Position numbers and translations under genes: made by a program. The notes under the pieces are model-generated. The model had not been told where the DNA came from, made no database searches, and was given only the letters and a program-made list of their open reading frames with translations. A DNA stretch of 64,000 nucleotides. It comes from Monocercomonoides exilis PA203. Lineage: Eukaryota > Protista > Preaxostyla. Where the stretch lies: contig LSRY02000016.1 of the NCBI GenBank assembly GCA_001643675.2, positions 1,671,696 to 1,735,695 on the forward strand, in the 5' to 3' direction. This document shows positions 1 to 64,000 of this stretch, piece after piece. Each line of letters starts with the position of its first letter. Positions within the stretch are counted from its first letter, which is position 1.

Positions 1-3000
1 TGCTCTTTCTGAATAGTATCCGTCTCCATACAATTCTCTGTTCCTCTTGGCCAGCTGCATTGCACGAGTCGTTTTATTCGCCTTCTCTTTTCTTCCTTCT
101 TCACTCATTCCCATTTCCTCTGCTGCTTTCTTTCTTTCCTTTGCTTTGTTCACTTCTCTGCCAGAATCCACACTAGTTCTGTTTGTCTCTGTCTGCCTCT
201 GCTCTTTCCTTTCTGTGTGTTTCTCTTCTGTCTCCTTGTTCCCTTGCCTTTGTGTCGCCTGCATTTGCATTGCCAGCTTCTTCCTGTTCCTCTCCAAAAG
301 CTGCAGCTTCCGCTCGGTCACTGCCACAAGCAGCAAAGCTTCTTCTCTTTCTCTCCTCTTCTCTGCCTCCTCTTTCCTCTTCAGCTCTTCCTGTTCTTTC
401 TGCATCTTCTCCTTCTCCTTTCTCTTCTCCTTCATCTTCTCGATCCTCTTCTCCCTCTCCTCCACTTGCTTCTTCCTCTCCTCCTCCTTCTTCCTCCTCC
501 TCTGCATTTCTCTATCCACCCTCTTTGCGTGCCTGTCCAGCATAATCCACTGCCTCATCCTCTCCTTCTCCCTCAGCTCTTTCTTCCTCATTTGCGTGTT
601 GTCCTTCTGCACATTGCGTATAGACATCGCCAATGACTGAATCTGAGGTGTTGTCATTCTATTGGATAAAGCTGCAGAAGGCGAGAAAGATGCCTCTTTT
701 GCAGAGGAAGGCGTTTCTGTTGCATCCAAACGGAGCTGTTGTTGTTGTTGTGAATGGGAAAAGGAAGAAGAACTGAAAGATGTGCTGATTGGAGGAGGTT
801 TGTTGTTGTTGGAAGAAGAAGAAGAAGAAGAAGCAGAAGGAGAAGAAAGAATCAAAGAAATATCGTTCAGATTGAGAATAGCTGGGTTCTCAACTGAATT
901 AGAATCAGAAACAGAAGCAGAAGAAGAAGATGATGAAGATGATATTGCATTTGCATTAGAATTTGTATTAACATCAACATTTGTGCTAACATTTCCATTG
1001 ACAGAAGAGACAGGTTGTTGACTTAGAGGAGGCAGTCGAGAAGGAGTTTGAACAGAAGAAGAAGTGGGCGTGCAGCAAGAAGAAGGGAACGAAGAGGCAA
1101 TTAGAGGAGAAGAAGAGGCAGTGGCAGGCGAATAGAGAGAAGGAGAGGAAGGCCAAGAGGATGTTTTAGAGGGAACGAGGAAGTTTATGCGTGTTCTTTC
1201 TGTTGTTTGGGAAGAGAGAGAAGAAGAAGAAGGAGAAGAAGGAGAAGAAGGAGAATGGACAAAGGGAGCAGGAGCTGTGTTACTATTATTATTGTTGTTG
1301 TTGATTGATTTTGGCTTGAAAGCAAAGGAAGAAGTGTCAGCTGTGCGGAGGAGGTTGTATGTGGAGGAGATTGGAACAAGAGAGGAAAGAAGAGAAGAAG
1401 AAGGAAGAACGACAAAGGGAGAATAAGAAGAAGAAGAAGATGGTGATGATGTTGTTGATGTTGATGATTGAGGATTGAAATAAACATGATGTGAAGGGAA
1501 GAATAAAGACGTTCTCTTTCCTTCTTCCTTCTCTTCTTTCTCTTTCTCTTTATCATATTCTTCTTCTCCTTCTTCTTCGCCCTCTTCACCCTTTTCACCC
1601 TCTTCACACTCAACTTCACACACAATTGCGCCATCTTCTTTATATTTCATAGCTTTTCTTCCAATCTCCTTGTCTTCTTCCTCAACATCTATTTTAGGTG
1701 CCATCATTCTTTTCATTGCAAACAGGCAGGAACGCTGAGAGGCAAAGAAAGAAGGCGAAAAGACGTCGTTGTGGAAGATGAGGAGGTCTTTGTTGAAGAG
1801 GAAAGGAGAAAGAAGAGAGGAGGAATCAGATTGGTTGAGGTCTGAATCGAAAGTGCAGGAGGAGGAAGAGGAAGAAAGAGAAGGAAAGGCAAGTGAAGGC
1901 AAAGAAAGAGAAGAAGAAGAAGAAGAAGTTGATGAACTTCCTTTTTGTTCTTCTTTGATTTTCTTCTGTTTTGCTTCTTCTTTCTTTCTCTCTCTCATCA
2001 TTCTTTTTCTTCTCTTCATTTTGTCGATTCTTATCTGCTTTTGCGACAATCGGAAGAAAAGCGAAATACGTCCCATCAAAAATGTGATCAAAAGAAAGCC
2101 CACATTTTGTGAAGGGTTCAAATATTCCAATGCTGGTGATGTTTGACAACTTGTCAAATTTCCTGTCAAATTATCTGTCAAATTGTTTGTTGAACTGTCT
2201 GTTGAATTGAATGCAGCTTCGTTCTTTGTGTAAGACGGAACAAGAAATGATGATGATGATGAGGAGGAGGAGGAAGAGGAAGAAGAAGAGGAGGAAGTGT
2301 TTTTATTGGCTTCATCTGCAAAAGAAATACGATTGGCAAAGTCGCTAAAAACAGGAGCTGGACAAATAGAAGAAGAGGAAGAGGAAGAGGAAGAAGAAGA
2401 GGAATCAGAAAAAGTTGAAGTTGAAGAAGTTGAATTGTTTGAAGAATGTGAAAGGGAAAGAGGAAGAGGAGGAAGAGGAAGAGATGATGATGTGATCATT
2501 TTGTGATAGCCCTTTGGCTGAGGATATGGCTTGGTGGTGTAAGAAATGACGAAAGGAGAAGGAGGAAGAGGAAGAGGAGAAGGAGGAGGAGGAGAAGAAG
2601 AAGATTTATTCTTGTTGAATTGAGAAGGATGTGATTGCATAGAAAGACCAATGTTGTTGCCATTGTCTGTTCTATTTGAGTATCTTCCATCAGAATGAAT
2701 AACATCTTCAGGTCTTTCATTGTTTGAGTTCTGTTTATTTATGTCCTTTCCTTCATCAATAAAAGTATTATTATTATTATTATAAAAATCACCTTCTTTC
2801 ATGTTATCTCCAATCAAAACATTTCCATCTTCCTTCTCTTCCTTCTCCTCCAATCTATTCTCCTTCTCCTCTTCTCCTTCTCCTTCTCCTCCTTCTCCAT
2901 TTCTTTCTTCTCTCTTCCTCTTCTCCACCACAAATGCTCTGTGCACAAATGGCAGTGCTGCAATTGCTGCTGTCACAAACGAAAAAGACGATTTGACACC

Positions 3001-6000
3001 TTCAAAAGGATCAGTTTTGCGTTGAATGGATTGACTGAGAGAGGAAGAGGAGGTTATTTCTGTGTTAATGTTTGGTTTAACTTTAACTTTATCTTCCTCT
3101 TCTTCTTCTCTTTCTTTTCCTTCTCCTGTTTTTATTCTGTCATTCATGTTTTGTTCATAATGAACTGTTGTATTTGCATCATAATCCAATCTTTCCATTT
3201 CTTCTTCCTCAAAATCTTCTTCTTTCTCTTGCTCCTCCTTCTCTTCCACGCTTCTGCAATCTTTTTCTTCCCATTCCCTTTCATATTCCATTCTTCTTCT
3301 TTCTTTCTCTTCTTCTCTTTTCTTCTCTTTTCTTCTCTTTTCTTCCTCTTCCTCTTCTTTCTCCCTCAAAATTGCCATCTTTTCCCTTTCGTGTATTTGT
3401 GCTTCTTCTTCAAGTTCATACAGAACAGACAGAAGAGCACCAGTGGTGAACAGGGAGATGTAGCTGGGGTTGCCTTGGAGAGAAGGAAGAAGGGGAAGAG
3501 AGGAAGAAGAAATAGTAGAAGAAGAAGAAGAAGAAGAGGAAACAGAGGAAGATGATGGACTTGCATTAACATCACATGAATTAGAAGAAGAATCAGAAGA
3601 ATCAGTTGTTTTATTTGAAATATCATTCAAATGTGTATTTTCACTAAGACTATCTTGTTTTGAAGGAGCTACAGTTTCTGTGTATTTTCTGATGAGTGCA
3701 GTGGATGGGCGATCTGAATATGATTTCGAGCCTTTCAACAGAAAAGAAAAGGAAAGTGAAGAAGAAGAAGAAGAGGAAGAGGAAGAAGAAATAGACACAT
3801 TTGAAGTTGGGTCAACATTGTTTGCTTTTTCATCTTCTTTCTCTCTTCTTTTCTCTTCTTTCTTCTTTTCCTCTTTTCCCTTCTCCCTCTCCTCCTCCCC
3901 TCCCACTCTTTCACTTGCTCTGACACATGCCAATGACATAATCAGATCCACAAGAATCTTTTGAGATGCAGTTGGTATCCACATGTCACTGTGATGCGGC
4001 CCAATCACATTTTCTGCTTTTGAAATGCGTTTTTGATGTTTTGTTGTTCTTATTTTGGAATCTGGTTTTGTCTTTCCTTCTTTGAGTGGGATTGAATTGT
4101 TTGTTTTTGCTTGAATTTTTCTTTTTAATTGATTTTTATTTTTGTTTTTAGTTTTATCTTCTTCTACTTTTTCAGTTGGAAATGTTCTTTTTCTTTCTTC
4201 TTTCTCTTTTGCTTCCTCTTCTTCTTTTTGAAGAGGCATTGGAATTTCAGCAGCAGACTCTTGAATATCATTGCTTGGCATTCTTTCTCTTTCTGCTCTT
4301 TTCTCAACAAAGTTTTCTTCTTCTTCATTTTCTTGTTCCTGTATATGCGACTCTACTTGTTCTGTCAATTGGTCATCATTTAATTTCTTTTCATTTTTAT
4401 CGCCGTCATCTTTTTCTTCCTCTTCTTCCTCTTCCCATTCATACTCTTCTTCCTCCTCTTCGCCCTCTTCTCTCCTTCCTTCCTTCCCTTTCTTCTTTCC
4501 TTCTTCCTCTTGTTCCTCTTCCTCTTCTTCTCTCTCTCTTTCCATCTTCCTCTCCCTCAGCCTCTTCAACAGCTCTTCCTTTGCTTCTAATTCCATTTCT
4601 GCTTTTTTGTTCTTTTTGCTCATTTTTTTGATGTTCAGCTCCAAAATTCGCAAAGCTTTTAATTCTCTTTTTTCTTCTTTTGTGTCTTCGTCGTCTTCTG
4701 AATTGATTTCACAATCACTCCAATTCTCTTCTTCTCCATCATCTTCTTCATCGTCTTCTTCTTTTTTTATCTCTTTCTCTTCTTCTTCTTCTTCTTTCTC
4801 TCCTTCTTCATATTCATATTCTGATTCTTCATCTTCTTTTCCCTCTTCTTCCTTCGAATTTTTATTTGTCTTTTCTTTTCTTGTTCTAATTGAACTTTTT
4901 ATTCTTTTTGCTTCGTTTTGTTTTCCTTTCTCCTTTTTAATTGTTTCATTTTCGCTTTCTTTTGAAATAGAACCAGGCAAAAGATGTTTCACATTATTGT
5001 TTTCATTCGATTTGTTTTTATTATTATCTTCTTCTTCTTCATTCTCAATCAAAATACTTTCATCTTCATCATCTTCATCATCTTCATCATCACTATCGTA
5101 TTCTTCTTCTTCTTCTTCGTTTTCGTACTCTTCATCCAACTCATCTTCATATTCTTCTTCATCATCAAACTCATTTCCTTTCTCAAAATCCCTTCCTTCT
5201 TCTTTTCTCTTCCCTTCTCCTTTTGTTCCTATCCAATTCCCAACCTCTTCTTCTCTTTCTCTTTCTCCTTCCTTCCTTCCACATTCTTCTCCTTCTCCCT
5301 CTCCTCCTCTTTCTTTCCCCTTCCTTTCCTTCTCTTTCCTTCTTCCTCTTTCTGCCTCCTTCTCCATCTCTTCCTCCATCTTCTCTGCCATCTGTGTCTT
5401 CTTGTTGTGTCTCAACAGACTTCTCACAAATCTCTTGCTATTCAAAAGAAGAGAAAGCGCATATCTCACCAGACACACCACAAAATGCTGAACAACCGTC
5501 TGTCTGTTGAAAAGAAGCAATGAAGAAGAAGAGGAGGAGGAAGAAGAAGTTTTATTCCCTTCTTCTCCTTCTCCTTCTTCCTCCTTCCACAATGTCGCAT
5601 CTGTCTGGAATCTCACCAGCATCTTCCTCACAATCTCACACAGCTTCCGAAACACAATCACATCTGGCAGGTCTTTCGGGAGCGGTCTAAGCGATTTGTA
5701 GAGAGAAGAAGGGAAAGAGAAGCTGGAGGCAGCATGCTCAGGGAAATAGCTCTGGTTCCAGAGAGAAAGAGGAAGAGAATCGAGAACAGAAGAGGAGATG
5801 ATGGAACTTTTCTGTTTGAAATTCAAAATTTTATTGTTTGATTCCTTTTGGGTTTTTTTTGCGTTTCTGTTGTGGAAGCTGAGAATAAGCGAGGTTTCTT
5901 GCTGTTGACTCAAAAATGGGTTCTTTTTGGACAAAAGACGAGAAATGTTGGCTGGGCGAATAGCTTCTTTTAATTCCATTTCTGTGTTGACTCCACCAAT

Positions 6001-9000
6001 ACATACATCATCTTCGTCGTCATCTTCATCATATACATTATCATTGCCTTCTTCTTCTTCTCTTTCTTTCTCTCCTTCTCCTTCATCATCATCTTTTTCT
6101 TCCTCTTTTCCCTTCTCTTTCCTCTCCTTCTCCTCTTCCTCTTCTTCATCCTCATCCTCAAACAATGCCATTTCCTCATTTGACCATCTTTCAATCTCTC
6201 TCTTCCCATTCATCACCAGCGCCACCATCACCCTCATCATCTCTATTGCTTCATGGAGTGCCAAATTAGGCAGCTGCAAAACACACAACATCAGCTCAAT
6301 ATCTACTTCTGAACATAATCTGTGACGAAGGCGGCAGTTTAGAAGAGAAACGATGGGAGAGAGAGGGAAAATAGAGGAAGAGGAAGAGGAAGAGGAGGAA
6401 GATGGCGATGAAGATGATGAAAGTTCAACATCTGAATTAGTATCACTTTCATCATTTCTTCCTTTTTTCATCATTGTCTTCTTTCTCCTCTCCATTTCTT
6501 TCCCATTCTTTTCTTTCATCCCATCAAACAAAAACAGCATTGATGTTATCTGCACCGCCAGCTGCTGAGCAGAAAGAGGAGGATAAAGCGAAGAAGGATA
6601 AACAGGCGAAAGGAGGAATAAAGGAATGGTGGCAGAGAACAAAGAGGAGCTTCGGGCAGGAGGAATAGCAGAGAAAGGGGAGAGGAGAACAGAGAGGAGA
6701 AATTGGAGAGTTTTGGATGTGTTGGAGGAGGAAGAGGAAGAGGAAGAGGAAGAGGAAGAAATAGCAAGATTTTCTTTCTTCTTCTCTTCTTCTTCCTCTT
6801 CTCTTCTTTCTTCTTCTCCTTTTTCTTCTCTTTCTTCTCTCTCTCCATTCACACAAATAGCCATGCAAAATGAAGCAACGAATTCTGCAAAGCGAAGTAG
6901 AGGAAACGACCACATTTCGATCATCAGGAAAGAGACAGAGAAAGAGACAAGATTGAGCAGACGGGCAAAGCGGCGGGGAAGACGGACAAGAGAAGAATGA
7001 GAAGAGAGAGAAGAAGAGGAAGAAGAGGAAGAGGAAGAGGAAAGAGAAGAAGAACAAGACAAAGAATAAGAACACTTATAATACTCGCCCAATGGATAGT
7101 CCCATGTGATTGTGGTGTTTTCATCCTCCTTCAGAACAGCTGGGCTCAACTGGAATGTTCGTGTGGCAAAGGAAATGATAGACAGAAGAAGCTGCACTTT
7201 GGATGGAGAATCAAAAAATGTCTTTTTCTTTTTTTGGGAATGAGATTTTTCTGAGTTTGATTGTTTTGTTTCTGATTCTTTTTTCTTTTCTTTTTCTTCT
7301 TTTTCTTCTTTCTCTTTCTTTTCTTCTCCATTTTCTTCTTCTTCACTATCATTGTCATCTTCATCGCTTCCTTCACTACTTTCATTACTATTATAATCAT
7401 CATAATCATCATCTTCTTCATTTTCATCATTCCCTTCTTCTTCCTCTTCCTTCTCCTTCTCCTCTTCCTCCTCCTCTTCCCTCTCCATCTGCTCCTTCCT
7501 CATCCTCTCCTTCTCTTCATTGATCATCTTCTCTCCAATGTTCAATGCTGCATCCACCACAATCCCCGCTGTTTTTGCCATTGCCTTCTGAGAAAAAGAG
7601 AGGAAAGAGCTAAAAATGCTAAGAAAATTCAAATGAGAAGAGAGGAAAGAGGAAAGAGAGGACAAAACAAGGAAGCGCTCTTGGATTTGTTTGGAGGGAG
7701 GTTCGGTGAGAACACGAGAGGAGGACTTGGAGAGAAGGGGGATGGGAATGGATGGAGAAGAAGAAGAAGAAGAGGAAGAAGAAGATGATGATGAAGTTGA
7801 ATGTGATATTAAAGAAGAAGAGGAAGAAGAAGGTAATGTTATCAGAGAAGCATTAGATGATGATGATGATGATTGTTGAATATTCCCCTTTCCATTTCCA
7901 TTTCCATTTCCAACAGACCCAAACATTGGAAATGCTGCTGTTGATGCCGGAATCGAAATATTTGCCGGCGGGCGGAAATCGGATTTATTATTATTATTGT
8001 TATTGTTATATCTCTTTGAAAAATCTTCTTTTTCCTCGTTTCTTCGCATTTGTCGAAACTCTTGTTCGTCTTTGCTGTCAAAACCAGCACATTCCAATAT
8101 TTGTGAGGCAATTATAACAGAATTCATACCCTTTTCTTCTTTTTCTTCTTTTCCTTCTTTATTTTCTTTATCATTTCCTTCTCTTTCTTCTCTTTCCCTT
8201 TCTTTTTTCATCTTTTTCTCTTCCTCCTTCGCCATCTCCATTAACATCTCATTTATTCTCTTCAACCTTTCCTCTTCTCCTTTCTCTTCCTCCCTCCACC
8301 TCTCAATCATTTCTCCATTTGCCATCTTGTTCATTTCCTTCATCAGCAACTCCACAACAGAGAAGAAGAGAGGTTTATTTGAGTCAAAAGCAAGAGGGAG
8401 ATATTGAATAAGAAGAGAGCGAAAGAGCGAGGGATGGAAAATGGAGAGAGAAAGGAAGAGGGAAGAAAGGAGCTTGAGAAGAGAGTGGGGGAGGGAAGGG
8501 AGGAGGGAAGGGAGGAGGAAGAGAGGGGGAGAAGAAGAAGAACGAGAAGAGAGAGAAGAAAGTGAAGAAAGTGAAGAAAGGGAAGAATCGAGAAGATGAG
8601 GAGTAGTAGTAGAAGAAGAAGAAGGAAAGGAAGAAGAAGGAAGAGAAGAAGAAGAAGAAACAGAATTTGATAGATGGAAATGGTTGTTTGAAAGCGAATG
8701 GCGAGAAGAGAAGGAGAAAGAAGGAAAAAGAATGTGAGAAGAGAAAGAAGAAGAAAGAAGAGAAAGAGAACTTGTATTGTCAGCTAAAAAGAAAGAAGAA
8801 GAAGAAAATGAAGAAGAAGGAGGAGGAATATGTCGAAGTGAATGTAATGATTTAGAAGAAGAAGAAGAAGAGGAGGAAGAAGAAGAAGAAGAAGAAGAAG
8901 AAGGATGAATAAATATTTGTTTTTCTTCTTCCTCTTTGAAGAATTCGTTCATTGTTTCTCTTTTGTTCTTCATCAGAAACTGAAGAGAAGGAAGGTGTGA

Positions 9001-11583
9001 ATTCATATTTGGATCATTCACATTGGAAGAAGAGAAGAGAGAAGAAGAAGAGGAAGAAGAAGAGAAAGAAGAAGAGGAAGAAGAAGAAGAAGGAAGAGAA
9101 GGATCTTGAAATGGCAATAGAGGAGATATAGATTGCTTAGCACGAAGAGAATAAGGCGAAGAAAAAGATGATGAAATGGAAGATGAATTGTTGAAAGAAG
9201 AAGAAGAAGAAGAAACAGAAGAAACAGAAGAAGAATGAGAAGAATAAGATTTTGCTGATGAAATTTTTTCTGTCTGTTTTGTGTTGATGTTATTTCTTTT
9301 TCTTTCATTGTCTTCATCTCCTTCTCCTTCTTCTCCTTCTCCTTCTTTTTCCTCTTTTTCTTTATCATCATCATTTTCATTCAATTTCATATTATTTCCT
9401 TCTTTTCCCTCTTTCCTCTCCCATTCTTGTTTCAACCCAACTTCTTTCTTCATTCTCTCCACCCATTCCGCCTCTTCTTCTCTTTTCCTCCTTTCCATCG
9501 CCCACTCTCCATGTTCTACGCTTCCTAAATAGGAATCTTCACAATTAGATTGAAGAAACAAGGCAAAAAGCTTTGGGAGAAGAGAATGTTTGGAAGAGGT
9601 GAGATGAGCCCATAAGACACGTTGGATGAAGAGGAGGTTGGTTTGGAGCTGGTGGAGATCGGAAGAGGAGAGAGAAAGAGAGGAAAGAGAAGGAGAAGGA
9701 GAAGAATAAGGAGATTGAGAAGAAGTGGTGTTTGCGTATGTACATGAGTTGAGAAGAGAGGAAAGAGAAGAAGGAGAGGAAGAAGAAGAAGAAGATGATG
9801 ATGATGAAATATGAAATGAAGAAGAAGAAGAAGAAATATTTTGAAGTTTTCTTTTAGAAGAAGAAGAAGGAGAAGAAGCAGAAAGATTATCATTTTTAGT
9901 ATTTCCTTCAGAAACAGATGAAATGGAAGAGGAAGAGGAAGAAGAATTTGACAGAGGAAGAGGAATATCAGAAGGAAGAGGAGTGAATAGAGGAACAGAT
10001 AAAGGCAATGGAACAGAAGAAGAAGAAGAAGAAGATGATGATGATGAAATTCTTTGTATTTTTGGGTGAATGGGACGAGGTTGTTCAGTTAGTTTCTGTG
10101 CAACACCAAATCTTTGAGCATAATGAAAAGAAGAAGAAGGTGATGATGATGAAATGGAAGGGGAAGAGGAAGAGGAAGAAAATGAAGAAGAATTTGATAA
10201 TTTGACAGGAGGAAGTTGGGTGTTGTGCTGAAGTGAAGAAGAAGAAGAAGAAGAAGAAGAAGAAGAAGAAGGCGATGATGTTGTTGATGAAAAAGAAGCT
10301 TTCTTGTTTGAAGAAGTCAAAGAATCATTTGAATCCCCTTTATTTTTTCCGGCATTTATTTCAATTTTTTCCGGCAGTTTCTTCTTCTTTTTCTTCTCTT
10401 CCAGCAAATTCTGCTCCGCTCTGCTCAATTCATTCTCCATCCACACAAAAAGGCCCCAGAACAGCGAATTCATCACACACAGCGCAGAAAAGCTGATCAA
10501 AAGGTCTTTATTTGACAGGCCTGAAGAGATGATGTCAAATACAAAACCTGTCTGCTCTGGATTCATCAGCAAGCAGACGCAGATTTTGCTTGAGTGTTTC
10601 AGAAGCAGCAGGAAAAACACAAACAGCGGGCACAGATGAAGCTCGTGGCCTGAAGGTAAGAAGGGGCAGTTGAGCATCAGCATGAATGTGTTGAAGGGCA
10701 GCTGGAAAGGTTGCTTTGGTGCAATAACACTTGGGAATGGAGCACCATTTAGTGGATGTGATGTGTCGATGAACTGTAGTGCCTTTTCGTTGTCTTCGGC
10801 AATGAAGGTACCGGACACTGCATTTGTTTGGGACATGCCAGAATTCACGCTGCGGTCGTTTTGCATTGGATAGCATTTTCGCTTCATCTCTGGCCATTCC
10901 AAAATCCGTTGAAACAATCCATTTTGATCGCCAATAAGATCGCAACCTGTTGAACCTGTAAAGCCAAAACTCAATGAGAACAAAGAAATAATAAGATCAA
11001 TTGTTAATTTCCAGGATCCTATATTTACAGAGAGTTCAGGAGAATTAATCCATTTTTCCATGACATAAGTCACTCCATCAGTTACAAAGGAAGGAATTAT
11101 TCCAACGTTTGTTTTCAATATTGAAAAATGAGTTTTGGGGGAAAGTCTTACAATTGACTGAAACATTGTTGACGATATTTGATTATGTAAATGTCGAAGA
11201 TGCAAAACTCCAAAATTAGAAGTTATTAAATAGTTTTTCAGAAATTGCAATTGAGAATGAGAATTCAAGCGATATACAAATGACCCTGCATGCGATGAAC
11301 GATGAATACTTTCGGGTGGAGGAAGAATTTTTTCACTGTTTTTTGCATAAGAAGAAGAAAATATATTTGAGTGAAAAATCTCTGAGACATCTAAAACTGG
11401 ACTAAAGTTGGCGTTTTGTTCGCTTGACATATTTTGCGTAAATTTTTCATTCGATTTTTCTTCTGTTTTGCATTCGTCTTGTTGATGTTCTTCAGAACAG
11501 ACAGATTGTGTATAATTTTGTTTTTCTGATTTATTTATTGTAAGTTCAGATTCTAAATCAGCAGCATCCAACGAAGGCTGCAT
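1..11583 (-). CDS. Giant low-complexity hypothetical protein (>=3,861 aa), 3'-partial at the window edge
   Basis: ATG at 11583 (MQPSLDAADLESELTINKSEKQNYTQ...) with an in-frame TGA just upstream. Manual translation near 10.3-11.6 kb, near 6.0 kb and at 1-90 (...KTTRAMQLAKRNRELYGDGYYSERA) is in one frame. The ORF track lists no terminated minus-strand ORF in this frame over 1-11583, consistent with one unterminated ORF. Poly-Ser and poly-Glu/Lys tracts alternate with hydrophobic helical segments. Not every codon was checked by hand. Confidence 0.8.
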   Translation of the reverse strand, partial: MQPSLDAADLESELTINKSEKQNYTQSVCSEEHQQDECKTEEKSNEKFTQNMSSEQNANFSPVLDVSEIFHSNIFSSSYAKNSEKILPPPESIHRSSHAGSFVYRLNSHSQLQFLKNYLITSNFGVLHLRHLHNQISSTMFQSIVRLSPKTHFSILKTNVGIIPSFVTDGVTYVMEKWINSPELSVNIGSWKLTIDLIISLFSLSFGFTGSTGCDLIGDQNGLFQRILEWPEMKRKCYPMQNDRSVNSGMSQTNAVSGTFIAEDNEKALQFIDTSHPLNGAPFPSVIAPKQPFQLPFNTFMLMLNCPFLPSGHELHLCPLFVFFLLLLKHSSKICVCLLMNPEQTGFVFDIISSGLSNKDLLISFSALCVMNSLFWGLFVWMENELSRAEQNLLEEKKKKKKLPEKIEINAGKNKGDSNDSLTSSNKKASFSSTTSSPSSSSSSSSSSSSLQHNTQLPPVKLSNSSSFSSSSSSPSISSSSPSSSFHYAQRFGVAQKLTEQPRPIHPKIQRISSSSSSSSSSSVPLPLSVPLFTPLPSDIPLPLSNSSSSSSSISSVSEGNTKNDNLSASSPSSSSKRKLQNISSSSSSFHISSSSSSSSSSSPSSLSSLLNSCTYANTTSSQSPYSSPSPSLSSLSLSSSDLHQLQTNLLFIQRVLWAHLTSSKHSLLPKLFALFLQSNCEDSYLGSVEHGEWAMERRKREEEAEWVERMKKEVGLKQEWERKEGKEGNNMKLNENDDDKEKEEKEGEGEEGEGDEDNERKRNNINTKQTEKISSAKSYSSHSSSVSSVSSSSSSFNNSSSISSSFSSPYSLRAKQSISPLLPFQDPSLPSSSSSSSSFSSSSSSSSLFSSSNVNDPNMNSHLPSLQFLMKNKRETMNEFFKEEEEKQIFIHPSSSSSSSSSSSSSSSSKSLHSLRHIPPPSSSFSSSSFFLADNTSSLSLLSSSFSSHILFPSFSFSSRHSLSNNHFHLSNSVSSSSSLPSSSFPSSSSTTTPHLLDSSLSSLSSLSSLSSRSSSSPPLFLLPSLLPSLPHSLLKLLSSLFLSLSIFHPSLFRSLLIQYLPLAFDSNKPLFFSVVELLMKEMNKMANGEMIERWREEEKGEEERLKRINEMLMEMAKEEEKKMKKEREREEREGNDKENKEGKEEKEEKGMNSVIIASQILECAGFDSKDEQEFRQMRRNEEKEDFSKRYNNNNNNNKSDFRPPANISIPASTAAFPMFGSVGNGNGNGKGNIQQSSSSSSNASLITLPSSSSSSLISHSTSSSSSSSSSSSSSPSIPIPLLSKSSSRVLTEPPSKQIQERFLVLSSLSSFLSSHLNFLSIFSSFLSFSQKAMAKTAGIVVDAALNIGEKMINEEKERMRKEQMEREEEEEEEKEKEEEEEGNDENEEDDDYDDYNSNESSEGSDEDDNDSEEEENGEEKKEKEEKEEKEKKKESETKQSNSEKSHSQKKKKTFFDSPSKVQLLLSIISFATRTFQLSPAVLKEDENTTITWDYPLGEYYKCSYSLSCSSSLSSSSSSSSSSSLSSHSSLVRLPRRFARLLNLVSFSVSFLMIEMWSFPLLRFAEFVASFCMAICVNGEREEREEKGEEERREEEEEEKKKENLAISSSSSSSSSSSSNTSKTLQFLLSVLLSPFSAIPPARSSSLFSATIPLFLLSPVYPSSLYPPLSAQQLAVQITSMLFLFDGMKEKNGKEMERRKKTMMKKGRNDESDTNSDVELSSSSSPSSSSSSSSSSIFPLSPIVSLLNCRLRHRLCSEVDIELMLCVLQLPNLALHEAIEMMRVMVALVMNGKREIERWSNEEMALFEDEDEEEEEEKERKEKGKEEEKDDDEGEGEKEREEEEGNDNVYDEDDDEDDVCIGGVNTEMELKEAIRPANISRLLSKKNPFLSQQQETSLILSFHNRNAKKTQKESNNKILNFKQKSSIISSSVLDSLPLSLWNQSYFPEHAASSFSFPSSLYKSLRPLPKDLPDVIVFRKLCEIVRKMLVRFQTDATLWKEEEGEGEEGNKTSSSSSSSSSLLLFNRQTVVQHFVVCLVRYALSLLLNSKRFVRSLLRHNKKTQMAEKMEEEMEKEAERGRRKEKERKGKERGGEGEGEECGRKEGEREREEEVGNWIGTKGEGKRKEEGRDFEKGNEFDDEEEYEDELDEEYENEEEEEEYDSDDEDDEDDEDESILIENEEEEDNNKNKSNENNNVKHLLPGSISKESENETIKKEKGKQNEAKRIKSSIRTRKEKTNKNSKEEEGKEDEESEYEYEEGEKEEEEEEKEIKKEEDDEEDDGEEENWSDCEINSEDDEDTKEEKRELKALRILELNIKKMSKKNKKAEMELEAKEELLKRLRERKMEREREEEEEEQEEEGKKKGKEGRREEGEEEEEEYEWEEEEEEEKDDGDKNEKKLNDDQLTEQVESHIQEQENEEEENFVEKRAERERMPSNDIQESAAEIPMPLQKEEEEAKEKEERKRTFPTEKVEEDKTKNKNKNQLKRKIQAKTNNSIPLKEGKTKPDSKIRTTKHQKRISKAENVIGPHHSDMWIPTASQKILVDLIMSLACVRASERVGGEEEREKGKEEKKKEEKRREKEDEKANNVDPTSNVSISSSSSSSSSSSLSFSFLLKGSKSYSDRPSTALIRKYTETVAPSKQDSLSENTHLNDISNKTTDSSDSSSNSCDVNASPSSSSVSSSSSSSSTISSSSLPLLPSLQGNPSYISLFTTGALLSVLYELEEEAQIHEREKMAILREKEEEEEEKRRKEKKREEEKERRRMEYEREWEEKDCRSVEEKEEQEKEEDFEEEEMERLDYDANTTVHYEQNMNDRIKTGEGKEREEEEEDKVKVKPNINTEITSSSSLSQSIQRKTDPFEGVKSSFSFVTAAIAALPFVHRAFVVEKRKREERNGEGGEGEGEEEKENRLEEKEEKEDGNVLIGDNMKEGDFYNNNNNTFIDEGKDINKQNSNNERPEDVIHSDGRYSNRTDNGNNIGLSMQSHPSQFNKNKSSSSPPPPSPLPLPPSPFVISYTTKPYPQPKGYHKMITSSSLPLPPLPLSLSHSSNNSTSSTSTFSDSSSSSSSSSSSSICPAPVFSDFANRISFADEANKNTSSSSSSSSSSSSSSSSFLVPSYTKNEAAFNSTDSSTNNLTDNLTGNLTSCQTSPALEYLNPSQNVGFLLITFLMGRISLFFRLSQKQIRIDKMKRRKRMMRERKKEEAKQKKIKEEQKGSSSTSSSSSSLSLPSLAFPSLSSSSSSCTFDSDLNQSDSSSLLSPFLFNKDLLIFHNDVFSPSFFASQRSCLFAMKRMMAPKIDVEEEDKEIGRKAMKYKEDGAIVCEVECEEGEKGEEGEEEGEEEYDKEKEKEEKEEGKRTSLFFPSHHVYFNPQSSTSTTSSPSSSSSYSPFVVLPSSSLLSSLVPISSTYNLLRTADTSSFAFKPKSINNNNNNSNTAPAPFVHSPSSPSSPSSSSLSSQTTERTRINFLVPSKTSSWPSSPSLYSPATASSSPLIASSFPSSCCTPTSSSVQTPSRLPPLSQQPVSSVNGNVSTNVDVNTNSNANAISSSSSSSSASVSDSNSVENPAILNLNDISLILSSPSASSSSSSSNNNKPPPISTSFSSSSFSHSQQQQQLRLDATETPSSAKEASFSPSAALSNRMTTPQIQSLAMSIRNVQKDNTQMRKKELREKERMRQWIMLDRHAKRVDREMQRRRKKEEERKKQVEEREKRIEKMKEKRKEKEKMQKEQEELKRKEEAEKRREREEALLLVAVTERKLQLLERNRKKLAMQMQATQRQGNKETEEKHTERKEQRQTETNRTSVDSGREVNKAKERKKAAEEMGMSEEGRKEKANKTTRAMQLAKRNRELYGDGYYSERA

Positions 11584-12187
11584 ATTGTATGTATAGCTCA
11601 ACGGAAAAGTTTGAAAAAAGCTTTGAAGCTCTCAAATCCTCAGAATTCAATATTTACTATTTTGTACCCATATTTATATATTCATAATCAAAAACGTATA
11701 TCAATGAGATTATCTTAAATATTTAAAATGATGAACAGATTTTGAAAGGTTATAATTATTGATTTGTGAGTGATTCATGTGTTCATTTTGATATCAGACA
11801 TTTTTTCATTTTATTACAAATAAAACTTTTTCGAACTGAAGAAATGCTGTACAATCGATAATACAATTTTATCATTCTTTTTAACTTCAAATTTACTGCA
11901 CAAAAAAAAAAAAAAAAAGCTCATAAAAAAAAAAGAAAATTAAAATTAAAATTTCTTTAAGTGTATTGTAAGATATCTATTTTTGAATTGTAAAACAAAA
12001 AAAGACTTACAAAAAAAACAAAAGTATTAAAATAACTCATTCTATATTCATCTTGAAAGAAAATAATGTCTCTACAGTACTGCCACATTGAAATTCGCAG
12101 CAAGATTCCCAAAAAAAAAAATATTGAAATATGAGCAAAGAAGATAATAATTTTGGCTGAAATATTGCTTAGCATTCAGATTATGCT

Positions 12188-13388
12188 TCAATCCTTTTCC
12201 TTTGTGAATTTTGGCATTTCTTTTCTCATCTTTCTTCTCAGAATGTAATCCACAGCAGACGACACTAATGGGATCGGATAAATAAGAGACCCCAGAAAAG
12301 ACGAATTCGTCAGATGGAACACTTTTCTCTTCTGCTCAGCTGCCTGTACAATCAGCTCAGCGCATCGCTATTACACACAAGTTGCAATTTTAAGGAAAAG
12401 AAAAAATATTCAATTGTTTTTATTTTAAAGTTACAAAACGGTTAAAGGAAAATACATAACAAAAATTACAGTTAAGATTATAGAAATTGTTTTCGAAAAA
12501 AATTTATAAAATAATTTCAATTTGAAAATAAAGAAGACAAACTTCTGGAGACATCATTCTTCTTTCTGGATCGATAGCTGCTTTGGCTCTTCCTCCTTTA
12601 ACTGCTGCAGAACGAATGTTGGTTGCAACAAAGCCAGGGCACGCAATTGTCACAGTGATATTTTTCTCTTTCCATTCATTTCGTAAAGAATTAAAAAATC
12701 CGTGTAGTGCATGTTTGGACGCAACGTATCCCGTTCTTCTTGGGGTGCCCAATACGCCACTTCCGGTTGAAACACAAACAACTTGCCCATGAGACTTTTC
12801 TAGTTGTTCTGAAAAGACTTTTGTCATATGCACGGTTCCAAAATAATTAACTTTCATCAATTCACCATATACGTTATCGATATCTTCAAGAGAGTTAATT
12901 TCATCAAATGTGAGGTCCATTGATATTCCTGCATTGAGTACAAGAATATCGGTCCCTCCAAATTCATTTTCCACAACTTTTGCAAGTCTAATGCAATCTT
13001 CTTTATTTGTAATATCTCCAACGCATATTCGAGGCTTTTCTCGTTTGCCTTCAAAATTTGCTGAGCACTGTAAACATTCGCGGGCAACATTTTCCAACTC
13101 ATTCTTTTTTCTGGAAAATAGCATCAAGCTTGCTCCTTTCTTTGCATAGATTTTTGCAATCTCCTTTCCAATTCCAGTGGATGCTCCAACAATTACAACT
13201 CTTGAACCTTTTCAAAAAAAAAAATGTGAACAAAAAAAACCAATTTAAAAAATTGTTCGAAAAAGTCGTTTCATACCAACTTTCCAATGTTTTCTGCAAA
13301 TCATGTCATAAAAGAAATAAACGATATAATAACCAAAAATGCACAATGCAGCTGCGAATAATACAGAAAACATCTTTGAATCAAACAT
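12188..13388 (-). CDS. Short-chain dehydrogenase/reductase (DHRS7/11beta-HSD-like), 3 exons, N-terminal membrane anchor
   Basis: Spliced translation MFDSKMFSVLFAAALCIFGYY...RVVIVGASTGIGKEIA (GxxxGxG), LVLNAG, catalytic YVASK (YxxxK), CPGFVAT. GT-AG introns at ~13209-13277 and ~12368-12542. TGA at 12188-12190. Confidence 0.93.
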
Positions 13389-13446
13389 AAATGTGAAATT
13401 CAAAACATTTTTAGGGTTTGCCCATTATATAAAACTTAACCGTTAA
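13389..13446. promoter_or_regulatory. Putative bidirectional promoter (58 bp between divergent start codons)
   Basis: The SDR ATG (13388, minus) and kinesin ATG (13447, plus) are only 58 bp apart. The gap contains TATATAAAA. Confidence 0.55.
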
Positions 13447-16400
13447 ATGTCCGAAGCCGTTACTGTTGCAGTACGTGTTCGTCCTTTAAACTCAAAAGAG
13501 AAAAAAGAAAAATGCACAGAAATCCAGAAGATTTCTGGAAAAACTATAACAATCACTAATCCAGAAAAGTTTACTCATTTTATTTCAAATATGTAGATTT
13601 TATATTTTTTTCCTCAGAAAAGAAAGTAAAACGTTCACGTTCGATTATGTCTATGGAACAAAAACTACACAAGATGTTTGATAAATTTTATATTCACCGG
13701 ATTTTTTTATAATTGAGAGATGATGTTTTTTATGATTTTCAGCAAGTTTTCAATGATCTTGGGAAATTGTATTTGGAAAATTGTTGGAATGGATTTAACT
13801 GCACATTGTTTGCGTATGGACAAACAGGTGCAGGAAAATCTTATTCAATGACTGGCTCCAACGATTCACCCGATTCACGAGGTATTATTCCCCGTGGATG
13901 TGAAGAAATGTTTCGTAGAATTGAAGCAAATGATAACCCTGATGTGTCTTATGACGTTAGGGTTTGCTATTTTTATTTATGTATTTTGGATATCATTTTT
14001 AAAATGTGCATTAAAAAAATAGGTTTCTTATCTTGAGTTATACAATGAAAAATTGCAAGATCTTTTGGATCCAAAAAGCAACAAAGAGATTAAAATTAGA
14101 GAATCTCCGACAAAAGGAGTTTATGTTGAAAATGTTGTTGAAGAACCTGTAGCAAGTTATAAAGAAATTGAAGAAGTTATTGATGAAGGAGAAAAAGCTA
14201 GAACTGTTGCAGCAACAAATATGAATGCAACAAGTTCTCGTTCTCATTCTGTTCTGACAATTTATTTCACACGGCACGAGGTTAACTGCATTATAAAATT
14301 ATTTATTATTGTTATTATAAATTTTGTTCACACAATTTTTTTTTTTGTTTGTTTGTGTTGTAATGAATTGATGTACAGCTTGTGAATGAGAAGAAGACCC
14401 AACGTGATGCCCGAGTGAATCTTGTTGATCTTGCTGGTAGCGAGAGACAGTCCAAAACTGGAGCCACTGGACAGAGATTAGCTGAAGCCAACGCAATTAA
14501 CAAGAGTCTTTCAGGTTTGGTTATCTTTAAAAAGAGTTTATTTGTTTAAGATTTATTTTTTTTTCCGATCAAATAATATTCTTCAATGTTTATCTTTATG
14601 ATTTCATTGAAAAACATTGCTTTTAAACATTGATAAATATTTATTCAATACTTATTATGAAACACTAACTTATTCAACAAACTGAAAAAATCTTTAAACA
14701 TTTTCAGCACTTGGCAATGTCATCACTGCTTTGTCTGATCAAGCGAAAGGGAAGAAAGTGTTTGTTCCGTACAGAGACTCCACACTCACTCGAATGCTGC
14801 AGGATTCGCTTGGAGGAAACAGCAAGACCATTATGATTGCAGCCATGTCACCAGCATCATCCAACTACGACGAAGGTGTGGGGGAATGATGAAATGTGAA
14901 TATATTTGTGGTTTATTTTTTTAAACTTTTATTATTGTTGTTTTGATGGTTGTATTGGTTATTGATGTTTGTTATCGTAAACGAAAAAAATTATTTTTCA
15001 TTATGAATTCTTCAACTTTTTCCATCATCATTTATTTTTATTTTTATCTTTCTCTTTTTCCTGACTTTCTCTTTTTATTTATTTGTTTGTTTATTATTCT
15101 TCTCTTCAGGCGTCTCTACACTTCAATACGCCGATCGTGCCAAACAGATCAAGAACAAGCCAGTTGTCAATGAAAGTGAAAGCGACAAGCTCATCAAAGA
15201 GCTCAAAGCACAACTGGAAGAGCTGCAGAAGCAGTTGGCATCAGGTGGAGCAGGTGCAAGTGGAGGAGGTGTGAAAATAGAGAGAGAGAAAGAAAATGTT
15301 AATATTAAGAATTATTCATTAACTAATAAAGATGGAATCATTTTAACTTGTTCAAATTATTATTTTGCGCAATGTTTATTTCTTTTCAATTTCTTTCTTT
15401 TTTTAAACTTTATTTAATTTTTTGATTTCCTCTCATTTTTTAAAATTAATTATTATATATTTATTGAAATCTCCTTCCAAACAGCCTCCACTGCCCAGCA
15501 AGAAGCCGATCTTGATGCTGAGCGAGAGCGTCTTGAGGCCGAAAAGATAGCAACAGCCAAAAGAGAAGCAGAGCTGGCAGAGGAGAAAGCGAAGATGGAT
15601 GCCGAATTAGCAGCCCTTCGGAAGGAGAGTGCGAAAGCAGGGCAGCCAGAGACAGATGCAGAGAAAGCGCTGAAGAAGAAACTGGACCAACTGGAAAGCG
15701 AGCGGAAGGAGCTGGAGATGAAAGTGGAGCAGGAAAGCGAGGCTGAGCAGGCGCTGGAGGAGAAAGAGGCGCAACTGCAGGAGATGAAGGAAGAGGCAGA
15801 GGCAGCTGAGAACGAGCTGAAGATCGCGCAGATGCGTCTGAGCGAGATGACCGAGACAGCTGAGGAGAAGAGGAAGAAAGTGGAAGAGATCAGAAAGAAG
15901 AGGAAGTCCTATTTGGACGACATGGGCCTGTCACGAAAGGAGATTATGGAGCTGGCAGCGGGTGATAGCGGGGCACAAGGGCCTCAACTGAAGAATCTGT
16001 CGCTGTGTGCTGATTTGAGTGGGAATTTGGTGTACTTCCTGAAGGAAGGGGAAGTGGTGCTGGGGTCAGACCAGAAGCAGAGCCAGATCGTGTCGAAGGG
16101 AATGGGTATAGCACCCGCACATGCAGTGTTTGTGGTGAATGCGCAGGAGAAGAGGGTTGTTTTGAGGCCGTTGGGCGATGAAAGAGTGCTGGTGAATGGG
16201 AAGTGGGTCGGGGCAGCGCCGGAGGGAGGGGAGGAGATTCCGAATGAGGTTGAGCTGAATGTTGGGGACAGGCTGATTGTTGGGAGGAGTGTGATGTTCC
16301 GCTTTTTGTATGATGCGAAGGGGCAGATGCCAGCAGTGGATGCGTCTGAGCAAGCCGAGCTGCTGCAGGCAGAGCTGGCGGTGGCGAGTGGGAAGTGCGA

Positions 16401-17718
16401 TTCAGTGGATGAGTACAGGAGGAAGATGGAGAGCGGAGCTGAGCTGTTCCAGGCAGACAGCATCATCGACGAGGCTAATGCGATTGCAGCGCAACTGCAC
16501 AGGAAGATCAACTATGCGATGGACATTCAGATGGATGCGAACGAGAAGAACAGAATTGCAGTGATTGTGAACAACCACGAGGAGAATGCGTGGTCGCACA
16601 CACAGGAATGGGACATCTCAGTGCTTGAAGAGCGTCTGCCTTTGATGAGAGAGATATTGGCAGACTATGCGGAAGACGGTGTGATTGACAATCCGCCTGA
16701 AAACGACCCGTTTTACAATCCTCCTGATGATGAGCCGCTGGGCACAGCTGTTGTCAGCCTGCGCAACCTCATTCTGGCTGGTGCAATGCGTGTGACGCTG
16801 GGGGTGAGGGACGAGATGGGCAAAGGAGAGCACAAGGGAGAAGCGAAGTTCGCATTCACGTTGAAGATGAAGGCAGAGCCAGCGAAGAACACAGCAAGCA
16901 AAACAGCTGGAAAGACAGCTAACAAAGCAGGAAATAACACTGCTTCTTCATCTGCATCTGCTTCTGCTTCTTCCTCAGCCACTCCATCATCTTCGAGTGA
17001 GCCATCAAAAGAAGATGCAGCAGAAGTAGCAGAGGTGCCAGCAAAAGAAGTGACACTGCCGCTGAAGACAGCCCCTGCCAACACATATGCGTATTCTGAG
17101 GCAGCGCAGGGCAAACAGGATGCGAAAGGAAGCAAAGGAGTGAAGATGGTGAAGACGAAGCTGAAGAAGATCGTCGACACAGACAAGACGATCGGCAACA
17201 CGGTGGTGATGGCGATGGAGGTGAAGAGTGTGCAGATGGACGACGATGTGGAAGAAGTCGACGGGCTCTTTGTGCGTTTCTCGTTCCCGCCAGGCAACGA
17301 GCAGATTTCAGAGCGGAGCAACTGTGCTGGAAAAGTGCTGAAGACGTGGGGTGCCTCAGCCAGCGCATCGTCCAAGTCCTCCACAAAGCCGTGCGCCTTC
17401 CGTTTTGAGTTCCCTTCGTTCTCTGCGCAGGATGTGGCGTTCTTTATGGAGTCGCAGATTCTTGTGGAGGTGTGGGGCCATGCGCCGTTCACAGCTGCAG
17501 CGTCTGTGCTGGGCGAGCTGTCGCCGCTGGAGAAGGCTGTGGCGAGTGCGAAGAAGCAGCTGGCGTCTGTGTCGGCAGAAGAGGCGAAGACGAAAGGGGC
17601 GCTGAGTGCGAAGGAGATGGAGATCACGAAGATGAAGAAGGAGATGGAGGAGCTGAAGGAAAAGTACGAGAAACTGGAGAAGGAGAAGAACGAAAGCTCA
17701 AGTTGCCAGATTCTGTAG
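13447..17718 (+). CDS. Kinesin-3-like motor protein (motor, coiled coil, FHA domain, C-terminal CaaX), ~8 exons
   Basis: [13 protein letters not shown] start, P-loop GQTGAGKS, switch I NATSSRSH, switch [33 protein letters not shown]-like segment ([14 protein letters not shown]...GIAPAHAVF...VLVNG...[10 protein letters not shown]) typical of kinesin-3. Approximate exons 13447-13568, 13618-13675, 13743-13960, 14022-14280, 14379-14514, 14708-14875, 15110-15268, 15485-17718. Ends SSCQIL-TAG. Confidence 0.93.
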
Positions 17719-18441
17719 AAGGGTTGGGGATGGGCGAAAAGGAAGGAGGTTGATGAAGGGATTTCGTTTTTTAAAGGCGTTTTCTTTCATAATTTCTTTC
17801 ATTTTTTGACTTTTTTTTAAGTTTGATTTTGTATCTCTATTTATTCTTCTTTAGTCAGTCTCATAGCAATTGTTATCCCTCTATTTTTTTTGTGTAGATT
17901 TTTATTTTCTAAAAAGAAAACAAAATAATAATAGAGAAAAAAATAAAAATAAATGAAGAAATAAAGAAGGGGGCGAAGCTTGCATCTTTTTCATTCATTC
18001 GCATTTTTTGAATGTCAAATGTATGCACTTTTGCTACGAATGCTTCTTTCTGTTTGTGTCTTTTACTCTCATCCTTCTCCTTTGCAATGCTTCTTTTGAA
18101 GCGTTTTGCATTTATCTGATTTTTCATTTGAATAATTTCATCATTCCCATTTCTTGTCAAATCATCAAACTCAACAACCACTTTTTTTGACAAATTTCAT
18201 AGTTGAATTCTTTTTCTTCTATCACCTTCATTTTGGGGTTTTTACTCCAAGCATTTCTCGCTTTCATTCAATAATACATTTTTTATCAAACAGTTTTTAA
18301 CTCAAATTGATTTAAACAAAAAATTTTTTAAAAATAGAAAGTTAAAAAAACATTTCATTTTTTGATTTTTTTCTTTGAATTTAAAAATGATAATCTGACA
18401 GATCATTCCCATTTTTACTGTCAAAAGATTAAGTCGAAATA

Positions 18442-19525
18442 ATGCCAGCGTTTTTCTTTCTTCTTGCTTTTAGCACATTGCATGCTCTAACTTTTACCGT
18501 TCCAGCTGGTCAGGAAATGTGCTTCTTCGAAGAACTTGAAAAAGACGAAACAATGAAGGGGCATTTTCAAGTTGTTCGTGGTGGAGACAGAATAATTCAC
18601 TTTCAGGTTTATCGGAGATATCTTTCGAATGGCGTAATATTGTTGAAATCAATTATATATGTACCATTTTTGATTTCTTTTGATTCTTGATTCAGATCAT
18701 CGATCCAAAGAGTGAAAAAGTTGCAGAGTTTAAAGATTCAACGGATCAACGATTTTCTTTTGTTTCGCAACATGAAGGAATTTATAAATTGTGCGCATCA
18801 AATCCTTCGTCATTTGCCAGCAAACAATTTAGTTTGGTTACTGAATCTGTTCAAAGATCAACAACAGGTTTGTAATAAATTAATGAGCTTTGTCCAAATA
18901 ATAGCATAATTATATTTATCATATTTTTAAATTATTTTCCTATCTTTGTCTGGAAAAGATCGTCAATCTTTGAAGGGAAGTTTGGAATCTCTTCAGTCAA
19001 CTTTAAATGGAATTTTAACTGAACAAAATTACATCAAACAAAGAGAAATTATTACCCGAGACAGTTTGTATTTTATTTTTAAATTTCGTTCGATAATAAC
19101 ACAAATTTATCAAATATTAATTTCTGTTTATCATTATCAAAAATCACAATGCAATAATTTTTCATTTTCTGAAATGTAGCGACCGAATCCACAAATTCCA
19201 ATGTTTTATGGTGGTCACTCGCACAAATAGGTGTTGTTATTATCACAACAATTATCCAATATTTCCTTTTCAAACGGATTTTTAAGAAGGTTTGCATTTT
19301 CCAAAAATTATTTATTCATGAAAAATTCTGTCATTACCGATTCAACTTCTATGTATTTAAATATGTTTTATAAAATTAATGCTTCTTTTTCTTTTGTTTT
19401 CATATTTTATGAAATTTATCTTCATTTTCCTCATTTTTTCTTCAACAAATTTTTATTTTCTTTTATAATAATTTATCTAACTTATTCTTCACTATTGGTT
19501 ATATTCAAATTTTTCAAAACAGTAA
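18442..19525 (+). CDS. p24/emp24/TMED family GOLD-domain cargo receptor (multi-exon; 3' end uncertain)
   Basis: Signal peptide then LTFTVPAGQEMCFFE, GIYKLCASN, coiled coil EQNYIKQRE, RDTTESTNSNVLWWS, a TM helix and FKRIFKK. Exons ~18442-18607, 18696-18868, 18959-19063, 19180-19289. The stop lies at ~19373 if unspliced, or at ~19525/19561 after a last intron. Confidence 0.9.
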
Positions 19526-20639
19526 TTAAGAACACATGTCATTTTACAGCTATTTTCGTAGTATTTTTTAGATTATTCGCAGTCATCTCATTTTTTCTTT
19601 ACCAAAATGTCAAACAATTTGTGTAACATTTGAGCTTTTTATACAAAAATTTATTTATTGAAGAATTTAATCCTTCAAAAAAATTTTTTTTTTATTCTTA
19701 ATTCAAACTTCAGTGAATGTTACAAAGTGATAAGCAATTTGTGAAATGAACCTCATTTCATTCCAACACTTAACTTTTGGAGTGTTTTTATTCAATTCAA
19801 GAAAAACATACCAACTGTTGAAACACATTTTCATCAGAAGATTGTTTGTGTGTATGGTTTATGTATAGTCCATCAAATTAAAATGAATAACAAAATCACT
19901 GTGTTGTCTCTTCGAAATAGGTGTCTTTCTTTTGTAATACAAACATTTTTAACAAACTTTATTTGTCTCTGAAAAATGCATCCTCATTTTTCTGAGATAA
20001 ACATAAGCGTTAGTCAAACAATTCACAAACATGCATGATTGAGGAAGAATTTTCGTTTATTTTTATTTTTATTTTATTTTATTTTATTTTATTTTTTTTA
20101 CAAATAAAATTATGCTTATTATGTAATATTACAATATTTTTTAAGCATTTAGTGTATAATAAAAAGTGCCTCAATCAAAGATAATTCCAAAAACATATCT
20201 GAAAATAAATTACCTGAAACAAAACAGAAAATTCTTGTTTTGAAAAAAAGTTCAAAACAATAATCACAGGAAAGAATTGTTCAAAATCGATTAAGTGAGA
20301 ATAAAGACAATTGCAATTGCACATGTATCAAGGCCCGTTAAATGAGAAAAAAAGAAAGAAAACAAGAAAAGAAAGTGAAAGAAAGATGGAGCAAACACAG
20401 AAGGATTTCAAAAGACATCGCGCATCAAATAATTCAGCATAAGACGATAAAATGGAGGGTGGTGGAAAAAAATTAAAATAAATAAATAAAGTAGAAAGCA
20501 ATAAAAACAACAGCAAAATGCATCAATTGGACATATGAAAGAGAAGTGAATAAATATTTTAAAAAGAAAGACCCAATCAGCAAGCGAACATAAAAAACAT
20601 AAAAATATACTGCACAATCAATGAAAGCATTCCAAGCAG

Positions 20640-22081
20640 TTACCAAGCATCTGAATCGTCATCATCCTCTTCTGCTTCTTCTTCTCCATCACCATCGTCG
20701 TCATGCGATTTGTTGCTTTCTTCTTTCTTCTTTTTTTCTTCTTCCTCTTTCTTCTTTCTTTCTTCTTCCTCTTTCTTTATTCTTTCCTCTTCTTCCTCTC
20801 TCTTTCTCTCTTCTTCTTCCTTTCTTTTCCTCTCTTCCTCTTCCTCCTCCCTCTTAATTTTTTCCATAAATTCCTTCTCCTTCTCTTCTTCTTTCCTTTT
20901 TCTTTCCTCTTCCTCTTCTTTTCTCTTCTTTTCTTCCTCTTCTTCTTTCCTCTTCTTTTCTTCCTCTTCTTCTTTCCTCTTCTTTTCTTCCTCTTCTTCT
21001 TTCCTCTTCTTTTCTTCTTCTTCTCTCTTCTTCATTTCTTCTTCCTCTTTCTTTATTCTTTCTTCGTCTTCCTCTCTTTTTCTCTCTTCGTCTTCCTCTC
21101 TTTTTCTCTCTTCCTCCTCCCTCTTAATTTTTTCCATGAATTCTCTCTCCTTCTCTTCTTCTTTCCTTTTCCTTTCTTCCTCTTCCTCCAATTTCGCTTT
21201 TATTTCTATTTCTGCTTCTTCTCTTCTCCATTCATTATCCTCAATTATTCTTTTCTCTTCTTCTTCTCTCTTTATCGAATCTTCCTCTTTCTCCTCCTTT
21301 TCTTTTATTCTCATCTCTTCTTCTTCCTTATTTTCTTTTATAGTTTCAATACGTGTTGTTTCTTCGATCGCAATGGAAGATATTTCTCCTTCAGATTTGT
21401 TAGAATGATGTCCATCCAAGACAGAACTTTTTCTTTTTGTAATGTCAATATTTTGTTCGTCGTTTAAGATTTTTGTTGTTTCTTCAGTGTTAACTTTAGC
21501 TTTGTAATGTATCATTTTTGGAAGATTAAAATGCATCTTTTGATGATATTGACTGTTAAAAGTCTTCACATCGTTTTGTGAATGATCTGAGGTCTCAAAG
21601 TTGAATTTTAAATGGCAATATATTTGTAAAGAAAAGCTAACAACTAATGGCAGAGATATGTACCAATTAACCACAGGCTGCCAAAATAATTGTTAATATA
21701 TCACAATTAAATAACAATAAACAAACATATTGATATATTAACGTTGTTAACAAATGAAGAGACCAAAAAATTGCATGAGCGGAATCAACGATGAATGTGG
21801 ACTTTGTTAAAGGATCTGAAAGATATCGTATGGATCTTCTTTTTTCAAAATTAATCATAAAAATGCAAACTCGAAATGCAATAAACAGCTGTTACAGTTG
21901 CATCCAACAAAAAACATAAAGCCAAATGAAAATAAGCATTTGACAATTCCTTTTCGGATTTCAATGCAACGGCAAAAGATGACTCGCAACTAAACAGCAT
22001 AAAAGCTACTGCTGCGATATAATTCACTTTTATTTTTCTTGATAATGCCTCCTTTTGACTCACTGAGATTGTTTTTTTCAT
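20640..22081 (-). pseudogene. Multi-pass membrane protein with EEEKKRK coiled-coil tail, split by two apparent single-T frameshifts (pseudogene or sequencing error)
   Basis: Three abutting minus-strand ORFs (21851-22081, 21667-21858, 20640-21674) join if one T is removed from each of two short T-runs. Hydrophobic N-terminal half followed by charged repeats. Confidence 0.5.
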
Positions 22082-23546
22082 TTGTTTGGGTAAATAAGGT
22101 TCAAACGATCAAAATATTTGTTTTGAGAAATTTTTCAACAATCTCAAATATACAAAATAAAGCTCTTATAGGTGAAACGTTTTATTCTTTTTCATTGAAA
22201 AAACATTGCATCATCAAATGTTTCAGTTTTATTTGATTCTTAAAAAAAAATAAAAATAAAAAAAATCTTTCTATCTAAAAAAAAATTTTCAAAATTATTT
22301 TGAAAATTGAATAAGTTGTCTCAAACAATACCTTTTCAATATATGATTATTTAAAGACATGTGAGATTCTTTTTGCAGTAATTTTTTTTTTTTTGAAAAC
22401 CAATTTACAACAGTCATCATTCTATTTTGGTTTGCTTTTTATTCAAAATTATTTAAAATCTGTATTTTTTTATTAAAAAATTTTCTGTGATATATTTGTA
22501 ATTGATTGAGTGTCAAAAAGTTAAGAAAATATATTATTTGGGGGAAAATTCGGTCTTTCAGACTTTTTTTGGACAAAAGATAAAAAACGTATTTCACTCA
22601 TGAATTTGTTTCGCTTTCTAAGATTTCAAAATAATTTTGGTTATAATATCTGTAAGCAGGCATCTTTGAAATCAAAGCATAAAGTTTCGTGGCATTTCAC
22701 GAATTTCAAAAAATGCACACATTTTTGTTGTGTTTTTTGAACAGAAAAAATTAATGAAACGTGCATTATTTTTCGATGAAAATGCCTGAAGAAAAACGTT
22801 TTACCACATTTTGTCAATATTTGTGAAAAAAATGAAGAATTGAACCCCGTTTTTAATAATTAGAAAATAAATCTGAAAACTTCCTCTTTTTAAGCAATAA
22901 ATCAACATACTTGAAATCAAATAATTTTTAATTGAAATCATCTCTTATTGTTCGATTAAGATTTTTTCAATCTTTTTAAATAATTGGAACAGAAAAGTTT
23001 TCAGAGAAACAACATCAAACAAATCAAGAATTCCAAAAGTGTATTCATGGATTTATTCAGTTGTGAAAAATATTTGTTTTCGACATCTTGAATTGCTGCA
23101 TATAATTAGGTGATTATTATTTTAAACCATATTTTGTCTGTCAAATTATTGAGACAAAAATTTGTTTTTCATTCTTGTTAATGAACGTTAGAATGTGAAA
23201 ACATCATCTTCAAAATTAATGTCATGAATGCATATCAAATGTTTGCTTTTGAAGTCATAGAAATTCATAAAATTTGGAAATGATAATTTTCTAACCATTT
23301 TCAGAAGAATATTATAAAATCAACATCCCGAAAAAACTCATGATTTCAAAAATAAACACTTAATTTATCTTGATTGAAAAATGAAAAATTCAACAATGTC
23401 ATGAGAAATTATTTGGAAATTCCAGGAATTAAATCATGATCGTGCTTTTTTTGAAAAAACCAATATTTAAATAATAACTGACATATAATTTAAATGCAAA
23501 TTCAATTTCACTTCATTTTCACAGATATTGAAAAAATATTATTATA

Positions 23547-23995
23547 CAGTCTAAACCGGATATAATCACATCGGTTTTTGCACAACTATTTGTGACTATA
23601 TCCGATTGTGATTATATACGATTCAACTTTACACAGAAAAAAATAAAATTTATTTTAGAAATAATTAATTATGGGTCGTTTTTTGTTTTTTTGGAAATTC
23701 TACATAAATACACCTTTTTCACTTGCTTGATCAATTTTGATCATGAATACACATCATTTTGACTTATTTGAGCACATTTTTGAAAAAGCGAAATTTTGAA
23801 ATTTTTGATCAAAAAATCGATTTTTCATTGAAAAATTCACCAATAATAATAAAAAACGTGATTATATATTTTCAGCCCTGTGATTGTATGCGATGGAAAA
23901 TGAATGAAAAATAGGCCAAAAATGTCCGTGCATCGAAAAATGTGACTATAGGAGAATGTGATTATATTCGACGTGATTATATCCGGTTTAGACTG
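23547..23995. mobile_element. Non-autonomous Tc1/mariner/pogo-type MITE, 449 bp
   Basis: Terminal inverted repeats CAGTCTAAACCGGATATAATCAC(A/G)TCG (27 bp, 1 mismatch) at 23547 and ending at 23995. TA dinucleotides flank both ends (23545-46, 23996-97). Internal GTGA(T/C)TATA subterminal repeats and no coding capacity. Confidence 0.88.
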
Positions 23996-24161
23996 TACTA
24001 ACACTTTCTCACACTCAACTTGCAACCAGTTTGTCACATATGAATTTTTATTCAAAATTATTCATTATGTAAAAATTCTAATATTAATTGCCATTCATTT
24101 GTTCAAAAAAAGTTTCAAATGTTTGCAGAAAAGTCAAATGAAGTGAATAAAAATATTTAAT

Positions 24162-25599
24162 TTAGCAATAAACAAAACAATCTTCCGGATTACTAATCAA
24201 AAAATAATGTCCATATAATCCTTTAATTAAACAATAGTGCAATCCCATTACACAATCTTCATATCCTACTTCTTCCATCTTTTCAAATATTTTTCTTTTA
24301 ATTTCTTTTCTCTTTGCTTCCTTTTTTTTAATAATCATCTGATATTTCACATTTTCGCAAATTTCTTTGAAAGGAAATGGCCAATAAAAATTTCGGGAAC
24401 TTTTCACATTTAATTCAACAGTCTCCTCCAACATAACGTCAATTGCTCCTCCTTTCAACAAGATATCAACACCCATTTCAAAGTTTCTCTCCACCCATTG
24501 AAAAGATTCAATACATTGTCTTATAATATTTTCATAATAGTCCTTTACTTCTCGGAATACCTGCACGATACTACTGATAAGCAGAAAATCTCCTTCATTC
24601 CGCAATTTCCATGAAGATAAGCAATAATTAATTATATTGAGCCATCTACGAACAATAAATACTCCTTTCACATTCATTCTTCCTTCTTTCTCTTCTTCCT
24701 CTGCTTTCTCTCTTTTCCAATCCACACACTTTGAAAGCTCTTCCAGCTCTCTTGATGCCTCTCTTCCAAAATGCAGTTCATTCACAATCATATCTTCCAA
24801 ACGTTTGTCTGTGAATAATCGGTTTATTAAAAACTGCCAAGCAGACTGATAGGCAAGGCGAGTGAGATTATGATGCTCCTGATGATATTGGATGATCTCT
24901 TTGATAGCACCTAAATACAGTTCCTGTTCAACAACCTAATAAAAAAGAGAGGAAAAATCTTTAAACAGATAGAATGATAAAAAAACACCAGAACCTGTTT
25001 GTTGAAGATGCGACTTAAAGACAGTAAAAACATTTCAACTTCCTTTTCAGCTTCTTTCTTTTCTTTAATATTCAAGACAACCTTGAAAAGGCACGGAACA
25101 CATATTTTTATCAGTTTTTTTTTAAAGCATTTACCAGAATCATACAGAAATAGATAACATTCGCAAAAATCAACCAAAAGCTTTTCATTCATTCTTTCTT
25201 TTTTCGACTCTTCGTCAACGATTATCTTCTTAAATCTATGCCTCAATGAAGAATGATTAAAATTACATTCATAATTTTTGTTTAGCACATTATAAATTCC
25301 AATATGCTTCAACAACACAACTACACTTTCTAAAGGCAATTTCTTTCGTCCAATCATTCTTTCGACTTCGTCAAACCATTTGGTTGATAAAATCAAATCA
25401 AATTCTTTGCAATTCATTTTATTCATTATCTTATTTATTTCTTCAATCTGACTTTTCTGCTCGATTTCATTACAATGATCCAGTTTAGAAAACAATTCTA
25501 AAAATATAAACTTCAAAAAAATCATTGCTTTTTCAAAAAAGTACTCAAACTTGAAAACTCTTCAGCGGAAGAGAGAACTTGAATATCATTCCCAGTCAT
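24162..25599 (-). CDS. Uncharacterised expanded-family protein (HHNLTRLAYQSAWQFL motif), copy 1, 3 exons
   Basis: ATG at 25599 (MTGNDIQVLSSAEEFS), intron, ORF 24911-25525, intron 24936-24994, then VVEQELYLGAIKEIIQYHQEHHNLTRLAYQSAWQFLINR running into ORF 24162-24800. Paralogous to the copies at 27.5 kb and 43 kb. Confidence 0.75.
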
Positions 25600-27520
25600 G
25601 TTGAAAACCTATAAATTTATCCTGCTTTTAATTTGTATTCACCAATTTATGTGAAAAAATTTTTAATCAACAGAATAATCAATAAATATTAACATCGTTA
25701 ATAAACTTGCAAAAATAAAAATAATCTCAATATATACTGTTAAGATTTGCTCAATATAAAGAAGTGCAAAACAAAATGCAAAGAAGCTACAAGGACTGGC
25801 TGTATGAGGCCAGAAAAAGAAATCTTTTATCTCTCTTGGATCAAACCAACAAAAAATTTTGAAATTTGATTAAGTTATCAAAAATCCATTTTCTTTCATA
25901 ATCACATTTTTTGTGCAAATGGAATATATTTTTTGTCTTTGGAGAAGATGAATGAGACTGAAAGCATGAATATGCGAGTTGCATTTTCGATATTTTATGC
26001 TGATTATTGCATTTTTAGCTCTTTTTGAAAGAAACATTGAATGATGAAAGAGGAAAAAAAATGATTTCTGAAAATATACACAAAATCACAGGAAAAATGA
26101 ACTTAGCACATCTTCAAAATACGAACAAGAAGAATATGTTTATCGAATGGCAAAAGATCAATGTCCAATTTTTCAATTGCCAAATAATCATATGGCAAGA
26201 AGAAAAACAATGAAGACCTGCTCCAACAGAAATGTTGGAAATATTCAAGTTTTGTGAGACGGAAACATCAAAGGTGATACATTCATTTCCTTGAAAGTTT
26301 TTCTAAAATTTATTCATTCAAAGTTGTATTCTTCCAGCTGAAATGAGATTTGGAGAAGGAGGAGATTAACAACTTTGCAACAAACCGTACTCAAGAAACG
26401 CAACAGCAAAGTTATTTCTCGACATATGAAATGGAGAAAAGGGTTTTGAAGGAGAGAGATTTTTCTTGAAGACAATAACAGTTGTTTCAGAACGAAGAGA
26501 ATGAGAACCATTTTGAATTGTGTTTTGAACCATTTTGAATTGTCATGCTCATCAATGGGCACTCAGAATGTTCTTCATTCATCTTCAAGAACTTTGACAG
26601 AACACAACGGAAAATGAGAATTCAAGGAGAATCGTTCTTATTTCTCACAAGAGCTTCTTCTTTCTCCTCAAATGCAGATTTAGTTAGGAATTTTTGTTCA
26701 TTTTTAATTTTTGCAATGAGCCTTGCCAAAGTCTTTCTCTTTTGTGTGTTTAAGCATCTCATCTACATATCATTTGATTGATGATGCGACTCAGTGCAAC
26801 TGTTCAAATGAGACAAAAGCAGGTGCTCTTTTTTATATGAAGAGTTCTGCACATCAAATAGACTTTTCACCATCTCTTCCATCATCTGCAATATCATCAA
26901 TATCATCATCTTATCATCATCTTGAACATCAACTCTCTTCTTCTTCTTCTTCTTCTTCTTTTTCCTCCATGCATGAAAACCTTCTCCTTATATTCTAATC
27001 TATTCTATTTCACTCTCCCTTGTCTCCACTTCCTGTCTTTACCTTCTTCTTAATCTGATTTTAGGCTTGCCTGATGCACACTCTTCATTCCGTCTTATAG
27101 ATATTCTTCTTCTTTATTTTCTTTATCTTCATCATCATCATCATAATCATTTTTTCCCCTCTTCCAGATTTGATTGAAAATGCAACGAGAAAGAAAACAA
27201 GCGGAGAAATCAGAGACTTCTAGAAGCAGCAGCTGAACAATTGGATTCTTATTAAAAATGAATATATATAAAGAAGAACAATAATTCGTTCAACGAAGAA
27301 TCTTGATGGAAATGATAGAAAAGATTGGATATTTTCTTCTTTTTTTGAAAAAAGAATTTAAAATATCAATTTAATTTTTCCGAACATTTTATTTTTATTT
27401 TTAATTTTAATTTTATTTTTAATTTTTATTTATTTATTTATTTATTTATTTTTGCCATTTTGAGAAATGAATAGATAAAAATAATTTTTGAGTTACAAAA
27501 TCAAAACAAAAAGAATTTGG

Positions 27521-28860
27521 TTAAACACCCACAAAATAATCAGAAATATTCGTTGATAAACAATACCAATATTTTCTGTTAAGAAAAGAAATAACTCTAT
27601 AAAGGCTTGTGATGAGTTCTTCGCATCCTTCTTCTTCCATCTTTTCAAATATCTTTCTTTTGATTGCCTTTCTTTTTTCTTCTTCGGGTTTATCAACCTC
27701 CTTTTCTTTCAATTTTCTTGAAATATTCTTTAAGAATTGCAAGCTTTCAAACATAATTCCATCTTTCAAAGTAGATTGTTTCATTTCCTCTAAAATCAGA
27801 TCAACTACACCTTCATCCAGCAAAACATCAATTTTCATAATAACATTTTCCGCTGCTCTTTTAAATAAATAAATGCATTGGTTGCTAATTCTTTTGCGAT
27901 TATCCCTGGATGCTTGAAATACACTCACAACGTTGCCTATAACACCAGCAAGTTCTTCGTTCCACAACCTGCACGAGTATAAGAAATCGTACATTGCATC
28001 TAGCCACCTCCAGATAACAAGCTCTTCCCCCCTTTCTTTTCCTCTTTCCTCTTCTTCCTCTGCTTTCTCTCTTTTCCAATCCACACACTTTGAAAGCTCT
28101 TCCAGCTCTCTTGATGCCTCTCTTCCAAAATGCAGTTCATTCACAATCATATCTTCCAAACGTTTGTCTGTGAATAATCGGTTTATTAAAAACTGCCAAG
28201 CAGACTGATAGGCAAGGCGAGTGAGATTATGATGCTCCTGATGATATTGGATGATCTCTTTGATAGCACCTAAATACAGTTCCTGTTCAACAACCTAATA
28301 AAAAAGAATAAAAAATCAACAATACAACAACAACAACAACAACAAAAAGAAATGCTCATACGCAACATCGAACATTGCTCAAAGCCAGCAAAGCCATTTC
28401 CACTTCCTTTTGAGTCTCCTCGTGTCTCTCCTTGTTTGATGCAACTTTCAGAAGACAAGGCACACAAATTGAAAGACATTCGGATGAGAAATCATTGCTT
28501 AAAGAAATATAGCATTCACAAAGATCAATCAGCAGCTTTCCATCCTTTTCTTTTTTCATTTTCTTTTCTTCTTCAACTATCTTATTCTCGAATAATTCGA
28601 TCAATGAAGATTTCTCGAAGCAATTAATCCAAATACCTTTCAGCGCTTTACAAAATCCAACATGCTTCAACAGCAGAATTGTATTTTCCATCGAAATTTT
28701 CTTTTCTTCAATCATTTTGTGAATTTCATTGAACATTTCTTCTGAAAAAACAGGTTCCAATTCTTCTTCCTCCATTTCATCCATAAATTCATTCGTTTCA
28801 ATGATTTTTTGTTTCTGTTCGGCTTCAGTGAATTGTTCCAACTGCGAAAGTTTCGCTAAA
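27521..28860 (-). CDS. Uncharacterised expanded-family protein, copy 2 (first exon unresolved)
   Basis: ORFs 28356-28841 and 27521-28159 are joined via intron ~28295-28361. Same motifs (ICVPCLLKVA, EVEMALLALS, KIFEKMEEEG). No clean first exon could be identified. Confidence 0.7.
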
Positions 28861-31800
28861 AAAAGTTAAAAATCAAAAAAGAAAAAAGTGTACATTTATC
28901 ATTTTAACCATTCATTTCTTATGACATTTTGCAAACCTAGAAACGTTTGTGTTTTTGATGGTGACTGCAAAATTGCAAATTGAATCCAAAACAATTTACA
29001 AATACATTTTCCAAATATTCATGGTGCAAAAAAAATAATTGAATTAAAAACACCAAATCAAAATATTTTAAATAATACAGGATTCGAAACCTCTTTTGCC
29101 ATCATGTTTTTCACCTCAAAACAAGTGAATCAATGAAACAAAATAATCTTGTTTTTGGGTAAATAAATAAGGGTGACAATCCTATAATTTTATAAGTGAA
29201 GAATTTTTTTGATAAATGGGGCAAAATTTTTGCAATTATGAAAAAAACTGAGATTTGTTCCAAACTTTTTCTTCAATCATTTCATTATGAATCAACCGAA
29301 ACTTTGCAAATAATTACTGAAAAAATATTAAAATTGAGAAAAATAATAGAAAATATTGTGTGGAACAATATTCAAAAAACAAAATATTTCATCCCAAATT
29401 ATTTACTTCAGCCAGAGCATGCTTGAGTAGCTTATGCACACAGCCACAGATGCACTCATGAGAGATATAGCAATGCAGAAGAGCAGGGATTTTTCTAACA
29501 GACGGAGGAGCGGGTGGCTGTTTGCATCGATTGCTTACAAAAATTGATTTTGTGAGAAAAATTGCATGGGATTTGAACTTGGTTAAATATTACAAAATAC
29601 ATGACGCAACATCGGCTGCCATATTTTGAATGAAAAATAACTCAAGCAAGATGCAGAAAAAGCTACGACAATTTCAGAAAGATTGAATTGAACCACTTGT
29701 TCATTTCGAGCGAAATGTTGTGTACTTGGTATATCTTTTGCGCAGGATTTGTTTGACATGGGCTTATTGGGGGAAGGTTGGTTTTGCGGAAAAGGAAAGG
29801 AATTGGGGGTTGGACAATGGAGGAAGCGAGCAGAGAGAAACACTCAGCAGACCTTAACAACAGACGCATTGCCATTTACACGAATCCTACTGGTATGCTG
29901 TCAGCAAAGACATGGCGTTAAATAAGTCTTTGAAAAAGAGTTGATTTCTTGTTTATTTGGATAATATTAATTTTCACATGACTTCATTATCGGTTTCATA
30001 ATGGATTTTCTGCTTTCGATGACGTTCTTTTCCAATCATTTGTTGCCCAGTTGCCTGTTTTTTTATGTGGTGAGAGGCAATTTCGGAGAACAAGAAAACC
30101 AGCTAGTTTGATAATTACCAATCCATTGGAGGTGGGAAAATATTTAAATACCAAAAAAATGGTTTGACTTTTTTTTGTATTTCATTCATTTTTCTTTTAA
30201 GATGTTCTTTGAATGAATACAGATTGGTTACGAACAGGAACATTATTGAATGAAGTATTTTTATCCTTTTTCAAAAGATTCAGAAGTTTTGAAATTAATC
30301 TCGTTTGGATTGCATTCAACGATGATATTCCTAACTTCTGCCATATGTCTTGTGTGATGCATAGCCTATCTATGCTTAACATGAGTTTATTAGAAAGAGA
30401 AAAGCAGTTTGTTTGGCTTATTTGTGAGAGTGTTCGGCAGAAGCGACTCTTTTGTAGAGGCTGATGATTAGGCTGGGCATTCGCATTCAGAACACATTCA
30501 GTTTTTTCTATCGCCAAACATGACTTGGAAAAGCTGACATCTTCTATTTTTCTTCACCTTTCTTATTTTTCTCAACAGCCTCACTTCAACAAAAGATGTT
30601 TATTGACAGAATCGACACATCAATTGCAAAATTTTCAAAGACAAGGAGAAGAAAATGAAGAATTTTATGATTATGTGATTGAAGTCAACTTCTTCAATCG
30701 TCAACGCCTTCTTCGATTTCGAATTCTTCTCTGCCAATTTCCTCGTCAAATATAAAGTTCATTTGAATATTTAACTCCTATGGACAAACATAGTTTTCTT
30801 TTTGTGAAGGAAAAGCAGTTCAACCACACAAAGGCAGCCATTTATTCGTGCACTTCCATCTTCATCTGTTTGCATCTCTCTGCCTTTCACAAAATTTGTG
30901 ACTACGATTTTCGACTCTATCTTAAGTCAACTTAACAAATGCAACTTTTTATTTAATAGACATCACTCAAGACATTTTCAACTTGTTTATTATTAGGATT
31001 GGATTCATTTCACAATTCTCAATCACCTCGCCTTCTTCGTCTTCATCATCATCCGCTTATTCCTTTTTTGACCTTTTCTGACTCTTCTTCTTCATTTCCT
31101 ACTCCTTCTTATTATAACTCCTCCTCCTCTTTTTCGTCCTTCTCTTCTTCCTGATATTCCGTTCAGTCAACAGCTCCATATTCGATATTTCTGTATCAAC
31201 AAAATGCAGTAGAGTTAATTATCAATATGCACACCGCAGCACAGAAAAATCAAGTTCATCTTTCATTTTGATCCGGTTGCGTATCGAGTCCTCTAATTGT
31301 CTTATCTTTTGCTCCTTTATGAACTTGTTCTTACGCTGCAATACCCTCACAACGCCATTGCAATTCAGATTTAACCAATTTTCAAGGTTTATTAATCGAC
31401 GGCTGATTAAACTGAAGCTAAAAAATAAGAAACACCCATTAAGGAAAGAGAAAAACAACATCTGAAGTGGAAAGACACATGCGATGCAAAGAGGAAGAAA
31501 ACCTCAAAGAGATCAATAAAAAGCGTATAATCAAAAAATGAACATATTTGGCATTTGCGTTCAGCTTCAGTTGGAAGACAATGAACGACATATTCAGTTC
31601 GGTGCTCATGTTCTCTCTCTTCATTTGCCTCAAAATATTATTGATGAATATTCATTTATAAGATTTCTTTTACTGCACCATTTTGCTTGTGAGCTAAAAG
31701 TGATACATGAAACTTCAAAACTTATACATTTTGCACTTAATTCAGAGAGCATTTATACACACCTGTTGGGATGAATAATCGGATAATGTGAATGAGCCAA

Positions 31801-33575
31801 CCCGGCTGACTTTAGTGTTGAGAGATGTCTTTTCTGATAACAACGAAAAGAAAGCGAACAAATCAGCTGAATGAGACAAGATGAGATAGAGCCATCTGAA
31901 ATAGACGAGGCGCAATAAAAGAAAATGAGACATTGACAGCACTTGAAGGAGAAGGACAGGGGAGTGCTTGGAAAAGAGGAGTCGATGAGACAATTAGAGG
32001 CGCAAGTGGTAAAAGCAATGACAGGAATGACTTAGGATAAGGCGAAGGCGAAGGCGAAGACGGAAGAAAAGATGGGCAAGGAAGGAATTTTGCAAATGAA
32101 ATGTCAGCGAATGTGGGAGAGACGAGATTATGAAGAGCAAAAATCAGTTATTGTTTAATGGAAAGGCGACGAATGAGCTGTCGAGGAAGCTTTTGATTCG
32201 AAAATGGATGTTTTAGCTCAACTGCAAAAGGAACTTAAGGAAAGAAAAAAAAAAAAAATTAAAGATTTGAAGAGAAAAAAAAGACGGAGCACCAAACGAT
32301 CAAAAAAGAAGAAGCTTGACTTGTTCACTGAAATACGTAAAAGAGAAATAACAAAAAAGAGCGAAGTTTTATTGTCTACTGCAGATTATATTTTCTGACT
32401 TCGGACTTGAGGCAATATAGCTTTTTGCGTCCTTATACATCATCGATTCCTTATTCGAAGAGAATACAAGGAGCTTTTATTTCAATGTTCCACAAATTCA
32501 TTTGGATGAGCATCTGCCTGAGTCATGTGATACATATTTTGATATGTTTATTGTTATCGATCTCAAACCTGATACATTTGTTACATTCTGAATTTGATAT
32601 AATTATGCCAAAGATTATTTGCAACACGAAGCAGAAGATGAATTCAAGGAAGAAGAAGACGACGAAGACGAAGAAGCTGTAGTTCAAATACCAACGAAAC
32701 AAAGAAGTTTTCATTTGTTGACTCATATTTCAATTCTACAAAAGCCAATCAATTTCATGGACGACAAGAGCACCCGCCATGCATTTCTGACAGAGTTGAG
32801 CCTCTTTTGCACAGAAACAAGTTGTTATCCTCAACCAATTGTTTAATGCTTAACTTCCATTTGATTTATTTTATCTTAAAAGGAATGACTCAATTTCATT
32901 TATGATTCAATTGAATAGACTTATTTTGAGTAAATTGGCTTGACAGGAAGCATAAGTTGATGGAGATCAAACTTCAATGAAAGAAAAACTGCTCTTCGAA
33001 ACAACATTGGAAAACTCAAAAGGAACAATAGAAAAAAATTTTCATGCAAACAGACAAACAACTACAAAAAATTAATGTTTGTTAAAATGAGAATTGATAT
33101 AATAATCCTCTTCATTCATTGGAAATGATCAACCTTGAGCGATCTTTCTTCCTGAAAAATATTTCTTGCTTTCGTTTTTCATTCATTTGATTCATATTTT
33201 TTTTGTTTTCTTCTCTTTGCTCTTACTTTGTTTTCATTTTCATCATTTACGCTTTCAAAATTCTATTTGAACATGCGTTTCATAAATAATAAACTTTTTC
33301 ACGTTTTCCTAAATTTTTTTCCTTGTAATATGCGTTTTTCATTCAATTGAATTTTTAACCAGCTTTGAAATTCAACAAACATTAATCGTTTTAATCAGAA
33401 GCTTACTTTGTTATCACATGAGAACAATTTTACTTAAACACCATAAAAGGATCATAAAGTTGAAATAATAATATACTCTCAGAAGTATAAAAAACGTTGA
33501 TAAGAAGTTAGAGAGCGCGTAAAGGTCGAAAAGAAGTTAGTTAAAATGCGAAGCAGTTAAAAAAAAATTTAAATG

Positions 33576-33667
33576 ATATGAAATAGGCCAAAGAATAAGA
33601 TTAATATGAAATAGGCCAAAAAATAAGATTGATATGAAATAGGCCAAAGAATAAGATTAATATGAAA
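33576..33667. repeat. 28-bp tandem repeat x3
   Basis: ATATGAAATAGGCCAAA(G/A)AATAAGATT(A/G) repeated three times plus a partial unit, just downstream of the poly-UBL gene. Confidence 0.9.
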
Positions 33668-33771
33668 AATAACAAAGGAATAACAGTGAAGTGAGAAGGA
33701 AAAAAACAAAATAAATTCACAAGTTCAAAAATGACGTGATAGGAACATGTGACTTTAAATAGTAAGTCGAC

Positions 33772-36564
33772 TCAAAACATTTTTTCCGATTTGTAGGCAA
33801 ACTGCAAAATGCTGTTACAATTGACGTTGCAGCCGACAAGAGTTTTCATATTTTCAAGTTCTCTACCTTTTGATAGAAGCACTTGAAGATTCAAAGGGAT
33901 TCCCACTTCTGCTTGAATCTTCTGCTTTACAGACACAACTGTATCTGTTCTGTTGACAATTAAACAATTCGAATTTCCATCCAGCATCTTCACAAAAATG
34001 CGTATCTTTTCTGAATCACAATAATCCAGATAAATTAGATCTTCTTTCTGGATTTTGCAATCTTCAAGGGTTTTCCTTTCTTCAAGTTCTTTTCCCAAGT
34101 AGATAAGCCTTTGCAGATTCTTCGGGGTCCCTTCTTTGTCTTGAATCTTCTGCTTAACAGAATCAACAGTATCTGTTTTATCAACGTACAAACGAACAAC
34201 TTTTCCGCACTTCCTCCATACAAAAATGAGCATTTTGGAAGGAGAATTAAAAGTAAGATGAAGAATGTCATTGCTATTGATGTGATAGTCTTGTAGAGTT
34301 TTTCTGTTTTCAAGTTCCACATCTTTGAATTTCAATATTTGCTTCTGAAGAGGAACGCCTTCTCTCTCTTCAATCATCTCCTTAATAGATTCAATAGTAT
34401 CAACACGTTCAACGTTAAGAGCGATGTCTTTTTTTGGTGATACATTCACAATTATCTTCATATCACCACGATTCAAGTAAAGGCGAATGATATCCTCATT
34501 TTTCACCTTGCAGTATATCAGTTTTTTTTCGTTTTCATGAAATTTCCCATTAAAATAGAGGCTTTGGTCTTCTACAGGAATTTTCAGCTCTTGTTGAATT
34601 TTTCTTTTTAAGTCGAGTATTTTTTGATCAGCATCCATAACAACTGAAAAAATCTCGCCTGTCCTATTTAAAAGATAGAACATAATTTTGTTGCTGGGCT
34701 TTCGCGAAAGTTTCCATAATTCAATATAAGAATTTTTGTAATCTTGAACAGTCTTCGTGTTTTTAAGTTCCTCACCTTTATATTTCAGAACCTGCTCCAA
34801 AAGAGGAATTTTTTCATATAACTCAATCTTTTCCTTCACAGATTCAATTGTATCTGTGCTATTTACCTCAAAATGGATGGTGTTTTTTTCAAGATCCTCC
34901 ACATAAATTAGCATATTATTCTGCAAAAGCAAAAGGTGAAGGATGTCTCCTTTCCGAACTTCGAAATCTTGAAGAGTATCTTCGTCTTGAATTTCTTTGC
35001 TTTTATATGTGAGGATTTGTTGCTCCGGAGCGAATCCCAGTTCTGCTTGAATCTGCCGCTTCACAGATACAATTGTATCTGTTCTGTTGACAATTAAAGA
35101 AATTGCATTTCCATCCGGCATCTTCACAAAAATGTGCATTTTTGCTGGAGGTCTCAATTTTAGATAAATGGTATCTTCTTTCTGGATTTTGCAATCTTCA
35201 AGGGTTTTCCATTCTTCAAGTTCTCTTCCTGCGTAGACAAGCCTTTGAAGATCCTTCGGGATTCCTTCTTTGTCTTTAATCTTCTGCTTTACAGATTCAA
35301 CAGTATCTGATCCTTCCGCAGCGAGAATGATGCTTTTCCCATGCAAATCCTTCACGAAAAATTGCATTGGGGAAGGAGGACTCGCCATTAAGTGTAGAGC
35401 TTTTTCTTTCTCGGCATAGAGGTGTCGAAGCTCCTTTCCATCTTCTAGTTCTTTTCCTTCACATGCGAGTCTTGGCATATGTGAAGACATAACTTCTTTG
35501 TCTTGAATCATCTGCTTCACAGATTCATCATCATCTTTATCTTCGATGCCAAGAGTAATATTTTCTCTGGTTGATGAATTCTCCTTAATTTTCCGTTCAC
35601 CAGTCATTCCCAAAAGGTGAATGATATCCAATTCCGTAATATTGTAGTCCGAAAGAGTTTTTCTGTTATCAAGTTGAATTCCTCCAAAAGCGAGAATTTG
35701 TAAATCTAGAGGGATTCCTTCTTTCTCTTGAATTTTCTGTTTCACTGATTCAATGGTATCTTCGCTCTTGACATCAAGAAAAACTTCTTTTTGATCCGGT
35801 TTCTTCACAGAAATATGAATTATTGAAACATTCACGATAAGGACAAGAAAGTCTTCTTCTTGGATGTGGTAATCTTGTAGAGTTTTTCTGTTTTCAAGTT
35901 CCTCATGTTTAAATGTCAATATTTGCTCCTTTGGAGGAATGTTTTCTACATCTTCAATCATCTCCTTAATAAATTCAACTGTATCTGTGCACTTAACTGT
36001 AAAGGTGATGGAGTATCCAACAGATATCGATACAATAATACTCATATGCTTATCAGCGACAAAATTGTGTTCAATATTCCTGCAGCTAACCATGCTTTGC
36101 GACAAGGCATTTTCAGATTCAGCAAATTCTGTAGGAAGACTATTGCATTGACTTTTAAAATGACTGTAAGCCATTTTTTGTGGTCTTTCTTCATAAGCAT
36201 GTCTCAATTGATCGACGTCCATTTCAATTGTGAAATCTTCTCTTGATCTTTCATTTAAAAATTGATCTCCACCTTGATATTTTTTCAGTTGATGGGCGCT
36301 AACAATTCCTGCTTGTTGCATTATTTTTTCTGCTTGAACTCCCTCTTCTCCAAATTTGTTCATTTGCTGATCCAGCAAGTAAACTTCTTTGTCTTGAATA
36401 TTCTGTTCAGCCGATTCATCAGCATCTTTCTCTTCTACATCTAGAGTGATGTACTTTTCACAATAATCCTTTAATAACAATGGATTTTCCATTAAGCTCA
36501 TTTTGTTCAAATACTCAATGATCAGAAAATACATAATTGTATTTAAAAATGGCATAAACTGCAT
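33772..36564 (-). CDS. Tandem ubiquitin-like domain protein (~9 clear + 2 degenerate UBLs, no di-glycine)
   Basis: Repeats such as [72 protein letters not shown] align to ubiquitin. No LRGG at any junction or at the C-terminus. First ATG at 36564 (the ORF track starts at TTG 36600). Confidence 0.9.
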
Positions 36565-39500
36565 TGAAATTGAATTTTTTTGAAAGCTGATAAAAATCAA
36601 AGCTTTGTGGTTATTATAGATCCACAGTCAAAGGCAAAAGAACATAACAATTATTTTGAATCAAATCGTTTTTGTAATGATATTAAACTTGACAAATATT
36701 AATATTATTTATTTTTTTATTTTTTAATTGAATTGTTATAAAAAGAAATTGATTAAAAAAAAAGATTAATGTGACAAAATAATTTGATATTCACTATTTG
36801 AATTTTATAAAGATATGGGGCGACATTTTTTCTTTTAGAAAAAAACTTTGTTTTGTTCCAAACTTTTTCCCTATCATATCAAAAAATATCAAACATTCCC
36901 ATGCTTAAGTGTGAAGAAAAAAAGAAAATTGATAAAAACATCAAAAATAATTTGGTGGAACAAAATTCATAAAGCCTGAAATTTCATCCCGTATGGTGAT
37001 CGCTTTTTTTATTTGATTCATGAAATCAGTGTTGAATTTTGAAGAGAATTAGTAAGATATAAATGAATGAAATTGAACAAATATTCCCTAAATTTATCAG
37101 TTGTCATTTTTTGTTTATTGAAACATTGTGAGAAAGTGTGAAATTTTAAATGGTCTCTGCACTTTTGTTAGCATATCTTTGATATTCTCTTTTTGATCTT
37201 AAGATTCCTTTAATGAAGCAATATCATGACAATTTATAAAAAAAATCTAAAATGAAATTCCTAGCTTTATTATACCTCTAAAAGTTTTTTATTTGACTCA
37301 TTTGAAATGAAACACACAAATTAGTTTAATTTGATTTTTTCAAAGTTCATAAAGAAATAAAAGAGAAATTTAGGCATTCCTATCTTCTGTATCTACCCGA
37401 AGAAGATTGAAATGCCAGCTTTGAAAATGCTGTTCGGATATAAAATGATGCAGATGCAGCCCATAAACAACCACAGCTATATCCACAAATGACTGCTCCA
37501 TATTCTTTTGGTTTCGCTTCGTCCAAAGAGAGGAGAAAAAGATCACCCAAAAAAAATTGACGAGGAATCAATAAATTGTTCTACAACGCAAATTCTTCCT
37601 CTCTTTCCCTCTTCCTCTTCCTTTTTCATCCCTTTCATCTTCATGCGACTCATTTCATAACATGTCTCCTCCTATCAATTCAACTTCACATTCCGTCTTC
37701 GCTTTTCTTCTTCGTTTTTGCGTCATTACCAGCCATCTGCGCTTCTTTCTCTTTGACAAAAATTTCTTTCTTTGCGTCCTTACTCAATTTCACCATCATC
37801 GTATCAGTCTTGTTGAACATTCACCACCAGGGTATCTTCCCTTCCTTTCCCAAGCTCCACATCTCTTCCCGTCCCAATCGCACTTTTCATTGAAGCTATC
37901 CTCAAACACACATCAGCTTTCTTCTTCTTCTTCTTTTGCTTCTTCTTCTGCTTCTGCTTCTGTTGTTGTTGCTGCTGCTGCATTCTCATCTCCTCTGTGT
38001 ATTCCAATATGACTCCGCAGGCGCGCAAAGAAAGGGGAGAAGATAGCATCTGTGTGTTCGATTACACTTCAAGGGAATCTCCTCCTCTGACTTCGCCTTC
38101 ACAAGCTTCAGCTTCTCCAGCACAAGCCCCTTCTCAATCAGCAGCACTATCGCTTCTTCCACTTTTCCGTACAACTCATTCCGTCTTTCCACAAACTGAT
38201 AGTCTACTGTTGGTTGCCACATTTCCATCTTTTCCTCCCCTTTCTCCTTCCTCTGCTTCTTCTTTCCCATCCTGTTCATCCAGCACAACCGCTAAAAGCG
38301 ATAGAGCCTCATCTTCCCTATTTATTCCAGACACTCCAGCGCCTTCTCGATAATCTCACCCACTTCGAACATCGCAGCCCCCTTTCCACATCGCTTCTTC
38401 GTCCAATTTCTTCTTGTTGAATTTCTTTCTTTTGGTGTCTCAATCAGCAGTGATTAATCAATCAGATCGTAGATCGATGAGAGAGCATTCACGTCCTTCG
38501 CTTCCACAAAGATCAACTTGTTCACCGACTTCGTGTCCATCGAAACTGCAAGCATCTTAAGCGGCGCCACCAGCGGAACAGAAAGCATCGCTTAAAACTC
38601 AACATTGTGTTCACACATTCAACACTCCCACGCAGCACTGCCTGCCGAACTGCAACATATCCCCTCAGCGTCTGCAGCACCAGAGCAGAGACAGAAGCAG
38701 CAATAGCAGCAGCCGTTTGTGCCGCGCCTACACTCCAGTTGCCTCTTGATGTCGTCCTTATCCATTTTCGACACATCTGAAGTGACAGTTGCAGAAGCCA
38801 ATAATAATAATCATTACAACAACAATGACGGCTCATCCCCTTTGCTTCTTTTCCACCGGAATGCAGAAGAAGAACAGAACGCAGTTTTAGACGAGGCAGA
38901 CGAGGCAGTCGTCGTTGACGAAGAAGGCGAAGAGAGAAGAACGAAGAACAAAGTGAACACATCTGAAATTCTTCTGAAAAAAGTCGCTTTTTGAAAAAGG
39001 TCTTAAATCTGTCAGCAACTCCATAGGCAACAAAAAGATGAACATCCGCATTCGTATAAGAAGGGTTGATCATTGTGAAAGCTTGTTATTTTCGAGCAAT
39101 GGGAAAAGGAGGCAGCAGGGTTTCTTCAAAAGATGAGTTCAAATAAGTGGAAGAAGAATCAGAAATATCAGAAGAAGAAGAAGAAGATTTGTATGCTGAC
39201 AATTATTGAATTAGCATTCTGCTCTCACATCAGATAAATTAGATGAATAACAAATGAAAAGATCAATCCGTAATCAACGAGTATCGCAATTGATGTAATT
39301 TGCTCATTCTGTTGGTTAAAAGCAAAATTCACCACAATCTTCAGTCATTTTGCACACACAACAATAAAAACGTAAATGTTTGCTGTTCAGAACTCAACAC
39401 TTAAAAACTGTAAAGCTCCTATTCCAGATGAAAGGCAATTTTTCTTGGTTTGTATGATATAAGTTGTCTGTCTTCATTCCCCATTCACAATAAGATGCAT

Positions 39501-40214
39501 TCTCGATTCTCCCCTCCCCAAAAAATAATTAGAAAAAGCAAATTTCTTCGCTTCTTCATCATTTTGCTCATTATTTCAATGCAGATGCAGAATGAGAAGA
39601 AATACAATAATTGAAGCGGATACTAAAGAAGTAGAAGTAGTTGAAAGATATGGTGCAGATGTATCAGAAGAATAAGGCGATAAACGAATTGGTGTAATGA
39701 ACGGCTGTTGAGGACTGCGAACTGGAATGAAGACAAATAAAGACACAAAAGAACATAAAATGCAAAATGTTCAGGCAACACATATATGTAAAAAAAATAT
39801 TTGAAACAAATTCATTTGGATTGCATTATTAATGCTCAAAATTGAAGAAAAAAATATACACACTTTTTCTGAACTCTCTTTAAGGTTTCATAGTGAATCA
39901 TGGACTGAATATAGCAATAGTCATTTCGATCATTTGAAGGAATATAAATTCTGTTCAATTCAATCATATAAACCTCTTAATAAGTTTTCGTCAACTTCAT
40001 TTTACTACAAAAAAGAAATGGCTCACAAAAATTCTTTTGTTGCAATAATATTTCAATCTCAAAAAAAGCTATATAATTAAATAAACATATAAATTTCCAT
40101 TAAGGTAACAAAAATCGAAAACAACATGAATTTTGTGAAAAAACTTTATTGAAACCAACGCGCAATCACTGACGGGCATGCTGAATTAAAATTTTTTGTA
40201 ATACATGCTTATGT

Positions 40215-40715
40215 TCAAGTTGTCCAAGAATGTCGGCAATCTGGATTGCAACAAATGTAAGTCATCATCATCGTTTGTTCTGCCTCCTTTCCTGTGTTTG
40301 ACTGGAAGAATACAGCTTTATTATATCCACATACTGGGCAACTAAAAAAATGTATAACAAATTCTCAAGAGCATAGTTTTTAAAATACAGCTAAACCTTG
40401 CACTATCAGTTCTTGGAAGAGTTGGATCAGTAATAAGAGAGTGGATAATTCTTGGCCTTTCAGATTCTGTGTGTTTCAAAGAATGTCTAAAAACGCAATG
40501 ATCCGTTGCTTCTTCTTGATGATCGCATGACTTACACACATACATTAGCCTTTTTAAAGCAGGATTTTCCCTTGGGTATAAAAGATTGCTACTGAAAAGC
40601 ACATTCGGGTTAAAACATATAAACTTTCTAAGCATTAATGCTTTTTAGAACAAAAATATTACCATGATGGGCAAAACAGAATTTCAAGAGGTTTATCAGA
40701 GTCTGCCCTTGTCAT
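40215..40715 (-). CDS. RPB9: DNA-directed RNA polymerase II subunit RPB9, 3 exons
   Basis: Spliced: ...ILFCPSCSNLLYPREN...YVCKSCDHQEEA...DPTLPRT...CPVCGYNKAVFFQS...MMMTYICCNPDCRHSWTT. Two zinc ribbons plus the DPTLPR motif, with no TFIIS-like acidic ADE motif. Confidence 0.92.
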
Positions 40716-41159
40716 TTTGAAATGTGGGAAATGATCAAACAAAAAAATTTTTTTATAAAATTCATGAAAACCAAAACATTCCATTATTTCTTCGATTTTT
40801 TTTCTTCCAACTATTTTTTTGCTATCTGTCATAAATCCAGTGTTTTTCAAAGATATTGGTGTTTCACCATGTTCATGAACTGGATGATCCTTCACAATCG
40901 TTGGAGGAATGTATGAAGCAACAGCTTTTCCGAAAGCTTTTAAATTCTGCACGTCCTGTGGAACATAGCTGCCTGCTCCAGACGAAGAAGGAGCCGGAGA
41001 AACTGGAGAAACAGAAGAAATTGGAGAAATAGAAGATGGTGAGGCTATGCGTGTCTATGGTGAGACGGAGGAGCATTGGAAGGCGGTTGAAGAGGATTGC
41101 GAGGAACACAGTGATTTGGACATTTTGAACAGCGAGTGGACCAACATAAATAATACCAG

Positions 41160-41162
<3 letters not shown>

Positions 41163-41224
<62 letters not shown>
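41163..41224 (+). repeat. Poly(A) tract, 62 nt
   Basis: Uninterrupted A run. Confidence 0.9.
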
Positions 41225-41225
<1 letters not shown>

Positions 41226-42951
41226 GAAGAGAAAAAGAAAGAAGAAGGAGAAGGTATACATGGAAACTGAAAAGAAAGAGGAACGAAAAGCGAAAAGACT
41301 TCTTGAGACTCAGGAGAGAAGGAGAAAGCTGAAGAATATGGTAAAGAACCAAGCTGCGCTGAAAGCCATTGAAACAGAAAAAGTCAAAAAGAAAAAGAAA
41401 AAAGTGAAAGTCAAAGAGAAAGAAATACGAAATATAAAGAGAAGATGAAGAAGGAAGAGATGAAGAGAGAGTAAAAGAAGCAGAAGAGGAGAGAGATAGA
41501 GATGAATATTTTGCTTCATATAGATAATTCGTATTTTGACGCCAAATACTTTTCACTGCTATTTTCGCTATCACAACCTTCTCTTCTTTTTCTTCGTGCG
41601 GCTTTCCCTTCCTCTCAAATTATTCGTTTACATCTTCGTCCGCAACTTTTCTACAACATGATGTTGCATTGCCTTCATATTTAACTTCCACTTCTTCTTC
41701 CTCCACTTCCTTCCTCCTTTTTTTCTTCATTAGTAACAAGATCATCTTGAACAGCATTCATTTTTCCTTCAATATTTGACCATCTATAAACAAGAATGTT
41801 AACTTTTAAATCATCATCAGTGCCACCATAAATATATCTCTTTCAATTAAGATTATCATAATTCTTCTTTTTTTCACATTCAAGAAATAATTCTCATTTC
41901 AAATTCTTCACGACAAACCATCATCAAGCACGAAACACTCCACATCTGATATTTCTTCATTCTTATTGTTCTTCTTTCTTTATCAGCATCATCAAAGAAA
42001 TCATGAGAATTTCAAACAGAATTTTTACTTTTCATGCATTTTGAGTGTCTATGAAAACAGAAAAATTGGAGAACGGATGGGAAAAGGCAAAGGAAGACTT
42101 TTTTCCATTGAACATATCAACTATTTGCATCAAAGCTATGAATTCATTCGCTACGTCTTTTCAATTCGTTCTCAACAATCAAAAATGAAAGGTTTTTTAT
42201 TTGAATAAATACATTGCAGTTGTATTGTGTTTGAGATAAAAAGCGGATTTGGAAGAATGGGTTTTGAAGAATAACATTTTGAGATGAAATGGATGAAACG
42301 AGTGTTATTATTCAAGAGGAAGAGAAAAAAGGAATAAAGAGAAAAGCGAAGGGCTACAAGAAGGAGGGAAAAGAATAAAGAGATATGAAAAATTAAACAA
42401 AAAAAGAGAAGAATGTGAAAAGCAATTAACCATGAATTACTTGTTCTGTCATTCCCATTCTGAGTTGGAGCATTGGATCAGCTTCTTTTTCATCCATGTT
42501 TATTCTTGCATTTGGCGATCACCAAGCTGATGTCTGTATTCTTCAACAAACATTTCTTCATTGATGCCTTTTCATTCTTCTCAAGAATTTTCATTTCATT
42601 TTTCACCTTCTTCTTCTCGAATTCATCGAGAATGCGGAGAGAAAGAGAAAAAGCAAAGGAAACTTGAAGTTTCAAGAGGAAATAACAAAACAGTTCATTT
42701 TTCATGAAAAAAATGAGTATTCTTTTCGAAGATATGATACGAATATTCGTTCAATGAGGATTCTTAATGGAAATAATAAAAAATGACAAGAATGAAATTT
42801 TTTCTTATTCTGTTCTTTTTATTTATATAAAAAAGGAAGTTAAAACAATTTTAATAATTCTTCAATCTATTTTTTGTAATTTTGCGAAATGATGAAAATA
42901 GAAAAAAAATAATAAAACTTCAGAGTGCAAGTTGGAATTCTTCTCATTTCT

Positions 42952-44394
42952 TCAAGCATTCACAAAATAACATGAAACATCCAACAATAATTCAAAATAA
43001 TATTCCTCGTTAAGATGATCAAATGATTGATAAAAGCTTATGATGGCATCTTCGTAACCTTCTTCTTCAAACTTTTCAAATATTTCCCTTTTAATTGTCT
43101 TTCTTTTCACATCTTCCTTTTCGTCTTTATTCTTTCCTTTCAATCTTTTTGAAATTACTAAAAAGAATACAAGACAATAATACATGACTTCATTTTTCAT
43201 TGTTGGTCGCTGAATTTCTTTCACAGGCAGATCGAAAGCTCCTTCTTCCAGCAAAATATCAATATTTATAGACTCATTAACCCCCATTGCCCATATAACA
43301 TAAACAAAACTGTCAAATATCACACTTTCATTTTCTATTTCTGCTTTATACAGACGTATAAGACGATGAGCCAGTTCAACATGTTCTTCGTCACGCAATT
43401 GACACTTGCCAATATAAAAGGGCAATAACAAAATCCATCTCAAAAAAGTACCCTCAATTTTTGTTTCCTTTGGCTTCTTTTCCTTCTTCTTTTGCTTCTC
43501 GCACTTCGCCAGCTCTTCCAATTCTTTTATTGCCTCTCTCGCAAAATGCAGCTCATTTACAAAAACTTCTTCCAAGCTTTTGTCATTGATAAATCTGTAC
43601 ATCAAAAATTGCCAAACAGACTGATATGCAAGTCGAGTGAGGTTGTGACATTTTTGATGATATTTGATATTTTCTGTGATCTCATTCAAATACAGTTCTT
43701 TATCCAATATCTAAGAAAAAAAGAGATAAAAAAATTTACAATATCAAAAAAAAATGTTCATACATAAATTTCATCAATGCAACTCAAAGCCAGAAAAGCC
43801 ATTTCTACTTTTTTTTGTATCTCCTCATCTTCATCTCTGTTTGAAGTAACATTCAGTATACAAGGAATGCAAATCGATAATAGTTCTTTTGAAAAAGTTT
43901 TGTGAAACAAAAGATAGCATTCACTAAGATCAACTTGAAAATTCACGTTCCTTTCATCTTTTTTCTTCTCATTTTCATCAATGATCATCCTCTCAAATCT
44001 TTTGTTCAACGAAGATTCTTCAAAACCCCTGATCCAAATTCTTTTCAGTGCTTCACAATATCCAATATGCTTCAGCAGAGGAATGATGTTTCCAATCGAT
44101 AGTTTGCCTTCTTCAATTATTTTGTGAATTTTGTCGAATAACTCTTTCGCAAAAATAGATAAGAATTCATCTTCATTCATCTCTTCCATCACTTCGTTCA
44201 TTTCTTCAATTTTCTGCTTCTGTACACTTTCAGTGCAGTGTTCAAGCTCAGAAAAAATATCTTCAATTTCATCAATAAAAAACGTGAAGCTGTGCGATTT
44301 TGAGACAATTTGAAATACACAAACCCAAAAACTATTCTGTTGTGGGAAACTCTTGAATCTCATCGAAATGCTTATCATCGATGCGCAATGTCAT
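42952..44394 (-). pseudogene. Expanded-family protein, copy 3 (probable premature TAG in first exon)
   Basis: ORFs 43758-44378 and 42952-43707 carry HNLTRLAYQSVWQFL and IFEKFEEEGYED. The putative first exon from ATG 44394 reads MTLRIDDKHFDEIQEFPTTE*FW. Confidence 0.6.
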
Positions 44395-47300
44395 TCTGTT
44401 TGTTGAAAAATAGTTACCATTGAGTGCAAAACTTTGTATAAAATAAACAATCGACAAACACAAACATGCCTGATTATCTTGCAAAATTAAACACTGACAA
44501 TTTCAATACAATTTCTTTCCTTTATAAACAAACTGAAATAAATAGAATATTCTCCAAAGCAAAAGATCTCGGCTGGGAAATGTCAGAAAGACAAATGATT
44601 TGTATCTCTTTGATCAAGCCAACATAAAATAATAATCTTGAGAAAAGTTTTTAATTTTGAGACATTGAGTTTCATGAATCGGATTTCTACGGATTTCAGA
44701 GATGACCTATTTCCTGATGTTTTATAGGAGTTTCAAAGAAGAGTATAATGAATCAAGCGGGTGCGATTCTTGAAGAGAAATGAATTATGAAACAAAAAAG
44801 CAAAAAGAATTGCAATACAAAGCAAAAATCAGTCCAACAGAAGAAGGAAATTACAAAACGATTTCGGCAATATATTTATGAGAAATGAAAATTATTGAAG
44901 GCCATTCTCCAACATCAAGGATGGCAAGGCAAATGATTTGTGGAAAAGCATCAATGAATGATTATACCAATTATCTTTGGGATTAATCAAACGCCTCGGA
45001 AGTTGAAAAGCCATTTGGCTTCAATCGAACGATGATTGGATGAGGAATGTTGCAAAGGCAACTGCATCAGAATCACATTCATGAAGCACAAAAATTCAAC
45101 AACTCCTTTAATTGTTCATCAAAAACCTAGAAGAAATGAATCAGAAAATTCTTCTGCTCAACCAAGAGAATAAGATGGTGATTACGGGTTTGAATTCATC
45201 ATCCGAATATGCTTTTTGCGCACACTTTTTTTTTTTCTTGGAGCAATCGGATTCTCTTCGTTGGACTTCAATGACTGCCACATCAAATTCCAATGACCAG
45301 TGAAAATGAATAGACATCCTTTTGAATTACTCTTTGATCCCTCCTTTTTATTTTTTAACAATGAACAGAGCAGTCATTAGAAGAAAAACACATTTCCACC
45401 GTCATTTCTCATCTGATTCTATCAAAATGTTTCATCAGCAGCAATGCTATCTTCTCCAAGAGCATATTTGATCTCTCGAGTTGTTCAACTTTTGAGATCT
45501 TAAAAACAATAACATTCTCAGTATTCACAATAACAACTATTCACATCCATTTCAGTGTGTTCAATATCTGTTCTTCTGTTGGATGCACTGATAGAAAGAA
45601 GCCTTCAAGTCTCTCTGTTAAAAATTCAATCATTTGCGATGACTAAATGAAGACTTCACGTACTGCAGACGGAACTTCCTGCAGACATGATGGGGTACCT
45701 CAATCAGCATTTCATAACCATCAATGAATATCAGTCGTCGAATCGCTCGGTATCATCATTTTCTTCTCTTTGAGTCTTCATCTGTGCTATCAACCTCATT
45801 TGGAGCATTTTCCCAATCTTATTCGCTATTCAGGCGATTGAGAAGCGAAGAAAGGAAGGCAGCAGAAGATGAACAGTCATCACCTTCTTCATAATCAGCG
45901 CCTCCAATCAGCCCTTCTGATGTGTCGGAGGCCGCGACATCAAAAGAGTCAGCATTTGAAACGGATGATGTCGGGCAGTGGATGAGGGCAGTGACACTTG
46001 AAGCAGCTGGGGTACATGTATGATACTTGACGCTATCGCTGCTGCTACATTGTTACCGTATTCTGCGTGTTAAACAGCTCACCTTCTATGCAATGAAATG
46101 CCTCGATCTCCAATTCCTTTGTATTCTTGCTTTTCATCATCGTCATCCTCATTATCTTTTTCGTGTTCGTATTCGTCTTCATCTTTTTCTTTGAGTTTAC
46201 CAAATATTTCTTCTTCCTGTTCTTCTTCTTTTTCTTCTTCTTGTTCTTGTTCTTGTTCTTGTTCTTGTTCTTCTTCTTCTTCTTGTTCTTGTTCTTCTTC
46301 TTCTTCTTTTGCTTCTGCTTTTTCCATTTCATCTTCTTCACCACCCCACAGCCACAACTTCAATTCTCTGCCTTATAAACACATCGTTTTCGTCTTCATC
46401 GTATTCACATTCCACTCCTCCTTTGCATCTTCCTTCTCTTCCTTCTCTTCCTTCTCTTCCTTCTCTTTTAACCTCATTCCATCCACCAGACATTTACAAC
46501 TGCCTCTCTCATCTTCCTTCTTCCTTCTTCCTTCTTCCTTTTTTCTTTTTTTCATTTTTTTTCTTCCTTTTCCATCTTCCAACCTATCATTCACATCGAA
46601 AGTGAAGACTTGTAGAGCGTTCGCTTTCGTGTGTGGAAGGGGAATGAGCAGATTCTGTCATTCTGCTCTTCTGATGAGCTGCTCACTAAAGATGCAGCAA
46701 TTGAGTGCTATCTGCAAATTCCTCACAAACATCAACAAAAATGCATTCAACAACAATTTCTTTGCAACTCTTTTATGCTTGGGATGGTTGTGGAGCTGAT
46801 GAGATTTGATTCATATTTTTCATTCTCTTTAATACCAACATTTGTTCATATATTCATAATATTTTCCAATTATCATCTTAAAATATTCAGGTGATATGAA
46901 TTATTATTCCGAAAAATAAAAATTAATAATTTTTTCATATTTTTGATTCTGTTAACACAAAGAAACTCAATTTTAGTTCTTCAAGCAATTACCCACGGCT
47001 TCTTTGTGAACTTCTCAAGCGACAGTGATGAAGACGTTCGGCTTCTTCAGCTCAATCCGATCGTTCTTCTGTTTGTATTCACAATCAATCTTGTTTTCTC
47101 TTCGTCCTGTATGAACCTCGAGGCAGTGCTTCTTGTATTCTACATTTGTTCATGGACAGTTTCACAGACATGCACACTCCTTTGGCCGAGGTGTGTGTAT
47201 TCTCTCTGCCTGATTGCATTGACAGATACACAGCGTGCAATGGCACGCGCAAAGGGAGCTGAGGAATATGAGGATGTTTAGCAGAGCAGCAGAGGAGCGA

Positions 47301-48076
47301 CCAAGGATGGTGGTTGAGGAAAGGCGAGTTGAGGTGATTGTGCTGTTACTGAAAAGCGGAAGACATCTGAGCGTTATTTAAGAGACTATGGACATGCTAC
47401 TTGCACTGTTTGGGCAGCACATGAAGAAATGGAACAATCGAGGCAATTTGAAATTTCGTTCTGGCAAACAAACAAAGATTTTGAATACCTTTCAGAAAAC
47501 TGAGCAGCAGCAAGTTTGGCTGAACTTTCGCAGGAAAAATATAAAAGAGTGAGGATGCTATCTTCTTGTTTGCCAAAGGAATACTTACCACTTGCAGATA
47601 AAGATGTTACGACAGAAGAAAAAGAAGAAAAAGAAAAAGAAGCAGACTGTTCCAATGGACATAACTGTGATAATGCAGGAAGTACTATCAACTGAAAGTT
47701 GTAAACAAAGAAACCGACTTGAATGCCGGGGAAGAGTGGGAAACATGTGATTCTTCGATTTATGGAAATACAGAAACATCATTGTTAAAAAATTTCTCTC
47801 CAAAGACACCGATTTATCAGACTTTGGATGCATTTTCGCTCAACTCTTTCGGAGTGTTTGCTTCAAACAAAAGAAAATACATTTCATTCATTCATCCTCG
47901 CCTCCTCCTCCTTCATTCATTCTCCAACCAGTTTTCTAGTTAGCTATCAACGATGCTTCAAAGAGAAGTTATTTAACCACTTTTAGTTCCATCCATCTTT
48001 TCAAACAATCATCAATCTTTCAATAGTTTTTCTGCTATTTTGATGGGATCTACAGCCTCAGACACATCGCATTATT

Positions 48077-48601
48077 TCAACCGAAAAGGCAACAGATTCT
48101 TTTGTAACCCTCCATCATCTTGTTGATCAGCAGCTCTAGCGCCTTCAACCTCAGGCACTCTTTTTTATTAAAATCTTCATCATCCTCAAATACCGATGAA
48201 GGAGGAGGTGATTTTGTGAATCTCTCGCTCTTCACAGAAACATCAGAGGAAGATGTGATAATGGTGGAGGCTGAAGAGACAGATGAAGTGTCAGAGTCTG
48301 ACGAGCAGTCGGAGTGGAGAGCAATGCAGATGACCATGTGTTCTGAGAACAGCACAATGTGGGGACTGAGATTGGCCAAAGAGGAAAGCTCATTTTCCAT
48401 TTCGTCAAAGGAGTGGAGCGCAAGATTGGCCACCCAGAACAGGATCTGAGCAGCTGTCTGCTCCCGCTCCTTCAAGGAACCAATCGCCATTTCTTTCTTT
48501 GCATTCCTTCCATGAAGCAACATAAACAGCGAATCCCTCAAGTCTACAATCAACTTCTCATGGGGAGACGAACACGCCATCACATCCACCAGATTCGACA
48601 T
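48077..48601 (-). CDS. Hypothetical protein or pseudogene fragment (174 aa)
   Basis: ATG-initiated ORF with protein-like composition and raised GC. No recognisable motif. Confidence 0.3.
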   Translation of the reverse strand: MSNLVDVMACSSPHEKLIVDLRDSLFMLLHGRNAKKEMAIGSLKEREQTAAQILFWVANLALHSFDEMENELSSLANLSPHIVLFSEHMVICIALHSDCSSDSDTSSVSSASTIITSSSDVSVKSERFTKSPPPSSVFEDDEDFNKKECLRLKALELLINKMMEGYKRICCLFG

Positions 48602-49673
48602 GGCAAGACGCTACTTTAAAGGCACCAGATTTTTTTGTTAAATCCATGAATAAATAGCTAAAAAATACAATGTTAAGATATTATAAATATATTCGGTTTA
48701 TAATAACCAATTGATCAAAACAAAAAATGATAGAATGGTCTTATTAAAAAAATCTTAAATTTTTCGAGACTTTTTTCAAACTTCATTTAAATACTAAACT
48801 TGAGCTTTTTGCAACCCAAACAACTGCATATAGCAATAAAATTCAAATTTAAAAACCAAAAAATGTCTTTTTATTGTTATTTAATTAATTCTCCAAAAAA
48901 AAATTACTCAAAATTTCAATGAGGGGACAGTTGTTTTTGAGAACGAAAACCCAAAAATATAAAAATGATAACTTAAACATATAGTCAACACCAAAGAGTG
49001 TTGATGAAAGTTCACTCGAAAACAATTAGCATTTTCATAAAGCTCGTTTTTAATTTTTTAGGTACCCTTTAAGTAGCCTTATGCCAAGATTTTGAAGGCA
49101 AAGGAGATCTTTTTTTAAATTCTTGTTCTTTATCATCCTCCTCTTCTTCCACTTTCTCTAAATTACAGTTTGAGGAAGATTGCTAATAATATTTCAATAT
49201 CAACCGCTTATCTCGCTTCTTGCCTTTTTCCGATTTCTTGACTGATTTTATGCAAGAAAAAATCGACTCAAAAATTTCAGTTAATATTGTGAAATGCAAA
49301 TGAATGGAAAAAAATAGTTTTATCTGAATCAATCAACTCAGGTCTATGGAAGTTATTACAAAAAAGAAAACAGACTAGTATGACAAATCTTAGAAGTCAA
49401 AAATTCAAAGAATGAAATGATACACATATTTGGACAGAAGATATCAAAACAACAAAAAAACAAAGGCAGAAGTTAAAAAAGAATGGTTTTTGAAGCATGT
49501 CCAAATATCCATGAAAAGAGTGAAAATCTTTTCAAAAAAGAAAGAAAGAACTTTCCAATGAAATACATTTCATCTCATGAATGTCAAAGGTTTTTGTTCA
49601 GACATGCTGTGAAATGTTGATTCGTTTAAGCTCAGTAAACGAATTTCAGCTCCTAAGAAATGCTCTTTCGCAA

Positions 49674-52600
49674 TTATGTTGAATTATCAGTCTTCATCCA
49701 TTCTGGTGGATCAGTTATCAAATTGTTTTTCCAATAATCAACCATCGCGTCACCATCCTTATCGCGAATCATGATGCCATGTCTCATCCATTCCGGCGGT
49801 TCTGTATTCACACCTTGAATCCAGTGCATGGCCATTGTACTTCCATATTTATTACATAGCGTTATTCCGTGCCTCATCCATTCTGGTGGCTCTGTTTTAA
49901 CATTAGCAATCCAGTACATGGCCATTGTGCTTCCATATTTATTACATAGCGTTATTCCGTGCCTCATCCATTCTGGTGGATCTGTTTTAACATATGCAAT
50001 CCAGTACATGGCCATTGTGTTTCCTTTTTTATCGCGAATCATGATGTCGTGTCTCATCCACTCTGGTGGCTCTGCTTTGACATTCACAATCCACTGCATA
50101 GCCATTGTGCTTCCTTTTTTATCGCTAATTGCTGTGTCATGTCTCATCCATTCCGGCGGTTCTTTCTTCGCATTCTCTATCCACATCATTGCCATTGTTT
50201 CTCCACATTCATTGGTAAATGTGATATTGTGTCTCATCCATTCTGGTGGATCTGTTTTAACATATGCAATCCAGTACATGGCCATTGCCCAGCCGTCAAT
50301 ATCTTTGAGTGTTTTTTCATGTCTCATCCATTCCGGCGGTTCTGTCTTCACTTCTTTAATCCAGCGCATGGCCATTGTCATTCCAATTATATCTTTGAGT
50401 GATGTGTCATGTCTCATCCATTCTGGTGGGTCTGTTTTGACGTATTCAATCCAGCACATAGCCATTGTCTGTCCTTTCAAACCACATTTAATTGTTATAT
50501 CGTGTCTCATCCACTTTGGTGGCTCTGTCTTCACTTCTTGAATCCAGTGCATGGCCATTGTCATTCCAATTATATCTTTGAGTGATGTGTCATGTCTCAT
50601 CCATTCTGGTGGCTCTGTTTGAACAAATTGAATCCATATCATGGCAATTGTCATTCCAATAATACCTTTGAGTGATGCATCATGTCTCATCCATTTTGGT
50701 GGGTCTGTCTTTACATTTGTAATCCAGCGCATGGCCATTGTCATTCCAATAATATCTTTGAGTGATGTGTCATGTCTCATCCATTCTGGAGGGTCTGTTT
50801 GAACATAGTGAATCCATATCATAGCCATTGTTGATTCAAAATTGTTTCGAAGTGTAATGTCGTGTCTCATCCACTCTGGTGGCTCTGCTTTGACATTCAC
50901 AATCCACTGCATAGCCATTGTGCTTCCTTTTTTATCGCTAATTGCTGTGTCATGTCTCATCCATTCCGGCGGTTCTGTATTCACATTCTCTATCCAGTGC
51001 ATGGCCATTGTACTTCCATATTTATTACATAGCGTTATTCCGTGCCTCATCCATTCTGGTGGATCTGTTTTAACATATGCAATCCAGTACATGGCCATTG
51101 TGCTTCCATATTTATTACATAGCGTTATTCCGTGCCTCATCCATTCTGGTGGATCTGTTTTAACATATGCAATCCAGTACATGGCCATTGTGTTTCCTTT
51201 TTTATCGCGAATCATGATGTCGTGTCTCATCCACTCTGGTGGCTCTGCTTTGACATTCACAATCCACTGCATAGCCATTGTGCTTCCTTTTTTATCGCTA
51301 ATTGCTGTGTCATGTCTCATCCATTCCGGCGGTTCTTTCTTCGCATTCTCTATCCACATCATTGCCATTGTTTCTCCACATTCATTGGTAAATGTGATAT
51401 TGTGTCTCATCCATTCTGGTGGATCTGTTTTAACATATGCAATCCAGTACATGGCCATTGCCCAGCCGTCAATATCTTTGAGTGTTTTTTCATGTCTCAT
51501 CCATTCTGGTGGGTCTGTTTTGACAAACTTGATCCATACCATGGCCATTGTTTCTCCTTTCTTATTTCCAAGCGTTATGCTATGTCTCATCCATTCCGGC
51601 GGTTCTGTCTTCACTTCTTTAATCCAGAGCATGGCCATTGTCCAGCCGTCAATATCTTTGAATGTTTTTTCATGTCTCATCCATTCTGGTGGGTCTGTTT
51701 TGACGTATTCAATCCAGCGCATGGCCATTGTGTTTTCATCTTTATCTGCAAGAGTTATTCCATGCCGCATCCACTTAGGTGGTTCCTTTTTTGTCCAATA
51801 AATCCAAATCATTGCCATTGTTTGCTTTGCTTTATCACAAAAATTGTTGATATGCCTCATCCATTTTGGAGGTTCTGTTCGAACAAATATAATCCATTGC
51901 ATTGACATTGTCCACCCACTATTGTTACATATTGTTTCTTTGTGTCTCATCCATTCTGGTGGATCTGTTTTAGCATTCACAACCCACTTCATCGCCATTG
52001 TGTTTTCATCTTTATCTGCAAGTTCATTGCTATGTCTCATCCATTTTGGAGGGTCTGTTTTAACAGCACGAATCCATATCATGGCCATTGTTTCTCCTTT
52101 CTTATTTCCAAGCGTTATGCCATGTCTCATCCATTCAGATGGATCTGTCTTGACATTTACAATCCAATGCATTGCCATTGTTTCTCCGTTATTGTCAGCA
52201 AATGAAAGACAATGTCTCATCCATTCTGGTGGGTCTGTTTTGACAAACTTGATCCATACCATGGCCATTGTTTCTCCTTTCTTATTTCCAAGCGTTATGC
52301 TATGTCTCATCCATTCCGGCGGTTCTGTCTTCACTTCTTTAATCCAGAGCATGGCCATTGTCCAGCCGTCAATATCTTTGAATGTTTTTTCATGTCTCAT
52401 CCACTTTGGTGGCTCTGTCTTTACATTTGCAATCCAAAGCATTGCCATTGTTTGTCCTTTAAAATCAGAAATTGTTTCGTTGTGCCTCATCCACAAAAGT
52501 GGTTCTGCCTTATTCTTCACAATCCAGCTCATGGCCTCTGTTCTCCCGTAAATATCGCGAATTTTGTTATCATATACCATCCAATCAGGTATGCTTGTCT

Positions 52601-53519
52601 TCACATATTGGCTCCACAACATCATCATTGTTTGTCCTTTCATATCACAAAGTTTGTTATTATGTCTCATCCATTTCGGTGGATCTGTTTTAACAAATAT
52701 TATCCAAAGCATTGCCATTGTTTGCCCATTGTTGTTAAAAATAGCTTCGTTGTGTCTCATCCATTCAGGTGGATCTGTTTTTATATTCATGATCCATTGC
52801 ATAGCCATCGTTGATCCTTTTTTATCGCCAAGAGTTATACCATGTCTCATCCATTCCGGTGGTTCTGTTTTAACATTTGCAATCCAGTACATGTCCACTG
52901 TCCGTCCATCCTTATCGCAAATTGTAACACTGTGTCTCATCCATCTTGGTGGCTCTGTTTTGACGTATTCAATCCAGTGCATGGCAATTGTCCATCCATC
53001 TATATCAGTAAAATTTACTCCATGCCGCATCCATTTAGGTGGATCTGTCTTCACGTATTGAATCCAGTGCATGGCCATTGTACTTCCATATTTATTACAA
53101 AGAGTAATTTCATGTCTCATCCATTCTGGTGGTTCTGTGCGAACACAAGAAATCCAGTGCATGGCCATTGTGCTTCCATATTTATTACAAAGAGTAATTT
53201 CATGTCTCATCCATTCTGGTGGTTCTGTGCGAACACAAGAAATCCAGTGCATGGCCATTGTGCTTCCATATTTATTACATAGCGTTATTCCGTGCCTCAT
53301 CCATTCTGGTGGCTCTGTTTTAACATATGCAATCCAGTGCATGGCCATTGTCCATCCTTCCTCATCGGTAAAAGTTATTCTATGACGAATTTCTAATGGA
53401 GGATCTGTCTTTTTCTCAGCAATCCATAGCATTGCTTGTGTTTTTCCTTTTTCGTCCTTTAAATAGAGATCATTACTCGCATTTTGCACACTTGTTTTAC
53501 ATTCCATTCTGCCGCTCAC
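49674..53519 (-). CDS. Solenoid repeat protein: 42 tandem 30-aa ankyrin-like repeats (xxxxxDxxGxTMAMxWIxxVKT(E/D)PPEWMRH)
   Basis: Uninterrupted 1281-codon ORF with 90-bp periodicity. 42 units counted, one of 31 aa. The D-x-x-G-x-T-x-A-M start resembles the ankyrin DxxGxTxLH turn. First ATG at 53507; an upstream exon is possible. Confidence 0.9.
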   Translation of the reverse strand: MSGRMECKTSVQNASNDLYLKDEKGKTQAMLWIAEKKTDPPLEIRHRITFTDEEGWTMAMHWIAYVKTEPPEWMRHGITLCNKYGSTMAMHWISCVRTEPPEWMRHEITLCNKYGSTMAMHWISCVRTEPPEWMRHEITLCNKYGSTMAMHWIQYVKTDPPKWMRHGVNFTDIDGWTIAMHWIEYVKTEPPRWMRHSVTICDKDGRTVDMYWIANVKTEPPEWMRHGITLGDKKGSTMAMQWIMNIKTDPPEWMRHNEAIFNNNGQTMAMLWIIFVKTDPPKWMRHNNKLCDMKGQTMMMLWSQYVKTSIPDWMVYDNKIRDIYGRTEAMSWIVKNKAEPLLWMRHNETISDFKGQTMAMLWIANVKTEPPKWMRHEKTFKDIDGWTMAMLWIKEVKTEPPEWMRHSITLGNKKGETMAMVWIKFVKTDPPEWMRHCLSFADNNGETMAMHWIVNVKTDPSEWMRHGITLGNKKGETMAMIWIRAVKTDPPKWMRHSNELADKDENTMAMKWVVNAKTDPPEWMRHKETICNNSGWTMSMQWIIFVRTEPPKWMRHINNFCDKAKQTMAMIWIYWTKKEPPKWMRHGITLADKDENTMAMRWIEYVKTDPPEWMRHEKTFKDIDGWTMAMLWIKEVKTEPPEWMRHSITLGNKKGETMAMVWIKFVKTDPPEWMRHEKTLKDIDGWAMAMYWIAYVKTDPPEWMRHNITFTNECGETMAMMWIENAKKEPPEWMRHDTAISDKKGSTMAMQWIVNVKAEPPEWMRHDIMIRDKKGNTMAMYWIAYVKTDPPEWMRHGITLCNKYGSTMAMYWIAYVKTDPPEWMRHGITLCNKYGSTMAMHWIENVNTEPPEWMRHDTAISDKKGSTMAMQWIVNVKAEPPEWMRHDITLRNNFESTMAMIWIHYVQTDPPEWMRHDTSLKDIIGMTMAMRWITNVKTDPPKWMRHDASLKGIIGMTIAMIWIQFVQTEPPEWMRHDTSLKDIIGMTMAMHWIQEVKTEPPKWMRHDITIKCGLKGQTMAMCWIEYVKTDPPEWMRHDTSLKDIIGMTMAMRWIKEVKTEPPEWMRHEKTLKDIDGWAMAMYWIAYVKTDPPEWMRHNITFTNECGETMAMMWIENAKKEPPEWMRHDTAISDKKGSTMAMQWIVNVKAEPPEWMRHDIMIRDKKGNTMAMYWIAYVKTDPPEWMRHGITLCNKYGSTMAMYWIANVKTEPPEWMRHGITLCNKYGSTMAMHWIQGVNTEPPEWMRHGIMIRDKDGDAMVDYWKNNLITDPPEWMKTDNST

Positions 53520-53695
53520 TGTTTCGATTTTGCTGATTATTCTGTAATATATAAAGAGATAATGTCAATTGTTAAAATTACAAAGCTCTCAATATATATT
53601 ATGTATTTGATCACGAGAAAATATAATTTTTTGATATTGGAACTTAACTATTTTTATTAAAGAATTTCAATTTGAATACATTCAATAGACCTGTG

Positions 53696-53729
53696 TGACG
53701 CTTTTTTCCATTTTTGCAGCTGTCTGTCA

Positions 53730-53786
<57 letters not shown>

Positions 53787-54135
53787 AAAAATGAGAAATT
53801 ACAAAACGAAAACTTTTGAAATGAATATATACAAAAATTGTTAAAAAAAGATATCCAACACAGCCCTGGGTGACGTGCTGACTTCTGACGTGAACATTTG
53901 AAATTTTAACGGACGTGACAGATTTTTCCACGTCAGAAAAGAAAAACATTTTGTTGTTTTTATTATTCTAAATAATTCATATTTTAATTGAATATGATTT
54001 TTATTTCAATTTTTGAAACAAGAAAATTCATAAAATTTCTCATCAAAATTTCCATAACACAGTTTTCACTGATGAGTAAGCGGGAATCGGAATTTTGACA
54101 CGTCACTGTCGTCACAAGTCACTGAAGTCACATCC
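53696..54135. promoter_or_regulatory. Cluster of TGACGTG/GTCAC motifs around a 54-nt poly(A), upstream of the repeat gene
   Basis: TGACGTG at 53871 and 53886, GGACGTG at 53911, CACGTCA at 53929 and 54099, several GTCAC, and poly(A) at 53731-53784. Confidence 0.4.
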
Positions 54136-55309
54136 GGTCAGTTTGCGAAAAAGATAAAAGTTAGAAAAAAAGGACTGAACATTTTGGAAAAATATCAAGA
54201 ATGTTAGTTGTTGAAATTCTCTAATTGAAAAAACCATAACTTTTCATTTTTTTCACAGTTTTCTTAATATTGTGAAAAGAATAACCAATTCAAATTCCAA
54301 AAAGAATAAGAAGAATGCACAAAGAAGGACTGTTTCAATTTATTTCCTTTGAAGAAAAATACTCGCTTTTTTCTTTATTTAATTATTCATTGTTTAATTT
54401 TTCAAATTTTCCTTTAAGCTTAATATGAAATGACTTCGTTGGACGGAAAAATTAAAACATATTTCTTTCAAAAACAATATTTGGAAGTTTTCGAAAACGC
54501 ATCTGGGATCTTCAGCAACATGATGGATGATAATGGCTTTTTCAAAAAGAATACTGACACAAGTATCTAATTGGACTAAATGTGAAAAAAAACTGAAAAC
54601 CGACGATGGAAAATTTTTGTGCCGTTTGACGGTCCGAATTTATTGAGATTATTATTGAAAAAATTGGAAAAGCAGGAAAAAATTTCGAAAAGAAGAATTT
54701 AAAATCAAAATTTATGAAAACAATATATTTCACAAGACATGTGGGTAAATATTTTTGAAAAGTGAAATCAGATCAAAAATATGACTCATGGAAGTTAATT
54801 TTTTTACATTCCGTTTCCATCATTCTCATGAAAAAAATGTTTGTTTCACAATAATGTTTGTTGGTTCATAACAAACTTCTTTAAAAGAAGAAAATATTCC
54901 GAATCAAAAAATTATGTATCATATTTTTTGATCAAAATTAAAATATCAGTTTTTCCATGAAAAAGAGCATCATTTGATTGAACCACTTTGCAATTGTTTA
55001 TTAATAAAAAGTGCAAGGTATTTTTCGATTCTTTTTACGAAAAACTCTATTTTCAATGTTTATTCTAATTTTCATTTGTAAAGAATTATTCATTTGCATT
55101 ATGAGCCTGTTCTTAACACAAATGCGAAGATAGAACACACATATTCGATGCAACTGTTAATCGAATAACTTTAGTGGTTTCCATTTAATTTTAACAAATA
55201 AGTATTGTTTTTAATTTATAATTCAATCATGCTTTTTTTTATTGAATAGTTCGCAGTTGATAGCCAACATTTGCTTTTTCAATTTCATAATAGATAAAGA
55301 TATGATTTC

Positions 55310-64000: not shown

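What the first reader, a model, noticed from the sequence alone, without database searches (positions are those of the whole stretch)
49674..53519. 42-unit, 30-aa repeat protein with a fixed scaffold and hypervariable positions (TALE/PPR/DARPin-like logic)
Seen: an intact ORF in a pseudogene-rich zone, made almost entirely of units xxxxx(D/N)xxGxTMAM-X-WI-XX-VKT(E/D)PP(E/K)WMRH, with no catalytic, signal or TM domain. The scaffold is nearly invariant. The residue after TMAM (H,Y,Q,L,S,V,I,K,R,M,C) and the di-residue after WI (AY,SC,QY,EY,AN,MN,IF,KE,KF,VN,RA,YW,EN,HY,TN,QF,QE,QG) vary freely, as does the loop before G. These sit at i, i+3, i+4, one face of a predicted helix. Known: ankyrin repeats are 33 aa and start DxxGxTxLH; TALE and PPR arrays use a few variable residues per unit to encode ligand specificity. 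Inference: a shortened Trp/Met-rich ankyrin derivative forming a long, potentially programmable binding surface for nucleic acid or protein, for example an intracellular recognition or defence receptor. The ligand cannot be determined from sequence.
Basis: partly seen in the sequence, partly recalled or inferred. Interest (0 to 1): 0.85.

Follow-up and report, generated by a model that had tools for sequence, protein, structure and literature searches.

The report
Divergent 30-residue ankyrin repeat array
This intact, transcribed gene near a chromosome end encodes a 152-kDa protein made of 42 shortened ankyrin-type repeats, one of about 70 such genes in this protist genome; it is an unusual-looking member of the commonest protein-binding repeat class, not a new TALE-like code.

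Summary
Window 49674-53519 (-) is one open frame (first ATG at 53507, 1277 aa) of 42 tandem units. All are exactly 30 aa except one of 31. The scaffold is nearly invariant and seven positions are variable.

The ankyrin guess is supported. Pfam does not detect ankyrin repeats. However, an AlphaFold model built with a family alignment (pLDDT 97.9) matches solved ankyrin arrays only: Z 16.6, 232 residues at 3.3 Å against AnkB R13-24. A profile comparison aligns the unit in register with canonical GxTALM ankyrin units, with a 3-residue deletion in helix 2.

The "programmable code" reading is not supported:
- The variable positions are the same columns that vary in ordinary ankyrin repeats.
- They carry 142 different di-residues, so there is no small alphabet.
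- Their pN/pS is 0.35-0.85, never above 1.
- The protein has no consistently basic charge.

The genome matches the published Monocercomonoides exilis assembly in size and contig number. It holds about 2,100 such units, at least 36 loci and probably about 70 genes. Units are shuffled at half-unit resolution. Metagenomic relatives carry a C-terminal RING finger.

RNA-library contigs cover the ORF but not its flanks.

The scan's first readers noted paralogues of this family on other pieces of the same genome (s1-464718, s1-471304).

Verdict: a new variant of a known kind, of moderate interest.

The parts
49674..53507 (-). Coding sequence, ATG to stop: 1277 aa, 152 kDa, pI 8.06, Met 10.3%, Trp 7.1%. 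Single exon.
   Evidence: the ESM Atlas holds this exact sequence
53382..53507 (-). Short N-terminal leader of 12 aa plus a degenerate first unit acting as N-cap. The unit has the form ..KDEKGKTQAMLWIAEKKTDPP.EIRH. The same cap type occurs in paralogues.
49779..53381 (-). Core array of 40 units, 39 of 30 aa and one of 31 aa. Consensus x-I-T-L-x-D-x-x-G-x-T-M-A-M-x-W-I-x-x-V-K-T-E-P-P-E-W-M-R-H. In each unit the model predicts a helix at residues 12-20 and a one-turn helix at 26-28.
49689..49778 (-). Divergent last unit acting as C-cap (..GDAMVDYWKNN..DPPEWMKT). This cap type is conserved in paralogues and in the metagenomic relatives P0001-P0004.
49775..50074 (.). One copy of a recent internal multi-unit duplication. 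The partner lies at 50948-51247, is 97% identical, and is offset by 1173 nt (13 units).
49435..49673 (-). Probable 3' untranslated region. RNA-library contigs lie at 49435-49516 and across the stop codon (49654-49807); there are none further downstream.

Best explanation
The gene encodes a soluble, domain-less ankyrin-type solenoid built from a divergent 30-residue version of the ankyrin repeat. In each unit, D-x-x-G-x-T forms the finger loop and T-M-A-M-x-W-I-x-x forms the inner helix, equivalent to T-A-L-M-x-A-A of canonical protist and viral ankyrin units. Helix 2 has lost three residues and is reduced to a Pro-Pro kink plus one turn (E-W-M). The invariant Met, Trp, Ile, Pro, Arg and His residues stack from unit to unit to make the core (shown by the model). 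The seven variable residues lie on the finger loop and on the exposed face of helix 1, along the concave groove (inferred). By analogy with all characterised ankyrin arrays, this groove most likely binds one or more proteins or extended peptides, and the protein acts as a scaffold or adaptor (inferred). The family of about 70 genes and 2,100 units diversifies by unit and block duplication and by recombination inside the conserved DNA cores, which re-pairs finger halves with helix halves (shown as a pattern). Purifying selection holds the scaffold.
For: Fold:
- AlphaFold2 with a 130-row family alignment gave pLDDT 97.9 and pTM 0.91.
- All 50 top Foldseek PDB hits are ankyrin arrays or DARPins.
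- VIA-align gave Z 16.6, 232 of 240 residues aligned, rmsd 3.3 Å against AnkB R13-24. Eight units map onto eight 33-residue repeats.
- ESM Atlas structure hits have TM 0.75-0.80 and are all ankyrin clusters. The feature search also returned only ankyrin clusters in its top ten, as a lead only.

Homology:
- hhalign against canonical units gave E 1.8e-6, probability 79%, in register, with a 3-residue gap in helix 2.
- The unit profile hits canonical GxTALM ankyrin proteins at about 1e-13.
- Relatives P0007, P0011 and P0051 score on Pfam Ank_2, and P0007 is above the cut-off.

Variable sites:
- They are the same columns that vary in canonical units.

Selection and expression:
- Scaffold pN/pS is about 0.2.
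- 32 loci examined have open frames of 584-1660 aa.
- RNA-library contigs match the ORF exactly, with zero depth on both flanks.

Mosaic units.

Adaptor hint: relatives carry the same repeat plus a C-terminal RING finger.
Against: - No ligand or localisation is known, so the binding function rests on analogy with other ankyrin arrays.
- Pfam ankyrin models do not match this protein even at E = 1, and a PDB sequence-profile search found nothing.
- I had no model coordinates, so exposure of the variable sites is inferred from the helix phase and the ankyrin alignment, not measured.
- The single-sequence AlphaFold run gave a different, low-confidence all-beta model (pLDDT 63).
- The alignment behind the confident model is mostly made of paralogous segments.
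- The RNA evidence comes from contigs of one study, so it cannot show a full-length transcript or its level.
Confidence: 0.66

Rival explanations
1. Structural or elastic element. The very long arrays (21-49 or more units, beyond one superhelical turn) would serve mainly as cytoskeleton-associated springs or struts, like the ankyrin-only 'protein 21.1' family of Giardia or the 29-repeat spring of NOMPC. Ligand diversity would be secondary.
For: - Array length is 18-49 units per locus, median 29.
- There is no other domain.
- The fold matches the long AnkB and ankyrin-1 arrays best.
- Some paralogues begin with M-G-N, resembling an N-myristoylation site that could anchor them.
- The comparison with Giardia and NOMPC is from my own knowledge, not a tool result.
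Against: - The variable groove residues and about 70 diverged paralogues suggest many different partners.
- There are no localisation data.
- This gene itself lacks the M-G start.
Confidence: 0.15
2. Diversifying recognition repertoire. The family would be an intracellular receptor or E3-substrate-adaptor repertoire in an arms race with viruses or bacteria. New specificities would arise by shuffling half-units.
For: - Half-unit mosaics and recent block duplications.
- This copy lies about 7 kb from a telomere.
- Relatives carry a RING finger.
- One relative sits on a gene-dense contig with SET and UDG genes that looks like a giant virus.
Against: - pN/pS at the variable sites is 0.35-0.85, never above 1.
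- Only 5 of 36 scored loci lie within 30 kb of a contig end, against about 2.7 expected. That excess is not significant.
- The M. exilis members have no RING or other effector domain.
Confidence: 0.11
3. TALE/PPR-like modular nucleic-acid reader. Each unit would read one base through the residue after TMAM and the di-residue after WI.
For: - Strict periodicity and a fixed scaffold with a few variable sites at i, i+3, i+4.
- Designed ankyrin proteins can be selected to bind G-quadruplex DNA (title and abstract of PMC4132713, listed).
Against: - There are 142 di-residues and 381 triplets, with no dominant small alphabet.
- The variable sites are those of ordinary protein-binding ankyrin repeats.
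- Family pI is 5.5-9.2 and most members are mildly acidic.
- The solenoid geometry equals that of AnkB, not of a TALE or PUF superhelix.
Confidence: 0.04
4. Non-functional expanding repeat. The ORF would persist only because a stop-free 90-nt satellite keeps being amplified by unequal crossing-over.
For: Its neighbour is a broken gene. The array is recombinogenic.
Against: - Scaffold pN/pS is about 0.2, with synonymous divergence of 0.1-0.36.
- Of the 119 match pieces listed, 110 contain no stop codon, and the scored loci have open frames of 629-1661 aa.
- N-caps and C-caps are conserved.
- RNA-library contigs are confined to the ORF.
- Relatives exist in other organisms.
Confidence: 0.04

Closest known systems
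Canonical ankyrin repeat (Pfam Ank, Ank_2 etc.; for example AnkB/ankyrin-1 24-repeat arrays)
   Same: L-shaped units stacked into a curved solenoid. A D-x-x-G-x-T finger followed by the inner helix. Variable residues fall at the same columns. Eight units superpose on eight AnkB repeats (Z 16.6, rmsd 3.3 Å). The array has N- and C-terminal capping units.
   Different: The unit is 30 aa, not 33. Helix 2 is cut to one turn after an invariant Pro-Pro. The core is built of Met and Trp (T-M-A-M-x-W-I and E-W-M-R-H) instead of T-P-L-H..A-A and L-L. The second half of the unit is far more conserved than in ordinary repeats. Pfam models do not detect it.
'GxTALM' ankyrin arrays of protists and giant viruses
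   Same: The T-A-L-M-x-A-A motif corresponds to T-M-A-M-x-W-I here. Both are large lineage-specific families of proteins that are mostly or only repeats. They are hit by this family's profile at about 1e-13 and align in register.
   Different: They have 33-aa units with a full helix 2 and are recognised by Pfam. Sequence identity is only about 10-25%.
Metagenomic 29-31-aa relatives with a C-terminal RING finger (P0001-P0004, P0009)
   Same: They have the same unit (..T-M-A-x-x-W-I..K-T-E-P-P-x-W-M-R-H) and the same C-cap. E-values run from 1e-139 to 1e-53.
   Different: They have only 8-12 units and carry a RING domain, so they are probably E3 ligases. The M. exilis proteins have 18-49 units and no RING.
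DARPins (designed ankyrin repeat proteins)
   Same: A fixed framework with a few surface positions carrying the specificity. From my own memory of the design (D-x-x-G-x-T-P-L-H-L-A-A-x-x-G-H...), the randomised positions 33, 2, 3, 5, 13 and 14 correspond to positions 5, 7, 8, 10, 18 and 19 here. PMC8683736 confirms the 33-aa module, the caps and the randomised surface paratope.
   Different: This family is natural, far longer, and has a shortened helix 2. There is no evidence of selected binders.
TALE and PPR arrays
   Same: Tandem units of nearly constant length with a few specificity positions.
   Different: The fold is different. TALEs use a handful of di-residues, whereas 142 occur here. 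There is no nucleic-acid-binding signature. This is a resemblance of layout only.

Membership tests
Ankyrin repeat superfamily | Helix-turn-helix plus finger-loop units that stack into a curved solenoid | tested here: met
   The model has pLDDT 97.9. All top Foldseek hits are ankyrin arrays. Z 16.6 with 232 residues aligned at 3.3 Å. Atlas TM 0.75-0.80. Caveat: helix 2 is only one turn.
Ankyrin repeat superfamily | G-x-T-P/A-L-H/M motif opening helix 1, preceded by a D/N-x-x finger | tested here: met
   D6-x-x-G9-x-T11-M-A-M-x-W-I aligns column for column with D-x-x-G-x-T-A-L-M-x-A-A of 58 canonical units.
Ankyrin repeat superfamily | Unit of about 33 residues with a full second helix (..V..LL..GA..N) | tested here: not met
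   Units are strictly 30 aa across 974 copies. hhalign places a 3-residue deletion in helix 2. DSSP on the model shows only residues 26-28 as helical.
Ankyrin repeat superfamily | Recognition by curated sequence models (Pfam Ank, Ank_2-5) | tested here: not met
   There is no ankyrin family at E up to 1 for this protein. Homology is only transitive: relative P0007 scores 29.8 bits on Ank_2 against a cut-off of 27.3.
Ankyrin repeat superfamily | Statistically supported sequence homology to bona fide ankyrin proteins | tested here: met
   The profile of five units hits P0115, P0127 and P0139 at 2.6e-14 to 3.4e-11 in a library of 1.84 billion proteins. hhalign gives E 1.8e-6. A PDB sequence-profile search was blank.
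Ankyrin repeat superfamily | Binds proteins through the concave groove | not testable with these tools
   No ligand is known. This needs pull-downs or a co-structure.
TALE/PPR-type modular nucleic-acid readers | A small alphabet of specificity residues, one unit per base | tested here: not met
   There are 142 distinct di-residues at positions 18-19, and the commonest (QF) makes up only 10%. There are 381 distinct triplets at positions 15, 18 and 19.
TALE/PPR-type modular nucleic-acid readers | Alpha-solenoid of TALE or PPR geometry | tested here: not met
   All structural matches are ankyrin arrays. No TALE, PPR or PUF entry appears among the matches listed by Foldseek or VIA-align, 50 rows each.

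The most novel reading that the evidence does not exclude
The roughly 70 genes and 2,100 units may form a natural DARPin-like recognition repertoire. New binding surfaces would be generated by recombining finger halves and helix halves at the two conserved DNA cores. The cell would use them, or in RING-bearing relatives the E3 ligases of other protists or giant viruses would use them, to recognise rapidly changing targets such as viral or bacterial proteins.
Probability: 0.1. Interest if true: 0.7.

Novelty: new variant of a known kind. Interest (0 to 1): 0.36.

Why it matters
The result shows that a large gene family in the amitochondriate protist Monocercomonoides exilis is a cryptic ankyrin family. 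The family holds an estimated 2,100 repeat units (about 190 kb) and is invisible to Pfam. It has a naturally minimised 30-residue unit in which the outer helix is almost deleted and the core is built from Met and Trp. This gives a name and a fold to proteins that three first-stage readings of this genome found puzzling. It adds a structurally interesting minimal ankyrin module that could interest repeat-protein designers. It also links the family to RING-bearing relatives in metagenomes. It does not reveal a new recognition code.

Tried and rejected
- **Pfam and NCBIfam hits** (YycE-like_C 1.8e-12, DUF4926, WcaB and others). These are short 20-30-residue matches summed over many repeats, to unrelated families. 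I treat them as repeat artefacts.
- **The search for homologous proteins** with the whole protein found nothing. Only proteins of about 700-2,240 aa are visible to that search, and the relatives found later are 50-700 aa, so the blank means little.
- **PDB sequence-profile search** was blank.
- **IMG/VR scan** with the five-unit profile produced 41 pattern matches, none confirmed.
- **Single-sequence AlphaFold** gave a low-confidence all-beta model (pLDDT 63, three of five models near 30). It was superseded by the alignment-based model.
- **Search for a RING-bearing family member in this genome** found only unrelated RING proteins: one with ubiquitin-like domains plus RING, and one low-complexity protein plus RING.
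- **Subtelomeric enrichment** was not significant: 5 of 36 loci lie within 30 kb of a contig end, against about 2.7 expected.
- **Positive selection at the variable sites** was not seen with nearest-neighbour Nei-Gojobori counts. This crude method ignores recombination and cannot exclude episodic selection.
- **Literature search** for the motif strings and for 'Monocercomonoides' plus 'ankyrin' found no description of the family.

Full report
**1. What is there**

The minus strand of window 49674-53519 carries one uninterrupted frame. The bacterial-code ORF list starts it at a GTG. The first ATG is at 53507 and gives a 1277-aa protein, and the ESM Atlas holds that sequence letter for letter.

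Anchoring on W-M-R-H gives 41 anchors. All are 30 residues apart except one at 31. A degenerate first unit precedes them, so there are 42 units. Tandem Repeats Finder reports period 90 nt and 39.7 copies.

The protein is 152 kDa with pI 8.06. It is 10.3% Met and 7.1% Trp and has no hydrophobic segment long enough for a membrane span. The first and last units are divergent in a way that recurs in paralogues and in foreign relatives, so they act as N-cap and C-cap.

**2. Genome and family**

The window is the last 64 kb of contig C10 in a genome of 82,301,135 bases in 101 contigs. This matches the published long-read assembly of Monocercomonoides exilis PA203, described as 101 contigs and about 82.3 Mbp (PMC8767320). 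The identification rests on those figures and is an inference.

A (TTAGGG)n tract runs from about 60,460 to the end of the window. The gene therefore starts about 7 kb from the telomere.

A six-frame search of the genome with this protein scored 36 distinct loci out of 152 candidate regions, with open frames of 629-1661 aa, and 110 of the 119 match pieces listed contain no stop codon. I cut out 32 loci and found 974 units in them, again almost always exactly 30 aa long.

A degenerate DNA pattern for P-P-[EK]-W-M-R-H occurs 1,322 times in the genome and never in the reversed control. Since 62% of the known units carry that motif, the genome holds roughly 2,100 units. With a median of 29 units per gene, that is about 70 genes.

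Sixteen of the 36 scored loci lie in the first 1.05 Mb of contig C80. Only five lie within 30 kb of a contig end, against about 2.7 expected, so the subtelomeric position of this copy is not a family rule.

**3. What the unit is**

Pfam and NCBIfam give no credible family. A word-indexed protein search and a PDB sequence-profile search were blank.

An exhaustive HMMER search with a five-unit profile found 241 proteins at E ≤ 0.001.
- The best hits (P0001-P0004, 1e-139 to 1e-68) are metagenomic proteins with the same unit at 29-30 aa spacing, the same C-cap and a C-terminal RING finger.
- Two further hits (P0007, P0051) come from a gene-dense eukaryotic assembly.
- One hit (P0148) lies on a contig that looks like a giant virus.
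- At about 1e-13 the hits are ordinary GxTALM ankyrin proteins (P0115, P0127, P0139).
- The intermediates P0007, P0011 and P0051 score on Pfam Ank_2, and P0007 is above the gathering cut-off.

A local hhalign of three-unit profiles aligns the family to canonical units in register (E 1.8e-6, probability 79%). It places a three-residue deletion in helix 2.

**4. Fold**

AlphaFold2 on a single sequence gave a poor all-beta model (pLDDT 63). I discard it.

With an alignment of 84 paralogous eight-unit segments and 45 foreign relatives, all five models reached pLDDT 97.2-97.9 with pTM 0.91. Each unit shows a helix at residues 12-20 and one helical turn at 26-28.

- Foldseek against the PDB returns only ankyrin arrays and DARPins among its top 50.
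- VIA-align gives Z 16.6 with 232 of 240 residues aligned at 3.3 Å to AnkB repeats 13-24, so eight units lie on eight repeats.
- The ESM Atlas structure search gives TM 0.75-0.80 to ankyrin clusters only.

The fold and overall curvature are therefore those of an ankyrin solenoid. The outer helix is reduced to a Pro-Pro kink and one turn.

**5. The 'hypervariable' positions**

High entropy is found at positions 5, 7, 8 and 10 (around the finger-loop glycine) and at positions 15, 18 and 19 (helix 1). In helical phase, 15, 18 and 19 lie opposite the conserved 13, 16, 17 and 20, so they should be exposed. This is an inference, because I had no model coordinates.

The second half of the unit (V-K-T-E-P-P-E-W-M-R-H) is unusually fixed.

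The variable sites carry 142 different di-residues at positions 18-19 and 381 triplets at 15, 18 and 19. The commonest di-residue makes up 10%. There is no small alphabet as in TALEs.

Nearest-neighbour Nei-Gojobori counts over 684 unit pairs give pN/pS of about 0.2 for scaffold codons. Depending on the divergence class, the variable codons give 0.47-0.69 against their own pS and 0.35-0.71 against the global pS, and the highest single site reaches 0.88. No site exceeds 1. This fits relaxed constraint on a surface and is not evidence for diversifying selection. The method is crude and ignores recombination.

**6. How the arrays evolve**

The gene contains recent multi-unit duplications, for example 49775-50074 against 50948-51247 at 97% identity.

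Across the family, 82 pairs of units are identical in their first 33 nt. In codons 15-26, about a third of these pairs are as diverged as random pairs (8 or more differences in 36 nt, against a background mean of 12.7). The reverse comparison gives the same picture.

Mutual information between finger and helix sites is low (0.05-0.13 bit) compared with 0.53 bit between positions 18 and 19.

Units are therefore mosaics whose halves have been re-paired, most simply by recombination or gene conversion in the conserved T-M-A-M-x-W and P-P-E-W-M-R-H DNA cores. This agrees with another first-stage note on the same stretch (s1-465322).

**7. Expression**

Four metatranscriptomic runs from one study hold parts of the stretch. 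Their contigs match exactly, for example 315 nt at 51654-51968 with no differences. They cover 49435-53415. Depth is zero at 49000-49367 and at 53416-54500.

The silent flanks argue against DNA carry-over. However, contigs cannot show a full-length transcript or its level, and the first 90 nt of the coding sequence are not covered.

**8. Function**

Nothing here identifies a ligand. The best-supported mechanism is that of every characterised ankyrin array: the groove formed by finger loops and inner helices binds proteins or extended peptides.

The RING-bearing relatives suggest that this module can serve as the substrate-binding part of E3 ligases. The M. exilis members lack a RING.

Family pI ranges from 5.5 to 9.2 and most members are mildly acidic, which does not favour nucleic-acid binding.

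Other readings remain open at lower probability. They are a structural or elastic role for such long arrays, a recognition repertoire that diversifies by shuffling, and a non-functional repeat.

**9. Verdict**

The TALE/PPR-like 'programmable code' is not supported.

This is a previously undescribed, Pfam-invisible, 30-residue variant of the ankyrin repeat, expanded to about 70 genes in one protist and present in scattered metagenomic relatives. No paper in the searchable library mentions the motif or this family.

I rate it a new variant of a known kind, of moderate interest.

Noticed in passing
window 60460-64000: A (TTAGGG)n telomere tract runs to the end of the window, which is also the end of contig C10. 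It is interrupted seven times by the variant TTCAAACTAGG, so the repeat gene lies about 7 kb from a chromosome end.
   Followed up: partly
window 55361-59687 (+): At least five successive, partly overlapping ORFs (55361-56083, 56087-56989, 57005-57631, 57728-59077, 59058-59687) appear to be a fragmented copy of a very large family. Only the fourth (57728-59077) was tested: it matches at least 94 loci at 68-81% identity, most with open frames of about 2,500-2,600 aa, and 3,119 first-look candidates. Pfam finds nothing in the first four pieces tested.
   Followed up: partly
window 33772-36600 (-): A polyubiquitin gene. The 942-aa open frame has 10 matched ubiquitin stretches (Pfam PF00240, E 7.9e-150).
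   Followed up: no
window 53731-53784: A perfect run of 54 A lies about 220 nt upstream of the gene's ATG. RNA-library contigs appear cut there.
   Followed up: no
L009, L014, L016, L025, L026, L007, L013 (paralogues): Several paralogues start with M-G-N/S followed by small residues, for example MGNKAGS and MGNTENS. This resembles an N-myristoylation signal, so part of the family may be membrane-anchored. The window's gene starts MECK and lacks it.
   Followed up: no
L004, L011, L012, L017, L018, L027, L031 (paralogues): A subset shares an acidic linker and a conserved C-terminal tail of about 35 aa after the C-cap (..LIKE.LQKH.N.SGKK.H....E). It has no Pfam match, and the window's gene lacks it.
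   Followed up: no
G000 contig C80, 74 kb-1.05 Mb: Sixteen of the 36 scored family loci cluster in this 1-Mb stretch, which is 1.3% of the genome.
   Followed up: partly
L033/L034 (metagenome contigs carrying P0148): A distant relative of the repeat sits on a contig of up to 41.5 kb (a second, similar one is 19.9 kb), of which about 15 kb was read; that stretch is gene-dense, mostly of unknown ORFs, and carries SET and uracil-DNA-glycosylase genes. It looks like a giant virus.
   Followed up: partly
model of window 51942-52841: Single-sequence AlphaFold2 turned this helical repeat into long beta strands (pLDDT 63, pTM 0.66). This is a caution against reading folds of orphan repeats from alignment-free models.
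   Followed up: yes
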